In this document: positions 1 through 64,000 of the stretch, one piece after another
Layout: the number at the start of each line of letters is the position of its first letter
How positions within the stretch are numbered: the stretch's first letter is position 1
Assembly: GCA_965224245.1 (NCBI GenBank)
Contig: OZ245046.1
Coordinates: forward strand, 3,552,001-3,616,000
Direction of reading: 5' to 3'
DNA from: Candidatus Eiseniibacteriota bacterium
Lineage (GTDB): Bacteria > Eisenbacteria > RBG-16-71-46 > CAZAMP01
Length of the DNA stretch: 64,000 nt
The notes under the pieces: generated by a model
Databases searched by the model: none
Told to the model about the DNA's origin: nothing
Seen by the model: only the letters and a program-made list of their open reading frames with translations
Program-made: the position numbers and the translations under genes

Positions 1-1092
1 GACGACGCCGAGCAGATCGCCGTCGAAGAGCCGCTTCTCGATGGCGCGGCGCTCCTTCGGGAGATATCCGCCGCGGTAGGGACTCAGACGCTCGCTCAGC
101 CCGCGTCCGACCCGGCCGAGCCGTTCGCGCGCGTACCGGTAGATGAGCTCGGCCACGACGCGCGTGCGCGTGAAGGCGATCGTGGGATGGCCCGAGACGA
201 CCAGCTCGGCGAGCCAGCGCTCGGCCTCGAGATGGCTGCTCCGGCGTTCGAGACGGGTCTCGTCCTCGTGTGGTGGATTCCAGAACACGAACGTCTTCGC
301 GCCCGACGGCGCACCGTCCTCGTCCACGACCTGGACCGGCTGCCCGATCAGCCGCTCGGCGAGCTCGCCCGGATTGCCGATCGTGGCCGAGCTGAGCACG
401 AAGGTCGGTGAGACCTCGTAGTGGTCCAGGATCCGGCGGAGCCTCCTGATCACCTGGGCGACGTGGGACCCGAAGATCCCCCTGTAGGTGTGGGCCTCGT
501 CGATCACGACGAAGCGGAGGTGCTCGAGGAAGCGGTACCAGCGCCCGTGGTACGGCAGGATGCCGCGATGGAGCATGTCGGGGTTGGTCAGGATGACGTT
601 GCCGTGGTCGCGCAGCTTTCGGCGCGTGTGCGGCGTCGTGTCGCCGTCGTAGGTACCCGCGACGACGAGGCGCTCTCCGCCGGGCACGTCGTCACGCAAA
701 CGTGTGAGGCTCCGGAGCTGGTCCTGAGCCAGGGCCTTGGTTGGAAACAACAGGAGTGCCGTGGCGTCGGGATCCTCCTGGAGCGTCTCGAAGATGGGAA
801 CGAGGTAGCAGAGCGACTTGCCGCTGGCGGTACGACTCACGACGACCGTGTGGCGGGCCTCGCGGACGTGCTCGATCGCCGTCGCCTGGTGACAGTAGAG
901 CCGATCGATCCCGCGTCGCGAGAGCGCGTCTCGCACCGGCGGAGGGAGTGGAGGATCCAGGTCGCGATGGCGCGCGCCGCGCTCGGGGATGCGGACCGTG
1001 TGGAGGTGGGCCCCCTCACGCGCGCCGTCGGTGAGGCGGGCGATGAGCGCATCGAACCGCCCCGGTCGATCGCCGGCACCGGCGGCCGTCAC
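1..1092 (-). CDS. DEAD/DEAH-box helicase of the MrfA/YprA (DUF1998-type) family, N-terminal part; runs off the window edge
   Basis: My translation of the minus strand from GTG 1092 (not in the ORF track, as there is no stop in the window): MTAAGAGDRPGRFDALIA...RLYCHQA, then FPTKALAQDQ and SPYRGGYLPKERRAIEKRLFDGDLLGVV, typical of this SF2 family. Starts 1 bp after the DUF72 stop. Confidence 0.85.
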   Translation of the reverse strand, partial: MTAAGAGDRPGRFDALIARLTDGAREGAHLHTVRIPERGARHRDLDPPLPPPVRDALSRRGIDRLYCHQATAIEHVREARHTVVVSRTASGKSLCYLVPIFETLQEDPDATALLLFPTKALAQDQLRSLTRLRDDVPGGERLVVAGTYDGDTTPHTRRKLRDHGNVILTNPDMLHRGILPYHGRWYRFLEHLRFVVIDEAHTYRGIFGSHVAQVIRRLRRILDHYEVSPTFVLSSATIGNPGELAERLIGQPVQVVDEDGAPSGAKTFVFWNPPHEDETRLERRSSHLEAERWLAELVVSGHPTIAFTRTRVVAELIYRYARERLGRVGRGLSERLSPYRGGYLPKERRAIEKRLFDGDLLGVV

Positions 1093-1093
1093 C

Positions 1094-1990
1094 TCACGCG
1101 CTCCGATCCATCTCGGGAAGATCGAACTCGAGCTGCAGGCTCCGCGCCGAGCGGGGGGGGACCAGCGACACCGGTCCGGTGTTCGGGTGTCGCTCGACGA
1201 GACCGGACGGTAGTGGCGTCTTCGGATCGATCCACAGCGCCGCCAGGAGTCGGGCACCGGCCACCGCGTGACCCGCGTGGCAATTGTTGAAGAACGCATA
1301 GACGCGCTCGGTGTCGGCCACCATGGCGCGGATCCGATCGGTCCAGGCGGCGAGCTCGTCGCGCGAGTACGCGTAGTCGTATCGGTCACCGCCGCCACCC
1401 CACCAGTTGGCTCGATTGCGTCCGTGAAAGCGGAGGTAGCCCACCGGCGTGGTGGTCCGAACGACCGGCGGCATCAGACCGTCCAGGTCGGGCTCGTCCA
1501 CGACGCAGTACCCGATCTCGTGGCGCTCCAGAAACGCGAAGACGTCGTCGCGCGCCCAGCCCGCGTGTCGGAACTCGACGAACATCGGCAGCTCGCCGAG
1601 CGCCGCCCGGGCGCGAGCCAGATGCTCGAGAGCGGGCTTCCCATGGCGAAACGCCCACGGAAACTGGAAGAGCACACCCCGCAGGCTCCCGGCATCGATC
1701 AACGGCGAGATCGACTCGAGGAACTGCGGCATCGTGCCCGCCATCTCGCGTCGATCGTGCGTGGCCGAGCGGTGTGCCTTCACCATGAACTCGAACTCGG
1801 GGCCGGTGACGTCGACCATCCGAGCGAAGGTCTCGGGCGGGGGGATGCGGTAGTAGGTGCTGTTGATCTCGACCGCCGAGAACTGCGACGCGTAGTACGC
1901 GAGCATGTCACGCGGCCGGAGCCGCTCCGGGTAGAACGGACCCACCCAGTCCCGGAAGCTGAAGCCCGACGTGCCGATTCGGATGCTCAT
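1094..1990 (-). CDS. DUF72 (YecE-like) TIM-barrel protein
   Basis: IRIGTSGF, VEINSTYYRIP, VEFRH, YLRFHGRN, RYDYAYS and FFNNCH motifs. The ATG at 1990 overlaps the upstream stop (ATGA). Confidence 0.92.
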   Translation of the reverse strand: MSIRIGTSGFSFRDWVGPFYPERLRPRDMLAYYASQFSAVEINSTYYRIPPPETFARMVDVTGPEFEFMVKAHRSATHDRREMAGTMPQFLESISPLIDAGSLRGVLFQFPWAFRHGKPALEHLARARAALGELPMFVEFRHAGWARDDVFAFLERHEIGYCVVDEPDLDGLMPPVVRTTTPVGYLRFHGRNRANWWGGGGDRYDYAYSRDELAAWTDRIRAMVADTERVYAFFNNCHAGHAVAGARLLAALWIDPKTPLPSGLVERHPNTGPVSLVPPRSARSLQLEFDLPEMDRSA

Positions 1991-2856
1991 GTCACGAGCT
2001 CCATGCGGGGAGCCGACCGTCGCGCCGGCGGGTCGTCCGCGGCCGCGTCGACGCCGTCGCCGAGGCCGACGCGATGCTCGCCGCGAGCGATCCCCACGAG
2101 AACGTCGGCCTTGCATCCGAAGTGATCGGTGAGCGTCGCGATGCTCGCACGGGCGAGCTGTCCGCCCGAGTGCACACCGAGCGCGGCCAGACGTGCGGCG
2201 GTCAGGTCGGAGATCCCCGGGAGCGCACCGACCGGGCGATCGTTCACCCAGTCGCGGTACGTCGACTCGCGAAGCGAGACAATCTCCGGGCCGAGCGCGC
2301 TCGCCGCGGCACCGCGGGCCACGATGTCGTTCGGACCGATCCCGATGCGCGCGTCGCCGGGAAAGAGCGCGTCGAGCGCCGATCGAAGCCGCAGCGCGAC
2401 GCGCTGGGCCATGGCCCCGCCGATCACCCGGATGCTCAGCGCGATCGAATCACGCTCCACGCGTCCCACGGCGGGCGAGAATGTCGCGATGGGATCGAGC
2501 CATCGCTCGATCCCTCGGCGCCGGGCATCGAGATCCGCGTAGAAGACCTCGAGGGCCGGGCATCGTCGCTTCGCTCGGGTCAGCGACATTCCTCGCCGTA
2601 CGCCGTGGTTGCGCGCCGAGCGCGAGCTCGCTCGGATGATCGGACCTTTGCGGGACACGAGAACGATGGGCCTCTTCGCGCCCTCCGGCTGCGCGAGCGC
2701 CGACAGAGCCTCGAGCAGTCCGGGCATGGTCACGTGAAGCACCATCGTCGTCCGGTTCGAGGGTGGCCGGACGACCGACGCCGAATCGAGCGCGAGCAGC
2801 GTCGGCGCCGACCGCCGGTCGACGTCCACGACAGTCTGGGACATGGCGACGCTCAT
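1987..2856 (-). CDS. Y-family DNA polymerase-like protein (DinB/ImuB-like), catalytically degenerate and C-terminally short
   Basis: ASSRSARNHGVRRGMSLTRAKRRCPAL, RIGIGPNDIVA and the HhH-like PVGALPGISDLTAARLAALGV match the IMS fold. ATG 2856 follows a GGGAGG RBS. Confidence 0.8.
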   Translation of the reverse strand: MSVAMSQTVVDVDRRSAPTLLALDSASVVRPPSNRTTMVLHVTMPGLLEALSALAQPEGAKRPIVLVSRKGPIIRASSRSARNHGVRRGMSLTRAKRRCPALEVFYADLDARRRGIERWLDPIATFSPAVGRVERDSIALSIRVIGGAMAQRVALRLRSALDALFPGDARIGIGPNDIVARGAAASALGPEIVSLRESTYRDWVNDRPVGALPGISDLTAARLAALGVHSGGQLARASIATLTDHFGCKADVLVGIARGEHRVGLGDGVDAAADDPPARRSAPRMELVT

Positions 2857-2869
2857 GCTCGTGACCTCC

Positions 2870-3130
2870 CTATCCATCCAGCCAGACGCGCGTGAGCCTC
2901 CATGCCATCGTCCCGGAGTGAAACGAGAGCTCGAAGCTGTCGGTACTCTCGCCGAGCACCGAGAAGTAGTGCACGCGCTCCGAGCCGATCTTCTGGGTCC
3001 AGTCGCCCGTGACGCGCGAGACGCGAACGACGCGACGCCTCCAGCGAAAGCGAAGCGGCTCCATCCGTCCGTTGCGAAACCACGTGAGCACCTCGATGGG
3101 TTCGTTCACCGACTCGACCAACGTCGTCAC
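2870..3130 (-). CDS. small DUF6504-like protein
   Basis: PLRFRWRRRVVRVSRVTGDW...HYFSV...FELSFHSGTMAWRLTRV pattern; lies in the lexA operon. Confidence 0.65.
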   Translation of the reverse strand: MTTLVESVNEPIEVLTWFRNGRMEPLRFRWRRRVVRVSRVTGDWTQKIGSERVHYFSVLGESTDSFELSFHSGTMAWRLTRVWLDG

Positions 3131-3231
3131 CCCGGTGCGTCCGTCCAGTGATGAAAACGCGTGACCCGGCGGTCGACTCGTCCCCGATCGAGTCGGCCCG
3201 CCAGGTCACGCCCCTAGCGTCGTACCAAGTG

Positions 3232-3912
3232 TCAGTCGTAGCGCCTCAGCACGGCGGTCACCCGTCCCAGAACCCTCACGTCGGCAAAGGCCTCGGGGCT
3301 CAGGATGATCGGTGTGAAGGCCGGGTTTTCGGGCAGCAGCGCGATGCCGTCGCGCGAGCGATGCAGCCGCTTGACCGTGGCCTCGTCCTCGAGCAGAGCG
3401 ACGACGATCTCGCCGTTGCGGGCGTCGGACTGAGAGCGCACGACGACGATGTCGCCGTCCAGGATGCCCGCGTTCATCATGCTGTCGCCGTGCACTCGCA
3501 ATGCGAAGAGATCTCGATGATGGGCGACGAAGCCGTCCAGATGCAGCACGTCCTCGACGTTCTCCTCGGCGAGGATCGGGGCGCCCGCGGCCACACGGCC
3601 GACCAGAGGGATCCCTCCGCGGGCGTAGATCGTATCGAGGTCGGCGCCGGCGTCGTCGACGTGCACGTCGGACGAGCCGAGGGCGGCGGCCACCGCCGCG
3701 TCGATCAGCTGGATGCCCCGCGAGATCCGCGGATTGCGCCGGATGTAGCCCTTCTCCTCGAGTCGCTTCAGGTAGTAGCGGACGCCGTTGGTCGACTGGA
3801 TCCCGAATGCCTCACCGATCTCGCGGATCGACGGCGGAAGCCCATCGACGTCGATCGCGTTCCGGAGATGGGCGAGAAGCTCGCGCTCTTTGTCCGTCAA
3901 CGCACTACCCAT
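3232..3912 (-). CDS. lexA: SOS repressor LexA
   Basis: wHTH PPSIREIGEAFGIQSTNGVRYYLKRLEEKGYIRR, Ala-Gly cleavage site VAAGAP, catalytic Ser in GDSM and Lys in ATVKRL. Confidence 0.97.
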   Translation of the reverse strand: MGSALTDKERELLAHLRNAIDVDGLPPSIREIGEAFGIQSTNGVRYYLKRLEEKGYIRRNPRISRGIQLIDAAVAAALGSSDVHVDDAGADLDTIYARGGIPLVGRVAAGAPILAEENVEDVLHLDGFVAHHRDLFALRVHGDSMMNAGILDGDIVVVRSQSDARNGEIVVALLEDEATVKRLHRSRDGIALLPENPAFTPIILSPEAFADVRVLGRVTAVLRRYD

Positions 3913-3979
3913 GACTGGCTCCCTCTCGTAGGATGACCGCGCCGGGTCGAATTGCCCGCACGAGCACGACCACGCCGGA

Positions 3980-4008
3980 AATCTACATGAACAGACGTGC
4001 AGTCACAA
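3980..4008 (-). promoter_or_regulatory. sigma70-type promoter of the lexA operon (TTGTGA-N17-TAGATT)
   Basis: Minus strand reads TTGTGA CTGCACGTCTGTTCATG TAGATT, about 70 bp upstream of lexA. Confidence 0.65.
3988..4001. promoter_or_regulatory. putative LexA box 1 (TGAAC-AGAC-GTGCA)
   Basis: Near-palindrome inside the -35/-10 spacer of the lexA promoter. Confidence 0.7.
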
Positions 4009-4017
4009 GGCGAAAAG

Positions 4018-4031
4018 TGCACGAATGTGCA
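4018..4031. promoter_or_regulatory. putative LexA box 2 (TGCAC-GAAT-GTGCA)
   Basis: Perfect 5-4-5 palindrome offset 30 bp from box 1; fits the TGCNC-N4-GTGCA box known for Fibrobacter LexA. Confidence 0.75.
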
Positions 4032-4174
4032 ATGCCCACGCGAGCACGGACTTGGCGGGCGTCCCGGACCGCGTGAGCGTCTCCGGCCGCTCGTCGGCAG
4101 TCGGATCGGCACCCGCGGCATCGGGCGGCGGTGATCGTAAGTGGTATTGTTGAAATGAATTGAGAGGGGACGGC

Positions 4175-5095
4175 ATGATCCTGCCGCGTCGCGAGGTGAT
4201 CCGACGCCATCCGGACAATCCGATTCTGACCGCAGCCGATCTGCCCGCCGGCCACACGGTGTTCAACAGCGGGGTCGTCCGCCATGCCGGCGCGATCCGG
4301 ATGATGCTCCGGATCGAGGACGAGGACCGGTTCCAGCACTTCCGGATGGCCGAGAGCACCGACGGCGTGCACTTCTCGGTGTCGTCCGAGCCGGTCCGGT
4401 TTCCGCCGGATCCCGCGGCCGAGGCGTACGAGGGCACGATCTACGACCCCAGGATCACCCCGCTCGAGGGGCGCTACGTGATCTGCTACGCGGCGCACAG
4501 CTACCGCGGCGTCCGGATCGGCATGGCCCGCACGGAGGACTTCCAGACCTTCGAGCGCCTCCCGTTCGGATCGGCCGTCGACAACCGGAACGGCGTGCTG
4601 TTTCCCGAGCGCATCGGAGCCCGGTACGCGCGACTCGAGCGACCGCAGACCATCAAGGACCGCGGCGATCTCTGGCTCTCCTACTCGCCGGACCTCGTGC
4701 ACTGGGGCGACTACCACTGCATCGCGGAGACGCGCCAGCACTCGTGGGACCAGTGGAAGCTCGGCGCCGGCGCGGTACCCATCGCGACGCCCGACGGGTG
4801 GCTGTGCATCATCCACGGCGTCTGCAAGACCGCGAGCGGGTCCATCTACCGGCTGGGGGCGATCCTCCTGGATCGCGAGGATCCGACCGTGGTCCTCGCG
4901 CGCTCGCGGGGCTACATCCTGTCGCCCCGGGAGCTCTACGAGCGAGTCGGCGACGTCCCGAACGTCGTGTTCACGTGCGGCGCGATCGTCGAGGACGATG
5001 GCGAGGTGAAGATCTACTACGGCGGCGCGGACACCTGCATGTGCCTCGGGCTCTCCACGGTGGACGAGCTGCTCGCGGCGTGCCGGGAGCGCTGA
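4175..5095 (+). CDS. GH130 family glycoside phosphorylase/hydrolase (beta-mannoside phosphorylase-like)
   Basis: RHPDNPIL, VFNSGV, YDPRIT, DNRNGVLFPE, KLGAGAVPI and GDVPNVVFTCG...YYGGADT motifs; GAGGGG RBS. Confidence 0.92.
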   Translation: MILPRREVIRRHPDNPILTAADLPAGHTVFNSGVVRHAGAIRMMLRIEDEDRFQHFRMAESTDGVHFSVSSEPVRFPPDPAAEAYEGTIYDPRITPLEGRYVICYAAHSYRGVRIGMARTEDFQTFERLPFGSAVDNRNGVLFPERIGARYARLERPQTIKDRGDLWLSYSPDLVHWGDYHCIAETRQHSWDQWKLGAGAVPIATPDGWLCIIHGVCKTASGSIYRLGAILLDREDPTVVLARSRGYILSPRELYERVGDVPNVVFTCGAIVEDDGEVKIYYGGADTCMCLGLSTVDELLAACRER

Positions 5096-5127
5096 CGCCG
5101 ACGGCCCCGTTGAACGAGGAGAGAGCG

Positions 5128-5790
5128 ATGCACCGCGTGCCCGTCGTCGACGCCGAGCCCTGGTCGGTGGGAACGGTCTACTGCCTGGGGAAGAACTACC
5201 GGGCCCACGCGGTCGAGATGGGTCAGGCGACGCCGAAGCCACCGGTGATCTTTCTGAAGCCGGCGACCACGCTCGTGCCCCTCTCCGAGCCCGTGGCGAT
5301 CCCCACCGACCGCGGTCCGGTCCACCACGAGATCGAGCTGGTGATCGGGGTGAGGTGGCTCGCCGGACGCGTGCCCGCCGACGTGACGCCCGACGACGCC
5401 GAGTCGGCGATCGCGACCCTCGCGGTGGGCCTGGACCTGACGCTGCGCGACGTCCAGTCCGCGGCCAAGTCCGCCGGCGAGCCGTGGGCCGCTTCGAAGG
5501 GCTTCACGGGATCGGCGCCGGTGTCGGCGCTCCGGGCGCGGGGCCATCTACCGTGGTCGGATCTGTCGCTGTCGCTCTCGGTGAACGGCGCGCCGCGCCA
5601 GTCGGCCCCTCTGTCCGACATGACACTCTCCCCGGCGGCCACGGTGGCCGCGGTCGCGCGCGCGTTTCCGCTGGCCGACGGCGACCTGATCTTCACCGGG
5701 ACTCCGGCCGGCGTGGGACCGCTCTCCCCCGGCGACACGCTCGACGTGCGGCTGGATCCGATCATCGCGGAGCGGACCCGGGTCGGCTGA
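5128..5790 (+). CDS. fumarylacetoacetate hydrolase family protein
   Basis: CLGKNYRAHAVEM, HHEIEL, LDLTLRDVQ, KGF and GDLIFTGTPAGVG; GAGGAG RBS. Confidence 0.92.
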   Translation: MHRVPVVDAEPWSVGTVYCLGKNYRAHAVEMGQATPKPPVIFLKPATTLVPLSEPVAIPTDRGPVHHEIELVIGVRWLAGRVPADVTPDDAESAIATLAVGLDLTLRDVQSAAKSAGEPWAASKGFTGSAPVSALRARGHLPWSDLSLSLSVNGAPRQSAPLSDMTLSPAATVAAVARAFPLADGDLIFTGTPAGVGPLSPGDTLDVRLDPIIAERTRVG

Positions 5791-5929
5791 TCCCGAGCAG
5801 ACCGCACCCGCCGGCGGAGCGGAAGATCTCGCCGAGGGCCGCCGTCAGCCATGCCCGCCGCGGTCGGCGGCGGCGTTCGGCCGTCCGGGCCGGCGCGGGC
5901 CGTCCCGCCACGATCAGACATAGACCCAC

Positions 5930-5938
5930 TGCTATACT
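5930..5938 (+). promoter_or_regulatory. extended -10 element TGC-TATACT
   Basis: AT-rich hexamer with TGn extension about 60 bp before the ATG at 5998. Confidence 0.5.
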
Positions 5939-5997
5939 TCTCGGACCCGACGATCCCGAGGCCCCCGGACCCCACCGCCCGATCCGAGGAGTGCTCC

Positions 5998-7725
5998 ATG
6001 AGCCGACACCAGAGATCGCGGTCCCCCCACCGACACCGTTTCGCTCTCCTGGCCGCCGTCCTGGTCCTGACGACGATCGCCCTGCCGGCCTATCGTCGCG
6101 CCGAGCGCGACCCGGCGCGCACGACATCCACGCTGACCGCGATCTCGGCCGTCTCGGAGACGGGCACGCCGACGCTGTGGGTCCGCTTCGTGGACAAGGC
6201 GGTGGAGAGCTCCGAGGACTGCGCCCGGGCGCTGGCCGCGCTCGAGCCGGCCGTGAGCCGTAGCGCCTCCGACCGGCGCCGGCAGGCGCGGCACGCCGAC
6301 GACTTCGACGACCTGCCGATCCCCGCCGCGTACGTCGCCGCGATCGAGGCGACCGGCGCGGTCGTCGTCCACGAGAGCCGCTGGCTCAACGCGGTCAGCG
6401 TGCGCGCCGACCTCGAGACGTTCGCGACCCTCGCGGAGCTGCCCTTCGTCGCGTCGCTGGAGAGGGTGGCGTCCTGGCAGAGCACGCCGACCTGGCGCGT
6501 GGGGCGGCCTCCGAAGGTCGTGGCCGATACCGTCGCGACCGGAGCGGACGGCATCGACTACGGAGCCTCGCGCGGGCAGATCCAGTCGATCAATGCCGTG
6601 GCCGCGCATGCGTCCGGCCTCGACGGCGAGGGAGTCGTCGTCGCCCTCCTCGACACCGACGTGGATCTCGATCACCTCGCCCTCCGGCATCTGGTCGCCT
6701 CGGACCGGATCCTGGCCCGCCGCGCGTTCGTGTCGCCCGCGACCGGCTCCGATGCCCGCGACGCGCACGGCACGGCGATCCTGTCCGCGCTGGCCGGGTA
6801 CGCCGACGGGATGCTCGTGGGCCCGGCGTTCGGCGCGTCGTTCCTACTGGCGTGCGTGGACGACCCGGCCCGCGAGTGCGGGACCGCTGCCGACGCGTGG
6901 GTCGCCGCGCTGGAGTGGGCGGAGGCATCCGGCGCCGACGTCGTGGTGACGTCGGTCGACACCCGGACCGCGATCGGGGATCCGGAGTTCGGCGAGTCCG
7001 TGGAGACCGTCCTTCGCCTGGCGAACGACCGCGGGCTGCTCGTGGTCGGCCCGAGGACGGCGGCAAAGCGGACGCCGGCATCGCCGGTCGTGGTCGGACA
7101 CGGCCGGCACGACGCGAGCTCGGTGTTCCGTGTCGTGAGCGACGGCTACACCCGGAGCGCCGATCGCGACGACGCCGACCCGACGACCCCGCGCACCGGC
7201 ACCGTCTGCGCGCTCGCCGACGGCGACGCCGACGGCACCTCTCCCGAGTACGGCTGGATGGCCGGCCCCGCGATCGAGGCCGCGCTCGTCGCGGGTGCGG
7301 CCGCGCTCGTGATGGATGCGCACCCCACGTGGCCGGCGGCCGCGGTCCGTGACGCGCTCGAGCTCACCGATCTGCTCGGCGGCGGCGTGACCCTTCCCGA
7401 CGTGGCCGCCGCGGTCGCCAACACGTGTCCGACCGCGCTCGCGGACGGCGACCACGGCGAGGCGTTTGACGCGGGGCCGAATCCCTTCCGGTGCCGCGCG
7501 CGGCTGACCTATGATCTGCCGGACGCGCGCCTGGTGCCGGTGACCGTCGAGATCCGGCGGCCGGACGGCACGTTCGTGCGGGGGTATCGAAGCGCTCCCC
7601 GTACCGGCGCCATCTCGTGGGACGGTCGCGATCGACACGGTCGGCGGCAGGCGCCGGGCACGTACGTGGCCACGCTCTCGGCCGGTGAGTGGCATGCTTC
7701 GGCGAAGCTGGTTCTCGATCCCTGA
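5998..7725 (+). CDS. secreted S8 subtilase-like protein with degenerate catalytic Ser region and FlgD-Ig/T9SS-like C-terminal domain
   Basis: Signal peptide, propeptide SRWLNAVSV, LLDTD (Asp), AHGTAI (His), C-terminal PNPF...WDGRD..G...PGTY...KL. Confidence 0.8.
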   Translation: MSRHQRSRSPHRHRFALLAAVLVLTTIALPAYRRAERDPARTTSTLTAISAVSETGTPTLWVRFVDKAVESSEDCARALAALEPAVSRSASDRRRQARHADDFDDLPIPAAYVAAIEATGAVVVHESRWLNAVSVRADLETFATLAELPFVASLERVASWQSTPTWRVGRPPKVVADTVATGADGIDYGASRGQIQSINAVAAHASGLDGEGVVVALLDTDVDLDHLALRHLVASDRILARRAFVSPATGSDARDAHGTAILSALAGYADGMLVGPAFGASFLLACVDDPARECGTAADAWVAALEWAEASGADVVVTSVDTRTAIGDPEFGESVETVLRLANDRGLLVVGPRTAAKRTPASPVVVGHGRHDASSVFRVVSDGYTRSADRDDADPTTPRTGTVCALADGDADGTSPEYGWMAGPAIEAALVAGAAALVMDAHPTWPAAAVRDALELTDLLGGGVTLPDVAAAVANTCPTALADGDHGEAFDAGPNPFRCRARLTYDLPDARLVPVTVEIRRPDGTFVRGYRSAPRTGAISWDGRDRHGRRQAPGTYVATLSAGEWHASAKLVLDP

Positions 7726-7781
7726 TCGATCGCCTCACCGGACGTGCCGACGCCTCCATCGCACGGGGATCGATCCAGCCG

Positions 7782-9821
7782 ATGAGCTCTGACGACACGA
7801 CCCGGTCAGGTCGCTCGGCGACGAACGCGGCGACGAACGCGGCGACGAACGCGGCACCGGACGCGGTGGCGATCGCGACGGCGGCCGTCTGCATCACGCT
7901 GGTCGCCACGGCCACCGGGGTCACGACCGCCGAGACGTTCCTGTTTCCCGAGCTACCCCCTGTCCGCCTCGGCGAGGTCGCGCCCCGGCTCCTGTCGTCG
8001 GCTCTCCGCTACGCGCCGGTGTCCGCGCTCGTGCTGGTCGCGCTCATCCTCGGGCGCCGGATCTTCGCCCGCCTCCGCCGCGGCCCGGCACGGATCGAGG
8101 CGACCGGGCTGACGTTCGCGCTGGCGGCGCCGCCGATCGTCGTCCTGTGGGTCGGACAGCGTCTCGCGACCGGCGCCGCGGCCGGCGCGCTCGTCGGGGC
8201 GGCGATCCTGGCGATCACCATCGGGTGGATCGCGTCCCGGGCCCGTCGGCCCGCGATCGCCGCCGCACACGTCGTGCTCGCCGCGACGTTCGTTCTCGCG
8301 GCCCCGCGCCTGGCGTCGACGACGCCCATTCCCGGGCGCCCGCTGGCCTCGGCCGACGGGCTGCGCGTCGTCCTCCTGGGTCTCGACGGCGCGACGTGGG
8401 CGATCATCGATCCCATGATCGCCGATGGAGAGCTGCCGACGCTGGCGGGCCTGCGCGCGCGCGGCGCGTCGGGCCCCCTCCGCTCGCTCGAGCCCACGCT
8501 GTCCAATCGCGTCTGGACCAGCGCCGCGACCGGCGTCACCCCCGATCGCCACGGCATCACCGACTTCTTCTTCGATCGGCGGCTCATCCGGGTGCCCACG
8601 ATCTGGGATCTCGTGGACGCCCGGGACGGGCGCGTGGGCATCTTCGAATACCTCGTGACCGAGCCACCGCTCGAGGTGAACGGTTTCTCGCTCCCGGGAT
8701 GGTGGGCGAACAACCCAACGGCGACCCATCCACCCGGTCTCGTGCGGCGCGTTCGCCTCGTCGCCGCGATGCACCATCCGTGGGCGGTGGCCCGCTACGC
8801 GCTCCACCGCCTGGCGCCCGATCCACGCACCGGCGAGCGCGCGCGCATGCAGTCGGTGCTGAAGGCGACCGCGTTCACGATCCTGCACCAGCGCTACCGT
8901 CCCGATCTGGCCGCCTGTATCTGGTACGGCACCGATCGACTCGGGCACAAGATGTGGCGTTACTTCGAGCCCGAGTGGTTCGCCGACGACCGCCCCAAAG
9001 GGACCGACGGCACGTCGGGAGACCGGTATCGCGACACGATCCCCGCCTACTACCGTGCCGCAGACACCGCGCTCGGCCGCGTGATCTCGGCGCTCGACGA
9101 CGGCCACACGCTCTTCATCGTGATGTCCGATCACGGCATGGGTCCGACCGAGGCCGTTCGCATCACGGGCTACTCGCGGGGCGCCCGTCTGCTGGCCGCT
9201 CTCGGGCTCGACGACGACGTCTACGTGGAGAACCCCCACGCCGAGATGTTCCTGAACTGCCGGATGGAGGGACGCACCGAGCCCTGGTCGGTGACCCCCG
9301 ACCAGCAGGCCGCGGTCGTCGAGCGCGCGGCCGAGCGGATCGCGTCCGTCACACGCGCCGATACCGGCGAGCCGCTCTTCGAGGTCGAGGTCGGTGACCT
9401 TCGCAAGGTGGATCTGAAGGTGCGGGTTCGCGACCCCGAGCGGCTCTCGGACCGGACACCGGTCCGCATCGACGGGCGAACGCTCCCCGCCGAGAGAATC
9501 ATCCAGCTCGTGGAGGTGTCGGGTACCCACCGCATCGACGGCATCCTGGCCATGCTCGGGCCCGGCGTGCGCAGAGGCGCCCGACTCGACGGGGCGGTGA
9601 TCACCGACGTCGCGCCGACGGCGCTGCGGGCGCTCGGCCTGCCGATCGCCGAGGATCTGGACGGACGGTTCCTCGAGGATGCGTTCGACGGACGCTGGCG
9701 CGCGAGCCATCTGGCGCGCACGGTCCCCACGTTCGGCACCTCCGAGGACTCCCTGATCGTGCCCGTCACGCCGAGCGAGGAGCTGATCGAGCAGCTCCGA
9801 AGCCTCGGCTACATCAACTGA
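7782..9821 (+). CDS. membrane-anchored alkaline-phosphatase-superfamily protein (type I phosphodiesterase/nucleotide pyrophosphatase-like)
   Basis: About 5 N-terminal hydrophobic helices, then VVLLGLDGATW, PTLSNRVWTSAATG, DRLGH, MSDHGM and C-terminal QLRSLGYI. Confidence 0.85.
   Translation: MSSDDTTRSGRSATNAATNAATNAAPDAVAIATAAVCITLVATATGVTTAETFLFPELPPVRLGEVAPRLLSSALRYAPVSALVLVALILGRRIFARLRRGPARIEATGLTFALAAPPIVVLWVGQRLATGAAAGALVGAAILAITIGWIASRARRPAIAAAHVVLAATFVLAAPRLASTTPIPGRPLASADGLRVVLLGLDGATWAIIDPMIADGELPTLAGLRARGASGPLRSLEPTLSNRVWTSAATGVTPDRHGITDFFFDRRLIRVPTIWDLVDARDGRVGIFEYLVTEPPLEVNGFSLPGWWANNPTATHPPGLVRRVRLVAAMHHPWAVARYALHRLAPDPRTGERARMQSVLKATAFTILHQRYRPDLAACIWYGTDRLGHKMWRYFEPEWFADDRPKGTDGTSGDRYRDTIPAYYRAADTALGRVISALDDGHTLFIVMSDHGMGPTEAVRITGYSRGARLLAALGLDDDVYVENPHAEMFLNCRMEGRTEPWSVTPDQQAAVVERAAERIASVTRADTGEPLFEVEVGDLRKVDLKVRVRDPERLSDRTPVRIDGRTLPAERIIQLVEVSGTHRIDGILAMLGPGVRRGARLDGAVITDVAPTALRALGLPIAEDLDGRFLEDAFDGRWRASHLARTVPTFGTSEDSLIVPVTPSEELIEQLRSLGYIN
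7817..7855 (+). repeat. 12-bp in-frame tandem repeat (GGCGACGAACGC x3) encoding ATNA x3
   Basis: Directly visible in the sequence. Confidence 0.9.
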
Positions 9822-9965
9822 GCCGCCGCTGGCGCGCTCGTGGTCGGGCGCGCCCCGATGGGCGAAACCGCTTCGGCCGATTTGCCAGCGCCTCCCCCAA
9901 TGCCTACAGTGACGGGTTCACGACACGTCGGCCAGGAGGCCGACTTCACGAACCAAGGAGTTGGG

Positions 9966-10985
9966 ATGGCCAGAGGAGACTTTGGCGAGTTCGGAGAATT
10001 CCGGGAGATCAAGCTCCCGGAGAACTCCGCGCGGCTCGTCCGCATGGTCCTCCTGGTGATGATCGTGCTCGGCGCCGTGCTGTCGTCGTTCTACACCGTC
10101 GGACCGGAGGAGATCGGCGTCGTGACGCGCTTCGGCGCGTACCAGCGGGTGACCGACCCCGGCCTGAACTTCAGACTCCCCTTCGGGATCGAACGCGTGG
10201 CGAAGGTCGAGGTCGAGCGCCAGCAGAAGGCGGAGTTCGGCTTCGCCACCGAGCGCATCGTGGGCAGCCGCGCGCGGTACTCCGATCGCGACTTCGCGGA
10301 CGAATCGCTGATGCTCACCGGCGACCTCAACGCCGCGTCGGTCGAGTGGGTCGTGCAGTACCGCATCCTCGACCCGTACGCGTGGCTCTTCAAGGTGCGC
10401 GGCGTCCGCGAGACGTTCCGCGACATGACCGAGGCCGTGATGCGGCGCGTCGTCGGAGACCGCACCGTCAACGAGGTGCTGACCATCGGACGCCAGGAGC
10501 TGGCGAGCACGGTCGAGCAGGAGCTGCAGGAGCTGTGCGACCAGTACGAGACCGGGATCCGCGTGGAGCAGGTCGTGCTCCAGGACGTGAACCCGCCCGA
10601 GGAGGTGAAGCCGTCGTTCAACGAGGTCAACGAGGCCCAGCAGGAGCGCGAGCGGCTCATCAACCAGGCGCTGGGCGAGTACAACCGCATCATCCCCAAA
10701 GCGCGCGGTGACGCGCTGAAGACGATCCAGGAGGCCGAGGGCTACTACCTGGAGCGCGTGAACGAGGCGCGCGGCGACTCCGCCCGCTTCGTGGCGCTCT
10801 TCGAGGCCTACCGGGCCGCCCCTGCGGTCACGCGCAAGCGGCTCTTCCTGGAGACGATGACCGACGTGCTGGAGAGCGTCGATCGCAAGGTCATCCTGGA
10901 CGACGGCGTCGAAGGCGTGCTGCCGCTGATGAACCTGGACAAGCTCGGTACGCTGGATCGCACCGCCAAGGAGGCCGACCGATGA
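9966..10985 (+). CDS. hflK: FtsH protease modulator HflK
   Basis: SPFH domain, MLTGDLN, LQDVNPPEEVKPSFNEVNEAQQE; AAGGAG RBS; paired with hflC. Confidence 0.95.
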   Translation: MARGDFGEFGEFREIKLPENSARLVRMVLLVMIVLGAVLSSFYTVGPEEIGVVTRFGAYQRVTDPGLNFRLPFGIERVAKVEVERQQKAEFGFATERIVGSRARYSDRDFADESLMLTGDLNAASVEWVVQYRILDPYAWLFKVRGVRETFRDMTEAVMRRVVGDRTVNEVLTIGRQELASTVEQELQELCDQYETGIRVEQVVLQDVNPPEEVKPSFNEVNEAQQERERLINQALGEYNRIIPKARGDALKTIQEAEGYYLERVNEARGDSARFVALFEAYRAAPAVTRKRLFLETMTDVLESVDRKVILDDGVEGVLPLMNLDKLGTLDRTAKEADR

Positions 10986-11929
10986 ACGCCCGAACCGGAG
11001 TCCTGATCGCGCTGGCGTTCATCGCGTTCATCACGCTTCGCGGCTCGGTCTTCGTCGTACAGGAAACCGAGCAGATCATGCTCACGCAGTTCCGCAAGCC
11101 CGTGGACCGGCAGATCAACACGCCCGGGCTCAAGTTCAAGGTGCCGTTCATCCAGGAGGTCCATCGCTTCGAGAAGCGCTACCTGGCCTGGGACGGCGAC
11201 CGCAACCAGCTCCCCACGCGCGACAAGCGCTTCATCTTCGTCGACGCGTACGCGCGCTGGCACATCACCGATCCGCTCCTGTACTTCCAGCGGCTCCGCG
11301 ACGAGCGCGGCGCGCAGACGCGGCTGGCCGACATCCTGGACGGAGAGACGCGAAACGCGATCGCCAACCACGACCTGATCGAGGTCATCCGCACGTCGAA
11401 CCGCGAGGCGCTTCCCGATCTCACCGAGGAGGGCGAAGGCCTGCTCGTGCTGGATCCGATCTCCGTGGGGCGGGACAAGATCCGACAGGAGATCCTGGCC
11501 AAGGCGCAGGAGCGCACCGAGGATCTCGGCATCGAGATCCTCGACTTCCAGTTCAAGCGGATCAACTACGTCCCCGAGGTGCGCCGCAAGGTGTACGAGC
11601 GCATGATCACCGAGCGCAAGCGCATCGCCGATCGGTTCCGCTCCGAGGGCCAGGGCGAGGCCTCGCGCATCCAGGGCGACAAGGACCGCGACCTGAAGCA
11701 GATCCGGTCCGACGCGTACCGGCAGGCCCAGGAGATCGTCGGGCGCGCGGACTCCGAGGCCACGCGCATCTACGCGGCCGCGTACGATCAGTCACCGCAG
11801 GCGAGGGAGTTCTACTCGTTCCTGAAGACGATGGAGTCCTACAGCCGGGCCATCGACCCGGGGACGACACTGCTGATGTCCACCGACGGTGAGTTCTTTC
11901 GGTACCTGAAGGACTCGGAGGCCGAATAG
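10982..11929 (+). CDS. hflC: FtsH protease modulator HflC
   Basis: PGLKFKVPFIQ, VDAYARWHITDPL, YERMITERKRIA; 4-bp overlap with hflK. Confidence 0.95.
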   Translation: MNARTGVLIALAFIAFITLRGSVFVVQETEQIMLTQFRKPVDRQINTPGLKFKVPFIQEVHRFEKRYLAWDGDRNQLPTRDKRFIFVDAYARWHITDPLLYFQRLRDERGAQTRLADILDGETRNAIANHDLIEVIRTSNREALPDLTEEGEGLLVLDPISVGRDKIRQEILAKAQERTEDLGIEILDFQFKRINYVPEVRRKVYERMITERKRIADRFRSEGQGEASRIQGDKDRDLKQIRSDAYRQAQEIVGRADSEATRIYAAAYDQSPQAREFYSFLKTMESYSRAIDPGTTLLMSTDGEFFRYLKDSEAE

Positions 11930-11940
11930 CGAGGACTGTC

Positions 11941-12732
11941 ATGGATCTCGGCATCGAGGGACGTCGCGCGCTCGTGGCGGCCGCCAGCTCGGGGCTGGGG
12001 CTGGCCTCGGCCGAGGCGCTGGCCGCCGAGGGCGCCGCCGTCGTCCTGCTCGCGCGTGACCCGGGTCGGCTGGCCGCCGCCGCCGATCGCATCGCGGAGG
12101 CCGCCGGTCGCCGGCCCGAGACGCACTCGGTCGACGTGGCGAACGGCGACGCTCTCGGGGCCGCGATCGCGGCCGTCGAGGCCGGCGGCCCCGTCGACAT
12201 CCTGGTCACGAACTCCGGGGGTCCCCCGGCGAAGCTCTTCCTGGAGACCACGCCCGAGGACTGGCAGCAGGCGGTCGACCTGATGTTGATGAGCACCGTG
12301 CGACTCGTCCACGGGGTGCTTCCCGGCATGCTCGCGCGCGGCTGGGGTCGCATCGTCTGCATCACGTCGGTGGCGGCCAAGGAGCCCGTGGAGAACCTGG
12401 TCCTGTCCAACGCGATCCGCGCCGGGGTGACCGGGCTGGCCAAAAGCCTCAGCCGCGAGGTCGGTGCGAACGGCGTGCTCGTGAACACGATCGCGCCCGG
12501 ATTCCACGACACCCCGGCGCTGGACCGCCTGGTCGCCAAGCTCGTCGAGCAGGGCGCGGTACCCGACGCCGAGGCCGCCTACGAGGGCTGGCGTCGGGCC
12601 GTTCCGGTGGGCCGCATCGGCGACACGGCGGCGTTCGGACGCATGGTGGCGTTCCTGGCCTCCGACGCGTGCGACTATCTGACCGGCACCAATCTGCCGG
12701 TCGACGGCGGACGCACCCGCGCGACCTTCTGA
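11941..12732 (+). CDS. short-chain dehydrogenase/reductase (3-oxoacyl-ACP reductase-like)
   Basis: ALVAAASSGLG, DILVTNSGGPP, LSNAIRAG, VNTIAPG, VDGG. Confidence 0.92.
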   Translation: MDLGIEGRRALVAAASSGLGLASAEALAAEGAAVVLLARDPGRLAAAADRIAEAAGRRPETHSVDVANGDALGAAIAAVEAGGPVDILVTNSGGPPAKLFLETTPEDWQQAVDLMLMSTVRLVHGVLPGMLARGWGRIVCITSVAAKEPVENLVLSNAIRAGVTGLAKSLSREVGANGVLVNTIAPGFHDTPALDRLVAKLVEQGAVPDAEAAYEGWRRAVPVGRIGDTAAFGRMVAFLASDACDYLTGTNLPVDGGRTRATF

Positions 12733-12763
12733 CCCGAGGGTGCCCGACGAGAGGAGATTCTCG

Positions 12764-13048
12764 ATGTGCCGGAACATCCGCCCGCTGTTCAACTTCGATC
12801 CCCCGGCCACCGACGAGGAGATCCGGGCCGCGTCGCTGCAGTACGTGCGCAAGGTGAGCGGCTCCACGAAGCCGTCGCAGGCCAACGCGGCCGCCTTCGA
12901 TCGCGCGGTGACCGACGTGGCGCGGGCCACGTCCCGGCTGCTCGACTCGCTCGTGACGTCCGCCCCGTCGAAGAACCGGGACGAAGAGGCCGCCAAGGCG
13001 CGCGCCCGGGCGGCCAAGCGCTTTCCGGAGCGGTCGACGACCCGTTGA
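12764..13048 (+). CDS. DUF2277 family protein
   Basis: MCRNIRPLFNFDPPATDEEIRAASLQYVRKVSG signature; GAGGAG RBS. Confidence 0.9.
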   Translation: MCRNIRPLFNFDPPATDEEIRAASLQYVRKVSGSTKPSQANAAAFDRAVTDVARATSRLLDSLVTSAPSKNRDEEAAKARARAAKRFPERSTTR

Positions 13049-13062
13049 CCGCCGGCCCCACG

Positions 13063-13617
13063 TCACCTCTCGCGCGGCGTCCAGGGCTGATCGGCGATCC
13101 CCGCGCGGCGATTCGCGAGACGCGCCGCCATGAAGAGGTAGTCGGAGAGGCGGTTCAGATAGCGGAGCGCCGACTCGTGCGTATCGTCGGCACGGACGAG
13201 CACGAGCACCCGCCGCTCGGCCCGCCGGATGACCGCACGCGCATGCTGGAGCGCGGCCGCGGCCACACCGCCCCCGGGCAGGATGAACGTCTTCAACGGC
13301 GGCAGCTCGGCGTCGGCCTCGTCGATCCACGTCTCGAGGAGCGAAATGTCCGCCTCGTCCACACGATCCCGAATCGAATCGGGTCGCCGATCGCCCGGCG
13401 TGGCCAGCGCGGCGCCGAGCTCGAACAGCCGTCGCTGAATCTCGATCAGCCGCTCCCCGAGCTCGGGATCGCCGAGGGCGGCGATGGCGCTGCCGATCAC
13501 GGCGTTCGCCTCGTCGACGGTGCCGTACGCCTCGACGCGGGCGTGGTCCTTCGGCACGCGCTGCCCGCCGAAGAGCCCCGTCTCGCCCCCGTCCCCGGTT
13601 CTGGTGTAGATCTTCAT
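13063..13617 (-). CDS. ATP:cob(I)alamin adenosyltransferase (PduO type)
   Basis: MKIYTRTGDGGETGL, AYGTVDEAN, FILPGG, RAVIRRAER, YLNRLSDYLF. Confidence 0.95.
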   Translation of the reverse strand: MKIYTRTGDGGETGLFGGQRVPKDHARVEAYGTVDEANAVIGSAIAALGDPELGERLIEIQRRLFELGAALATPGDRRPDSIRDRVDEADISLLETWIDEADAELPPLKTFILPGGGVAAAALQHARAVIRRAERRVLVLVRADDTHESALRYLNRLSDYLFMAARLANRRAGIADQPWTPRER

Positions 13618-13940
13618 GCTCCCTCCGCGCCGGTGAGGGTACCGACGACCGGCCACGCTGGCAAACCTCGGGCAGGCGGCACCCGTACGCGGAGCTCGAG
13701 CGGCCGGCCCCGATCCAGCGACGACGCGTCTCCCCGGGTGAGACGTTCGCAACCACCGCCGTCGCCCACGAGGCGATTCTCCGAACGGTCGGTCGCGAGC
13801 CGCCGCGGACGTCGTGGGCCGGCCCCTCCGCACGGTCGAACTCCGTTGGCCGTTCTGTCGCGCGTGGCTGGCGCGTGAGCTCGGTGCGCGATAGACTCGC
13901 CCGTTCCCATTGCACGGCGCACCTCCACCAGGAGATCCCG

Positions 13941-15470
13941 ATGAAGTGCAAACCGCGAGCCGGCCGCGCGAGTGCGCTCGGTATCGCTCTTTGGATCGCG
14001 AGCGGCATCGTCGGCCCCACGTCGGCGGGGCTCGCCGATCTCGAGTCACAGGTCGTCGAGTTCACGCTGGACAACGGCCTCAGGTTCATCGTCCTCGAGC
14101 GTCCCACCGCGCCCGTCTTCTCGTTCTGCACCCAGATCGACGCGGGCGGGGTCGACGAGGTCCCCGGCGTGACCGGCGTCGCCCACATGTTCGAGCACAT
14201 GGCGTTCAAGGGGACGCGCACGATCGGGACCACCGACTTCGCATCGGAGGTCGAGGCCCTGGCCAGGGTCGACGCCGACTTCGACGCCTGGCTCGACGAG
14301 CGCCGCAAGGGTCCCGATGCCGACGCCGAGCAACTGGCGGAGCTGCGGGCCACGCTCGACGCGTCGATCGCGACCGCCCAGACGTTCGTGAAGACCAACG
14401 AGTTCACCGAGATCCTGGAGCGAAACGGCGTGTCCGGCCTGAACGCCCAGACCGCGCTCGACTGGACCCGCTATTTCTACAGCCTCCCCGCCAACCGGCT
14501 CGAGCTGTGGGCCAGGCTGGAGGGCGATCGACTCTCTCGCCCGGTGCTGCGAGAGTTCAACGTCGAGCGCAACGTCGTCATCGAAGAGCGGCGGACGCGC
14601 TTCGAGTCCAGCCCCCAGGGCCGGCTCATGGGGGCGTTGTTCGGGCTGACGTTCCCGGCTCATCCGTACGGCGACGGCGTCATCGGGCATCGATCCGACC
14701 TGGAGACGTTCTCGCGAGACGACGCCCGGCGGTTCTGGGAGCGCTACTACGTGGCGTCCAACATGTGCGTCGTCGTCGTGGGCGGGATCACCGTCGACGA
14801 CGTGAAGCAGATGGCCCGGACGTACTTCTCGGACGTGCCGGCGGGGCCGCGCCCGTCCCCGGTCGACACGATCGAGCCCGAACAGACCGCCGAGCGTCGC
14901 ATCACGATGATCGACGACGCTCAGCCGACGGTCATGCTGAACTACCCGATTCCGGCCAACACCGACCCCGACTACACCGCCTACGAACTCCTCGGGGGCA
15001 TTCTCGGAGGCGGACGCACGAGCCGGCTCTACACCGCGCTCGTGAAGGAGCAGGGGCTCTGCGCCCAGATCTTCGCCACCGCGGGCTTCCCGGGCGAGCG
15101 GTACGCCAACGCGCTTCTGGTGTACGCGATCGTGTCCGCCGGTAAGGACCCCTACGACGTGGAGCACGAGATCTACCGGCTCCTCGAGGAGGACATCGCC
15201 GAGAACCCGATCACCGAGGCCGAGCTGGACCGCATGCTTACCGAGGTGAAGGCGTCGCAGATCCGCGGCTCCCGGACGAATCTGGGCCTCGCGCAGAACC
15301 TCGCGATGATGCAGAGCCTCGTCGGCGACTGGCGCGAGTTCTTCCACATCGAGGAGCGTCTCGACGCCGTGAGCGTCGACGACCTGAACCGGGTCGCCCG
15401 CAAGACGTTCACCCGGGCGCAACGCAACGTCGCCATGCTCGTCAACTCCAGTGACGAAGGAGGCGAGTGA
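13941..15470 (+). CDS. M16 family zinc peptidase, catalytic subunit, exported
   Basis: Signal peptide, TLDNGL, inverted zinc motif GVAHMFEHMAFKG, ERNVVIEERR. Confidence 0.93.
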   Translation: MKCKPRAGRASALGIALWIASGIVGPTSAGLADLESQVVEFTLDNGLRFIVLERPTAPVFSFCTQIDAGGVDEVPGVTGVAHMFEHMAFKGTRTIGTTDFASEVEALARVDADFDAWLDERRKGPDADAEQLAELRATLDASIATAQTFVKTNEFTEILERNGVSGLNAQTALDWTRYFYSLPANRLELWARLEGDRLSRPVLREFNVERNVVIEERRTRFESSPQGRLMGALFGLTFPAHPYGDGVIGHRSDLETFSRDDARRFWERYYVASNMCVVVVGGITVDDVKQMARTYFSDVPAGPRPSPVDTIEPEQTAERRITMIDDAQPTVMLNYPIPANTDPDYTAYELLGGILGGGRTSRLYTALVKEQGLCAQIFATAGFPGERYANALLVYAIVSAGKDPYDVEHEIYRLLEEDIAENPITEAELDRMLTEVKASQIRGSRTNLGLAQNLAMMQSLVGDWREFFHIEERLDAVSVDDLNRVARKTFTRAQRNVAMLVNSSDEGGE

Positions 15471-15471
15471 C

Positions 15472-17658
15472 ATGATCAGCCACGTCGATCAACGAGTCGT
15501 CATGGGCGTCGCCACCGCCGGCGCCCTCGTGCTCGGATGCGCCGGAGGCCATCCTTCCGGCGCCCGGGACGTCGCCTCGCTCACGGCCGGGACCGACCTC
15601 GTCGACCCACTGTCGATACCGATCCCACCGCTGGCCGACATCGACGTACCGGAGCCCCGGCGCTTCGAGCTCGACAACGGAATGATCGTGTTCCTGCTCG
15701 AGGATCGCGAGTTCCCGATGATCGAGGTGCGCCTGTTGACCGCGGGCGGCAGCGCGTGGGACCCCCGGCCGATCGTCGGTCTGGCCGAGATGACCGCGGA
15801 GGTCATGCGCACCGGCGGCACCGAGCGCTTTCCCGGCGACGAGCTGGATCTCGCGCTCGAGAACACGGGCACCACGTTGAACGTCTCGGCCGGCGAGCGC
15901 ACGTTCGTCACCAGCCTCTCGACGCTCACCGAGAACCTGGACGGTGGCCTCGACATGCTCTCGGACGTCGTGCGGCACCCGAGCTTCCCGGACGAGAAGA
16001 TCGAGCTGGCCAAGTCGCAGGAACGGACCGCCATCGCCTCGCGCAACGACGAGGCCCTCGACATCGCGTTTCGCGAGCTCGCCACCGTGGTCTACGGCTC
16101 GGACAGCCCCTACGGCTGGCACACCGAGTACGCGACCATCGCCGCGATCGACGCGGGCGCCATGGCGATGATGCACGAGACGTTCTTTCATCCCAACACG
16201 ACGATGCTGGTCGCCTGGGGCGACTTCCAGTCCGACGAGATGCTGGGGCGGATCCGCGAGACGTTCGGCGACTGGGCGCGCTCGGACATCGAGGTCCCCG
16301 ATCCCCCGGCCGTGCCCACCGATGCGCCGGCGGGTCTCTTCCACGCCGAGAAGCCCGACGTCACCAACTCGGTCATCCTGATCGGAGACATCGGCATCCG
16401 GCGCGACGACCCGGACTACGCCGCGGCGATGGTCCTTCAGGAGGCCCTCGGAGGCGGGTTCAGCTCCCGCATCTTCGGCGAGATCCGCACGCGGCGCGGC
16501 CTCGCGTACAGCGCGGGCAGCGCGGTCCAGGCGCCGCTGTCCCGCCCCGGGATCGTGGCCGGCTACGTCATGACGCAGGTCGACTCGACCGTCACCACGC
16601 TGCGGCTCCTGGTCCACGAGTTCGAGCGCATCCGCGACGCACCCATCACCGGCGACGAGCTCGACCGCGCGAAGGACGCGCTCCTGAACGCGTTCGTGTT
16701 TCAGTTCGAGTCGCGGGGCGAGCTGGCGCTCCGGAGGGCGCGCTTCGAGTTCTTCGGCTATCCGCCGGACTTCCTCGCCGGCTACCAGGACGCAGTCGCG
16801 GCGGTCACCGCGGCCGACGTGCAGCGTGTGGCGCAGCGCCTCTTGCGTCCCGAGAGCTGGAAAATCCTCGTGGTGGGTCCCGGGGAGGATTTCGCCGAGC
16901 CCCTGAGCGCGTTCGCTCCGGTGACGCCGGTGGACATCACGATCCCGCCGCCGCCGGCCACGGCGTCGATCCCCACGCCCACGTCCGCGAGCCGAGCCGC
17001 CGGGCGGGCGCTCCTGGACGCGGTCATCGAGGCCTACGGCGGATCGGCCAGGATCGACGGGATCCGTGACGTGACGCAGGTCTCGAGCGGCGTGGCCAGG
17101 GTTCAGGGAATGGAGCTCCAGATCGGGCTGAAGTCGGTGCTGGATCTGGCCGGCCGGCGGCTCTACAACGAGCAGAGCGTCATGGGCCAGGTCAGCAAGC
17201 AGATCGTGGTGGGCGACGAGGGCTGGATGGTCAGCCCGATGGGAAGCCAGGACCTGCCCGCCGAGGACGCCGCGAGCCAGTGGACGGACGAGCTCGCGGA
17301 CGGCAGCGTGTATCTCTTCCAGCACGCCGAGGAGGTCGACGTCCAGGCCCTCGATCCCGCCGACGTGGACGGCGCGACGTGTGACGTCCTGCACGTCGTC
17401 AGCACCGGTGAGGACCTCGTGCGGTTCTACATCCACCCCGAGACGCGCCGGATCGTCCACATCGTCCAGCAGGGCAAGGACCCGATGACCCAGGCGCCGG
17501 CCGAGCTGAGCGTCGACGTCGTCGACTGGACGGTCGTGGACGGCGTCGTCTTCCCCACCGAGACGAACATGTTCGTGAACGGCGAGCCGTTCTTCTCGAT
17601 GACCACGAGCGAGATCGACGTCAACGCCGGCGTCGACGACGCGCTGTTCGCACGATGA
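15472..17658 (+). CDS. M16 family non-catalytic partner subunit, probable lipoprotein, with extra C-terminal beta-rich domain
   Basis: LVLGC lipobox, ELDNGM, no HxxEH, LGGGFSSRIFGEIRTRRGLAYS; about 220-aa tail after a Pro-rich linker. Confidence 0.88.
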   Translation: MISHVDQRVVMGVATAGALVLGCAGGHPSGARDVASLTAGTDLVDPLSIPIPPLADIDVPEPRRFELDNGMIVFLLEDREFPMIEVRLLTAGGSAWDPRPIVGLAEMTAEVMRTGGTERFPGDELDLALENTGTTLNVSAGERTFVTSLSTLTENLDGGLDMLSDVVRHPSFPDEKIELAKSQERTAIASRNDEALDIAFRELATVVYGSDSPYGWHTEYATIAAIDAGAMAMMHETFFHPNTTMLVAWGDFQSDEMLGRIRETFGDWARSDIEVPDPPAVPTDAPAGLFHAEKPDVTNSVILIGDIGIRRDDPDYAAAMVLQEALGGGFSSRIFGEIRTRRGLAYSAGSAVQAPLSRPGIVAGYVMTQVDSTVTTLRLLVHEFERIRDAPITGDELDRAKDALLNAFVFQFESRGELALRRARFEFFGYPPDFLAGYQDAVAAVTAADVQRVAQRLLRPESWKILVVGPGEDFAEPLSAFAPVTPVDITIPPPPATASIPTPTSASRAAGRALLDAVIEAYGGSARIDGIRDVTQVSSGVARVQGMELQIGLKSVLDLAGRRLYNEQSVMGQVSKQIVVGDEGWMVSPMGSQDLPAEDAASQWTDELADGSVYLFQHAEEVDVQALDPADVDGATCDVLHVVSTGEDLVRFYIHPETRRIVHIVQQGKDPMTQAPAELSVDVVDWTVVDGVVFPTETNMFVNGEPFFSMTTSEIDVNAGVDDALFAR

Positions 17659-17958
17659 CGGGGCGGGGCACCGGGGCCGCGGCCCGGTGCCCCGACCCGG
17701 TGTCCACCCGCCGTGACCCCATCCGGCGCCGGCCTGGGCGCCCGGCCTCCGCCGTCTCGGTCGCCGCCGGCCACCGTTCCGGTTTCCGACTCCGTCGGTG
17801 TGTGGTAGCCTCGTTCGCTTTGGTCGGAACGGGGCCACCGGAGGCACACGATCGGCGACGGCCGTGTGGGCGATCATCTTCAGGTTTGGGCTCGGACCGG
17901 CGCCGCGCGCCCCAAGACCGCCGACGCTCGTCCGACGCGCCCGGAAAGCGATGTCGCG

Positions 17959-18624
17959 ATGGGATGGATCTCGAGATTCTACGGGTCGACGATCGGCAAG
18001 AAGTTCATCGTGGGGATCACGGGTCTCGGCATGGTGCTGTTCCTGATCGCGCACCTCGTGGGGAACCTGAAGGTCTACGAGGGCCGTGACGCCATGATCG
18101 AGTATGCCGAGCTTCTCCGGTGGGAGCCGGTGATCCTGTGGGCATTTCGTCTGGGACTGCTGGCCTTCCTCGTTCTGCACGTCACGACGATCCTCCAGCT
18201 CACCCGCCGGAACGCGGCGGCCCGGCCCGTCAGCTACGCGTCCATGGCCACGTCCGAGGCCAGCGGCGCGTCACGCACGATGGTCGTCGGGGGGGTCACG
18301 ATCCTCCTGTACGTGATCTACCACGTTCTTCATCTGACGCTGGCCGAGGTCCACACCGGCATGGTGACGCACGGCGCGGAGCACGTCTACGACAACGTCG
18401 TCGCGAGCTTCCAGAGACCGCTGATCAGCGGCGTGTACATCCTCGCTCAGGTTGCCCTCTTCTTTCACCTCTCGCACGGCATCCAGAGCGCCTTCCGAAC
18501 GCTCGGCGTCTCCCACCCGAGGTACGTCGACCTGGTCCGACACGGGGGGCGCGCACTGTCGTTCATCATCGTGGTCGGCTTCATCTCCATCCCGGTGGCC
18601 GTGCTCACCGGGGTCGTGAAGTAG
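17959..18624 (+). CDS. sdhC: succinate dehydrogenase/fumarate reductase cytochrome b558 subunit
   Basis: STIGKKFIVGITG, AHLVGNL, HLSHGIQSAFRTLG; 5 TM helices. Confidence 0.93.
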   Translation: MGWISRFYGSTIGKKFIVGITGLGMVLFLIAHLVGNLKVYEGRDAMIEYAELLRWEPVILWAFRLGLLAFLVLHVTTILQLTRRNAAARPVSYASMATSEASGASRTMVVGGVTILLYVIYHVLHLTLAEVHTGMVTHGAEHVYDNVVASFQRPLISGVYILAQVALFFHLSHGIQSAFRTLGVSHPRYVDLVRHGGRALSFIIVVGFISIPVAVLTGVVK

Positions 18625-18636
18625 AGGAGGATCGCC

Positions 18637-20546
<1,910 letters not shown>

Positions 20547-20550
<4 letters not shown>

Positions 20551-21308
20551 ACCTGACACTCAAGGTGTGGCGCCAGAAGAACGCGGACGCACCGGGGCGA
20601 CTCGAGACCTACGAGGCGCGCGACGTCAGCCCCGACAGCTCGTTCCTGGAGATGCTCGACGTCGTCAACGAGGGGCTCGAGGCTCAGGGACAGGAGCCCA
20701 TCGCGTTCGATCACGACTGCCGCGAGGGCATCTGCGGCGCCTGCTCGTTGATGATCGACGGCGTCGCCCACGGTCCGCAACGCGGCACGACGGCCTGCCA
20801 GCTCCACATGCGCACGTTCCGCGACGGCGACACGATCGTGGTCGAGCCGTGGCGGGCCCGTGCGTTCCCGCCGGTGAAGGACCTCGTGGTGGACCGCAGC
20901 GCGTTCGATCGCATCATCGAAGCAGGCGGGTACGTCAGCGTGAACACCGGGGCGGCCCAGGACGCCAACCTGATCCCCATCGGCAAGGAGAGCGCCGACG
21001 ATGCGTTCGACGCCGCGGCGTGCATCGGCTGCGGGGCATGTGTCGCGAGCTGCAAGAACGCGAGCGCGATGCTGTTCGTCAGCGCCAAGATCTCTCACCT
21101 CGGACACCTCCCCCAGGGACAGCCCGAGCGGGCTCGCCGTGCCCAGGCCATGGTCGCACAGATGGACGCCGAGGGGTTCGGCGGATGCACGAACCAGGGC
21201 GAGTGCGAAGCGGTGTGCCCGAAGGAGATCAAGATGACGAACATCTCGCGGATGAACGCGGACTTCGTCCGGGCGAGCTTCGGGTCGAGCCTGGCCGGCG
21301 GGGGCTAG
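20547..21308 (+). CDS. sdhB: succinate dehydrogenase/fumarate reductase iron-sulfur subunit
   Basis: [33 protein letters not shown]. Confidence 0.97.
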
Positions 21309-21335
21309 CCGGCGGGGTCGAGCTCGTTCCGCTTC

Positions 21336-21358
21336 GGCCCCGCGCCCTTCGCGGGGCC
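21336..21358. terminator. hairpin between convergent sdhB and CHAT genes
   Basis: GGCCCCGCG-CCCTT-CGCGGGGCC; no clear U-tract. Confidence 0.5.
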
Positions 21359-21371
21359 CGACGCGTGCCGG

Positions 21372-24173
21372 TCAGGCCCCGTGCACGGCGAACGCACCCC
21401 AGTAGAACGGGTGCGTCCAGGACTCGCGGACCCGCTCGCGCGCCCGCCGGAGGACGAGGGCGGTGTCGGCACCCGGCGACCCGGCGGAGAGGCCGTCGTA
21501 GAACGCATCCATCAGCGCCGCGGTGGCCCGATCGTGCACACGCCAGTGGCTGGCCACGAGCTGCCGTGCGCCGGCCGCGAGGAATGCGTGCGTGACTCCC
21601 GATAGATCGTCGCCGTCGCCGGTGAACGTCTGCCCGCTCGCGCACGCGCTCAGGACGACCAGATCGCATGCGATCCGGCGATCCATCAGGTCGGCCACGA
21701 AGAGGGCGCCGTCCAGCGTGCTCAGCCGGGAGAACAGCGGGTTGTCGTCCCGGAAGACGCCGTGCGTGGACAGGTGCAGCAGGCCGTCGCGCTCGGCCAC
21801 GGCGAGCACGTCGTCGGTCGTCGGATCCACGAGCACCGACGGCCCCAGCGCCTCCAGGCGCGCGGCCACCGCCCGAAGCTCACGCGGCACCGATGCGGGC
21901 CCTCCGTCGACGAGCCCCGCGATCGTCACGCGACGCGACGCCGCCCGGCGGCGCCTGGGACGGACCAGATCCACCGTGGGCGAGCGCGCGATCGTCCAGC
22001 GCTCGTCCGCATAGCATCGCCCATCGTGAAGACATTCGAACGGAACGTGGTGGGTCGGACCGTCGGGCACGATCACGAGACGACCACACGTGAGACGGTC
22101 CTCGATCGGTCGGAGGAGCGTGTCGTAGAGACGGCGCAGGACCTCGTCGGCGGCGCGACGCTGGAACGCCACGTTGCCCATCCGATCGGCGGCCAGGGCC
22201 ATCGTGTCGAGCTGATGGCGAACACGCCCCACGAGATCGACGAGCGTCGAGGTGCTCTCCTCGATCGTCCGGTGCCACACGTCGTTGCGTGAGATCCCGA
22301 TCACGAGCAGGGACTCTGGCAGGACGGTGTAGGACAGGACCAGGGTGTCCGCGGGCAACCGTCGTCGAACCTGGTCCAGATCGCGCCGCCGCACGGTGCG
22401 CGGCCCGGAGTCGTGGGCTCCCGCGTCTCGCCGTCGCTCCGCGGATGCGATCCGGCGCTCGAGTCGCGTGATCCGACGGCGCAGGCGCTCCCCCTCCCGC
22501 CCGAGTGCGCGCTCCGGCTCGTCGTACTCCCAGCTCTCGAGCCGGCGTGTCAACGCACCGAGTCGCACGCGTGCGTCGTCGTGCGCCGCGCTCGTGCCGC
22601 CCCGTGTCCGCCGCGCGTGAAGGCGCTCGCGGTGGGCGCGTCCTCGGACCTCCTCGACGACGTCCAGGAGCACGGCCGGATCCACGCGGCGCCGCTCCGC
22701 CAGCAGCGCCGCGAGCTCACGATAGGCGCGCGCATGGGTCGCGAACGCGTGCGCGCGATAGGCGATGCCGGGGATCGTCAAGCGCTCGGACTCCGCCGCG
22801 GTGATGGCCCGCTTCAGCGCCCGGCGGGCCTCGCGATCGTCGTGCCGGCGTCGGGCCACGCTCCCCACGGCCAGCCAGTAGCTCGCCTGCGCGCCAGCGG
22901 GAAGTCGGGATACGGCATCACGTCCTCCGGCGAGCGTCCTCGCCGCGAGGTCGGCGCGTCCCTGTGCGAGCCGGCACGCCGAGACGACCTCGCGCGCCTC
23001 GAGCTCCGCGCGAACGTCCCCGGTCTTCGCGAACCGCACCCGCGCGAGACCGGCCAGCTCGAGCGCGGGGGTGAGGTCCCCGGCCTCGAGCCGCGCCCGG
23101 GCGGCCGCCAGGCGACACGTCGCCAGCCGCGACCAGTATCGCTCGTGACGGAAGTACGCAAGCGGGACCTCCAGCCGCTCGGCGGCCCGCCGCGCGTGGC
23201 CGGCACGGACCAGCGCCCGCGCCTCGGTGACGCGGGCGAGCATGGCATCGACGACCAGGCCCTCGTCGTCGAACGCGGTCGTCCCCGCCCGGGCCTCCTC
23301 GATCGCGTCGCGCGGCATGCCCAGATCCAGAAAGGTGTTGGCGCGCTGCAGCCGTGCCGCCGCGACCATGTCGCGCGCGTCCATCGACTCGAAGAGATCG
23401 CTGCATGCTTCCAGACAGCCGAGGGCGGCTCGGTAGTCGCCGAGCACGCGCTCGAGGTGGGATCGGTTGTACAGGGCCTGTGCGCGGATGCGCGACAGCC
23501 CGAGGCGCTCGCTCTCCTCCTCGGCTTCGCGAAACCGCTCGCGCGCCTCGCGCACCCGATCGAGATTGGTCGCCGCCACCCCGCGGTTGACCAGGAGCGA
23601 GACGGTGGTGGCGTCGGCGATCCCGGCCTTCTCGAACTCGGCTCGGGCGCGCCGGTAGAGACCGTCCGCGTCGGCATGGCGCTCCTGGTGATAGGCCAGG
23701 TTGCCGAGGTTCATGTAGAGCTTGGCCAGATACACCCGGTCGCCCGCGCTCCGAAGCAGTCGCTCCGCTCGACGCGCCGCGCGGTTGGACGCCCGCGTAT
23801 CGCCCAGCACCCCCAGCACACCGACCCAGCCCACGAGGATCTCGCCGAGCAGGCGATCGGCGCCCGCGCGCTCAGCGTGCGCGCTGGCGTCGCGGTAGGC
23901 GGCGTTCGCATCCGCGAGGTGTCCGGCGTAGATGGAGGCCTCGGCGCGAGCCCGGGCCGCGATCGCCCGGACGTGAGCGTCGTCGAGACCGTCGGTGGCG
24001 GCGGTGAGGGCGTCGGCAATGGCCAGGGCCGCCGCCGGGTCCTTTCCGAGAAGCGACGCCACACGATCCCGAACCGATGTGGCAACGTCGAGGGTTGGCG
24101 GAGGTCCGGTGCCGAGGTGCGCGATCAGCGCGCCCGGCGCGAGGGCGGCAGGGTCGATGCCGGATGACGTCAC
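21372..24173 (-). CDS. TPR-repeat + CHAT (caspase-like cysteine protease) protein
   Basis: TPR-like helices (LAKLYMNLGNLAY...), LVIVPDGPTHHVPFECL, catalytic His in LHLSTHG, Cys in VVLSACASG, end HPFYWGAF. Confidence 0.93.
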   Translation of the reverse strand: MTSSGIDPAALAPGALIAHLGTGPPPTLDVATSVRDRVASLLGKDPAAALAIADALTAATDGLDDAHVRAIAARARAEASIYAGHLADANAAYRDASAHAERAGADRLLGEILVGWVGVLGVLGDTRASNRAARRAERLLRSAGDRVYLAKLYMNLGNLAYHQERHADADGLYRRARAEFEKAGIADATTVSLLVNRGVAATNLDRVREARERFREAEEESERLGLSRIRAQALYNRSHLERVLGDYRAALGCLEACSDLFESMDARDMVAAARLQRANTFLDLGMPRDAIEEARAGTTAFDDEGLVVDAMLARVTEARALVRAGHARRAAERLEVPLAYFRHERYWSRLATCRLAAARARLEAGDLTPALELAGLARVRFAKTGDVRAELEAREVVSACRLAQGRADLAARTLAGGRDAVSRLPAGAQASYWLAVGSVARRRHDDREARRALKRAITAAESERLTIPGIAYRAHAFATHARAYRELAALLAERRRVDPAVLLDVVEEVRGRAHRERLHARRTRGGTSAAHDDARVRLGALTRRLESWEYDEPERALGREGERLRRRITRLERRIASAERRRDAGAHDSGPRTVRRRDLDQVRRRLPADTLVLSYTVLPESLLVIGISRNDVWHRTIEESTSTLVDLVGRVRHQLDTMALAADRMGNVAFQRRAADEVLRRLYDTLLRPIEDRLTCGRLVIVPDGPTHHVPFECLHDGRCYADERWTIARSPTVDLVRPRRRRAASRRVTIAGLVDGGPASVPRELRAVAARLEALGPSVLVDPTTDDVLAVAERDGLLHLSTHGVFRDDNPLFSRLSTLDGALFVADLMDRRIACDLVVLSACASGQTFTGDGDDLSGVTHAFLAAGARQLVASHWRVHDRATAALMDAFYDGLSAGSPGADTALVLRRARERVRESWTHPFYWGAFAVHGA

Positions 24174-24223
24174 CGGGATCGCGAGCCTCTCTGAGGCGTG
24201 GCGCGACTACGCGGACACGCCGG

Positions 24224-24928
24224 TCATGCCTGCTCGTCGATCCGGAACGGTGGGATGTGGACCCGATCGGACCCGAGCGTGAACGTGAGCTCGAACTCGC
24301 CCCAGGGTAGGGCATCGAAGACGAACTCGCCAAACTCGTTCAGGTCGGCCTCGGTCGGGGTCGAGGATGCGCTCGCGCGAACCGTGACCGTGCGGCGCGG
24401 CGGCAGCTCGTCCGCGGCGGTGGGCGTCACCTGACCGCGCAGGACGCAGCGATCGGCCTCGCGGTCGGCCGACACGGAGATCGCATAGGCGTCGGTGTCG
24501 TAGACGAGGAGCCGCGGTGATGCCGACACGGCTCCGCGGACCGCGGCGGACGGCCGGAGCGAATCGGCGACCAGCGTGGCCACGATCTCGCGCAACCCGT
24601 CGGCGATGCGCGCACCGAGACCGGCGGCGGCACGGTCGGACGACGACCGCGCTCCGCGCAGCTGGGAGAGGGCGCGGTTGATGGCGGCGACGTCGGGCGA
24701 CACGTCTCCGGCGACCACGAGGCCGCGGGCGAACCGCACCAGCTCGGCGAGCTCGGCGCGGCATCGCGCACAGCCGGCCAGGTGATCGGTCGTCGCCGCC
24801 GCGACCCGCTCCATGGACGCCTCGGCCGTGTCCATCACGCGGGTCGGCCCGGTCCAGCCGCCGGCCTCCAGCCGGTGCCACGCGACCGCGAACAGCTCGT
24901 CCCAGGTGATGTGCGTGTCGTGACTCAT
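24224..24928 (-). CDS. putative soluble zinc-binding anti-sigma factor with C-terminal beta-sandwich domain
   Basis: HLAGCARC (HxxxCxxC) motif, ATGA coupling to the ECF gene, no TM helix seen. Confidence 0.7.
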   Translation of the reverse strand: MSHDTHITWDELFAVAWHRLEAGGWTGPTRVMDTAEASMERVAAATTDHLAGCARCRAELAELVRFARGLVVAGDVSPDVAAINRALSQLRGARSSSDRAAAGLGARIADGLREIVATLVADSLRPSAAVRGAVSASPRLLVYDTDAYAISVSADREADRCVLRGQVTPTAADELPPRRTVTVRASASSTPTEADLNEFGEFVFDALPWGEFELTFTLGSDRVHIPPFRIDEQA

Positions 24929-25566
24929 GTCCGCTCCTCGGTCGGCCGCGCCGCCAGAGTGGGAGACCCGGAAGGTCTCTCGTCCTTCGCGCGTGTGGAC
25001 CCTCGGCCGGGCGGCGATGATACCTCCCCGAAGCGTTTTTGGAGCTTCTTGAGGCACCGGCCGCGGCTGGGCCCGATGCTGCCGATCGGGATCTCGGTGC
25101 GCGCGACGATCTCCTCGTAGCTGGGCCGCGGCTCCTCGAGAAAGAGCGCGCTCAGGAGCTCGCGACATCGTGGATCGAGAGAGGTCACGAGCGACCGGAG
25201 TCGCTTCGCGTCCTCGACGGCCATGATGACCTCCTCGACGTCCGGGGCCTCGTCGGGCATGTCGCCCACGTCACGGTCCGCGTCGTCCGCGGCCAGGTCG
25301 GGCCGGCGGCGGGTGGCGATGTCGAGGGCGGCCCGGTAGGCGATGCTGTAGATCCACGAGGGGAGCTTGTCGAGGTCGCGGAGGCGATCGATGGCGCGAA
25401 ACGCGGCCAGCCAGGCGTTCTGCTCGGCGTCCTCCCGGTCGTCCGCCGAGAGCCGGACCCGCCGGCAGGCCACGCGCACGAGCCCACCGTAGTCCTCCAT
25501 GATCGTCCGCCAGGACGCCTCGTCGCCGGCGATCAACGATTCGATGTCGACGTCCCGTCGCTCCAC
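24925..25566 (-). CDS. ECF RNA polymerase sigma factor
   Basis: Region 2 DREDAEQNAW...LPSWIYSIAYR; region 4 SYEEIVARTEIPIGSIGPSRGRCLKKL. Confidence 0.93.
   Translation of the reverse strand: MERRDVDIESLIAGDEASWRTIMEDYGGLVRVACRRVRLSADDREDAEQNAWLAAFRAIDRLRDLDKLPSWIYSIAYRAALDIATRRRPDLAADDADRDVGDMPDEAPDVEEVIMAVEDAKRLRSLVTSLDPRCRELLSALFLEEPRPSYEEIVARTEIPIGSIGPSRGRCLKKLQKRFGEVSSPPGRGSTRAKDERPSGSPTLAARPTEERT
24997..25024 (-). promoter_or_regulatory. putative ECF promoter copy 1 (G-GTATCA-N15-GGGTCC) in the sigma 3' end, facing anti-sigma/CHAT
   Basis: One of four equally spaced motif copies (see findings). Confidence 0.55.
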
Positions 25567-25677
25567 GAGTCCCCCGGTCCCCGCCTGGTTGGTGACGCAC
25601 GCGCTCCGTCGACTCTACGTGAGCGACCGAAAACGGGTCAAACCAGCCGGCAGAGATCGGGGTTTCTCGTCGTCCCT

Positions 25678-25705
25678 GGTATCATTCACGGCATGCCCGG
25701 CATCT
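25678..25705 (+). promoter_or_regulatory. putative ECF promoter copy 2 (G-GTATCA-N15-GCATCT) ahead of the subtilase
   Basis: Ends 23 bp before the ATG at 25729. Confidence 0.6.
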
Positions 25706-25728
25706 GCCTCGGTGGGGGGAGCCACGCC

Positions 25729-27231
25729 ATGTCCCGGTTCATCCGTTCGATCGCCACATCGTCGCTGCTGGTGGCAGGTTCCGCATCGGCGGACCACCAC
25801 GAGCCCTATCCGCCGGATCAGGTGATTCTCCACCTCTACCCGGACTACGACATCAGCGAGGTCAACGAGCGGTGGATGACCACCACGCTCTCGTCGATTC
25901 CGGGCACCGATCTCTACGTCGTTCAGACGCCCACCTACCCCAAGGACCTCGAGGGCTACACGGACCTCATGGAGGCCGAGGACGTCGCCATCATGACGGC
26001 CGAGCCCAACTGGACCCAGGGCACCCCCGAGAGCGTGCGCCAGATGGTGCTGATCGCGGTGGGCGGCGACTACGTGGACTTCGAGGACCAGGGGCTCGGC
26101 GAGCGGATCGGTCTGGACCCCGCGCACGCTCTCAGCACGGGCGCCGGCACCACCATCGCCCTCCTCGACACGGGGGTCGATCCGATGCACGACGCGTTCG
26201 TGGGTCGGCTGCGTCCCGACGGGCTGGACACCGTCGACGACGACACGACGCCCTGGGAGGTGTCGAACGGCATCGACGACGACCTCGACGGCACGATCGA
26301 CGGGGGCTTCGGCCACGGATCCATGGTGGGCGGCATCCTCGCCCTGACCGCCCCCGACGCCGAGATCCTGCCCGTCCGCGTGCTCGACGACGAGGGACGC
26401 GGGTCCACCTGGGACATCCTGGAGGGCCTCGCCCACGTGATCTCGGCCGGCGACGTGGACGTGATCAACATGAGCTTCGGCGTTCCCGACCACGTCGAGT
26501 CGCTGGCGGCACTCGTCGTCCAGGCCGACGTCGCCGGCATCGTCATGGTGGCCGGGGCGGGTAACGGCTCGTCGGAGGAGCCCGCCTACTTCCCGGCCCG
26601 GCACTCCAGCGTGCTGATGGTGACGGCGCTCGACTCCACCGACGTCAAGGCCGACTTCGCCGACTGGAACGTGCTGGTGGACGTCTCCGCGCCGGGCACC
26701 GGCGTTCGCAGCGCCTATCCCGGCAACGGCTGGGCGCTCGGCAGCGGCTGCTCGTTCGCGACGCCGTTCGTGGCCGCCGAGGCCGCGCTGGTCCGGAGCA
26801 CGAGCCCGCTCGCGTCGACCTGGGAGATCCGTTCCGCCGTCCGGGGCGGCGTCGTCCCGATCGATCACCTCCCGGGGAACGCCCCGTACGTGGGACAGCT
26901 GGGGACCGGTCGCATCTACGTTCCGGGCTCGCTCCCGGGGACGGTGGCGGTGGACGATCCCCGCGGCGGCCCCGGCTCGCGGCTCTTCTCCCTCGGTCCC
27001 AATCCGACGCGAGGCGTCGTGCGCATCCGCGGCCTCGGGGGCCGATCGATCGACCGGGCCGAGGTCTACGACCTCGCCGGACGGCGCGTCGTCGTCCTCG
27101 AGGGTCCGGCGAGCACGATCGGGTGGGACGGCCGGACCGGATCCGGGCTCCTGGCGGCGCCCGGCATCTACGTCGTGAAGGTCACGAGCGGATCGACGAC
27201 GGCATCGTCACGGCTCCAGGTCGTTCGCTGA
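25729..27231 (+). CDS. secreted S8 subtilisin-like serine protease with FlgD-Ig/T9SS-like C-terminal domain
   Basis: Signal peptide ASA-D, LLDTGVD, GHGSMVGG, AGAGN, GSGCSFATP; tail PNPT...YDLAGRRV...WDGR...PGIY. Confidence 0.92.
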   Translation: MSRFIRSIATSSLLVAGSASADHHEPYPPDQVILHLYPDYDISEVNERWMTTTLSSIPGTDLYVVQTPTYPKDLEGYTDLMEAEDVAIMTAEPNWTQGTPESVRQMVLIAVGGDYVDFEDQGLGERIGLDPAHALSTGAGTTIALLDTGVDPMHDAFVGRLRPDGLDTVDDDTTPWEVSNGIDDDLDGTIDGGFGHGSMVGGILALTAPDAEILPVRVLDDEGRGSTWDILEGLAHVISAGDVDVINMSFGVPDHVESLAALVVQADVAGIVMVAGAGNGSSEEPAYFPARHSSVLMVTALDSTDVKADFADWNVLVDVSAPGTGVRSAYPGNGWALGSGCSFATPFVAAEAALVRSTSPLASTWEIRSAVRGGVVPIDHLPGNAPYVGQLGTGRIYVPGSLPGTVAVDDPRGGPGSRLFSLGPNPTRGVVRIRGLGGRSIDRAEVYDLAGRRVVVLEGPASTIGWDGRTGSGLLAAPGIYVVKVTSGSTTASSRLQVVR

Positions 27232-27319
27232 CCCGCCTCGCGACACGCGGTCGCACGAGCCGACTCGCTCCTCGTGGATCCCTCCGCCCACGCCGCGGCC
27301 GGCTTCACCGCGGTGCGTC

Positions 27320-27934
27320 TCACCGCTCCGCGGTCGCGACCACGTCCAGCGATGCGTCCTGGACCTCGCCCAGCTTCAGGAACAGGAACTTCGGACGTGA
27401 GATCGAGTAGTCGTCGAGCCGGACCGGAAACGCGGTGACGGCGCGCAGCGTCGAGGCGTCGGCGGCCAGGGTCAGCGTCACGAGGACCTCGATCCGGCGC
27501 GAGACGCCGTGCAGCGTCAGGGTCCCCGCCATGCGCACGTCGGTCGGCTGGCCGGCCGCGAGCGACGATGGCGGCTCGCCGAGCAGCGACGCGCCGCGGA
27601 ACGTCGCGGTGGGATGGCGATCGGTCTCGAGGTGGTTCTCCCGCATGTCCGCGTTCCGCTTGCCGATGCCGGTGTCGAGACTCGCCATGTCGACCTCGAC
27701 GACCACCGTGATGGAGTCGCCGAGCGCGGCGGGGTCGCACTCGATCACGCCGCTGACGGCGGTCGTCTTCCCGGTGAAAGACTCGAGCGGAGCGTGAGAC
27801 TCGAACTGCACCCGCGATTCGTCACCGGCGGCGATGACGAACCGCTCGGCGTGGGTGGGAATCGCGAACGTGATCACGGTCAGCATCGTGAGCGCATGGA
27901 TCGCCCACCGCCGCGATCGGGCCGGCACGTGCAC
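27320..27934 (-). CDS. YceI family periplasmic lipid/polyisoprenoid-binding protein
   Basis: SRVQF, SLDTGIGKRNADMRENHLETDRHPTATF, GTLTLHGVSR; signal peptide; GTG start after AAGGAG. Confidence 0.9.
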   Translation of the reverse strand: MHVPARSRRWAIHALTMLTVITFAIPTHAERFVIAAGDESRVQFESHAPLESFTGKTTAVSGVIECDPAALGDSITVVVEVDMASLDTGIGKRNADMRENHLETDRHPTATFRGASLLGEPPSSLAAGQPTDVRMAGTLTLHGVSRRIEVLVTLTLAADASTLRAVTAFPVRLDDYSISRPKFLFLKLGEVQDASLDVVATAER

Positions 27935-28012
27935 GGCGCATCGCTCCTTCTCCGGCCGTCTCCCGGGCAGTCGAAAACGGCGGCGCGCGTCGAGACGCGC
28001 CGTTCGAGATGA

Positions 28013-28040
28013 AGAGCCCGCGGCCGCCTCGTTTGATACC
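28013..28040 (-). promoter_or_regulatory. putative ECF promoter copy 3 (G-GTATCA-N15-GGCTCT) ahead of yceI
   Basis: Same motif and spacing as copies 1 and 2. Confidence 0.6.
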
Positions 28041-28128
28041 TGGTGTCGACGTTTTGTTCTCACGTTTCGTTCCCGCGTTGACCGCCGTCCGAACGTCCAT
28101 CTACGATCGCGTCACGGGAGATCCCAGC

Positions 28129-29244
28129 ATGCAGACGCACACGTCATCGTCCACGATTGAGATCCTCATCGCGTCGTGCCGCCCCGGCGGCCGTGCGCTC
28201 CTCGTCGCGACCGCGCTCACCGCGCTCGTGTCACAGGCGGCGGTCGCGACACCTCGGTACTCGGTCCGGTACGGGCAGAGCTGCCACCTCTGCCACGTCA
28301 ACCCGACCGGGGGCGGTCAACGATCCCTCTTCGGCGCACAGTTCTTCTCTTACACCGATCTCGCGATGAAGACGCTGTCGTTCGACGAGCTCGATCGCGT
28401 CGATCCCGAGCTCACCGATCAGGTACAGATCGGGTTCGATCTGCGGACGCTGTACACGGGCGCCGACGAGCCCGGCACGAACACCTTCCTGGCCATGCAG
28501 GGCGACGTCTACCTGTCGGTGCAGCTCAGCGAGACGTGGTTCGCGCAGTTCGACGAGGGCCTGCGAGACGACTACGAGGTCATGGCCACCGGACACGTGC
28601 TCCCCGCCAACGGGTACGTGAAGGCCGGACGCTTCGTGCCGCCCTACGGCATGCGGATCGCCGACCACACCGCGTTCGTCCGCGAGCGGCTGGGCTTCGA
28701 TTACGCCTGGAAGGAGACCGGGCTCGAGATCGGCTTCCACCCCGAGCCGATCGACGTCGCAGTCGCGGTGACCAACGGCAACACGTTGCTCCTGGACGGC
28801 GACGAGATGAAGGCGGTGACCGCGCGAGGCGACGTGCGCACGTCCGCGCTCGGTGCGAACCTGTGGATCGGTGTCACCGGCCGGTGGAACGGACATCCCG
28901 ATCTGCCCGACGACCGGATCGCCGGAGGGTACGGAGGCCTCGCCGCGGGCCCGGTCACCGTGCTCGGCGAGGTCGCGTTCCGACGGTTCCGCACCGACGC
29001 GCTGGTCACGTTCGTCGAGCTGGCCGCGCTCGTCTCCCGAGGCGTCACCATTCGAGCCGAGTACGACTTTCACGACCGCGACGTCGACGAGACGTCCGGG
29101 GCCGACAACATGTGGGTGCTGGGAGCCGAGATTGTGCCCCGGGGCTACCTGCAGCTCATCGGGAACGTTCGGCTGCGGCGGCCGACCGACGATGCGGTCC
29201 CGGACGTCGCCGAGGGCGATCTCCAGCTGCACCTGTTCTTCTGA
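28129..29244 (+). CDS. monoheme cytochrome c fused to a predicted outer-membrane beta-barrel (Cyc2-like)
   Basis: Signal peptide, ATPRYSVRYGQSCHLCHVNPTGGG, alternating beta-strand pattern, C-terminal LQLHLFF. Confidence 0.75.
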   Translation: MQTHTSSSTIEILIASCRPGGRALLVATALTALVSQAAVATPRYSVRYGQSCHLCHVNPTGGGQRSLFGAQFFSYTDLAMKTLSFDELDRVDPELTDQVQIGFDLRTLYTGADEPGTNTFLAMQGDVYLSVQLSETWFAQFDEGLRDDYEVMATGHVLPANGYVKAGRFVPPYGMRIADHTAFVRERLGFDYAWKETGLEIGFHPEPIDVAVAVTNGNTLLLDGDEMKAVTARGDVRTSALGANLWIGVTGRWNGHPDLPDDRIAGGYGGLAAGPVTVLGEVAFRRFRTDALVTFVELAALVSRGVTIRAEYDFHDRDVDETSGADNMWVLGAEIVPRGYLQLIGNVRLRRPTDDAVPDVAEGDLQLHLFF

Positions 29245-29299
29245 CGGGCGACGTCCGGGGCACGGTGTCGCCGACCGGGAGCGCAACGAGCCGCGACGG

Positions 29300-29992
29300 C
29301 TAGTTGTCGCGGGTCCCCTGATCGATCCAGTCCGAGATCAGGAGAATGTCCGCGGGGTCCATGGGCGCGCCACCGAACGGCATCTGCTCCCCGAACCCGG
29401 CCGTCCCCAGGAGCTTCCGGACGATCACGCTTCCCGGTCCGTCACGCCGCGTCACCACCGGACCGTGATCGCTGTCGCCGCGGAGCAGCTCTTCGCGTGT
29501 CCCGAGAACGAAGTTGCCGCTGCCGACTCCCGTGTGGCAGGCGTAGCATCCGTAGCGCGCGCTGAAAAAGAGCGGCTCCACGTCCGCTTCGTAGGACACG
29601 AGCGCGGGCGCCACCTCGAACGGTAGCCCGTCGGTGGCACCGCCGTCCCCCACGACGACGATGTCGCCCGAGATCGCGCCCTCGGGAACGATGACCCGGA
29701 TCTCGTCATCGGACCACGAGACCACCTGCGCGTCGACGCGCCCGGCCGCGCCGGAGAACGCCACCCGCCGATCCCTCCGTGCGTCGCCGAGGTCACGCCC
29801 GACGACCCGCACCGTGTCCCCGACCACGGTGCGCGCCGGCACGCCGGACGAGAGAACCCCCGCCGGCCCCGCCGGCGAGTCGGGCGCCGGCGTCGGCGCG
29901 GATCCCAGGTCGCCACAGCCGACCAGCCCGGCCACGGCGAGCGCGCCGAGCCCGGGCCGCACGGCACGTGCCCTTCGACGAGTCTCGATCAC
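29300..29992 (-). CDS. lipoprotein with IPT/TIG domain and C-terminal monoheme cytochrome c
   Basis: LVGC lipobox, VVSWSDDEIRVIVPEGAISG (IPT/TIG), GCYACH, QMPFGG (axial Met), WIDQG; GTG after GAGGAG. Confidence 0.82.
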   Translation of the reverse strand: MIETRRRARAVRPGLGALAVAGLVGCGDLGSAPTPAPDSPAGPAGVLSSGVPARTVVGDTVRVVGRDLGDARRDRRVAFSGAAGRVDAQVVSWSDDEIRVIVPEGAISGDIVVVGDGGATDGLPFEVAPALVSYEADVEPLFFSARYGCYACHTGVGSGNFVLGTREELLRGDSDHGPVVTRRDGPGSVIVRKLLGTAGFGEQMPFGGAPMDPADILLISDWIDQGTRDN

Positions 29993-30061
29993 TGTCGTCG
30001 CTCCTCGGCCATCCCTCGACGGTACCCGCATCCGGCGGGTGGCGGCACGGCTCCATCGAGT

Positions 30062-30089
30062 GGATGCGGGGGCGGCGGCGAAAAATACC
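30062..30089 (-). promoter_or_regulatory. putative ECF promoter copy 4 (G-GTATTT-N15-GCATCC) ahead of the cytochrome c lipoprotein
   Basis: Same spacing; lies just downstream of the EF-G terminator. Confidence 0.5.
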
Positions 30090-30124
30090 TGACGCTCGCG
30101 GACACGCCGGCGGCAGCGGACAGC

Positions 30125-30156
30125 AAGACGCCCCGAGCCGCCGGGCGGTCGGGGCG
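30125..30156 (-). terminator. hairpin terminator after the EF-G gene
   Basis: CGCCCCGA...TCGGGGCG stem followed by TCTT on the minus strand. Confidence 0.55.
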
Positions 30157-30195
30157 CATGCAGGTCGCGGCGTCGCGCGCCGCGGGCGGCGGAGG

Positions 30196-32214
30196 CTACT
30201 CCTCGTCCTTGTCCTCGAACTTGGCCACGATCTGCTCCTGCACGTCGCCGGGAACGAGATCGTAGTGCGAGAACTCGATCGTGTAGCTGCCCTCGCCGGC
30301 CGTCATCGAGCGGAGCGCCGCGGGGTAGGTCTGCACCTCGCCCATCGGAATCTGCGCCTTGATGATCTGGAGATCACCCTGGGTGTCCATGCCCATGACA
30401 CGACCGCGACGGCCGTTCAGGTCACCGGTGATGTCGCCCATGTACTGGGCCGGCACGGCGACCGTGAGGTTCACGATGGGCTCCAGGAGCTTGGGCTTGG
30501 CCTCCTTCACGGCCTTCTTGATCGCCTCGCGGCCGGCGGTCTTGAATGCGACCTCCTTCGAGTCGACCGGGTGATGCTTGCCGTCGTAGAGCCGGACGCA
30601 GAGATCGACGACCGGATACCCGGCGATGATCCCGTTGTCCATCTTCTCGCGAACGCCCTTCTCGACCGCCGGGATGAACACGCCGGGGATCACGCCGCCG
30701 ACGATCTCGTTGACGAACTCGAACCCGGCGCCCCGCTCCCGTGGCTCGACCTTGATGTAGATCTCGCCGAACTGCCCGGCCCCGCCGGTCTGCTTCTTGT
30801 GCCGGTGGTGGGCCTGAACGGGCAGCGTGATGGTCTCGCGATACGGGATCCGGGGCAGCGCCGTGTCGACCTCGACCTTGAACCGCTCCTTGAGCTGCTT
30901 GAGCATGAGCTCGAGATGCAGCTCGGAGATACCACGGACCACGAGCTCCTTGGTGTCCGGATCGTGCTCGGCCACGAACGTGGGATCGGACTCCGCGAGC
31001 TTGTGGAGCGCCTCTCCCATCTTCGTCTCGTCGTTTCGAGACTTCGGGGTGATGGCACGGACGACCATGGGCCTGGGGTACTGGACGCGGTCGAAGGCCA
31101 TCTTGTCGCTGGCCGTGATCGTGTCGCCGAAGCTGAGGTTGTCCACCTTCGCCAGCATCAGCACGTCGCCGGCCTCGGCCTTGCCCGCGGGCTTCGCGTC
31201 CTTGCCCACCACCTTCTGGAAATCGCCGACCTTCTGGGACTTGCCGATCTCGACGTTCATGACGTTGGCGCCGGGCTCGCACGAGCCCGACCACACGCGC
31301 AGGAACGCCTGCTTGCCGACGGCGCCGTGCTGGACGCGGAACACCTGCCCCGCGAAGGGCGCGTCCGGCTTTACCTCGACCGCGTCGTCGCCCTTCGATC
31401 CCTTCGGGAGACGCTCGGCGTCGAGCGGGGACGGGAAGTACTCGCAGACGCTCTCCAGGAACTTGTTGAACCCGAAGTCGGCGTTGAGGCCGGTGAACAG
31501 GATCGGGGTGAACGTCCGGCGGGCGATCGCCTTGGGCATGATGCGATGGATCGCGTCCATGCCGATGTCGCCCTCCTCGAGGTACTGCTCCATCAGGGCG
31601 TCGTCGGCCTCGACCGCGGCCTCGACCGCCTCCATGCGGTACTGCTCGACCTGGTCCTTCACCGCGGCGGGCGCGTTCGCGACGTCGAACACGCTCGCCA
31701 CGCCCTCGATGGCGGGGCCCCACCCCACCGGCATCTCGATCGGAATGCAGCGATCCCCGAACACCGAGCGGATCTTCTCCATCGTGTCCTCGAACGTCGT
31801 GTGCTCGGTGTCGATCTTGGTGACGACGATCACGCGGCCCTTGCCGAACTCCTCGGCCATCTCCCAGACCTTGCGCGTGTTCACGCCGATTCCGTCGCTC
31901 GCGGAGATCGTCACGCAGACCGTCTCGGCGACCGGGATGCAGTTGTAGACCTCGCCGATGAAGTCGGGGAAGCCGGGCGTGTCGATGAGCGTGATGTCGT
32001 GACCGCCGTGGGTGAAGGACGCGACCGCCGCGTAGATCGAGCTCTTGCGCTCCTTCTCGTTGTCCTCGTAGTCGAAGTGCGACGTGCCCTCGTCGACCTT
32101 GCCCTGGCGGTTGGTGATCTTGGCCTTGTGAAGGAGGGCGTCCGCGAGCGAGGTCTTGCCCGCGTGACCATGCCCAGCGAGGACGATATTGCGCTTCTTG
32201 GCGAGTTCCGCCAT
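30196..32214 (-). CDS. fusA2: elongation factor G paralog (EF-G II type)
   Basis: GHGHAGKTS, DTPGFPDF, ISELHLE, YRETI, HKKQTGGAGQFGE, DGKHHPVDS; not in an str operon. Confidence 0.92.
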   Translation of the reverse strand: MAELAKKRNIVLAGHGHAGKTSLADALLHKAKITNRQGKVDEGTSHFDYEDNEKERKSSIYAAVASFTHGGHDITLIDTPGFPDFIGEVYNCIPVAETVCVTISASDGIGVNTRKVWEMAEEFGKGRVIVVTKIDTEHTTFEDTMEKIRSVFGDRCIPIEMPVGWGPAIEGVASVFDVANAPAAVKDQVEQYRMEAVEAAVEADDALMEQYLEEGDIGMDAIHRIMPKAIARRTFTPILFTGLNADFGFNKFLESVCEYFPSPLDAERLPKGSKGDDAVEVKPDAPFAGQVFRVQHGAVGKQAFLRVWSGSCEPGANVMNVEIGKSQKVGDFQKVVGKDAKPAGKAEAGDVLMLAKVDNLSFGDTITASDKMAFDRVQYPRPMVVRAITPKSRNDETKMGEALHKLAESDPTFVAEHDPDTKELVVRGISELHLELMLKQLKERFKVEVDTALPRIPYRETITLPVQAHHRHKKQTGGAGQFGEIYIKVEPRERGAGFEFVNEIVGGVIPGVFIPAVEKGVREKMDNGIIAGYPVVDLCVRLYDGKHHPVDSKEVAFKTAGREAIKKAVKEAKPKLLEPIVNLTVAVPAQYMGDITGDLNGRRGRVMGMDTQGDLQIIKAQIPMGEVQTYPAALRSMTAGEGSYTIEFSHYDLVPGDVQEQIVAKFEDKDEE

Positions 32215-32585
32215 CTTTCCTCCTTGGACAGAGAAGCCGGCGCGAGGCCGGACGTAGCCGCTCGAAAGGTTGCTCGGTCGTCCGTCCGGCGCTCGGACGG
32301 CCGCGATTCAGAGCAACGCGCCACCCAGTGGCGAACGGGCCGGGGGCCGATTGACTGGCGTCAAGTGGCGTTCAGACAATGACTTAGGCCTGGAGTCGTC
32401 TTGGGCGGATGGGCATCCGAGTTCGAGACGAGCGCGAGTATAACGAAACGCTAGTCGACGACAAATCAATCTTCGCTCCGGGACCCGCTCGTGCGAACCC
32501 ATTCGCCAGCCTTCGACAAGCCTCCGGCGGCCCTGGGGCGGCCCCGGAGTCGGCCGATCGGTCCGGATCCGCGCGACGGTCGCCC

Positions 32586-33335
32586 GTGAGCCCGCCCCCC
32601 GCCGATCCGTGCGTGCTGGTGATCGTCCCCGCGCACCAGGAGGCCGCCAACGTGGGACGCGTGGTGGCGGACGTGCGCCACCACGTGCCCGCGGCCGACG
32701 TCGTGGTCGTGGACGACGGCTCCACCGATCGAACCGCCGCGGTGGCCGCGGACGCCGGCGCGGCGGTGCTCCGGCTACCGTTCAACCTCGGGGTCGGCGC
32801 CGCGATGCAGACGGGGTTTCGCATGGCCGTGCGGGACGGCTACGACATCGCGGTGCAGCTCGATGGGGACGGCCAGCACCCGGCCGAGGAGCTCCCGACC
32901 GTGCTGGAGCCGGTCGCGACCGGACGCGTCGACGTCGCGGTGGGAAGCCGGTACCTCGACCCCCTCGGATACGTGACGCCGGCCGGGCGGCGCGCCGGCC
33001 AGCGCTTCTTCTCGAGGCTCGTGAGCGGGCTCACCGCGCAGCGCTTCACGGACACCACGAGCGGCTTTCGCGCGTACTCGCGACCGGCGTTCTCGTTCCT
33101 GGCCACGAGCTACTCGCGCGACTATCCGGAGGTCAATGCGCTGGTCGCCCTCTGCCAGCACGGCTTCCGCGTGACCGAGGTGGCCGTGGCGATGCGCGAT
33201 CGGCAAGGAGGCACGTCGCACATCACGACCCGGCGCGCGATCTTCTACATGCTGAAGGTCTCGCTCTCGACACTCATGACGGCCGTCAGGCTCCGCTCTC
33301 GCGAGGGAGGCCAGCGGCGTTTGGACCGAACATGA
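32586..33335 (+). CDS. GT2 glycosyltransferase (polyprenol-phosphate sugar synthase-like)
   Basis: VIVPAHQE, VVDDGSTD, NLGVGAA, QLDGDGQH, DTTSGFRA; start codon uncertain. Confidence 0.9.
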   Translation: MSPPPADPCVLVIVPAHQEAANVGRVVADVRHHVPAADVVVVDDGSTDRTAAVAADAGAAVLRLPFNLGVGAAMQTGFRMAVRDGYDIAVQLDGDGQHPAEELPTVLEPVATGRVDVAVGSRYLDPLGYVTPAGRRAGQRFFSRLVSGLTAQRFTDTTSGFRAYSRPAFSFLATSYSRDYPEVNALVALCQHGFRVTEVAVAMRDRQGGTSHITTRRAIFYMLKVSLSTLMTAVRLRSREGGQRRLDRT

Positions 33336-35614
33336 ACCGACAGACCCTCGATCCGGCGCGCGTGCGCGCGCTCCTCGAAGACTCCGCCCGGCCGCTCAAG
33401 GCCAAGGAGATCGCACGCGAGCTCGGCGTCTCGACCTCCGACTACCGCAAGCTCAAGACCCTGCTCCGCGAGATGACGGCCACGGGAGACATCTACAAGG
33501 TGAAGCGCGGCCGCTACGCCCCGCCCGAGCGGATCAACGTCCTCGTGGGGCGGCTCGCCACGCGCAGCCGCCGAAACGCGACCGTGGTCACCGATGGCGG
33601 TGAGACCCTGTTCGTGGCCGCCGCCGGCGTCGGCAACGCGCTCGACGGGGACCGCGTCGCGGTCCGAGTGATCGATCCGAAGGCCAAGCCGCTCCCCGAG
33701 GCGGAGGTCATCCGCGTGATGGAGCACGCGCACACCGAGATCGTGGGCACGCTCTCGATCGACGGGCGCGTCGCGTCGGTGCGACCGGAGAACCCCAAGA
33801 TCCCACGCGACGTGTTGATCCCACCCGATGGGCTCGCAGACGCGAAGGACGGCGACCTCGTCACGGTGCGCATCGAGTCCTTCGGCGACGCGCGCACCAT
33901 GATGGTGGGCGCGGTCTCCGAGGTCCTCGGTCAGCGCGGCGACCCGGGCGTCGACGTGCTGATCGTCATGAAGGAGTTCGATCTCCCGCTCCGCTTTCCC
34001 GACGCCGTGGAGGCCGCCGCCGAGCGGCTTCCGGCGAGCCCCCGCCCGCGGGATCTGGCCGACCGCATGGATCTCACGGATCGCGTCGCGATCACGATCG
34101 ACCCGGTCGATGCCAAGGACTTCGACGACGCCCTGTCGATCCGCTCCCTCGGCGGCGGTCGGGTCGAGGTGGGGGTGCACATCGCCGACGTGAGCCACTA
34201 CGTGACGCCGGGCAGCGTGCTCGATCGGGAGGCCCACGCGCGCGCGACCAGCGTCTATCTGGTCGACCGCGTGGTCCCGATGCTGCCCGAGGCGCTCAGC
34301 AACCGCCTCTGCTCGCTGATCCCGAACGAGGATCGTCTCGCGTTCAGCGCGCTGTTCCGGATGACGTCCGACGGCGAGGTCTCGTCGGTGCGCTTCACGC
34401 CGTCGATCATCCACAGCCGGCGGCGCTTCGCGTATCAGGAGGTGCAGGCGTTGCTCGATGGCGGGCCGCCCGCCCCCGGCGACGCCGAGTTCGTGGAGCC
34501 GCTCCAGCGGCTCGCCGCCCTCTCGGACCGTCTCATCGCCAGGCGAACGGCGCGCGGCAGCCTCGACTTCGACCTCCCGGCCAGCCGGGTGATCCTCGAC
34601 GAGCACGGCATGCCGATCGACATCCAGAAGGTCGAGCGCCTGATGGCGCACCGTCTCGTGGAGTCGTTCATGCTGCTGGCGAACGAAGCCGTCGCGAAGC
34701 GACTGGCCACCCTCGAGATGCCGGGGCTGCATCGCGTGCACCAGGGCCCCGACGCGCTCGCGGTGAGCGAGCTGCGCGCGGCCCTGGCACGGTTCGGCGT
34801 CACGCTTCGCCTGACGAAGGACAAGTCGGTCACCCCGCGCGCGCTTCAGCGGGCGCTGGCCGAGGTGGCCGACCGACCAGAGGCCGAGGTGGTCAACACG
34901 CTCGTGCTGCGATCGATGAAGCGGGCGCTCTACGATGCCACCCCGCACGGACACTTCGGGCTGGCGGCGCGCCACTACACGCACTTCACCAGCCCGATCC
35001 GGCGCTACCCGGACCTGATCGTGCACCGCGTGCTGCGGGCCGCGTTGACTCACGGAGAGCCCCCGGTCGAGCGCGAGCTCGACATGCAGATGATCGCCGA
35101 ACACTGTTCGACGCGCGAGCGCAACGCCGAGGACGCCGAGCGGCAATCGGTCGAGCTGAAGAAGGTCCAGTTCATGGCCGAGCGCATCGGCGACGTCTTC
35201 GAGGGACGCATCGTCAGCGTGACCGTGTTCGGCTTCTTCGTCGAGCTGGACGCCTACCACGTGAACGGTCTGGTGCACGTGAACCGCCTGGGCGACGACT
35301 ACTACGCGTTCACCGAGGACACGCTGGCGCTGGTGGGCGAGCACACCGCGCGGCAGTTCCGCATCGGCGACCGCGTCACGGTCGAGGTGTCCCGGGCGGA
35401 TCTGGCGCGCCGTCAGATCGACTTCGACCTCGTCGAGGTGCTGACGCCGCGCCGCGGTGGCGGGCGCGCGTCGCGGAAGCGGCCGCCCGGCATCGGAGGC
35501 GACGGCGACGCAGCCCCGCACCCGCGCGGGTCCGAGGGCCGGCCGCGCGATGGCGTCGCCCACCGGCGTTCGCGTGGCCGAACGAAGGCAACTCGGCGAC
35601 GGCGCCGTTCGTAG
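33332..35614 (+). CDS. rnr: ribonuclease R
   Basis: TIDPVDAKDFDDALS, VHIADVSHYV, HFGLA..YTHFTSPIRRYPDL, S1 domain, basic tail. Confidence 0.96.
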   Translation: MNRQTLDPARVRALLEDSARPLKAKEIARELGVSTSDYRKLKTLLREMTATGDIYKVKRGRYAPPERINVLVGRLATRSRRNATVVTDGGETLFVAAAGVGNALDGDRVAVRVIDPKAKPLPEAEVIRVMEHAHTEIVGTLSIDGRVASVRPENPKIPRDVLIPPDGLADAKDGDLVTVRIESFGDARTMMVGAVSEVLGQRGDPGVDVLIVMKEFDLPLRFPDAVEAAAERLPASPRPRDLADRMDLTDRVAITIDPVDAKDFDDALSIRSLGGGRVEVGVHIADVSHYVTPGSVLDREAHARATSVYLVDRVVPMLPEALSNRLCSLIPNEDRLAFSALFRMTSDGEVSSVRFTPSIIHSRRRFAYQEVQALLDGGPPAPGDAEFVEPLQRLAALSDRLIARRTARGSLDFDLPASRVILDEHGMPIDIQKVERLMAHRLVESFMLLANEAVAKRLATLEMPGLHRVHQGPDALAVSELRAALARFGVTLRLTKDKSVTPRALQRALAEVADRPEAEVVNTLVLRSMKRALYDATPHGHFGLAARHYTHFTSPIRRYPDLIVHRVLRAALTHGEPPVERELDMQMIAEHCSTRERNAEDAERQSVELKKVQFMAERIGDVFEGRIVSVTVFGFFVELDAYHVNGLVHVNRLGDDYYAFTEDTLALVGEHTARQFRIGDRVTVEVSRADLARRQIDFDLVEVLTPRRGGGRASRKRPPGIGGDGDAAPHPRGSEGRPRDGVAHRRSRGRTKATRRRRRS

Positions 35615-35676
35615 CCGATTCCCGGGCTCCCACCCGCCGACGCTCGACTCACATCGTCTCGACAAGGAGGCCGAAC

Positions 35677-37719
35677 GTGTTGTGGTCCCGGCACCCCCTT
35701 GGCCGGCGAGCCGCGCTCGCCTGCATCACTCTCGCGTCCGCAGGCGGCACCGTACTCGCCGACACCCTCCCCCGGCTGGAGCCGGAATCGCTCTCCCACC
35801 CGTTGGAGTCCAAGCGCGGACTGTCACGATCCCCGCAGGTCCTCTCCACGCCCTTCGACGTCACCGCCTACGTGCTGGACGTCACCCTCGACTACGAGGA
35901 CGCCGGCATCGCGGGCAGCGTGGCCATCTCGGGCGTGACCACCGTCGCCACCGACCAGCTGTACGTGAACGCGGGCGAGAACCTGACGATCGACGCCGTT
36001 TCGGGCGTCGGCACGGCCAGCACCGAGCGGACCGCCGACACGGTCACGATCCTGCTCGACGACCCGCTGGGCGCGGGCGAGCCGTTCACCATGACGATCG
36101 ACTACCACGGTACCGGCAACGTGTTCGACGACTTCGGCCTGATGTTCCAGGAGAGCTCGCTGTCCGGCCCCAGCATCTGGACGTTCGTGGAGCCCGACGG
36201 CGCCCGGCTCTGGTGGCCGTGCGTGGATCGCCCCAGCGACAAGGCGCCGGTGTCGATGGCGGTCACGGTCCGTGACGACTTCGTGGTCAGCGCCAACGGT
36301 CGCCGCACGTCGGTCACGGACCTGGGCGACGGCACTGCGCGATGGACGTTCGAGCACGACTCCCCGATCGCCACGTACCTCGTGGTGCTGAACGCGGCTC
36401 CGTTCACCGTGATCGAGGACACCTGGGAGCGACCGGGTGAACCTCCGATGCCGATCCGGCACTACGTGTACTCGGATCCGGATTACGTCGCGGCCGCCAC
36501 CGAGGACTTCTCGATCACGCCGCTCGCGCTCGACTGGTGCTCGAGCTGGTTCGGCGAGTATCCGTTCACCGCCGACGGCTACGGCCACACGATCTTCCCG
36601 TGGGGCGGCGCCATGGAGCACCAGACCAACACGAGCTACGGGGCGGGCCTGATCACGGGTACGCACGACTTCGACAACATCCTGTTTCACGAGCTCGCGC
36701 ACCAGTGGTTCGGCGACCACGTCACACCCGGCACCTGGCGGGACATCTGGCTCAACGAGGGGTTCGCGACCTACTCCGAGGCGTTGATGTTCGAGGGTGC
36801 CTACGGACCGCCCGTGCTGCCGATCGTCATGGACATCTTCCGCCAGGTGTACTTTCTCTTCCACGAGGGGCCCGACCACGCGATCTGGAGCCCACCGGAC
36901 GGTCATCTCTTCTGCGTGGCCGAGTACTACAAGGCGTCGTTCATCCTGCACATGCTCCGTCGCGAGCTGGGAGAGACCGATTTCTTCGCCGCGCTCCGTA
37001 TGCACGTCGCCGAGCACGCGGGCGGCAACGTCGTCACCCGTGACTTCCAGGACACGGTCGAACAGGTGGCCGGACGCGACCTCTCGTGGTTCTTCGATCA
37101 GTGGATCACGGGCGAGGGTCACCCGAGCTTCGCCTACAGCTGGGCCGACGTTCCGGCCACACCGGACGGCGGAGGCCCCGGTCTCACGTCGACGAATCCG
37201 CGCGGCGACTCGGGCGTCGAGCTGACCATCGAGCAGACGCAGCCGTGGGCACCCTTCGCGGTACCGATGGACGTCCGCGTGTTCACGGCCGCCGGTGAGG
37301 TGAACGAGACGATCTGGATCGACCAGCGGACGACGGTCGCGACGATCGCGACACCGGCACCGGCCGACTCGATCCGGCTGGATCCGGATGCATGGGTGTT
37401 CGGCACGTTCGCCGACGAGACGGCGGCCGCGGTGGTCGGCGTTCCCACGACGCCCGCGGAGCTCGGGACCCGCGTGAGCCCGAACCCGTTCCGGAGCGGA
37501 ATGGCGATCTCGGTACCGCTCCGCGATCTGGGCCGAAGCGTGGCCGTACGGATCTTCGACGCTCGCGGCCGCGAGGTCCGCTCGCTCGCCTCGGAGACCG
37601 GCGAGCTGCGCTGGGACGGGGCCGATGCCACCGGCCGGCCGGTTGCGCCCGGTACGTACTTCATGCACGCTCACGGTCCGAACGGCCAGGCGACGACGAA
37701 GCTCGTCAAGACCGACTAG
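35677..37719 (+). CDS. secreted M1 aminopeptidase with FlgD-Ig/T9SS-like C-terminal domain
   Basis: GAMEH, HELAHQWFG...WLNEGFATY, tail SPNPF...WDG...PGTY. Confidence 0.93.
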   Translation: MLWSRHPLGRRAALACITLASAGGTVLADTLPRLEPESLSHPLESKRGLSRSPQVLSTPFDVTAYVLDVTLDYEDAGIAGSVAISGVTTVATDQLYVNAGENLTIDAVSGVGTASTERTADTVTILLDDPLGAGEPFTMTIDYHGTGNVFDDFGLMFQESSLSGPSIWTFVEPDGARLWWPCVDRPSDKAPVSMAVTVRDDFVVSANGRRTSVTDLGDGTARWTFEHDSPIATYLVVLNAAPFTVIEDTWERPGEPPMPIRHYVYSDPDYVAAATEDFSITPLALDWCSSWFGEYPFTADGYGHTIFPWGGAMEHQTNTSYGAGLITGTHDFDNILFHELAHQWFGDHVTPGTWRDIWLNEGFATYSEALMFEGAYGPPVLPIVMDIFRQVYFLFHEGPDHAIWSPPDGHLFCVAEYYKASFILHMLRRELGETDFFAALRMHVAEHAGGNVVTRDFQDTVEQVAGRDLSWFFDQWITGEGHPSFAYSWADVPATPDGGGPGLTSTNPRGDSGVELTIEQTQPWAPFAVPMDVRVFTAAGEVNETIWIDQRTTVATIATPAPADSIRLDPDAWVFGTFADETAAAVVGVPTTPAELGTRVSPNPFRSGMAISVPLRDLGRSVAVRIFDARGREVRSLASETGELRWDGADATGRPVAPGTYFMHAHGPNGQATTKLVKTD

Positions 37720-37735
37720 ACCCGAGCGCGGTGCG

Positions 37736-37761
37736 GCCCGGGCGACGGACGTCGCCCGGGC
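37736..37761 (+). terminator. GC-rich hairpin after the M1 peptidase
   Basis: GCCCGGGCGAC-GGAC-GTCGCCCGGGC perfect 11-bp stem; no U-tract. Confidence 0.55.
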
Positions 37762-37796
37762 GCATCGACGACCGGACCCTGAGCGCCACGGACGTC

Positions 37797-38528
37797 ATGT
37801 CGACACCCATCCCGCGACATCTCGACTGCGACCGGCGGGTCGCCGCGTGGATCGGCGAACGTGTCGCGACCGCCGGCCCTCCGAGCTGCACGGTCGGGTG
37901 CGCGCGATGCTGCCGCCAGGCGGTGACCGCCACGTCGGCCGAGGCCCTGGCCATCCTCGATGCCATCGAGCGGGTCGACGCGCACCCATCGGTTTGCTCG
38001 CGACGCACGGCAGGTCCCACGTCCTCCGCGGCGGGCTCACGCCTCGACGCCCTGGTCGCCCACGCCGCCGACGTGCGAGCGATCGCCCGCCGCGCGCCGA
38101 CGCCTCTCGAGGCTCGCCGGCGCATCGGGGCGATCGGGCCGTGCCCGCTCCTCGTCGACGATCGCTGCTCGGTCTACCAGAGCCGTCCGATCCCGTGCCG
38201 GACCCTTCACGTCTGGCACGCTCCCGATCGGTGCGGCCACGACGATCCGCGGGAGGAGGTGCCGCCGGAGCTGGATGCGATCCGGGACGACGCGATCGCG
38301 CGTTCGCTCCGCGACGAGGTCCTGGCCGGCCGGTGGCCGTTCTTCGGTCAGCTGACGGTGGTCACCGCGCTCGTGGCCGAGCACCGCGAGGAATACGTCG
38401 CCGGCGCCGACCTCCGCGGGGCGGTTCCGGCGGACGTCCGGCGGCTCGGGCTCGTGGAGTCTCTCGACACGCAGGATCGTGCGGGCCTCCTCGACGAGCC
38501 TCGCTCCGACGTCATCGACGAGCACTGA
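37797..38528 (+). CDS. YkgJ family cysteine-cluster (CxxxCxxCC) protein
   Basis: CTVGCARCC, CPLLVDDRCSVYQSRPIPCR. Confidence 0.85.
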   Translation: MSTPIPRHLDCDRRVAAWIGERVATAGPPSCTVGCARCCRQAVTATSAEALAILDAIERVDAHPSVCSRRTAGPTSSAAGSRLDALVAHAADVRAIARRAPTPLEARRRIGAIGPCPLLVDDRCSVYQSRPIPCRTLHVWHAPDRCGHDDPREEVPPELDAIRDDAIARSLRDEVLAGRWPFFGQLTVVTALVAEHREEYVAGADLRGAVPADVRRLGLVESLDTQDRAGLLDEPRSDVIDEH

Positions 38529-39939
38529 ACGGCGGAACCTGGACCGGGCCGCGCCCTCTCCGCCGTGTCACCCGCCGCCCACGTCGAGATGCGGCCCGTG
38601 TGCGCTCGCGGATCGTGGCCTCGAGTCGGGATGCCAGCTCGGTCGCGATCACCGCGTGTCCCCGTTCTCCGAGATGAACGAAGTCGAAGTAAAGCTCGCC
38701 CGCGGTGGTGATCCGGTTCTCGCGCACCCAGCGATCGATCGCCGCACCCACGTCGACCTGCGTCACGTGGGGGTGCGACTCGGCGACCCTCAGCTGCCGA
38801 TCCATGTAGCCGCGAAGCTGGGCGCGCTGGGTGTCGTGCGACATGGCCTGCCGGTGAGCGGCGATCGCACCGTCACGGTCACCGGCCGCCAGGAGGAAGC
38901 GCGAGTGCATGAAGTGCAGCATGGCCCAGTCCGGGTGACGCGCGATCGCGTCCTCGACGACCGACAGGCACCTGGGATCGTCGGGCGGCCGGGGCGAGGG
39001 AACGCCGGCGCGCTCGAGCTCGCGATCCAGCCACGCGCTCTGCGTCATCCAGATGCGCACCCCGTTCTCCTCGATCGGAACCTCGTTCAGCACGACCGGA
39101 ATGTCCGGCTTGGGCGGCGTCGTCAACAGGTAGAGCGGCGCGCCGACGTCCCGGCAGAGCTCGGCGATGGCCGCCACGTTCGCCTGGTGCTGCTCCGGCG
39201 ATACCCGTGGTACGGGATCCCGATCGGCTCCACGCGTTCCCGCGACGAGCAGGATCCGTCGTCGCAGCCAGCGGTAGGCGTGCGATCGCTCCAGGACGTT
39301 CAGCAAGCGCGGGCGGGCGTACCGCTGATCGGCGTCGGCGAGGGGGGCCAGGCACATGTCGTTGAAGCCGACCTGAACGCACACCGCATCGGGCTCCATG
39401 GCCGGCGCGTAGCGCTGGAGGACGAGGCGCACCTGATGGCTGGAGAAGCCGTCGACGCCCAGGTTCACCACCTCGACGCGAATGCCGTCGCTCGCGACCC
39501 GGCGATCGAGGAGGTACTCGAGGCCGGCCGAGTAGATGCGATCGTCGTGCGCGACACCGAATCCCATGGCGTTGCTATCGCCGGCCACCAGGACCCGGAA
39601 CACGCCCGGGCCTTTCTGGATCTCGAAGTCGGGCCCGCGAAATCCCTCGCGATTCGTGCGCATCGGCGGCGTCTCGGTCGCCGCCTCGGCGGACGACCCG
39701 TCCTCGGGCACCACGGCGGACCGAACGAGCTGGTTGCGGACGAGACGCCAACCCAGCTCATCGTCGCGCTCGTGGTAGAGGACCGATCGCTGGTGTCGCT
39801 GGTCGAACCGGAACCGCCGCTCGTCTCCCGGCAGCGCGATCTCGGGATCGATCAGCCGGACGAGACCCTCGCACGCGATGGCGAAGAACGCGATCGAGCC
39901 GGCGGCGACCAGCCAGCGCAGTGCCATCGATCGTGTCAA
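38512..39939 (-). CDS. membrane-anchored SGNH/GDSL hydrolase family protein
   Basis: N-terminal TM, NREGFRG, AGDSNAMGFG, NLGVDG, GFND, DFVH. Confidence 0.87.
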   Translation of the reverse strand: MTRSMALRWLVAAGSIAFFAIACEGLVRLIDPEIALPGDERRFRFDQRHQRSVLYHERDDELGWRLVRNQLVRSAVVPEDGSSAEAATETPPMRTNREGFRGPDFEIQKGPGVFRVLVAGDSNAMGFGVAHDDRIYSAGLEYLLDRRVASDGIRVEVVNLGVDGFSSHQVRLVLQRYAPAMEPDAVCVQVGFNDMCLAPLADADQRYARPRLLNVLERSHAYRWLRRRILLVAGTRGADRDPVPRVSPEQHQANVAAIAELCRDVGAPLYLLTTPPKPDIPVVLNEVPIEENGVRIWMTQSAWLDRELERAGVPSPRPPDDPRCLSVVEDAIARHPDWAMLHFMHSRFLLAAGDRDGAIAAHRQAMSHDTQRAQLRGYMDRQLRVAESHPHVTQVDVGAAIDRWVRENRITTAGELYFDFVHLGERGHAVIATELASRLEATIRERTRAASRRGRRVTRRRGRGPVQVPPFSARR

Positions 39940-40036
39940 CGTCGCTCCTGACCCGGAAGAGGAAGGTGTGGCTCGCCGGTGAGCGCGCCCATCGTGGCGC
40001 GTCAGTGTATCGGCGCACTCGGAGAGGGGACAACCC

Positions 40037-43000
40037 TCACGCGTGGGCGTGGGATCGAAGGCGAGACATCGCGGCGCTCAGGATCTCGTCCTCGGTCAGA
40101 CCGACCGATCCCGCCCAGACGCGTCCGAACGCCGCGTCGCCCAGCGCCCTGCGACAGCGCTGCCGCGCCCTGGACAGCACCTCGGCGCGCGCGGGCACCA
40201 GCTCGGTGCGCGTCCGGCGCCGGTGCTTCTCGGACCAGGCGAGAAACCCCGTCGCGCCCTCGTGATCGCCGAGGCTCGCCAGTGCGAGCCCGCACTCGCG
40301 GACCTGCACGCCTGCGCTCGTACGTCCGTCACCCATCGCGAACGTCAGACCGGCCCGGGCGGCGTCCAGCATGGCCCGCCGATCCCCGCGCACGATGTGC
40401 ACGCGCGTGAGCATCTCGAGCGCGTACGAGCGAGACTGGGGATCCCCGGCCCGTCGCGCGAGCGCGAGCGCCTCCTCGGCGCGCGTCGCGGCGACGTCGA
40501 GCTCCTCGGGGTAGAGCTCCGGCGCGCTCATCCGGCACAGCGTGATCGCGATCGCCTGTAACGCACCGTTCTCACGCGCCACCCGGAGACATCGCTCGTA
40601 GTGCACCCTGGCCTCGTCGTACCGGCGCTCCATCTCGGCGAGAAGTCCGAGGTTCAGGAGCGACCGGACGACGTGTCCGCCGGTGAGCTCGGACATGTCC
40701 AGGGCCAGCGCCTCGGTGTAGCACGCCCTCGCGGTCTCGCGGTCGCGAAGACGCTGCGCCGCCGCCCCCCGGTTCAAGAGTCCCGTGGCCACGGTGGCCA
40801 CGTCGCCCTCGCGCCTCGCGAGCGCGATGCACGCCTCGGCGTACCCGATCGCGGATCGGCTGTCCCCGAGCTCCATGGAGACCAGGGCCAGGTTGCTCAA
40901 CGCGATCGCCTCGCCGCGGACCTCCCCGATCGCGCGATACACCTCGAGGGCGTCCCGGTGGTGGCGCCGTGCGCGCTCGAACTCGTGGAAGTTCCAGAAG
41001 ATGTTCCCGACCGCGGTCCACGTGCGCGCCCACTCCCGGGTCTCGGTCCGGAGATCGGGACGCGCCGCGAGTGCCTCGGACACCTCGCGCGCGCGCCGGA
41101 AGCGGTTCCGGCGATCCCAGTACAGGATCAGCAGCGCGGCCACCGGCATCAGCGTCGCGATCTCGTTCTCGCGTGCGAGGCAGCGATCCACCACGACGTC
41201 CACGTTCTCCCGATCCCGGTCCAGCAGCTCCAGCGCGGGCCCTGGATCGGGGGATCGGATGTCGGGCGCCACCGAGACGATGCGCGCGATGAAGTGGTCG
41301 CGGTGACGAACCGCCACCACGTCCTCGCGACCGGATCGCGAGAGCGCTCGGCGGGCGAACTGGCGTATCGTCTCCAGCATGCGGTACCGGCTCGCCGGCG
41401 AGCCGCCGTCGGGGAGTCGCTCGACGAGGGACTTGTCCACGAGGGCTTCCAGCGCGGCGGTCGCGTCGTCCGGACCGGGCAGGTCGCCGGCCGCGGCGGC
41501 GATCGCCTCCACCGCGGCCAGATCGAAGCTCCCCGCAAACACGGAGAGGTTCTCGAACAGGACCCGATCGGCGTCGGTGAGCTGCTCGACGGACCACTCG
41601 ATCAGACCGACCAGCGTGCGATGGTGGGGGAGCCCCGTGCGCTGGCGGGACACGAGCAATCGGAAGCGATCCTGCAGCCGGTCCAGAACCTCGTGCGCGG
41701 TGAGCAGGCGGAGCTTCGCCGCCGCCAGCTCGATCGCGAGCGGGATCCCGTCGAGCTCGCGGCAGATGGCGGCCACGACCGGCGCCGTGTCCGCGCGCAG
41801 CTCGAATGCGGGCGTGACCGCGCGCGCGCGATCCCGGAACAGGCGGACCGCCTCGTTGGCGCCGAGCGCCTCGGTGTCCGTCACGTCGGGCTCCGGTACA
41901 CGAAGCGGATCGATCCCGACCACGTGCTCGCCGGGCACGCGAAGGGGCTCCCGGCTCGTGGCGAGCACGTTCACCCCTGCGCACGTCTCCAGGAGCCGCG
42001 TCACGAGGACGGCGACCGGGTCCAGCACGTGCTCGCAGTTGTCGAGGATCACGAGCACCCGCCGGCCGCGCACCGCCGCGACCAGCGCGTCCAGCGGGTC
42101 CCGACCCGGCTCGACGCCGACATCCAGCGCCTCGACGACGCGGCCGGCCACGTCCCCCGCCGGGCCGAGTGGCGAGAGCTCGATCCAGAAGACGCCGTCG
42201 CCGAATCCGGCCAGCGCGTCGCGCGCCAGCTCCAGGCACAGACGAGACTTGCCGGAGCCGCCGGTTCCGGTCACGGTCACGACGCGTTCTCGATGCACGA
42301 GATCGGAGATGTGCGCGATCTCGGCCTCGCGACCGACGAAGCTGGTGGCGGTGGCGGGGAGGTTGTGCGGGGCCCGGTCGGCCCCCACCAGCGCCTCGGC
42401 CATCTCGGTCATCGCCTCGAATCGGTCGCGGGGATCGGGGGCCATCGCGCGTTCGACGACCCGGACGAACGGCGCGGGCACGTCGGGCCGCCGGTCGCGG
42501 AGCGACGGCGGCCCTCCGCGACGGTGCCGATCGCGGATCTCGTCGACGGTGCGTCCGGCGACCGGATGCGTGCGGGTGACGAGCCGGAACAGCAGCACGC
42601 CCAGTGCGTACACGTCGCCGGCCACGCTGGTCGGCGCGCCCTCGAACGCCTCGGGCGGCATCGCGACCGGTGTTCCCACGAGCGGACGCAAGGACGCCGA
42701 CCCGTCTCGCGGCAGGTCCGAGACCGCCCCGAAGTCCGACAGAAGCACCCGGCCGTCGCGATCACACAGGACGTTTGCGGCCTTCACGTCGCCGTGGACC
42801 AGCCCCGCCTCGTGCACGGCCGCGAGCGCGCTCGCCAGCGCGCCACCGATCCGGCACGCCTCGGATACCGAGAGCGGTCCCTCGGTCTCCAGCCGCGCCT
42901 CCAGGTCGGTACCGCGCACGAAGTCGGTCCAGAGCCCGACCCGGCCGCCGTGGATGTCCGCACCGTGGATCGTCAGCACGTTCGGATGCCGGACGCGGGC

Positions 43001-43348
43001 GTGCCGGCGGGCCTCCTCCAGGAAGGACCGGGCGGCCGTGATGTCGTCGGTCGCGCCGACGCGCCGCAGCTTGAGGGCCACCTCGCGGTCGAGCCGGGGA
43101 TCGATCGCCCGGTACACGTCCCCGAAGCTCCCCCGGCCGACCTCCTCGAACACCCGGAGCGGACCCCACGAGAACTGCGGCTCCTCGCGCGGCGCCGGCG
43201 AGGCGACGCGCCGGAAGCCGGCCGCGACCGCCTCGACGATCCGGAGACCGCCGAGATCCTCGTCCTCCACCGTGTCCCAGTCGATGGGTCGTTCGTCCGC
43301 GATCCACTCGGCCAGACGGGCCCGCCGACCGTCGTGCTCCCGGGTCAT
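40037..43348 (-). CDS. Ser/Thr protein kinase + STAND (NB-ARC-like) ATPase + TPR repeats
   Basis: GRGSFG, VALK, HGDVKAAN, DFG; Walker A GTGGSGKS, Walker B ILDNCEH, LDGIPLAIELAA; C-terminal TPRs; GAGGAGG RBS. Confidence 0.93.
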   Translation of the reverse strand: MTREHDGRRARLAEWIADERPIDWDTVEDEDLGGLRIVEAVAAGFRRVASPAPREEPQFSWGPLRVFEEVGRGSFGDVYRAIDPRLDREVALKLRRVGATDDITAARSFLEEARRHARVRHPNVLTIHGADIHGGRVGLWTDFVRGTDLEARLETEGPLSVSEACRIGGALASALAAVHEAGLVHGDVKAANVLCDRDGRVLLSDFGAVSDLPRDGSASLRPLVGTPVAMPPEAFEGAPTSVAGDVYALGVLLFRLVTRTHPVAGRTVDEIRDRHRRGGPPSLRDRRPDVPAPFVRVVERAMAPDPRDRFEAMTEMAEALVGADRAPHNLPATATSFVGREAEIAHISDLVHRERVVTVTGTGGSGKSRLCLELARDALAGFGDGVFWIELSPLGPAGDVAGRVVEALDVGVEPGRDPLDALVAAVRGRRVLVILDNCEHVLDPVAVLVTRLLETCAGVNVLATSREPLRVPGEHVVGIDPLRVPEPDVTDTEALGANEAVRLFRDRARAVTPAFELRADTAPVVAAICRELDGIPLAIELAAAKLRLLTAHEVLDRLQDRFRLLVSRQRTGLPHHRTLVGLIEWSVEQLTDADRVLFENLSVFAGSFDLAAVEAIAAAAGDLPGPDDATAALEALVDKSLVERLPDGGSPASRYRMLETIRQFARRALSRSGREDVVAVRHRDHFIARIVSVAPDIRSPDPGPALELLDRDRENVDVVVDRCLARENEIATLMPVAALLILYWDRRNRFRRAREVSEALAARPDLRTETREWARTWTAVGNIFWNFHEFERARRHHRDALEVYRAIGEVRGEAIALSNLALVSMELGDSRSAIGYAEACIALARREGDVATVATGLLNRGAAAQRLRDRETARACYTEALALDMSELTGGHVVRSLLNLGLLAEMERRYDEARVHYERCLRVARENGALQAIAITLCRMSAPELYPEELDVAATRAEEALALARRAGDPQSRSYALEMLTRVHIVRGDRRAMLDAARAGLTFAMGDGRTSAGVQVRECGLALASLGDHEGATGFLAWSEKHRRRTRTELVPARAEVLSRARQRCRRALGDAAFGRVWAGSVGLTEDEILSAAMSRLRSHAHA

Positions 43349-43421
43349 GACGACCTCCTCTCCCCTCTCGATCGACGGGTCGAGGGCGCGGAATCGCACA
43401 GGAGAGCGCGCCGCCGGACGA

Positions 43422-43997
43422 TCACCGGTGCTTCCCGAGCAGGGTCGAGAGGTGCGCGATGGATCGCGACACGGCCATGCGGGCCGCGTTGGCCGAGGGG
43501 CTCCCGATCGCGTCGGCGATCTCCTGGTAGGACATCTGAAACTCCAGGCGAAGGATGACCGCCTCCCGCGCGGCCTCCGGCAGTGTCGCCAGTGCCTCCT
43601 CGTAGGCATCCAGCGTGTCGCGCCCGATCGCCTGCTCCAGAAGCGATGCCTGCGCGTCCGGGATCTCCTCGGAGATCGCGTCACGCTGCGTCCGGCTCGA
43701 TGCGCGGCGCAGCTCGTCCCGAAGCGCGTTCAGGAGCGTCTGGCGCAGGTAGGCCAGAAACGCACCCTCCCGCTCGGCCCGGAACGACTCGATCTGCTTC
43801 AGGACGCGGACGAGGGTCACCTGGACGAGGTCGTCGGTGTCCGTCATGCCGCGCCCGGCGGCCGGTAGCCGACCGTGTGCCCAACGCCGGAGAATCGGCA
43901 GGTAGCGGGCCAGCAGTCGATCGCGAGCCGCCTCGTCGCCGCCGCGGTAGAGGCTCAGCAGATGCGCGGTCGAGTCCGGCGCGGGTCTGGATGACAC
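43422..43997 (-). CDS. ECF sigma factor, kinase-associated type
   Basis: WAHGRLP...TDTDDLVQ, region 4 MSYQEIADAIGSPSANAARM; directly upstream of the kinase. Confidence 0.9.
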   Translation of the reverse strand: MSSRPAPDSTAHLLSLYRGGDEAARDRLLARYLPILRRWAHGRLPAAGRGMTDTDDLVQVTLVRVLKQIESFRAEREGAFLAYLRQTLLNALRDELRRASSRTQRDAISEEIPDAQASLLEQAIGRDTLDAYEEALATLPEAAREAVILRLEFQMSYQEIADAIGSPSANAARMAVSRSIAHLSTLLGKHR

Positions 43998-44165
43998 GAG
44001 GCACTCTCCGGGGTTTGCGACGTCGGGTCATCACGACGCCCGATGATAGCGCCCTGGCCGGCGCGCGGTCCCCAAAACGCACGCGGAGACCGTACCCGTA
44101 CGCCGGATCGCGCCCGTCGCGCCGCTCGCCCGGCGCGCCCCCCGCTCGCCGAAACTGGATGACCG

Positions 44166-44174
44166 TGCTATTCT
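44166..44174 (+). promoter_or_regulatory. extended -10 element TGC-TATTCT
   Basis: About 100 bp upstream of the 44277 gene. Confidence 0.4.
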
Positions 44175-44276
44175 CACACGGTTCCGAGCCCAATTCATGA
44201 TCCGCCGGCGTGCGACATCCCCCTGTCGTGTTCGAGCTGGTCGCGCCGATCCCACACTCTCAACCATGAGGTACAG

Positions 44277-47200
44277 ATGCTGTCCAGACTGTCGACGCCC
44301 ACGAAGTTCGGGGTCGGAGCAGCGGCCGGAGCCGCTACCCTGGCCGTCGCCGTCGCCGTCGCCGTGCTCGCGCCGCACGCGACCGACCGCATCGCGATCG
44401 GGGATCGGTCCTTCGACCGGACCGAGCTGCGTCTCAACGACCACACCGGGAGCAGGCAGGGCAACGTCTCGCTCGACATGGATGCGTCGGGGAACGTCGT
44501 CGCCGCGTGGGACAGCCGCCGGCAGCAGGACGGGACCTACGGCGTCTACGCCCGCGCGATCGACGCGAGCGGCGTGCTGAGCGATCGCGAGCAGCAGGTC
44601 AACGTGCTCACCGCGTCGATGCAGGAGTCGCCGGCGGTCGCGTTCGCGGGCCAGCGCCCGGCGTTCGCATGGCGATCGTTTCGGCAAGATGGCCATCTCG
44701 GCGGCATCGTGGCCCGACGGCTCGGCGACGAGTCGCTGGCGAACGAGGTCCGCATCGGCGATCAGACCGACGTCGTGCTGGCCGCGTGGCCCGGCGGGGA
44801 GACGGTCGCCGCCTGGACGACGAGCGACGTGGACGGACGCTCCCGGGTCGCGTGCCGCGTGTTCGACGCCGACGGCAACCCGACGACCGGCGAGATCACG
44901 GTCGCCGACGACGCTGAGTGGAACGACCGCGTTCCCAGCATCGCCACCGCCGGGGACGGCTCGTTCATGGTCACCTGGGGACGCTCCGCCAGGGGGGGCG
45001 CCGTCTTCGACGTGCTCGCGCAACGCTTCGACCGCGACGGCCGTGCCGTCGGCGACGTCCAGCGCGTCAGCGAGACCGACGCCACCGACATCGAGCCCGC
45101 GATCGCCGGTGACGGCCGGGGGCGCTACGTGATCGCGTGGCTGCACCTGGACGACGTGAACGACTACGACATCCACGTCCGCCGTTACGGCCAGGACGCT
45201 CGACCGATGGGCGACGCGTTCCTCGCGTCGGCCGATCCCACCGGTTGGCAGGCCGGCGCGGCCGTCGACGCCAGCCGGCGCGGCGACTTCGTGGTGGCCT
45301 GGAACACGAACACCGACGCGGGTCGCGACTCGGACGTGTACGTTCGCACGTTCGACGCCGATGCCCGGCCCACCTCGGGTGACGTGCGCGTGAACCGCCA
45401 CACCGACGGGCGCCAGTACATGACCGAGGCCCGCGGCACCGGACGCGTCGCGATCGGCGACGACGGCCGGCTCGCCGTGGCCTGGCAGGGAGACTCCGGT
45501 CTGGGTGACGCGTCCGCGGCCAACGTGACGCTGCTCCTGCCCGCGCGGCGTGGGGTGCTCGGCGAGCTCGCCACCCTGGTTCGGGACTCTCGCAACCGGC
45601 TCGCGTCCCGGCGGAGCGCCGGCGACGCCGGGCTCGCGTTCGATCGAGCGGCCGCGCCGCATCAGCCACCGGTCTTCGATCCCGAGCTCGTGGCCGAGAT
45701 CCCGACCGAGGTCGAGGTGGTCTCGCGCGGCGGAGGGGACATCGCGTTCGACGGCATCACCACCACGGGCTGGGTGCCACCGGATCCGCACCTGGCCGTG
45801 GGCGCCGAGCACATCGTCATGACCGCCAACGGCGCGATCCGCGTGGTGGGCAAGGACGGCACGTTCAACTGGCAGCTCGACATCAACGGCGCGGGCGGGT
45901 TCTGGGGTCCCGTGGGCGCGGGCGATGCCGGCGGCTTCGTGTTCGACCCCGAGGCCCTCTACGACACGCTGGAGGACCGCTATCTGGTGATGGCCAACGA
46001 GCGCTCGGGCGGTCGGTCGTACTTCCTGCTCGGTGTCTCGATGACCAGCGACCCGAGCAGCCCGTCGAACTGGTGGCTCTACCGGATCGACGTGACCGCT
46101 CTCGCCGGCGGCGACATCGACTCCCCGAACTTCGCCGTCGACGGCGACTACGTGTACATGACGGCCGACTTCTTCAGCCCGGACAAGTACCTCATCTACA
46201 CCGTGACGAAGGCGACGGCCTACGCGGGCCTCCCGCTCTCCTCGGCGAGCTTCCTGCGTACGGGCACACAGTCGTTCGGGCTTCCGTCGATGTACTCGAT
46301 CGACGCCCCGCGGATGTACATGATCGAGCACTTCGACTCCGAGCCGTCGTCCCAGCTGCGCCTCTGGGCCATCAACAACCCGGGCGGTCCCATCAACATC
46401 CAGTCGACGATGCTGACCGTGCCCACGTACTACAACCCGGGCAACGCTCGGTCCCAGGGTACGGGCGCCGTCGTCGAGCTCTTCGAGGACCGCTTCTGGA
46501 GCTGCATGTATCGCGACGGGTCGCTCTGGGCCTGCCATCACACGTCGACCACGCTCTCCCCGCGCTACGCCCGGGGCCGGTGGTACGAGATCGAGATGAA
46601 CGGCTGGCCGACGTCGGGCAATCCGCCGACGCTTCGCCAGTCGGGCACGGTGGATCTGGGCGAGAACACGTACCTGTCGTTCAACTCGATCTTCGCCGAC
46701 GACGCGGGGAATGCGTACATGGTGTTCGCGCGGTCGTCGCTGAGCGAGTTCTGGTCGATCTCCCGCACGTACCGGCAGGCCGGCGATGCGCTCGGCTTCA
46801 TGTCGCCGCCGGCGTTCGTCAAGCAGTCGATGGCGGCCTACGGCAGCACCCGCTGGGGCGACTACAGCGGCGTCGTTCAGGATCCGTTCGTGCCCGACAA
46901 GTTCTGGTCGCATCACGAGTACACGCCGGGCGGCGGCCAGTGGCGCACGTGGATCGCGTGCGAGACGCTGGGGCCGGTGGTCGCGGTGCCCGAGATCCCG
47001 GATGGACTGGTGGGTACGCTGGACATCGCTCCGACGCCGACGTCGGGACCGACCCGCTTCGGGTTCGAGCTTCCGGTCGCGGGATCCACGGCGATCGAGA
47101 TCTACGACGTGTCCGGGCGCACGGTGCGCTCGCTCGAGCTGGGCGCGCGTGACGCCACGGCGCACTCGATCCAGTGGGACGGCCGGAACGACGCCGGATC

Positions 47201-47285
47201 GGCCGTGGCGAACGGCGTCTACGTGGCGCGCGTGCTGGTGGACGGACGCCCGGTGGCGGCCGAGCGGCTGGTGGTCACGCGCTAG
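44277..47285 (+). CDS. large secreted beta-repeat protein with FlgD-Ig/T9SS-like C-terminal domain
   Basis: N-terminal hydrophobic segment, repeats of VN..T...Q..P.VA...G.F.VAW, PPDPHLAVG domain, RWGDYS, tail YDVSGRTVRSL...WDGRND.G..VANGVY. Confidence 0.85.
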   Translation: MLSRLSTPTKFGVGAAAGAATLAVAVAVAVLAPHATDRIAIGDRSFDRTELRLNDHTGSRQGNVSLDMDASGNVVAAWDSRRQQDGTYGVYARAIDASGVLSDREQQVNVLTASMQESPAVAFAGQRPAFAWRSFRQDGHLGGIVARRLGDESLANEVRIGDQTDVVLAAWPGGETVAAWTTSDVDGRSRVACRVFDADGNPTTGEITVADDAEWNDRVPSIATAGDGSFMVTWGRSARGGAVFDVLAQRFDRDGRAVGDVQRVSETDATDIEPAIAGDGRGRYVIAWLHLDDVNDYDIHVRRYGQDARPMGDAFLASADPTGWQAGAAVDASRRGDFVVAWNTNTDAGRDSDVYVRTFDADARPTSGDVRVNRHTDGRQYMTEARGTGRVAIGDDGRLAVAWQGDSGLGDASAANVTLLLPARRGVLGELATLVRDSRNRLASRRSAGDAGLAFDRAAAPHQPPVFDPELVAEIPTEVEVVSRGGGDIAFDGITTTGWVPPDPHLAVGAEHIVMTANGAIRVVGKDGTFNWQLDINGAGGFWGPVGAGDAGGFVFDPEALYDTLEDRYLVMANERSGGRSYFLLGVSMTSDPSSPSNWWLYRIDVTALAGGDIDSPNFAVDGDYVYMTADFFSPDKYLIYTVTKATAYAGLPLSSASFLRTGTQSFGLPSMYSIDAPRMYMIEHFDSEPSSQLRLWAINNPGGPINIQSTMLTVPTYYNPGNARSQGTGAVVELFEDRFWSCMYRDGSLWACHHTSTTLSPRYARGRWYEIEMNGWPTSGNPPTLRQSGTVDLGENTYLSFNSIFADDAGNAYMVFARSSLSEFWSISRTYRQAGDALGFMSPPAFVKQSMAAYGSTRWGDYSGVVQDPFVPDKFWSHHEYTPGGGQWRTWIACETLGPVVAVPEIPDGLVGTLDIAPTPTSGPTRFGFELPVAGSTAIEIYDVSGRTVRSLELGARDATAHSIQWDGRNDAGSAVANGVYVARVLVDGRPVAAERLVVTR

Positions 47286-47497
47286 GGCCGGCGAACGACG
47301 ATCGAACGGCTCCGACGCCCGGCGTCGCCTCCGGGCGGCGTCCGGGCGTTCGAACGTTGCCCGGGACCGGACGCCCGAGGGCCTTCCGAGGTCGCCCACC
47401 GGATGGAACGGCCGAGAGCAACCTCGCCCGTGGGTCTCGGATGAGCCGGCCGGGGCGCTCGGGGCGTGAGATTGGCGCGGGCCCGACCCACGCTCGC

Positions 47498-47506
47498 TGG
47501 TATACT
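47498..47506 (+). promoter_or_regulatory. extended -10 element TGG-TATACT
   Basis: 46 bp upstream of the ATG at 47553 (GGAGG RBS). Confidence 0.55.
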
Positions 47507-47552
47507 TTGTCGGTTGGCTTCCCCCTCAGCTCTCGATCCATGGAGGACACGA

Positions 47553-49898
47553 ATGTCCAAGCGCCTTGTCATGGCCTTGTCGACGCTGCTGATCGGCGGC
47601 GCCGGCGCGCTCGTCTGGAGCGCACTCGGCGGCTCCGACTCGCAGAATGCGGCGCAGGTCACACCCGACAGCGACGACTCCGAGAGCGCCATCCTGAAGC
47701 GCATCGACGTTCCCGAAGGACCGTTCGACCCCGTCCTCCAGCGCCCCGCCGGATCGGAACGGTTCACTCCGCCGGCGAACCGCGTCGTCAACGACCCCGA
47801 CCAGGGGGCCGGCCTCGTCCAGTCCGAGACTGCGATCTGGGTCTCCGGCGACGAGATCGTGGTCGGCTGGAACGACGCGGACGGCTTCTTCGGGGGCGCG
47901 TCGGTATCCGGGTTCGGCTACTCGTCGAACCGCGGCGCCTCGTTCACCGACGGCGGCGAGCTGATGGACGGCGGGGGCTCCGATACGTTCGGTGACCCGT
48001 CGATCGTGAAGGCCGGCGACTGGTGGCTCTACAGCTCGCTCGATCTCGGCACGGGTGGGGGCGGCCTCACGATCCATCGCGGTCAGTTCTCCGGCGGCAT
48101 GCTGAGCTGGAACCCGCCGGTTCGGTACAGCGACGGCGGCAGCTTCATCGACAAGGAGTTCATGTACTACGACTCGGCGACCGGTCGCACGTACCTCACC
48201 TACATCACCGGCAGCCTGTTCCGGATCACGCGCTCCACGGACGACGGCCTCACGTGGACGACGCCGCGCACGGTCGCCAGCTCCGGCGGCGGCAACGGCG
48301 CCTACCCGGCCCCCGGCATCGACGGTGAGGTCTACGTGTCCTGGGTGGCACCGCTCTTCCAGGGCAACGGGTGGGTCCGGATGCGCTACTCGCCCGACGG
48401 CGGCAACACGTTCCCCGACCCGGTCCGCGACGTCGAGCAGCTCGGTCCCCGCTCGGACGACTCCCCGCAGTGCTTCAATCGCGGCGCCAACATCACGTTC
48501 CCGAGTCTCGACGTGGACAGGTCGAACGGTCCGTTCCGAGGTCGCGCCTACATGTGCTGGGCCGACGGACAGGCCAACACGTTCAACGTCTACCTGTCGT
48601 ACTCGGACGACAAGGGCGCGACCTGGTCGACGCCGATCCAGATCAACGACAACGACAACGCCGGCACGACCGAGCAGTTCATGCCGCAGCTGCGCGTCAG
48701 CGAGGCGGACGGCCGGGTGGTGATCGGCTGGTACGATCGCCGCAACAACGACGGCGGCGGCAGCCTGTGCGACTACTACGTGGCCAGCTCGGTGGACGGC
48801 GGCGCCTACTGGGGCCCGAACCGGCGTCTCAGCGACACGTCGGTCGCCTGGTGCGGCGTGCCCGCCGACATTCAGCCGAACTTCGGCGACTACATCGCCA
48901 TCTTCGTCGACGACCGGGCGGTCTTCGGCGTCTGGGCCGACGCCCGCGAGGGTGACCCCGACGTCGTCTTCTCGCGCAAGGACGACCGCCACCTGCTGTC
49001 GGTCTCGGGCGATCTCGCGACGATCGCACCGTTCACGGCATCCGGAACGTCGTGGTTCATCCCCGACGTCACCGAGTGGACCGCGAGCCCCGCGCCGGCG
49101 GTCGACTCGAACGCGCAGCTGGCGGTGGCCGCGATCGGGGCCGGGCTCCTGGGCTCCCCGGCCGAGGAGAACGGCGTCTTCCAGTTCGGCGGCAACAACC
49201 TCAGCTTCGACGTGACGCTCGCCTCGGCCGAGGGCAACGTGGTCGGCTCGGGCACGCTGAGCCGGACCGGCGCCAACACGATCAACTTCGGGTTCGACGC
49301 CGACGCCGACGCCGCGCTGGGCAGCGTGGTGCTTCCAAACGACTTCACCACCGACATCACGGTGAGCCCCGCGGGGTTCGGCTCGGCCACGATGGCGGGC
49401 TCGGTCACGTTCCAGCGCATCGCGGGCAACCTGGTGTTCTCGGTCAGCGGCACGGTCTCGCTCGGCCTGGGGAGCCTGCCCTGCGCGCTGCCCATGGAGC
49501 AGGACGCGAGCGCGTCCTTCGCCGGCGGCGATCTGACCCTCAGCACGAAGACGCGCGTGGGTGAGTGCGCAGTGGTCGGCGTGGACGAGGACGAGCCGCT
49601 GGTGATGGGCGACAACCCGTTCCCGCAGATTCTGGTCGGCGCGCGGCCGAACCCGATCCAGGCGACCACGCGGATCAGCTACTCGACCGATCGCGACGTG
49701 ACCGGGGCCATCCGCGTGTACAACTCGCAGGGCCAGCGGGTCCGCACGATCGCCGAGGGGTTCTTCGCGGCCGGCGAGAACGACTACGCGTTCGACGGCA
49801 AGGACGAGCGGGGCCGCGTTCTGCCGGCGGGCGGCTACTTCGTGCGCTTCGAGAACAACATCATGAACGCGGCGAAGAAGCTGTTCATCGTGCGGTAG
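47553..49898 (+). CDS. secreted Asp-box/BNR (sialidase-like) beta-propeller protein with FlgD-Ig/T9SS-like C-terminal domain
   Basis: Five SxDxGxxW/F-type boxes (SSNRGASF, STDDGLTW, SPDGGNTF, SDDKGATW, SVDGGAYW); tail PNP...YNSQGQRVRT...FDGKD.RG...GGYF. Confidence 0.88.
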   Translation: MSKRLVMALSTLLIGGAGALVWSALGGSDSQNAAQVTPDSDDSESAILKRIDVPEGPFDPVLQRPAGSERFTPPANRVVNDPDQGAGLVQSETAIWVSGDEIVVGWNDADGFFGGASVSGFGYSSNRGASFTDGGELMDGGGSDTFGDPSIVKAGDWWLYSSLDLGTGGGGLTIHRGQFSGGMLSWNPPVRYSDGGSFIDKEFMYYDSATGRTYLTYITGSLFRITRSTDDGLTWTTPRTVASSGGGNGAYPAPGIDGEVYVSWVAPLFQGNGWVRMRYSPDGGNTFPDPVRDVEQLGPRSDDSPQCFNRGANITFPSLDVDRSNGPFRGRAYMCWADGQANTFNVYLSYSDDKGATWSTPIQINDNDNAGTTEQFMPQLRVSEADGRVVIGWYDRRNNDGGGSLCDYYVASSVDGGAYWGPNRRLSDTSVAWCGVPADIQPNFGDYIAIFVDDRAVFGVWADAREGDPDVVFSRKDDRHLLSVSGDLATIAPFTASGTSWFIPDVTEWTASPAPAVDSNAQLAVAAIGAGLLGSPAEENGVFQFGGNNLSFDVTLASAEGNVVGSGTLSRTGANTINFGFDADADAALGSVVLPNDFTTDITVSPAGFGSATMAGSVTFQRIAGNLVFSVSGTVSLGLGSLPCALPMEQDASASFAGGDLTLSTKTRVGECAVVGVDEDEPLVMGDNPFPQILVGARPNPIQATTRISYSTDRDVTGAIRVYNSQGQRVRTIAEGFFAAGENDYAFDGKDERGRVLPAGGYFVRFENNIMNAAKKLFIVR

Positions 49899-49927
49899 TC
49901 CCGGTCTCTACTCTCGGCTGGTGATCG

Positions 49928-49964
49928 ACGCCGCCGGACGACGTGATCGTCCGGCGGCGTTTCT
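49928..49964 (+). terminator. rho-independent terminator
   Basis: ACGCCGCCGGACGA-CGTGA-TCGTCCGGCGGCGT (14-bp stem) followed by TTCT. Confidence 0.75.
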
Positions 49965-50139
49965 GTGAAACCGGTGATCATACGCGTGGGCAACCGATGC
50001 GCCAGGACAACCGGCGATCGATCCTGACACGAGCACACCGCGCCGACCCGCCGACGAGCCTCACCTCACGTCTGCCGCACCGACGGAAGGCCCGGTCGAG
50101 TCTGATCGACTCCAGGGGGCTTCGCCATCACGCCCAGCA

Positions 50140-51278
50140 TTACCGTGCGTACACACCCTTCAGGGCCCCCCAGCTCGCCCGGACGGTGGGGACACCGCCA
50201 GGACATCCATCGGGAAACGCACCCGCGAGGACCCCACAAGGGTTCATCAGCGGTGCGGCGGGAGAGGTCTCATCGACGGAGAAGTCGCCGTCCTCGAGAT
50301 CGCAGAAGAGTGGATCGGCAACGACCTCGGTGTCGGCGAGCTCGGATCCACCGATTGCGCCATCGGCATTGATCCAGTAGACGTTGCACTCGTGCGGTCC
50401 AATCGGCGTGCTCACGTAACGGAGACCGTATCCACTCGCGTCACCGTGGAAGATGTTCCGACTCACCTCGTTCGAGGGGCTGCTCACGACGGTCACGGTG
50501 CCCGACAAGGCGCCGGGCGACGAGTTGCCGGCGAACGTGTTGTTCAGCACTGCGCCGCTCGATACGTCCAGATAGAAGGCGCCAGCCACGTCTCCGCTCG
50601 TGTTCTCGACGTACAGACAACGCTCGCTGTCGACCGTACTCTGAAAGGCCCAGACGGCGCCTCCCTTGACGCCGCTCGTGTTGTTCCAGAACCGGCACTC
50701 CGTGAAGAGCGCATTCGTGCCGAGCACGACCGAAACGGCTCCCCCGTGTTCGCTGCATCGTTGAGCCGGAACGTGCACCCGGCCACGACCATCGATGTCC
50801 CCAGCCCCATCGAGCTGTCGGAGATGTAGACTGCGCCACCGCTCGTACCTGCATTCCGGCTGAAGACGCACTCGTCGAACTCGGCGATCGACCCGGGCTC
50901 GACGACGACGGCGCCTCCGGATCCGACCGCGAACGCCTCACTCATCGCGTCGCCGCGATCGAGGGTGAGACCGGACATGCTCACGGTCACCGATGACAGT
51001 CGGAAGATGCGATGGCTGTCGGCGCCGCTCACGATCGTGGCTTCGGCACCATCCGTCGAGGTGAAGCCGAGCGGTTTGTCGACGAGCACCGCCGCCCCTT
51101 CGGCGTACGTCCCGGGTCCGATCTCGATCGTATCGCCGGGACTTGCGGCCGCAACGGCGTCGGTGATGGTCGTGAAGTCCCCGGTACCGTTCTGGCGAAC
51201 GGTGATGGTGGCAGCATCCGCCGCCGACGTCCCGGCCACGGTGGCCAGAAGCATGAAGTGGATCGAACGCATCGACAT
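50140..51278 (-). pseudogene. secreted right-handed beta-helix (Pmp-repeat-like) protein split by a 1-nt frameshift; real lesion or sequencing error
   Basis: ORF 50544..51278 carries the N-half and ORF 50140..50871 the C-half. Adding one G to the G5 run at 50741-50745 joins them as FRLNDAANTGGAV. Confidence 0.8.
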
Positions 51279-51619
51279 CGGTCACCTCGAGTGTAGCTCC
51301 CCCGCGTCGCGTTCATTATGTCACGGTGGGCCCGGCTCCTGTCCGTCTGCTCTCGCGGTCGTCGAGGGACGCGCTACGCGCCCGTGGTCACGGCGGCGTG
51401 GACTCACAGGGTCACCCGCGGCCACGGTCCGTCCCCAGAGCCCCCTGGACGTTGACGCGCTTGAGGTTACGCGCCTGCGCGGGCCAGCCGGGCCGATGTC
51501 TGCCGTCCTCTTGCACGCATCGACTCGATCTTCGCTTTCGGCCCGCTTATCCTACACCGTCGTCACCAGCGTGATGACGCACCCGGTGTAGTCGAGCCCG
51601 TGGACCGCGGGAGGCGCGA

Positions 51620-51964
51620 GTGATCATCCATCACATCACGACATCGAAGGAGGCCGAGGAAGCGGCCCGCACTGGCAGCTACAGACCCCGCACGTACGAT
51701 GCCGACGGGTTCATCCACTGCTCGACACGCGATCAGGTGATCCGGGTGGCGAACTTCCTGTTCGCCGGCCGGAACGATCTCGTCCTGTTGACGATCGATC
51801 GGACGGCGCTGACGAGTGAGGTACGCGACGAGAATCTCGAAGGCGGCGACGAGCTATTCCCCCACGTCTACGGATCACTTCCATGGTCGGCCGTCGTGTC
51901 GGTCTACCCGTTTCCGTGTAACGACGACGGGACGTTCACGCTACCCGCCGAGCTCGAGGGTTGA
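51620..51964 (+). CDS. DUF952 family protein
   Basis: IHHIT...DGFIHCST..QV..VAN...ELFPHVYG.L. Confidence 0.92.
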   Translation: MIIHHITTSKEAEEAARTGSYRPRTYDADGFIHCSTRDQVIRVANFLFAGRNDLVLLTIDRTALTSEVRDENLEGGDELFPHVYGSLPWSAVVSVYPFPCNDDGTFTLPAELEG

Positions 51965-52056
51965 AGATCCGTCCGTGCCGCCTCGGCGTTCGTGCGCGTC
52001 GCCGAGGCCTCCACCTCACGCGGCCCCACGCCCGCGGCCGCAGGGTCCGCGACGCG

Positions 52057-53985
52057 TCACCCGCCAGAGAGCCCGGCCCCCGCGACTCGCCCGTCCCCGG
52101 CCCGGCGGGTCCACCCGACCCGATCGCAGTACTCGAGGATCGGCACCGCATGCTTTCGCGACACGCCGTCCAGGACATCCTTCGCGTCGCCGACCGATAG
52201 GGTCTCGTGCTCGGTGAAGAACCGGCGGAGCCGCTCGCGCAGCTCGAGGACCCGCGCCGACGTGAACGCGTACTCGTTGGAGATCTGGACCAGCCGCCCC
52301 TCGAACACGAGCCGTGCGATCAGGTCGGGTCCTTGCTCCACGCCGAGGGTCTTGATGACGTGCGACAGCAGCGACACCGCGAACCCCTCGGCCTCCAGCC
52401 GCTCGTCGATCGCCCCGGCCAGCGAGGCGACCTCGTCGGGCAACGCGTCGGACTGGTCGACGTCGGCGATCTGCTCGCCACGCTCCCGCACGCGGCCGGC
52501 TTCGACCGCGCGGCGCCGGGCCGCGTCGAACAGGGCCGGGTTCATGTCCCTGCCCAGACGCCCCTTCAGCTCTCCGATGCCGATCCCCCAGCGGTAAGGG
52601 TGCTCCCGGTGGTGGAGGGCGATCTCGGCCGCCACCCGATCCACCGCCTCGTCGAGCGCGGACTGGAGGAACAGCCGATTCTCTCCCACGACGCGTCCGG
52701 CGTCGCGTGCCTCGGCGGCCAGCGCCGCGAACTCGGGTGCCGGCATCCCGAGCGAGGCCCGGAGGTTCTTGGCGCTCTCCCCGTCGAGCCCGGCGACCCC
52801 CAGCAGATCGCACAGCCGATCCACCGGGGTGCCCTCCTCGAGCCGTCGCAGCTCGGCGGCCGGATCTCCGTGGTGGCGGCGCCGCTTGGCCGCCACCGGG
52901 ACCACGATGGTGCCGCCGCCGATCGTGCGCATCGGGGAGTACGAACGCACGACGAACCGGTCGCCGGCCTCGGCCACGCCCGGCGATTCCAGGCGCAGCT
53001 GCACCGGCGCGCGCTGGCCGGGCTCGATCTCGTCCCGGTCGAGCAGCACCAATCGGGCCAGGAGCTCCGAGGCCCCGATGTGGACCCTCACGCGAGCCCG
53101 ATTGGCCAGCGCCTTGGGCGCGCTCGGCAGGAGCCGGAACCACGCGTCCATCATGTGCGAGCTCGTCAGCACGTCGGACTTGACCACCCACGCGCCGCGA
53201 TGGAGGCGATCCTTCTCCACCCGATGCAGGCTCAGGGCGACCCGCTGCCCGGCGCTCGCGCGCTCGACCTCGGTGTCGTGCACCTGCACCGTCTTCACGC
53301 GGGTCTCGATGCCCTCGGGGAGGACGACGACGGGATCCCCCACGCCGAGGCTCCCGTTCCAGAGCGTACCCGTGACCACGGTGCCGAACCCCTGAAGCGT
53401 GAAGATCCGATCCACGGGAAGCCGCGTCTCGCGCCCCCGCGCGACGAACGCCTCGTCTGCGAGCCGGCTCTCGATCTCACGCCGCACGTCGGCGACGCCC
53501 TCGCCGGTCTTGGCCGAGCACCGCACGATCGGCTTTCCCTCGAAGACGGTGCCGGCGATCACGTTGGTGATGTCGGCGTCCACGATGTCGAGCCACTCGT
53601 CGTCGGGGACGAGGTCGGTCTTCGTGACCACGACGAAGCCGTCGGGGATGTCGAGGAGGTTCACGATCTCGAGGTGCTCGCGCGTCTGGGGCATGACGCC
53701 CTCGTCGGCGGCCACCACCAGCAGCACCAGATCCATGCCGCCGGCGCCGGCGAGCATCTGCTTGACGAAGCGCTCGTGTCCGGGCACGTCGACGATGCCC
53801 ACGCGGCGCCCGGACGGAAGATCCAGAAACGCGAAGCCCAGCTCGATCGAGATCCCGCGCTTCTTCTCCTCGGGGAGCCGATCGGTGTGGATGCCGGTCA
53901 GGCGCTCGATGAGCGCGCTCTTCCCGTGGTCGATGTGCCCGGCGGTGCCGACGATGGCGGCTCTGGCGACGGTGGCGGAGCTCAT
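52057..53985 (-). CDS. selB: selenocysteine-specific elongation factor SelB
   Basis: GTAGHIDHGKS, DRLPEEKKRGISIELGFA, DVPGHERF, C-terminal winged helix SRKHAVPILEYCD. Confidence 0.96.
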   Translation of the reverse strand: MSSATVARAAIVGTAGHIDHGKSALIERLTGIHTDRLPEEKKRGISIELGFAFLDLPSGRRVGIVDVPGHERFVKQMLAGAGGMDLVLLVVAADEGVMPQTREHLEIVNLLDIPDGFVVVTKTDLVPDDEWLDIVDADITNVIAGTVFEGKPIVRCSAKTGEGVADVRREIESRLADEAFVARGRETRLPVDRIFTLQGFGTVVTGTLWNGSLGVGDPVVVLPEGIETRVKTVQVHDTEVERASAGQRVALSLHRVEKDRLHRGAWVVKSDVLTSSHMMDAWFRLLPSAPKALANRARVRVHIGASELLARLVLLDRDEIEPGQRAPVQLRLESPGVAEAGDRFVVRSYSPMRTIGGGTIVVPVAAKRRRHHGDPAAELRRLEEGTPVDRLCDLLGVAGLDGESAKNLRASLGMPAPEFAALAAEARDAGRVVGENRLFLQSALDEAVDRVAAEIALHHREHPYRWGIGIGELKGRLGRDMNPALFDAARRRAVEAGRVRERGEQIADVDQSDALPDEVASLAGAIDERLEAEGFAVSLLSHVIKTLGVEQGPDLIARLVFEGRLVQISNEYAFTSARVLELRERLRRFFTEHETLSVGDAKDVLDGVSRKHAVPILEYCDRVGWTRRAGDGRVAGAGLSGG

Positions 53986-53993
53986 GGGAGGGC

Positions 53994-53999
53994 ATTCTA
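53994..53999 (-). promoter_or_regulatory. -10 element TAGAAT 8 nt before the selB ATG (probable leaderless transcript)
   Basis: Minus strand GGTAGAATGCCCTCCCATG; no SD sequence. Confidence 0.55.
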
Positions 54000-54149
54000 C
54001 CGGCCGGCACGAGCCTGAGCCAGCGTGGCAGGCGGCGACGCACCGGCGCCGCCTGGACGCGCGCGCGTGCGGTCATCCCCGATCCGGGGAGGTCGGGGCC
54101 GTCGCGGGAGCACGGCCGTCGGGAAACGAGAGGCGCGGAACGATGACGG

Positions 54150-55418
54150 CTAGTCGTCGCCGTTCGGGTCCTCTTCGCGCCGGATCTCGGCGCCCAGCCC
54201 GCACAGCTTGTCGACCATGCCCTCGTAGCCGCGATCGAGGTGGTGCACGTGCGTCACGTGCGTCTCGCCCTCGGCCACCAGCGCCGCCAGCACCAGCGAC
54301 GCGCTGGCCCGGAGATCCTTGGAGCGCACGTAGGCCCCGGACAGCTCGGGAACGCCGACCACCACCGCCGACGAGCCGTCGATCGTGATGTCGGCGCCGA
54401 GGCGCACGAGCTCGTCGACGTGCGCAAAGCGATCGCTGTAGATCGTCTCGGTGATGACGCTGGTGCCGTCGGCGCGGGTCAGGAACGCCATGATCTGCGC
54501 CTGGAGATCGGTCGGAAAGCCCGGGAAGACCTCCGTGATCACGTCGTGGGCGCGAGGGCGGCCGCATCCCCGGACCTCGATCGCATCGTCGGACTCGGTG
54601 ATCTGAACGTCCATCGAGCGCAGGAGGGCGACCAGCGCCGCCAGGTGCTCGGGGTTGACGTCGGCCACGCGCACGCGGCCACCGGCCATGGCCCCCGCGA
54701 TCACGTAGGTGCCGGCCTCGATCCGATCGGGGATGTTCTGAAAGGTCACCGGCCGGAGCTCGGCCACACCGTCGATGGTCAGCGTCTTCGTCCCCAGGCC
54801 GCGGATCTCGCCGCCCATCGCGCGCAGACACTGGCCGAGGGCGACGACCTCGGGCTCGATGGCGCAGTTCGTCAGCACCGTCTGGCCCTCGGCGAGAACC
54901 GAGGCCATCAGGAGCTGGGCGGTGGCCCCGACGCTCGAGGTCTCGAAGTGAAAGTGCGTGCCCCGCAATCGCTCGGCCTCGGCCACGACGTAGCCGTGAT
55001 CCACGTCGATCGTGGCCCCCAGCGCCTCGAGGCCCCGGAGATGCAGATCCACCGGCCGCGGTCCCCACGCGCATCCGCCGGGCAGCGACACGCGCGCCCG
55101 CCCGAGCCGGGCCAGGAGCGGCCCCAGCACGTAGAACGAGGCCCGCATCCGGCTCACCAGCTTGTAGTGGGCCTCGTGAGCGGTGATCGACGAGGCGTCG
55201 ACCGTGAGAGACGCGGCGTCCCGATGCACGTCGACACCGAGCGATCGCAGCAGCTCGGCCATCGTCTCGACGTCGTTGAGGCATGGCACGCGGGTCAGCG
55301 TGCTCGTTCCCGGCGCCAGAAGGAATGCGGTCATGATCGGCAGGACCGCGTTCTTCGCGCCGGCGACGTGTACCGTACCGTCGAGGGTGCGGCCACCTCG
55401 TATGACGATCTTTTCCAT
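54150..55418 (-). CDS. murA: UDP-N-acetylglucosamine 1-carboxyvinyltransferase
   Basis: GAKNAVLP, MRASFYVLGPL, LPGGCAWGPRPVDLH, PDRIEAGT, FPTDLQ, DLRA, HLDRGY. Confidence 0.97.
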   Translation of the reverse strand: MEKIVIRGGRTLDGTVHVAGAKNAVLPIMTAFLLAPGTSTLTRVPCLNDVETMAELLRSLGVDVHRDAASLTVDASSITAHEAHYKLVSRMRASFYVLGPLLARLGRARVSLPGGCAWGPRPVDLHLRGLEALGATIDVDHGYVVAEAERLRGTHFHFETSSVGATAQLLMASVLAEGQTVLTNCAIEPEVVALGQCLRAMGGEIRGLGTKTLTIDGVAELRPVTFQNIPDRIEAGTYVIAGAMAGGRVRVADVNPEHLAALVALLRSMDVQITESDDAIEVRGCGRPRAHDVITEVFPGFPTDLQAQIMAFLTRADGTSVITETIYSDRFAHVDELVRLGADITIDGSSAVVVGVPELSGAYVRSKDLRASASLVLAALVAEGETHVTHVHHLDRGYEGMVDKLCGLGAEIRREEDPNGDD

Positions 55419-55642
55419 CGGCTGCTCCGGGTCGCGCGACAGGGCGAGCGTCTCCGGTGCGTGATGGGCATCGTAGGGGGAACTCACGCTGGAGTGAATA
55501 CCCACAGGCTTCGTCGATCGCAAGGGAATTCTCGCTCCGTCGTTGAGGACGCGGACGTGGAGCGGGTGTGTGCCCCGGAGAAACGAGGAGCACTCGAGCG
55601 CTGGCAAGTACTCAGTTGTACAGTCGGAGGGATCGGGAGGTT

Positions 55643-56533
55643 TCATGAGCTCGATTCGCGCGCGGGGCGGTCGCTCCGAGCCCACGACACGTCGGCGCCC
55701 TCGTAGTGCAAGGTGTGCGTGCGGAAGCCGACCTTCTCGTACGCGCGCCGGGCCGCATGGTTGTCCGCGGCCACGTTCAGCACGACGAGGTCGACCCGAT
55801 CCGCCAGCCTCCTGCAGAGCTCGGCGGTGACCGCCGTCCCCAGCCCCCGGCCTCGACACGCGGACAGGGTCACGATGTCGCCCAGCGCGGCCACGCGCCG
55901 GGCCTCGGAGACCACGTGGGTTCCCCCGATCGCGACGATCTCCGACCCGGCGGCGGACCCGGCCGCGAGATCGCCGGCGGTCGCAGGACGGTGCTCGGCG
56001 CCCACGTAGAGGCTCTCGGCCAGGCGATGCTCGGAGAATGCGTTCTCGGCGTACTCGCGGTAGAGCACCCGGGCGGCGGCGGTGTCCGACGGTCCGAGGC
56101 GGCGGAGCGTCACGCCGTGCGGGAGCGCCGGGATCTCGAGGCTCAGGTCCGGGGTCGCGGTCACCCCGGGGGCGAGTGGAGCCGGCCCGGTGGCGAGCCA
56201 CATCCGGACGTGCGGTACGAGGTCGCCGGTCACGAGCGGCGCCACGCCCGCGCGATGGGTGTCCGGAAGGTGGAGGTCGGTCCGGGACGCGATCGCGGGC
56301 AGCGTGCGGAGGAGCCCGGGCGCCGGGTCGGGGTCGCCGAAGAGCAGCACGGACGCCCAGTCGTCGATGCGAAACGCGAGGGCGAGCGCGCGATCGCCCG
56401 GCTCGGTCACGAACCACCGGCAACGCGAGAAGTACGGCTCGTCCAGATCGCCGAGGGCGTAGGCGCCCCAGATTCGATCGGCGTTCAGGATCCGCTCGAT
56501 CCGATCGCGGTCGCTCGTCTCGACGACGTTCAC
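55643..56533 (-). CDS. GNAT family acetyltransferase
   Basis: LGDIVT..CRGRGLGT motif A; LNV..DN.AA.RAYEKVGF. Confidence 0.88.
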   Translation of the reverse strand: MNVVETSDRDRIERILNADRIWGAYALGDLDEPYFSRCRWFVTEPGDRALALAFRIDDWASVLLFGDPDPAPGLLRTLPAIASRTDLHLPDTHRAGVAPLVTGDLVPHVRMWLATGPAPLAPGVTATPDLSLEIPALPHGVTLRRLGPSDTAAARVLYREYAENAFSEHRLAESLYVGAEHRPATAGDLAAGSAAGSEIVAIGGTHVVSEARRVAALGDIVTLSACRGRGLGTAVTAELCRRLADRVDLVVLNVAADNHAARRAYEKVGFRTHTLHYEGADVSWARSDRPARESSS

Positions 56534-56542
56534 GGCGATCGG

Positions 56543-57601
56543 CTAGCCGAATGGATCGAATGGCGTGTCCGGCCGGAGGCCCTTCGCGAACGTCGCCAGG
56601 AGGTCGGCGATCTGCTCCAGGTCCTTCAACGAGACGACCTCGACCGGCGAGTGCATGTAGCGGCTGGGCACGCTCACGATCCCCAGCGGAACGCCGCCGC
56701 GCGACCGGTAGATCGGATCGCCGTCGGTTCCCGTGCGCCCCTCGAGGATCTCGTACTGGAGCGGGATCTTCTTCTTCCCGGCCGCCCTCTCCAGCAGTGC
56801 CACCACGCTCTCGTTGAGCCGGGGTCCGCGCGCCACGGCGGGCCCCTTGCCGAGCGCGATCGAGCTCGACTCCTTGGCGTCCACGTCGGGCTGATCGGTC
56901 GCGAACGTGACGTCGATCGCGATCGCGACGTCGGGCTCGAGCTCGAACGCCGCGGTGGCCGCGCCGTCGCCGCCGATCTCCTCACCCACCGTGGACAGGG
57001 CGATCACGCAGGCCTTCGGGTCACGCGATCCGAGCCGCCGGAGCGCCTCGGCCGCACAGAACACGCCGGTGCGGTTGTCCATCGCCTTCGAGCTGACCCG
57101 ATCGCGGCTCAGCTGGGTGAGCCCGCGCCGGAACGTGATCGGATCGCCCGCGCGCACGCGCTTCTCGGCCTCGGACCGCGACGCGGCGCCGATGTCGACG
57201 TAGATCTCCTCGATCTTGGGGACCTTGCCGCGCTCGGCTTGCAGGTGCACGGGCTTGCGTCCCACGACGCCGTGGACCAGCCCCTTCTTCGTGTGGATCT
57301 CCACGACCTGCCCCAGCACGACGCCCACGTCGATCCCCCCGAGCGCGCGGACGTAGACGTACCCGGCATCGTTCACGTGGTGCACGATGAGACCGATCTC
57401 GTCGGCGTGGCCGGTGACGATGACGCGAGGCGATCCGGCCGGATTGCGAACGGCGGCCACCGAGCCGTGCGCGAGCTCGACGATCTGGTCCGCGACGGGC
57501 TCGACGTGGTCGCGAAACACCTCCTGGACGGCGCCCTCGGCGCCGACGGGTCCGGGGGCCTCCACCAATCGTCTGAGAAACTCGAGCGTGGCCTTCTGCA
57601 C
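56543..57601 (-). CDS. M42 family metallo-aminopeptidase
   Basis: GHADEIG, KAMDNRTG, GEEIG, IAIDVT, GTDG, RYMHSPVE. Confidence 0.94.
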   Translation of the reverse strand: MQKATLEFLRRLVEAPGPVGAEGAVQEVFRDHVEPVADQIVELAHGSVAAVRNPAGSPRVIVTGHADEIGLIVHHVNDAGYVYVRALGGIDVGVVLGQVVEIHTKKGLVHGVVGRKPVHLQAERGKVPKIEEIYVDIGAASRSEAEKRVRAGDPITFRRGLTQLSRDRVSSKAMDNRTGVFCAAEALRRLGSRDPKACVIALSTVGEEIGGDGAATAAFELEPDVAIAIDVTFATDQPDVDAKESSSIALGKGPAVARGPRLNESVVALLERAAGKKKIPLQYEILEGRTGTDGDPIYRSRGGVPLGIVSVPSRYMHSPVEVVSLKDLEQIADLLATFAKGLRPDTPFDPFG

Positions 57602-57731
57602 GACGCGCCTCCGCGGGCTTGGGGATTCGGAACGAGCCCGTGGAGTCTACCCGACCGGTCGCCTCGGGTCCCGCAATCAGTGGCGGCACGCGGTCCTGCG
57701 CGACGTCGAGCGGGATCCTCGGCGCGGCGAG

Positions 57732-57740
57732 TGCTAGACT
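57732..57740 (+). promoter_or_regulatory. extended -10 element TGC-TAGACT
   Basis: 34 bp before the ATG at 57775. Confidence 0.5.
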
Positions 57741-57774
57741 GGCGCTTCACGTCCTCCCATCGAGGCTCACCGAC

Positions 57775-59352
57775 ATGTCTCTTCCGATCGTCGACGACGT
57801 CGCGTTCCCGGATGCAGTCCGCGTCGCCCGCCTCGCGAACGCCCCCGAGGGTGCCGAGGCGCGACGGCTCCGCGCTCTCGCCGGACGTCTCGACGAGCGC
57901 GCGGCTTCGGGTGACCCGACGACCTCGACCCGCGCCGCGACGCCTCCGATGCGCGTCACGCCCACGATCGTCGTCGCGAGCGCGGCGGGCGGACGTCCGA
58001 CACCCGAGGACCTCGTCGAGGCGGCATCGCGGCTGCCGGTCCTCGGCGAGCGACGTCATCTGCGTGTCCGGCGCGGCGGCGCTCCCGGCGTGGATGTCGC
58101 ACTCCCCGCCGCTCGGGACGCCTGGCCGGCGATTCTAGCGCAGGCCGCCTCGGACGCGCCGGCGCCCGGCACGCTCATCGAGAGCCCGACCCCGGATGCG
58201 GGCGAGGAGTGGCTCGTGCAGGGGATCACGGCCCGCGCTCACGGGGATCGCGTCTACCCCCTAGTCTCGGGCACCCTGCTGAGCACGAATGCCTACCCGA
58301 TCTCCTACATGTCGCCCGCCGACGGGGTCGCGCACGTCGTGCTGGGCCTCGGACAGGCGCACGACACGCGGGCCGACGCGCTGCGGTTCTCGCCGAAGCA
58401 CCCCGACCTGATGCCCGACTTCAGCACGCCGGCCGACGTGGCCAGGCACAGTCAACGACGCTTCGAGGCGTTCACCCCGGAGGGCCCGCGGCCGACCGCA
58501 CACGAGCTGGAGGTCGCCAGGGGAGACGGCACGCTGGCCAGGGTCGGCGGCGTCGTGTCGTGGGAGACCGGCACCGTGTACCCGGGTATTCGACGGCCCG
58601 GGATGCCGGTGGTCACGTTCGCGATGATGCGGCAGGGCACGCCGTTCTCCCTTCCGCTGCTGCTCACGGAGCTGCACGCGACGCTCACCACCGCGGCCTC
58701 GGTGGGCTTCGCGATCGCGGCGGATCCGCCGCTCGTGGTCGAGAGCCTGTTCGAGGCACCCGCATCGCCGCGCGGATCCGCCGTCGCCCAGACCGATCGG
58801 GACGTCACGGCCGACGAGGACATCGCGGTCGACGAGGACGCGGTGCTCGTGCGCTCGGCCACGGCGCTCGGGGTCGGAGCGTACCGCGACATCCGCGACG
58901 TCGTGTTCGTCACGCCATCCGGGTTCGACATCGCGCGATCCCGCGAGATGGGCGCCGCGATCGCCGAGGCCAACCGGACCTGTCAGGACGACGGACGCCG
59001 GTACGTGCTGATCGTCTCCGGTCGTCTCGGGTCCACCGACGAGTGGCTGGGGATCCCGCTGGACTGGGCCGACGTCTCCTCGGCGGCCGTGCAGGTGGAG
59101 GTCGCTCTGGAGGACTTCAACGTGGACGCCTCTCGCGGAACGCACTTCTTCCGGCAGATGGTCGTGAACCACGTGGGTTTCGTCCACGTCAGCCGCTCGG
59201 GCCGCGACGACGGGGTCGCGTGGGATCGACTCGAGGCCCTGGGCGCCCGGGACCTGGGGGCCGGCGTGCGTCACGCGCGCCTCGAGGCGCCGCTCGTGGT
59301 CCGGGCGGACGGCGTCGCTGGGCGCGCGCTCATCGCGCTCGGCGGGTCGTGA
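57775..59352 (+). CDS. divergent PEP/pyruvate-binding (PPDK_N-related) domain protein
   Basis: YPLVSG...NAYP...DG...LGLG, LRFSPKHP, GRLGSTDEWLGIP, SRGTHFF; the N-terminal part is poorly conserved. Confidence 0.65.
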   Translation: MSLPIVDDVAFPDAVRVARLANAPEGAEARRLRALAGRLDERAASGDPTTSTRAATPPMRVTPTIVVASAAGGRPTPEDLVEAASRLPVLGERRHLRVRRGGAPGVDVALPAARDAWPAILAQAASDAPAPGTLIESPTPDAGEEWLVQGITARAHGDRVYPLVSGTLLSTNAYPISYMSPADGVAHVVLGLGQAHDTRADALRFSPKHPDLMPDFSTPADVARHSQRRFEAFTPEGPRPTAHELEVARGDGTLARVGGVVSWETGTVYPGIRRPGMPVVTFAMMRQGTPFSLPLLLTELHATLTTAASVGFAIAADPPLVVESLFEAPASPRGSAVAQTDRDVTADEDIAVDEDAVLVRSATALGVGAYRDIRDVVFVTPSGFDIARSREMGAAIAEANRTCQDDGRRYVLIVSGRLGSTDEWLGIPLDWADVSSAAVQVEVALEDFNVDASRGTHFFRQMVVNHVGFVHVSRSGRDDGVAWDRLEALGARDLGAGVRHARLEAPLVVRADGVAGRALIALGGS

Positions 59353-60227
59353 CGCCGCGTACGAACATCCCGATTCCGAGGCGGCTCAGGCCGCCACCCC
59401 TCGAAACCCCCACCTCACGCGCACGCCGATCCGGCGTCGCCGTCGCCGCGCTGCTGGTAGCCGCGGCGCTGGCGCTCGCGTCGATGGCCGGCTGCGCCGG
59501 GCTCACGACGACCCGGGATCGGACGCTCGAGCCCGATCCGGGCCGGCGCGAGCAGGGCTCGCCAGTGGTCTCGGCGCTCACGAGCCCCACCACGTGGCTT
59601 CCCATCGGACTCGCGCTCGCGCTCCAGATCGACAACGCGGATCACCGCATCGGGCGGTGGGCCGACCGCGCGACGCCGGTCTTCGGCTCGCGACGGCGGG
59701 CCGCCGATGCCAGCGAGACGCTGAGGACGACGGCCGGCGCGCTGTGGATCGCCAGTGCGATCGCGATGCCATCCCCGAGGCGCGGCATCGGAGGCTGGCT
59801 CATCTCGAAGACCGAGCTCGCCGCCGTCGGTGCCGGTGCCAGCGCCCTCACCACCACCAGCGTGGAGATCCTCAAGCGCAACACCGGACGCGAGCGACCC
59901 GACGGCAGCAACGACCGGAGCCTGCCGTCGGGACACGCGGCCAGTGCGACCGTGTTCGTGACCCTGGCCTCCGCCAACGCGTCGCATCTGGGCCTGTCCC
60001 CGCCCATCGGGGTGCTCGTGCGGGCCGGCTGCGGGCTGTCGGCGGCCGGCGCGGCGTGGGCACGGGTTGAGGCCCGAAAGCACTACCCATCGGACGTGCT
60101 GGTGGGCGCCGCGATTGGCCACCTCCTGGGGTCGGCCCTGACGGGGCTCGTGGATCCCGCCCGGGACGGGCACGTCGCCATCCACGTCGCGACGGAGCCG
60201 CGGCTGTCGGTGGACGTCCGGTTCTAG
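59349..60227 (+). CDS. PAP2 family phosphatase
   Basis: LKRNTGRERP, SLPSGH, ARVEARKHYPSDV; GTGA overlap with the previous gene. Confidence 0.9.
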   Translation: MTPRTNIPIPRRLRPPPLETPTSRARRSGVAVAALLVAAALALASMAGCAGLTTTRDRTLEPDPGRREQGSPVVSALTSPTTWLPIGLALALQIDNADHRIGRWADRATPVFGSRRRAADASETLRTTAGALWIASAIAMPSPRRGIGGWLISKTELAAVGAGASALTTTSVEILKRNTGRERPDGSNDRSLPSGHAASATVFVTLASANASHLGLSPPIGVLVRAGCGLSAAGAAWARVEARKHYPSDVLVGAAIGHLLGSALTGLVDPARDGHVAIHVATEPRLSVDVRF

Positions 60228-60252
60228 TCGTGCCCGCCCCGCACGGCGCGTC

Positions 60253-61845
60253 TCATCTGACGACGACCATCCCGACCCTCGAGCGTGCGCCTCCGGCGTC
60301 GAGCGTGGCCCAGTAGACGCCACTCGCCCCGTGGGGCACGTCCCAGAGGATCGGTTCGCCCCCGGTCACCGCGAATCGGTCCACGCGACGGCCCGTCGCG
60401 TCGAAGACGCTCAACGTGCCGGCGCCCGTGGGTAGCGCATGGAACGTGAGCCGGGCCACGTCGCGAACCGGACTCGGCGAGACCCGGAGCGCGATACGCT
60501 CTCCGGACGCTCCGCCGGCCGGTGGGACGGCGACCGTCGCCGCATCGTAGCGGATCGTGCAGATGTCGAGGTTTCGGGGTACGCCGAGATCGCTGGCGCC
60601 GGCGACGATCACGTCACCGCCCCCGGTGAGCGCGATCGCCGTCGCCGAGTCGTCGCCGCCGGGACCCTCGTAGGTCGCCGACCAGACCTCCTGGCCGTCC
60701 GGATCCAGCCCGACGGTGAGAATGTCCTGGTCGCCCAGGAACCGGTAGCCGGTCAGATACCAGTTCCCGGCGGCGTCCACGGCCGACGCTTGCGGCCGCG
60801 CGTTTCCGCCCCCGCCGAAGTCGTAGGCCCACCGCTCGACCCCATTGGGGTCGTAGCTGACCACGAGGCCGCTCCAGCATCCGACGACCGTGTTCCCGGA
60901 CGCGTCGAGCGCAATCGTGCTCCCGACCTCGCCCGCGTGGGAGAAGCTCGACCACCGCTCGGTGCCGTCGGCGTCGTAGGAGACCGTGGTCAGGACATAC
61001 GTGCTGCCGGCACCGACGGTGTAGCCCGTCACGTAGGCGTTCCCGTCCGTGTCGACGGCCAGCGCGTGCGCGTGATCGTGGGAGTGGAGGCTGCCGTCCA
61101 CGAAGGCGACCCACTCCTGGTTGCCGGCGACGTCGTACTTGATCGTGACCCAGTCGTAGAAGCCCGAGGATCGGATGCTCTGACCCGTCACGTAGACGCT
61201 GCCGGCGGGCCCCAGCGCAACGTCGCCGGCGGAATCGGTCCCGTAGCCCCCGTGGTAGGTCGCACTCCAGGCGAGGGTTCCCTCGCGGTCGTAGGTCAGC
61301 GTGATCATGTCGGTCACGGTGCCGGGACTGTAGCTCCCGCCGACCACGTGAACGGTCCCGTCGGCGCCAACCGCCATGGCGGCCGCACCGTCTGTCCGGT
61401 CGGCGGGACCGTTCCAGCGTCGCGCCCAGAGCTCGATGCCATCCGGGTCGTACTTCACGGTGGCGACGTCGAGATCGGTCGTGGGGCCGGGGCTGGAGCC
61501 GCTCACGTACACGTTGTCGTCGGCGTCGACCGCGACGCCGACCGGCTCGTCGTTGAACGACAGCCCCGGACCGTTGTACCGGGCGACCCACACGAGCTCA
61601 CCGTTGCCGTCGAGCTTCAGCGTGGCGTACTCGTACGTGTAGTCGAATCCCGGGAGAAAGCCCAGGCTCTGGCCCGTGACGATGACGTGACCGCCGGAGT
61701 CGACGGTGACCGCGCGGCCGGTGTCGTGACCGCCGATGTTGTCGTAGAGCTCGACCCACTCCTCGATCACGTCGGCCGCCGCGGATACGACGAGGAGAGA
61801 GCCGAGGAGCCAGATCAGGATCGCGCGGCGAGTCCGGTGATGCAT
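60253..61845 (-). CDS. secreted SBBP-type beta-propeller repeat protein with FlgD-Ig/T9SS-like C-terminal domain
   Basis: Repeats VAVD..GNVYVTG...D..TIKYD..G...W; tail SPSP...FDATGRRV...WD...SGVY. Confidence 0.88.
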   Translation of the reverse strand: MHHRTRRAILIWLLGSLLVVSAAADVIEEWVELYDNIGGHDTGRAVTVDSGGHVIVTGQSLGFLPGFDYTYEYATLKLDGNGELVWVARYNGPGLSFNDEPVGVAVDADDNVYVSGSSPGPTTDLDVATVKYDPDGIELWARRWNGPADRTDGAAAMAVGADGTVHVVGGSYSPGTVTDMITLTYDREGTLAWSATYHGGYGTDSAGDVALGPAGSVYVTGQSIRSSGFYDWVTIKYDVAGNQEWVAFVDGSLHSHDHAHALAVDTDGNAYVTGYTVGAGSTYVLTTVSYDADGTERWSSFSHAGEVGSTIALDASGNTVVGCWSGLVVSYDPNGVERWAYDFGGGGNARPQASAVDAAGNWYLTGYRFLGDQDILTVGLDPDGQEVWSATYEGPGGDDSATAIALTGGGDVIVAGASDLGVPRNLDICTIRYDAATVAVPPAGGASGERIALRVSPSPVRDVARLTFHALPTGAGTLSVFDATGRRVDRFAVTGGEPILWDVPHGASGVYWATLDAGGARSRVGMVVVR

Positions 61846-62186
61846 GAGCGCACCTCCCGTGGTCGACCACCCCTCGTTCGGCGAGCGTTGACCCCATCAG
61901 GATAACGCCGTTGTGGTCCGCGAGCCCACCCGGATCGGACCGAGGCCCGGCAAGACGTGGGATCGGACCGCACCCGGGTGCGATCCGCTCCGATCGCATC
62001 CGTGGAGCGAGTCCGTGGGTCGGCGTGCGGCTCCCGAGCCCACGTGGACGTCGCACTCGCGGCCGCGGGCGAAGGGGAATGGTGCGCATGCATCATGGCC
62101 GCCGGGGACGCGCATGGGCGATGCTCGACCTCGGACGCCGCCCGATGTGCTCCCGGCCCGTGGGATGTCCCGCGAGGAACGAGGCG

Positions 62187-63479
62187 ATGCCGCTGACACG
62201 CCGCGAGAAAGAGCTCGCGAACATCGGTGCATCAGTCGCCACCGGCTGCAAGCCGTGCACGGACTTCCACGTGAACGCGGCTCGCAGGGCCGGTGCGTCC
62301 GACGCCGAGATGAAGCGCGCCATTTCGGACGCGATGGCGGTTCGCGACGATGCGCGCGAGATCATGGAGCGTCACGGGCTCGAGACGCTCGGCGCGTCCC
62401 GGTCGAGCCCCCGGCGGCCCCACCCCGAAGCGACCATCCGCATCACGGAGCTCGTCTGCATCGCCGCTGCGTTCGCGGTCAACTGCACCACGAACGTGAC
62501 GCGGCACGTCGCGGCGGCCAGGGCGCTCGGCGTTCAGGACGACGAGATCGAATCGATACTCGACGCGGCGCTGTTCATCAAGGGGGAGGCCGCGCACTAC
62601 GTGGGTCAGATCGTCAAGCTGAGGCAAGAGAAGGGCGAGCTGCAGCGATTGCTGGACGAGCTGGAGCGAACGCAGGCCCAGCTCGTTCAATCGGAGAAGA
62701 TGGCGGCACTCGGGAGACTCGTGGCCGGACTCGTCCACGAGGTGAACACACCCATCGGCGTGCTCGAGAGCGCGGCCGACACGCTGAACCGCGCCGCCGC
62801 GCGCATCGCCGCCGAGCTCGACGGTGGCGCGTCGCTCGACGCCAAGGGTTCGGGTCGGCAGCTTCGCAGATCGCTCGAGGCCGTACGCGAGGGGGGCCCG
62901 ACCGCGCAAGCCGCCGCCGAGCGGATCCGTCGGATCTTCGCGGCCCTCCGGAGCTTCGCTCACCTCGACGGTGCGCCCCGACGCCCGACGGATCTTCACC
63001 AGGGCCTCGAGGACACGCTGGCTCTGCTCGAGCACGACATCCCCGACGGGATCCGGATCTGCAGGGAGTACGGAGAGATCCCGAAGGTGACCTGCGACCG
63101 GGGCGAGGTCAATCAGGTGTTCATGAACCTCCTGACCAACGCGATCGCGGCGATCGATGCCGAGGGCACGATCACGATCGAGACCTCGGCGACCGGCGAC
63201 GAGGTCTCGGTCCGGATCACCGACACCGGCGTCGGAATCCCCGAGGTGACGCGGGAGACGCTGTTCGAGCCCGCCTTCGCCGCCACGGGAGGACGCGTGA
63301 AGGCCGGACTGGGCCTGTTCGCCAGTGCGAACATCGTACGCAAGCACGGGGGGCGGATGGACGTGCAGAGTGCGCCCGGTCGCGGGAGCTCGTTCACGAT
63401 CGTTCTGCCGACCCGTGCGCCCGAGCCGCGGGCCGCGGACTCCACGGACGAGACCTCTCGGTGCAGTCGCCTGCGCTGA
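62187..63479 (+). CDS. cytoplasmic histidine kinase with two N-terminal AhpD/CMD-like domains
   Basis: KELANIGASVATGCKPCTDFH and ELVCIAAAFAVNCTTNVTRH, then QLVQSEKMAALG.LVAGLVHEVNTP, NLLTNA, DTGVGI, GLGL. Confidence 0.88.
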   Translation: MPLTRREKELANIGASVATGCKPCTDFHVNAARRAGASDAEMKRAISDAMAVRDDAREIMERHGLETLGASRSSPRRPHPEATIRITELVCIAAAFAVNCTTNVTRHVAAARALGVQDDEIESILDAALFIKGEAAHYVGQIVKLRQEKGELQRLLDELERTQAQLVQSEKMAALGRLVAGLVHEVNTPIGVLESAADTLNRAAARIAAELDGGASLDAKGSGRQLRRSLEAVREGGPTAQAAAERIRRIFAALRSFAHLDGAPRRPTDLHQGLEDTLALLEHDIPDGIRICREYGEIPKVTCDRGEVNQVFMNLLTNAIAAIDAEGTITIETSATGDEVSVRITDTGVGIPEVTRETLFEPAFAATGGRVKAGLGLFASANIVRKHGGRMDVQSAPGRGSSFTIVLPTRAPEPRAADSTDETSRCSRLR

Positions 63480-63519
63480 CTTCCGCCGGCCCGTCCGGTG
63501 TCGGTGCGGTCCTCTCCGC

Positions 63520-64000
63520 TCAGCCCTCGAGGAGCACGCGCCGGAAGAACTCGATCGTTCGAGGCTGCTCGAAGTAGTTCGTGTGATGCACGCCCTCGGT
63601 CTCGTGAAACGTGCAGATACGATCGACGTCCGAGATCCGGAGCTCCTTTGCCAGGTCGGTCATCGAGTCGGTATCGACGACGAGATCGTTCGGAGCCCGG
63701 AACAAGAGATCCGCCCCGAGGTCCGCGAGCCGCTCCTTCGGATCCTGGAACACGCGCCAGAACCGCCAGCCGATCGGCGGAGGCTCGAACTCGCCCCTCA
63801 CGACGTAGTACTCCGGCGGTCGCCTCCCCTGCTCGAGCCCTTCGCGAAGCCGTCGAATGCCCGGGTTGTCGCTCGTACGTCCCTGGCCGACCAGTCCCGG
63901 AATCGCCGAGATGGTCGCATCGAAGATGGGCGTCTTCGCCGCGACCTTCGTCACGGTCGTGATCACGCGCATGATGCCGGTGACGGCCGTCAAGATCGGC
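63520..64000 (-). CDS. C-terminal part of a probable alpha/beta-hydrolase-fold protein; 5' end outside the window
   Basis: Open to the window edge; NDLVVDTDSM and VHHTNYF resemble the Asp and His of a lipase-type triad. Confidence 0.5.
   Translation of the reverse strand, partial: PILTAVTGIMRVITTVTKVAAKTPIFDATISAIPGLVGQGRTSDNPGIRRLREGLEQGRRPPEYYVVRGEFEPPPIGWRFWRVFQDPKERLADLGADLLFRAPNDLVVDTDSMTDLAKELRISDVDRICTFHETEGVHHTNYFEQPRTIEFFRRVLLEG

Follow-up and report, generated by a model that had tools for sequence, protein, structure and literature searches.

An ECF sigma factor, the soluble protein encoded directly downstream of it (the +1 protein), a TPR-CHAT protease and a divergently transcribed S8 subtilase form a four-gene cassette whose reality was confirmed and whose conservation spans at least seven phyla. 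In the window analyzed here (64,000 nucleotides of contig OZ245046.1), the +1 protein bears, judging by its motif and its relatives, a zinc anti-sigma domain, and it is reasonably probable that a ligand-activated CHAT domain cuts this anti-sigma, freeing a sigma factor that drives a secretome. Stand-alone bacterial TPR-CHAT proteases are common and, to our knowledge, their substrates are known for a few defence systems only. The present locus names a candidate substrate with its predicted docking surface, narrows the putative cut to one residue, and offers a reporter promoter and a candidate trigger peptide, so that the mechanism becomes testable in a laboratory strain with four genes. New here are the zinc anti-sigma domain, the invariant Arg131, the predicted docking, the promoter sites with their enrichment, and a subtilase insert that tracks the TPR groove. 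Literature searches, most subscription journals lying outside their reach, returned no tested mechanism for the cassette.

Organization and distribution of the cassette

The sigma and +1 genes overlap by ATGA, a 50-bp gap separates the +1 and TPR-CHAT genes, and the subtilase gene is divergent from all three, as a sequence-only reading of the locus had described.

21372-24173, minus strand: TPR-CHAT protease gene (933 aa; predicted cytoplasmic)
22143-22238, minus strand: helical hairpin 646-677 of TPR-CHAT, on which the beta-sandwich is predicted to dock
24224-24928, minus strand: soluble +1 protein gene (234 aa)
24536-24538, minus strand: Arg131 codon, sole invariant column of the +1 family; candidate P1 position of a putative cleavage
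24761-24784, minus strand: zinc motif H49-x3-C53-x2-C56 (with H6)
24925-25566, minus strand: ECF sigma gene (213 aa; ECF54-like, GSIGPxRxRC motif); its last approximately 35 codons overlap a putative promoter
25729-27231, plus strand: S8 subtilase gene (500 aa; 25729 is the likely start)
26032-26067, plus strand: insert of 12 residues where the mature subtilase is predicted to begin; tentative candidate for a peptide signal
27320-27886, minus strand: YceI-like secreted protein gene (start uncertain)

The gene-neighbourhood survey that had been proposed as a check confirmed the linkage. In 20 related-genome loci, drawn from 30 +1-protein matches outside the own genome and inspected around those matches, TPR-CHAT was present in 20/20, the sigma factor in 19/20 and S8 in 17/20, which is far above chance. 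Profile searches starting from the sigma factor found both the +1 protein and TPR-CHAT in 46 of the best 80 sigma loci (seven phyla) and S8 in 41, and 23 had none of the three partners according to the profiles of this analysis. Five of these 23 retain a +1 protein whose loop contains Arg residues, with no CHAT linked to it; of the five genomes, which are of uncertain completeness, three had no CHAT match and two had other CHATs. The own genome carries a second cassette, its subtilase lying 14 kb off amid other secreted genes. No YceI match was obtained in the other cassette loci examined, and the YceI-like protein is probably a regulon member outside the conserved cassette. The GC content of the locus equals the genome average and its neighbours are housekeeping genes; the window gave no tRNA and no Rfam match. 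The earlier statement that cas genes are lacking agrees with the absence of Cas1 and RAMP matches in the genome (97% complete).

The sigma factor matched Sigma70_r2 (E 3e-9) and, above cut-off, TIGR02937. Its closest named rows in a phylogenetic tree belonged to Candidatus Eisenbacteria, and it lay outside a 76-row branch (98/97) that includes a 37-row, mostly actinobacterial group. The subtilase, read earlier as intact, is a Peptidase_S8 (E 9e-33) with D147, H196, S342 and the oxyanion N279 present; the residue preceding the catalytic Ser, normally Thr, is Cys. Its layout comprises a signal stretch, a pro-domain, the catalytic domain and a FlgD/T9SS-like sorting tail; the signal stretch is weakly hydrophobic (1.52 vs a mark of 2.0) and aligns with clear signals of relatives. 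SprA and PorV matches were found in the genome.

Genomic contexts of this kind had been suspected elsewhere, and that of ECF54 was reportedly described by Huang et al. 2015. The catalogued ECF54 context consists of a sigma factor, a +1 protein with a carboxypeptidase-regulatory-like domain, a subtilase and a TPR-CHAT protein, and is on record without an anti-sigma (Casas-Pastor et al. 2021, PMC7826278 supplement; PMC8999054); the former also gives the promoter as GTATCAG (-35) and CTCC (-10) and lists the group as 100% Actinobacteria. The cassette resembles this context in its linked subtilase and TPR-CHAT, its GTATCA promoter, and its +1 protein with a carboxypeptidase-regulatory-like domain (PF13620, E 0.0012, below the curated cut-off), and our +1 profile connects the window protein with its counterparts in 11 actinobacterial loci. 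However, its host groups with Candidatus Eisenbacteria and its +1 protein includes a zinc anti-sigma domain. Its subtilase is secreted and carries a sorting tail, whereas the signal-like stretch occurs in 0/11 Actinomycetota, and its sigma factor falls outside the actinobacterial clade of the tree, which contained no classified ECF54 sequence. The cassette is thus not of a new kind; it varies the ECF54 context outside the Actinobacteria.

The +1 protein and its predicted docking on TPR-CHAT

The +1 protein consists of a zinc anti-sigma domain (residues 1-95), an Arg loop (123-138) and a beta-sandwich (139-230). Its anti-sigma nature, proposed from the HxxxCxxC motif, is supported by homology: the family profile matches RsiW (E 6e-6), RslA, ChrR and the N-terminus of DdvA. 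A membrane anti-sigma that adjoins the same sigma clade and has no linked CHAT also aligns with it (98% probability). H6, H49, C53 and C56 form the ZAS pattern of H-x3-C-x2-C plus an upstream His in a helical domain. Searched alone, the window protein gave no zf-HC2 match, and single-sequence searches returned no relatives; a profile search returned 11 proteins. Since the highest 19-residue hydropathy is only 0.95, the protein has no membrane helix, again as first read. By homology, the N-terminal zinc domain would hold the sigma factor. The zinc motif occurs in 0/11 Actinomycetota members and is absent from most Planctomycetota and Chloroflexota members, and the invariant core of the family is the Arg loop with the beta-sandwich. 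Fold searches, which covered the model without its N-terminal part, gave generic beta-sandwich matches only (best Z 8.9, rmsd 2.4, 84 aligned), with neither Csx30 nor CalpT among the matches listed.

Arg131 is invariant in 51/51 rows (two alignments, partly overlapping), beyond even structural Gly and Phe. It sits in a loop of the structure model and is followed mostly by Gly or Ser (44/51), and this loop is a candidate cut site. The sequence-only reading had placed a CHAT cut between the zinc domain and the beta-sandwich; the invariant Arg loop supplies a candidate there, though farther along the chain than the linker adjoining the zinc domain: this loop is part of the C-terminal module and follows strands 113-122. 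A cut site common to subtilase and anti-sigma was also considered by way of an [AG]VR motif, which is confined to one clade and lost in locus L047 and in other phyla, and therefore no shared site is claimed.

The TPR-CHAT protein (CHAT E 1e-44) retains the His/Cys dyad noted earlier, LHLSTHG containing H804 and LSACASG containing C844; H804, C844 and E765 are each invariant (51/51). Its fold is separase/Csx29-like, with separase closest, and the Csx29 model scored 15.6 bits against a cut-off of 300. In separase, the Asp D2151 binds the P1 Arg and has been matched to Csx29 K670 (PMC9729208). Mapped indirectly by sequence via K670, the D2151 position corresponds to A885, a variable column, so that an Arg specificity of the window CHAT comes without a proven pocket. 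D881, considered for the role of this Asp, was dropped on the same matching.

The beta-sandwich of the +1 protein is predicted to dock on the TPR-CHAT helical hairpin. The complex model scored 0.74 (best of three controls, 0.00), the score mark being reached by 116/157 solved complexes and 2/215 mismatched pairs, which is a rough guide here as own alignments were used. At least 88% of contacts agreed between runs, the partner pLDDT was at least 77, and the predicted interface joins conserved residues: F/H653 (F in 43/51) and Q654 with Q166 (47/51). This score may reflect likeness to Csx29-Csx30 or separase complexes. Structure modelling of CHAT with the anti-sigma, an early suggestion, supported docking but did not place the Arg loop in the active site, as the confident contacts exclude residues 128-136, H804 and C844.

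Putative promoters and regulon

Promoter-like sites were found at the following positions:

24996-25023, minus strand: ECF54-type, inside the sigma gene 3' end, upstream of anti-sigma and TPR-CHAT
25612-25641, minus strand: sigma70-type, TTGACC-18-TAGAGT, upstream of the sigma gene
25679-25706, plus strand: ECF54-type, before the subtilase; score 13.9, with a weaker -10 box
28012-28039, minus strand: ECF54-type, upstream of YceI; score 21.5

Sigma70-type sites number 2 in 7.3 kb vs 0.2 expected, by consensus match only. The second motif combines GTATCA, a spacer of 15-16 nt and a -10 box; its -35 box fits ECF54, and its -10 box reads CTC[TC] in most phyla and [CG]GTC[CT]/[CG]ACT in the window's lineage. 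GTATC occurs in 41/99 sigma-gene 3' stretches before the anti-sigma (shuffle mean 9.5, maximum 19); the site at 24996-25023 itself belonged to the matrix training set. Before subtilases, plain GTATC is borderline (12/35; shuffle mean 6.7, maximum 13). Upstream of sigma genes, GTATC gave no overall signal of autoregulation (15/99 vs 14.1 expected); the paralogous sigma gene of the own genome has a strong ECF54-type site upstream.

The YceI site has the top score among sites at most 300 bases from a gene start in the 6.45-Mb contig. Within the own genome, the motif is enriched upstream of secreted sorting-tail genes (14/389 vs 10/2375); near cassettes of other genomes, sites were found for 2/14 tail genes in sense and 0/14 in antisense, a sample too small to weigh. 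The targets predicted in this genome are secreted proteins of the propeller, LVIVD, CHRD and beta-helix types. The output of the cassette is likely a secretome regulon rather than an immune response, as far as promoter motifs can indicate, and this regulon would comprise approximately 15-25 other secreted, sorting-tail proteins and be common to two paralogous sigmas, between which the motif does not discriminate.

A probable proteolytic switch, its alternatives and a candidate trigger

The cascade of sigma factor, anti-sigma and CHAT that was first proposed from the sequence gained support from linkage, anti-sigma homology and predicted docking, and the invariant Arg loop provides it with a candidate cut. 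A housekeeping promoter would read the sigma gene, and the sigma factor would be held by the +1 protein while the latter is docked on TPR-CHAT. A ligand in the TPR groove would render the CHAT dyad active, with a cut at or beside Arg131. However, a cut at 131 alone leaves the sigma contact of residues 1-95 intact; the sigma-bound fragment would then probably be degraded, as with Csx30 and RseA. The freed sigma factor would read GTATCA-N15/16 promoters before the anti-sigma and CHAT genes, resetting the switch, and, as the motif enrichment suggests, those of the subtilase and other secreted genes.

Chances are about even that the subtilase is a mere regulon output with no part in the trigger, which is compatible with the core switch. 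A sigma promoter (score at least 12) precedes it in 8/35 loci vs 4% in shuffles, and the remote location of the second cassette's subtilase among secreted genes points the same way. Against this, S8 stays beside the cassette across phyla (41 of the best 80) where no other target is kept, YceI included, and cassette S8s bear a special insert.

It is unlikely that the +1 protein is instead a securin-like inhibitor or adaptor, whose Arg loop blocks CHAT while sigma is freed by partner switching or CHAT cuts another substrate. The predicted docking with the loop away from the active site and the missing separase-type P1 Asp would suit such a role, as would the CHAT fold, whose nearest likeness, separase, is inhibited by securin acting as a pseudosubstrate (PMC10317155). 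Yet securin inhibits by lacking a P1 Arg (PMC10317155), whereas here the Arg is invariant and mostly followed by Gly or Ser, and the CHAT dyad is invariant as well.

An anti-phage module, with TPR sensing a phage product and sigma turning on defence genes, is rather improbable: while the characterized TPR-CHAT/sigma pairs, Craspase and DdvS/DdvA, are defence-linked, the lack of Cas1 and RAMP matches, the average GC with housekeeping neighbours and the secreted nature of the predicted targets speak against it. Least probable is the published ECF54 proposal (PMC7826278 supplement; PMC8999054) that there is no anti-sigma and the proteases control sigma itself by proteolysis, which fits the actinobacterial +1 protein without zinc motif and the caspase-like PCaspase that cuts a linked sigma in Haliangium (10.1101/2023.06.23.546230), but not the zinc domain found here, the predicted binding of CHAT to the +1 protein, or the signal-like stretch in 42/45 non-actinobacterial cassette subtilases, because of which the subtilase cannot reach sigma.

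The favored cut of the anti-sigma by CHAT has partial counterparts. Type III-E Craspase shares the TPR-CHAT fold; there, Csx30 is bound by way of its C-terminal domain, which also contains the loop that is cut (PMC10028731), and its N-terminal domain inhibits the ECF sigma CASP-sigma (PMC10028731, PMC9729208). In contrast, our cassette has no Cas7-11, crRNA or Csx31, its partner combines a ZAS with a beta-sandwich and matched Csx30 in neither profile nor fold searches, and the candidate P1 is Arg instead of Met or Leu. DdvS/DdvA of Myxococcus xanthus likewise unites an ECF sigma, a zinc anti-sigma domain and TPR-CHAT in a single switch, but with the parts fused across the membrane, a periplasmic CHAT and a need for RseP (PMC11506125), whereas here they are separate and cytoplasmic. 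According to the summary in 10.1101/2023.06.23.546230, CalpL/CalpT/CalpS also has a soluble two-domain anti-sigma that is protease-bound and cut on signal, but its protease is of the Lon type, a SAVED sensor detects cyclic oligoadenylate, and the system is CRISPR-linked.

As for the ligand, the best lead may be a short peptide that the subtilase itself supplies from its mature N-terminus. The short insert is specific to cassette subtilases and stands in tandem repeats at six Acidobacteriota loci. Across 37 loci, which are not phylogenetically independent, insert similarity varies with that of the concave TPR face (partial r 0.50) vs 0.16 for the convex face, -0.22 for sigma and -0.11 for the CHAT domain. 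On these grounds, we give a small but real chance to a peptide quorum-sensing circuit with the caspase as receptor, in which the subtilase would mature and free its N-terminal peptide, the imported peptide would fill the TPR groove, CHAT would cut the anti-sigma at Arg131, and sigma would yield more subtilase and T9SS-type secreted proteins. If the peptide link is true, such a caspase-based circuit would extend across several poorly cultured phyla. The RRNPP receptors (Rap, Rgg, NprR) similarly have a TPR superhelix whose concave face bears Asn; their output is phosphatase inhibition or DNA binding, and their peptide comes from its own small gene. Rap proteins were among the weak TPR profile matches (E 7e-5 to 8e-4), a generic TPR likeness, and the genome encodes 4 class-5 peptide-binding proteins.

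The cassette and its relatives

The cassette comprises four genes, which proved to be as the sequence-only reading had described them:

24925-25566, minus strand: ECF sigma factor
ATGA-coupled to the ECF sigma: +1 protein, soluble, 234 aa, H49-x3-C53-x2-C56
50 bp after the +1 protein gene: TPR-CHAT protease, 933 aa, dyad H804/C844
likely start 25729, divergent: S8 subtilase, triad intact, FlgD/T9SS-like sorting tail

The sequence-only reading had noted an absence of cas genes here, and the host genome (97% complete) gave no match to Cas1 or RAMP. Among named relatives, Ca. Eisenbacteria come closest, and the genome contains SprA and PorV matches. Furthermore, the host genome encodes a second sigma/+1 protein/CHAT cassette (44, 31, and 43% identical, respectively), and the nearest subtilase paralogue (49%) sits 14 kb from it. 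In this second cassette (G000:C1:4243650-4263076 on the 6.45-Mb host contig C1; loci L001 and L002), the subtilase is the last of three secreted tail genes, and promoter-like sites precede both the sigma gene and this three-gene run. Contig C1 contains at least 11 additional CHAT-like genes. The window itself also encodes a 1215-aa protein with Ser/Thr kinase, STAND-type NTPase, and TPR regions (40037-43684, minus strand) and the elongation factor SelB (52057-53985, minus strand); no tRNA was found in it.

The +1 protein was matched in 21 of 61 related genomes, the host's own counted, and the gene-neighbourhood survey proposed earlier found the linkage kept: the 20 loci fetched from 30 non-own matches contained CHAT in 20, sigma in 19, and subtilase in 17 cases. 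Scanning for the sigma motif gave at least 597 matching stretches; the best 80, from seven phyla, were retained. Among these 80, many ending at contig ends, profiles identified all three partners at 35 loci, +1 protein and CHAT at 11, CHAT and S8 at 5, the +1 protein only at 4, and S8 only or CHAT only at 1 each; 23 were without any partner, 20 of them from Actinomycetota. Reading the loci by eye revealed extra +1 proteins missed by the profile. One locus (L035:374-7811) has two sigma/+1-protein pairs converging on one TPR-CHAT and one subtilase. At five actinobacterial loci (L057, L063, L066, L068, L071), +1 proteins with an altered loop motif directly follow sigma without linked CHAT or subtilase, while seven others (L069, L083, L089, L097, L101, L121, L124) carry family sigmas without a +1 protein and with apparent polysaccharide synthesis genes directly 3'.

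PMC7826278 describes the ECF54 context as a +1 carboxypeptidase-regulatory-like domain, a subtilase, and TPR-CHAT, gives the promoter as GTATCAG/CTCC, restricts the group to Actinobacteria, and records no putative anti-sigma; a review proposes that the sigma itself is subject to proteolysis (PMC8999054). No experimental test of an ECF54-type cassette was found in the literature searched. In a tree of 104 rows, classified ECF54 sequences not being among them, the window sigma groups with Eisenbacteria rows, outside the branch containing the actinobacterial group. The window cassette is a variant of this already catalogued cassette; it resembles the ECF54 context in its way of working but is not assigned as an ECF54 member. 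The variant now yields specific, testable predictions.

The +1 protein and its predicted docking on TPR-CHAT

In the +1 protein model (pLDDT 82.5), N-terminal helices are followed by two short strands (113-122); a loop (123-138) then leads into a beta-sandwich. The family profile of the protein matches RsiW (6e-6), RslA, ChrR, and the DdvA N-terminus. For two Chloroflexota sigmas of this family, the partner is instead a membrane anti-sigma sharing the N-terminal domain, without linked CHAT. We infer that the +1 protein binds sigma. The zinc motif is present in all Eisenbacteria (6/6) and Acidobacteriota (11/11) rows, but only in 3/8 Chloroflexota, 2/7 Planctomycetota, 0/11 Actinomycetota, and 0/3 Pseudomonadota rows. 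This distribution explains the lack of a recorded anti-sigma in ECF54. Arg131, within DS-x(5-8)-[AG][VL]R[GS], is the sole invariant column (51/51 rows, selected by a profile that itself contains this motif) and the putative cleavage site.

The TPR-CHAT model (pLDDT 88.8) resembles separase, Csx29, and DdvA, and E765, H800, H804, L841, and C844 are invariant. Separase has an Asp for the P1 Arg (PMC10317155, PMC9729208); its position corresponds to A885, which is not conserved. D881 is kept in 50/51 rows, and E765 and D881 are alternative candidates for this role.

The sequence-only reading had proposed that CHAT cuts the anti-sigma. When CHAT 66-933 and +1 protein 105-234 were modelled together, the complex scored 0.74 (best control 0.00). 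The mark, rough for our own alignments, was attained by 116 of 157 solved pairs but by only 2 of 215 mismatched ones; the score may stem from similarity to complexes already solved. Agreement between runs was at least 88% of contacts, with a partner pLDDT of at least 77. In the model, the beta-sandwich and residues 120-127 of the +1 protein pack against TPR-CHAT hairpin 646-677, Q166 contacting its conserved R-F-Q motif. Since the Arg131 loop and the dyad are absent from the confident contacts, the model supports predicted docking, but not cutting. Csx30 is likewise held via the C-terminal domain, where a loop is cut; sigma release probably requires further degradation (PMC10028731).

Promoter motif and predicted output

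Of 99 loci, 41 have GTATC no more than 170 bases past the point where the sigma-4 coding part ends (in shuffles, mean 9.5 and maximum 19). Its offsets vary, and a -10 box lies 15-16 bases downstream; roughly ten genes of the Eisenbacteria class, including that of the window, have the motif translated as Val-Ser. Upstream of sigma genes it is not enriched (15/99); before the window's sigma gene, a sigma70-type site takes its place. A scoring matrix trained on the 41 sites reached at least 12 before 8 of 35 subtilases compared to 4% in shuffles, with 13.9 for the window subtilase. At seven Acidobacteriota and Chloroflexota loci (L065, L067, L085, L105, L110, L112, L116), a GTATTT variant with unchanged -10 box and 15-base spacing lies upstream of the subtilase, perhaps reflecting shifted sigma specificity.

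On contig C1, 436 of 4616 genes from our own crude calls end in the sorting tail. Counting only genes preceded by 80 or more non-coding bases, sites scoring at least 16 precede 14/389 tail genes versus 10/2375 others (p 5e-7), compared to 3/389 versus 16/2375 on the opposite strand. Of the intergenic C1 sites, 15/28 lie upstream of tail genes, mostly encoding LVIVD, propeller, CHRD, and beta-helix proteins (22 proteins scanned), and the top-scoring of all C1 sites within 300 bases of a gene start precedes the YceI gene adjoining the window subtilase. These genes would form the regulon of the cassette sigma; genome-wide, the majority of high-scoring sites is intragenic and probably noise.

The subtilase insert

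A signal-like stretch was found in 42/45 non-actinobacterial versus 0/11 actinobacterial subtilases; that of the window subtilase falls below the threshold used. An insert of 10-22 residues is found in cassette subtilases where the mature N-terminus is predicted; it is absent from two thermitase-like paralogues of the host genome and tandemly repeated at six Acidobacteriota loci. Across 37 non-actinobacterial loci, insert similarity follows the TPR helices of the concave face (partial r 0.50, with subtilase, sigma, and CHAT similarity removed; related loci are not independent) rather than those of the convex face (0.16), and likewise inside sub-clades (0.23 and 0.28 versus -0.02 and 0.09). RRNPP receptors are the comparison for a peptide-binding TPR reading. 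Due to the kinship of the loci, the correlation of 0.33 for the neighbouring segment, and the two membranes to cross, this covariation is a lead only, and a peptide trigger of CHAT is speculative. One actinobacterial subtilase without a signal stretch (L128) contains a six-residue peptide four times in tandem at the pro/mature junction.

Follow-up and report, generated by a model that had tools for sequence, protein, structure and literature searches.

At the locus described here, a gene for an ECF sigma factor is accompanied by genes for a candidate inhibitor, a caspase-like protease, a subtilase and three further proteins (the YceI/cytochrome trio), with succinate dehydrogenase, EF-G and RNase R genes as the immediate flanks. 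The locus lies within a stretch of 64,000 nucleotides, referred to below as the window. Its features are as follows, with class scores taken from a matrix trained on other genomes and the number of equally good sites on the main contig in brackets.

21372..24173, minus strand: TPR-CHAT caspase-like protease, 933 aa, with H804 and C844 intact and an N-terminus that is not hydrophobic
24224..24928, minus strand: +1 gene, 234 aa, with a zinc anti-sigma-like N-terminus (H6, C53, C56), a loop carrying R131 and a carboxypeptidase-regulatory-like beta-sandwich; its start overlaps the sigma stop
24925..25566, minus strand: ECF54-like sigma factor, 213 aa (Pfam Sigma70_r2, TIGR02937 and tree)
24997..25024, minus strand: predicted promoter site 1, within the sigma 3′ tail, where GTA-TCA encodes Val-Ser; it faces the +1 and TPR-CHAT genes; class score 14.3 (75)
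25612..25641, minus strand: sigma70-like promoter TTGACC-N18-TAGAGT before the sigma gene (consensus match only)
25678..25705, plus strand: predicted promoter site 2, facing the exported subtilase; family −10 score 3.7, class score 9.5 (794)
25729..27231, plus strand: S8 subtilase, 500 aa, with intact catalytic motifs and a C-terminal T9SS-type sorting tail (TIGR04183 above cut-off)
27320..27934, minus strand: YceI-family protein, 204 aa
28013..28040, minus strand: predicted promoter site 3, facing yceI; family −10 score 8.2, class score 18.6 (13)
28078..28107, plus strand: sigma70-like promoter TTGACC-N18-TACGAT before the cytochrome-porin gene (consensus match only)
28129..29244, plus strand: cytochrome-porin gene, encoding a single-CxxCH, porin-like protein, 371 aa (no Pfam or NCBIfam match)
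29300..29992, minus strand: predicted lipoprotein with one CxxCH, 230 aa (weak profile match)
30062..30089, minus strand: doubtful site 4, a GTATTT variant before the cytochrome c lipoprotein gene; class score 0.0 (34,129)

In a check for misassembly, two contigs, both from one sample that is possibly the source of the assembly, span the region from the subtilase to the lipoprotein without differences. The first-pass annotation had described four copies of a bipartite promoter-like motif, and their sequences and coordinates are as claimed, including GGTATTT-N15-GCATCC at site 4. The stricter pattern GGTATCA-N15-GnnTCY occurs exactly three times in the window (sites 1–3) and on average 0.01 times in 100 dinucleotide shuffles of it, three copies never being reached; as the pattern was derived from the window sites themselves, this comparison overstates significance. 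Across the whole genome there are eight exact matches with a 15 nt spacer, as against 0–3 with every other spacer from 8 to 23. Sites 1–4 lie 69, 23, 78 and 70 nt from the likely start of the gene that they face (for site 2, ATG 25729), within the 20–80 bp originally reported. The window has no further exact match, and 10 of the 11 further sites with a class score of at least 9 are found within called genes. The class matrix upholds sites 1 and 3 and, modestly, site 2. Site 4 fails it; the T run of this site comes after a terminator-like hairpin 3′ of the EF-G gene, and GTATTT precedes the +1 gene at four class loci. A weaker back-to-back copy (GGTGTCG at 28042), described as facing the cytochrome-porin gene, scores −13.6 and was rejected; the putative promoter of that gene is instead the sigma70-like element listed above, and control by the motif is not supported there.

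The motif is more aptly written GTATCA-N15/16-sCWCY, a form derived from foreign loci, with −10 boxes of GGTCC, CATCT and GCTCT after GTATCA in window sites 1–3. It agrees with the promoter predicted for sigma factor group ECF54, GTATCAG (−35) and CTCC (−10), in the supplement to Casas-Pastor et al. 2021 (PMC7826278, citing Huang et al. 2015; group reviewed in PMC8999054); the final G of the published −35 element is not conserved in the three window sites. As anticipated, the position of the motif is conserved at homologous loci: at 156 of these, GTATCA peaks just past the last conserved motif of the sigma (35 on the sense strand, 0 on the opposite strand), and the −10 box derived from 72 foreign sites reaches 3.9 per site, compared with 0.96 at distant sites and ~0 in shuffled sequence. 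Before the +1 gene, GTATCA is the top hexamer in 80 class loci (41/71). Matches to the class matrix precede the +1 gene at 54 of 71 loci (the training set), a divergent non-subtilase neighbour at 15/35, the gene after CHAT at 7/36, other genes at 7/288 and the sigma itself at 1/79, with counts of 0–2 for decoy spacers. Within the sigma tails the motif is conserved at the DNA level, Val-Ser being written GTATCA in 16 of 20 cases as against 1 of 1,116 in neighbouring genes, and an excess of the motif is restricted to genomes with such a sigma (correct/decoy spacer counts of 1,550/1,179 in 84 sigma-bearing genomes and 1,212/1,200 in 116 others). These observations point strongly to the motif serving ECF54-like sigmas as their family promoter, from which transcription would be expected to start, and it is likely that the window sigma reads sites 1–3. 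The feedback on the anti-sigma and CHAT genes proposed by the first-pass annotation would be the most conserved part of the regulation.

In a quick tree, the window sigma falls into a 27-row clade with Ca. Eisenbacteria rows (98), separate from 53 Actinomycetota rows (97), all forming one family (100). The tree was built without reference ECF54 sequences and the actinobacterial rows are assigned to ECF54 from their gene context; ECF54 is described as 100% Actinobacteria and without an anti-sigma (PMC7826278), and the window sigma lies outside the actinobacterial clade. With ECF54 as so described, the locus has in common a carboxypeptidase-regulatory-like gene at +1, a subtilase at −1 (the ECF54 context takes in −1 or +2) and TPR-CHAT nearby. 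It differs in that the +1 protein carries an added zinc anti-sigma domain, the promoter is mostly 3′ of the sigma, where it would drive +1 and CHAT, and the subtilase and most distant targets bear a secretion tail.

Zinc anti-sigma (ZAS) domains are helical and N-terminal, carry a His-x3-Cys-x2-Cys motif and contact sigma regions 2 and 4. The +1 protein has this motif, and its modelled interface with sigma lies within residues 9–94. The modelled complex scores 0.75 (best control 0.00), above a mark passed by 116/157 solved complexes and 2/215 mismatched pairs; runs share at least 82% of contacts, with partner pLDDT at least 72. Resemblance to solved zinc anti-sigma/ECF complexes may account for the passing score. 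Of 72 class members, 31 have HxxxCxxC and 61 have CxxC, and zf-HC2 is matched weakly by 3/51 +1 proteins and in 47% of one Atlas cluster. The +1 protein also matches PF13620 below the cut-off (E 0.0012; 5/51 family members match) and aligns in hhalign (97.8%) with an actinobacterial +1 protein annotated as carboxypeptidase-regulatory-like. Foldseek returned no match to the +1 model at E 0.001 or better, and a fold search found generic beta-sandwiches (best Z 8.8, rmsd 2.4, 84 aligned) that barely cover the N-terminal domain. We consider it probable that the +1 protein is an anti-sigma. Actinobacterial +1 proteins are shorter and lack CxxC, thus this role may not hold family-wide. R131 is present in 50/51 +1 proteins, lies in a coil in the structural model and is a candidate CHAT cut site, though the conserved arginine could be structural or a binding site.

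The CHAT His and Cys are conserved in at least 85% of 59 proteins, and both are intact here, as expected of a protease in a CalpLTS/Craspase-type switch. No conserved Arg-Gly is found among CHAT columns conserved at 85% or more, a PDB sequence search with CHAT gave no match, and the score against the Csx29 model (15.6 bits) is far below the cut-off of 300. The CHAT protein and the candidate anti-sigma are separate proteins, and both appear to be cytoplasmic.

The regulon had been conceived as purely local, which does not hold: five of the eight exact genome-wide matches lie outside the window, four of those five being intergenic and pointing at a gene start, and about a dozen sites outside the window face secreted proteins with FlgD/T9SS-like tails. 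Well-scoring intergenic sites in this genome mostly face a start (23/28, compared with 77/156 poor-scoring ones; p 0.0016), and 14 of those 23 precede tail-bearing proteins (background 388/2,754 genes; decoy spacers 0–5). The sense excess by itself is modest (23 compared with 5–17 for decoy spacers), and a further 38 well-scoring sites lie within coding sequence. Targets are labile across relatives: sites precede divergent subtilase genes in 4/19 at a score of at least 12 (decoy 2), orthologues of a distant CHRD target in 3/24 (2/29 loci left out as having no gene call) and those of a DUF3466 target in 0/3. The motif most likely switches on the inhibitor and protease of the sigma, nearby envelope genes and scattered secreted-protein genes.

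On balance we favour a switch in which the sigma, probably made from its housekeeping-type promoter, would be held inactive by the zinc anti-sigma domain of the soluble +1 protein. On a signal, cytoplasmic TPR-CHAT would cleave the +1 protein at R131, the arginine exposed in its loop, and degradation of the cut fragment would free the sigma. Free sigma would then use the promoter within the 3′ end of its own gene to transcribe +1 and CHAT, which would reset the switch without amplifying sigma; its other targets would be the exported subtilase, yceI and roughly 10–15 scattered genes, mostly for secreted proteins with a FlgD/T9SS-like tail. The paralogous sigma described below is likewise preceded by sigma70-like hexamers, identical in sequence and spacing; by pattern, a sigma70 promoter precedes 4/78 class sigma genes and is not a general feature.

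It is very improbable that an unrelated regulator binds the motif, or that the motif arises by chance from the AT-richer composition of intergenic DNA: GTATCA is indeed commoner in intergenic DNA (184/650 copies in 11% of the genome), but fixed spacing, strand bias, codon-level conservation in sigma genes and an excess in sigma-bearing genomes only all speak for a sigma-family promoter. Assigning it to this one sigma, as the first-pass annotation did, is less secure, as the genome has a paralogous ECF54-like sigma (C1:4262477-4263076), accompanied by +1 and TPR-CHAT genes of its own and preceded by a high-scoring site; the two sigmas share 45% identity and have nearly the same region 4 motifs, and the paralog could read the same sites. 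It is rather unlikely, however, that the paralog reads most or all distant sites while the window sigma controls its own cassette only, since site 1 lies inside the window sigma gene at a position conserved in its clade and is absent from the paralog tail, and the three window sites have a 16 nt spacer and T in the −10 box, as against 15 nt and A in the pair of sites closest to the paralog. A class-wide split of sites by the −10 base was considered and rejected (pairs agree in 28/35 cases, against a mean of 26 after shuffling; p 0.21); agreement in spacer (31/35 pairs) is raised artificially by a single family of close relatives.

Whether the regulon takes in the YceI/cytochrome trio can be judged from relatives. 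The trio is conserved in those with and without sigma and adjoins an ECF54-like sigma in 0/51 stretches, site 4 scores at background, and a first test found trios with the motif in 3/27 sigma-bearing and 0/24 other relatives (p 0.14), as though the trio were a separate module next door with incidental sites and only anti-sigma, CHAT and subtilase were controlled. Set against this, site 3 has the highest family −10 score of all intergenic GTATCA sites in the genome, and an operon-aware test, its pattern widened after the first, gave 5/27 against 0/24 (p 0.034; decoys 0; three genera), or four against none in the 16 and 18 fully evaluable stretches. All p values given here overstate significance, as related genomes are not independent. 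A cassette-only regulon seems improbable, and the proposed link to the YceI/cytochrome module finds modest support, site 4 and the porin gene copy none. The role of CHAT is less certain. The CHAT gene lies under the sigma's own promoter motif and the review PMC8999054 proposes sigma proteolysis for ECF54, as would fit a CHAT that is an output processing other proteins, or a sigma degrader, with promoter and anti-sigma as described; we give this a minority chance. The near-invariant exposed arginine, by contrast, sits in the anti-sigma and is retained even in the shorter actinobacterial +1 proteins, and in the CalpLTS (10.1101/2024.05.08.593097) and Csx29/Csx30 (10.1101/2023.06.23.546230) trios the protease cuts the anti-sigma. 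We lean, narrowly, towards CHAT gating the sigma by cutting the +1 protein.

In both CalpL-CalpT-CalpS and Csx29-Csx30-CASP-sigma, as those preprints describe them, a protease is likewise accompanied by an ECF sigma and its soluble anti-sigma, whose cleavage frees the sigma. Those systems are tied to CRISPR, with cA4 or target RNA as the trigger, whereas no such sensor is seen among the immediate flanks of this locus. DdvS/DdvA of Myxococcus xanthus also joins an ECF sigma to an anti-sigma domain and a TPR-CHAT within a single circuit, for which PMC11506125 proposes cleavage and gives the signal as unknown; DdvA is one transmembrane protein with a periplasmic CHAT, unlike the separate proteins here. 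The motif and the cassette are themselves already known. Our search of the mostly open-access literature found for ECF54 a predicted promoter and a protease-rich neighbourhood, and no study of a member, of the motif promoter or of the class, nor an anti-sigma or regulon. To this the locus adds a ranking of promoters, a class of targets, a candidate inhibitor and a single residue at which it may be cut, making ECF54-type switching testable with three purified proteins and reporters. More tentatively, class ECF54-like sigmas might in general work as cytoplasmic caspase-gated switches whose autoregulation is inverted, a promoter in the last codons of the sigma driving inhibitor and protease instead of the sigma itself, CHAT cutting the anti-sigma at the arginine loop and freed sigma turning on tail-tagged secreted proteins genome-wide and the YceI/cytochrome module. 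If true, this would supply the missing ECF54 regulator, cut site and targets, and would represent CRISPR-independent proteolytic control of a surface-protein programme.

The window, at C1:3552001-3616000 on the main contig of a 6.94 Mb source genome, was annotated with our own dicodon model (5,181 genes genome-wide, with approximate start positions). Its minus strand carries genes for a TPR-CHAT protein, a 234-aa orphan protein (here termed +1) and an ECF sigma factor. A subtilase with a T9SS-type tail is encoded divergently from the sigma, followed by yceI and by two CxxCH genes, one porin-like and one for a lipoprotein. The principal features are as follows (window coordinates unless prefixed C1).

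17959-21308 and 30196-35614: ordinary flanks (succinate dehydrogenase operon, EF-G, RNase R)
21372..24173, minus: TPR-CHAT gene
24224..24928, minus: +1 gene
24925..25566, minus: ECF sigma gene
24997..25024, minus: site 1, in the sigma 3' tail, facing +1 and CHAT
25678..25705, plus: site 2, facing the subtilase gene
28013..28040, minus: site 3, facing yceI
30062..30089, minus: site 4, facing the lipoprotein gene
C1:4262477-4263076: paralogous ECF54-like sigma, accompanied by separate +1 and CHAT genes; a strong motif site lies upstream of the sigma itself

The four copies of a bipartite motif described in the first-pass annotation were correctly placed in the sequence. Three match GGTATCA-N15-GnnTCY exactly, a pattern derived from these window sites themselves, for which shuffled sequence gives a mean of 0.01 matches; the whole genome contains eight exact matches at spacer 15 versus 0-3 at other spacers. 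A matrix trained on other genomes of the same class (the class matrix) assigns 18.6 to site 3, 14.3 to site 1, 9.5 to site 2 and 0.0 to site 4. The T run of site 4 sits 3' of a terminator-like hairpin located past the EF-G gene, and its GTATTT variant occurs upstream of +1 at four class loci. The additional weak back-to-back copy proposed at 28042 falls away, scoring -13.6; the porin-like gene, like the sigma gene, is preceded by a sigma70-like promoter, identified by consensus match alone. The extra G bases in the motif as originally drawn are local flavour.

Homologous sigma loci were collected from other genomes, 160 in all and 156 once duplicates were removed. GTATCA peaks in the 250 nt past the final motif conserved among the sigmas, with 35 copies in sense and 0 in antisense orientation, and again upstream of the sigma, where the two counts are 17 and 15; the remaining bins contain 0-12. 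A -10 box, sCWCY, at 15 or 16 nt was derived from 72 sites in other genomes, in a search seeded on GTATCA that learned only this box and the spacing; unseeded, GTATCA is the most frequent hexamer upstream of +1 (41/71, from 80 same-class loci). Class-matrix matches precede the +1 gene at 54/71 loci (the matrix's training set), divergent non-subtilase neighbours at 15/35, divergent subtilases at 4/19, the gene past CHAT at 7/36, the sigma itself at 1/79 and other genes at 7/288, with 0-2 matches in each category when the -35/-10 spacing is deliberately wrong (decoy spacers). Among sites within the sigma tail, Val-Ser is written GTATCA in 16/20 cases, versus 1/1,116 in neighbouring genes, a codon choice that points to selection at the DNA level.

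At least 85 of 201 genomes encode an ECF54-like sigma, some possibly being missed with 15 candidates scored per genome. Correct versus decoy spacing gives 1,550 versus 1,179 sites in the remaining 84 genomes with such a sigma and 1,212 versus 1,200 in the 116 without, related genomes not being independent. Several genomes encode 5-7 such sigmas each, and in some relatives paired cassettes lie close together (loci L309, L316 and L329).

The regulon had been proposed to be local, but good motif sites face gene starts far beyond the window. The genome contains 650 copies of GTATCA, of which 28 are intergenic with a good -10 box; 23 of these 28 face a start, versus 77/156 poor intergenic copies. 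A further 38 copies with a good -10 box lie within coding DNA. Fourteen of the 23 start-facing sites (13 genes, including the subtilase) precede proteins with a C-terminal tail as detected by our own profile, against a background of 388/2,754 genes, whilst with nine decoy spacers the number of start-facing sites is 5-17 and that of tail-bearing targets 0-5. Pfam FlgD_ig or Por_Secre_tail is found in 16/20 hand-picked targets, the bodies of which include LVIVD, BNR, CHRD and beta-helix types. Across the whole genome, our profile finds FlgD/T9SS-like tails on 459/5,181 called proteins. The top class-matrix site lies upstream of a CHRD-repeat secreted protein (G000:C1:4894623-4896062, L374); CHRD matches occur in 35/85 sigma-bearing versus 9/116 other genomes, figures that ignore kinship.

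In two sigma-bearing relatives, 10/30 and 8/30 sites face starts (30 of 52 and 30 of 40 examined), many of their targets having signal-peptide-like ends; two relatives without the sigma give 3/30 and 4/19 (30 of 39 and 19 of 19 examined). Individual targets are labile among relatives, and glycosyltransferases and small exported proteins are common among those adjoining the sigma locus. One family has a glycosyltransferase divergent from the sigma with the motif in front (L326, L328, L333, L338, L348 and similar). Another recurrent cassette-adjacent target is a small carboxypeptidase-regulatory-like protein, about 125-170 aa long, whose start resembles a signal peptide (L190, L194, L307, L318, L350).

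The YceI, porin-like and lipoprotein genes form a conserved module of the class, with or without the sigma, and usually constitute one operon (L251-L301); in the window (27320-29992) the trio is broken into three orientations. None of 51 fetched stretches, some cut short by contig ends, has an ECF54-like sigma adjoining the trio. An initial test found the motif upstream of the trio in 3/27 genomes with the sigma and 0/24 without it (p 0.14). When operons were taken into account and the pattern was altered, a repeat test gave 5/27 versus 0/24 with no decoy matches (p 0.034), one match from the first test being absent from the second. The suggested link to the trio is plausible for yceI in the window, with modest support.

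When we attempted to sort the motif sites of the genome between the window sigma and its paralog, they could not be assigned to either. The second cassette (G000:C1:4246000-4263400, L373) adjoins a glycosyltransferase/alginate-export-like/ABC/phosphotransferase cluster. Here the motif precedes both the sigma gene and the gene of a secreted protein that carries a tail. A sigma70-like TTGACC-N18-TAGAGT lies upstream of both paralogs (at window 25612-25641, and upstream of C1:4263076); sigma70-like sequence at this position is rare in relatives (4/78).

The supplement to PMC7826278 describes the same gene context for ECF54, a sigma group listed there as wholly actinobacterial and without an anti-sigma, with the predicted promoter GTATCAG/CTCC; proteolysis is proposed for the group in PMC8999054. 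The reading of the motif as a promoter is well supported, its spacing and position holding at homologous loci, but had already been predicted in print, and the locus is a variant of a known system. In a quick tree, the window sigma falls outside the Actinomycetota clade, among rows from Ca. Eisenbacteria, and the zinc motif of its +1 family is absent from actinobacterial +1 proteins. The window sigma works like ECF54 and is best called ECF54-like.

Across the +1 family, H6, C53, C56 and R131 are retained (Arg in 50/51). The +1 model (pLDDT 83.8) comprises a helical N-terminal domain, coil around R131 and a beta-sandwich. A predicted sigma/+1 complex, with its interface at +1 residues 9-94, scores 0.75 versus 0.00 for the best control, passing a mark attained by 116/157 solved and 2/215 mismatched pairs; contact agreement between runs is at least 82% and partner pLDDT at least 72. 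This pass may be explained by resemblance to solved anti-sigma complexes. CHAT has the His-Cys pair and, like +1, lacks a hydrophobic N-terminus. In CalpT, as described in 10.1101/2024.05.08.593097, cleavage exposes a degron. Arginine is the residue after which separase-type CHAT proteases cut, whereas craspases do not. By analogy with CalpT, CHAT would cut +1 at R131, releasing the sigma, and the promoter in the sigma tail would then replenish both inhibitor and protease. What is added here to the known system is this inverted feedback, a candidate anti-sigma with a candidate cut site, and a dispersed regulon of secreted proteins.
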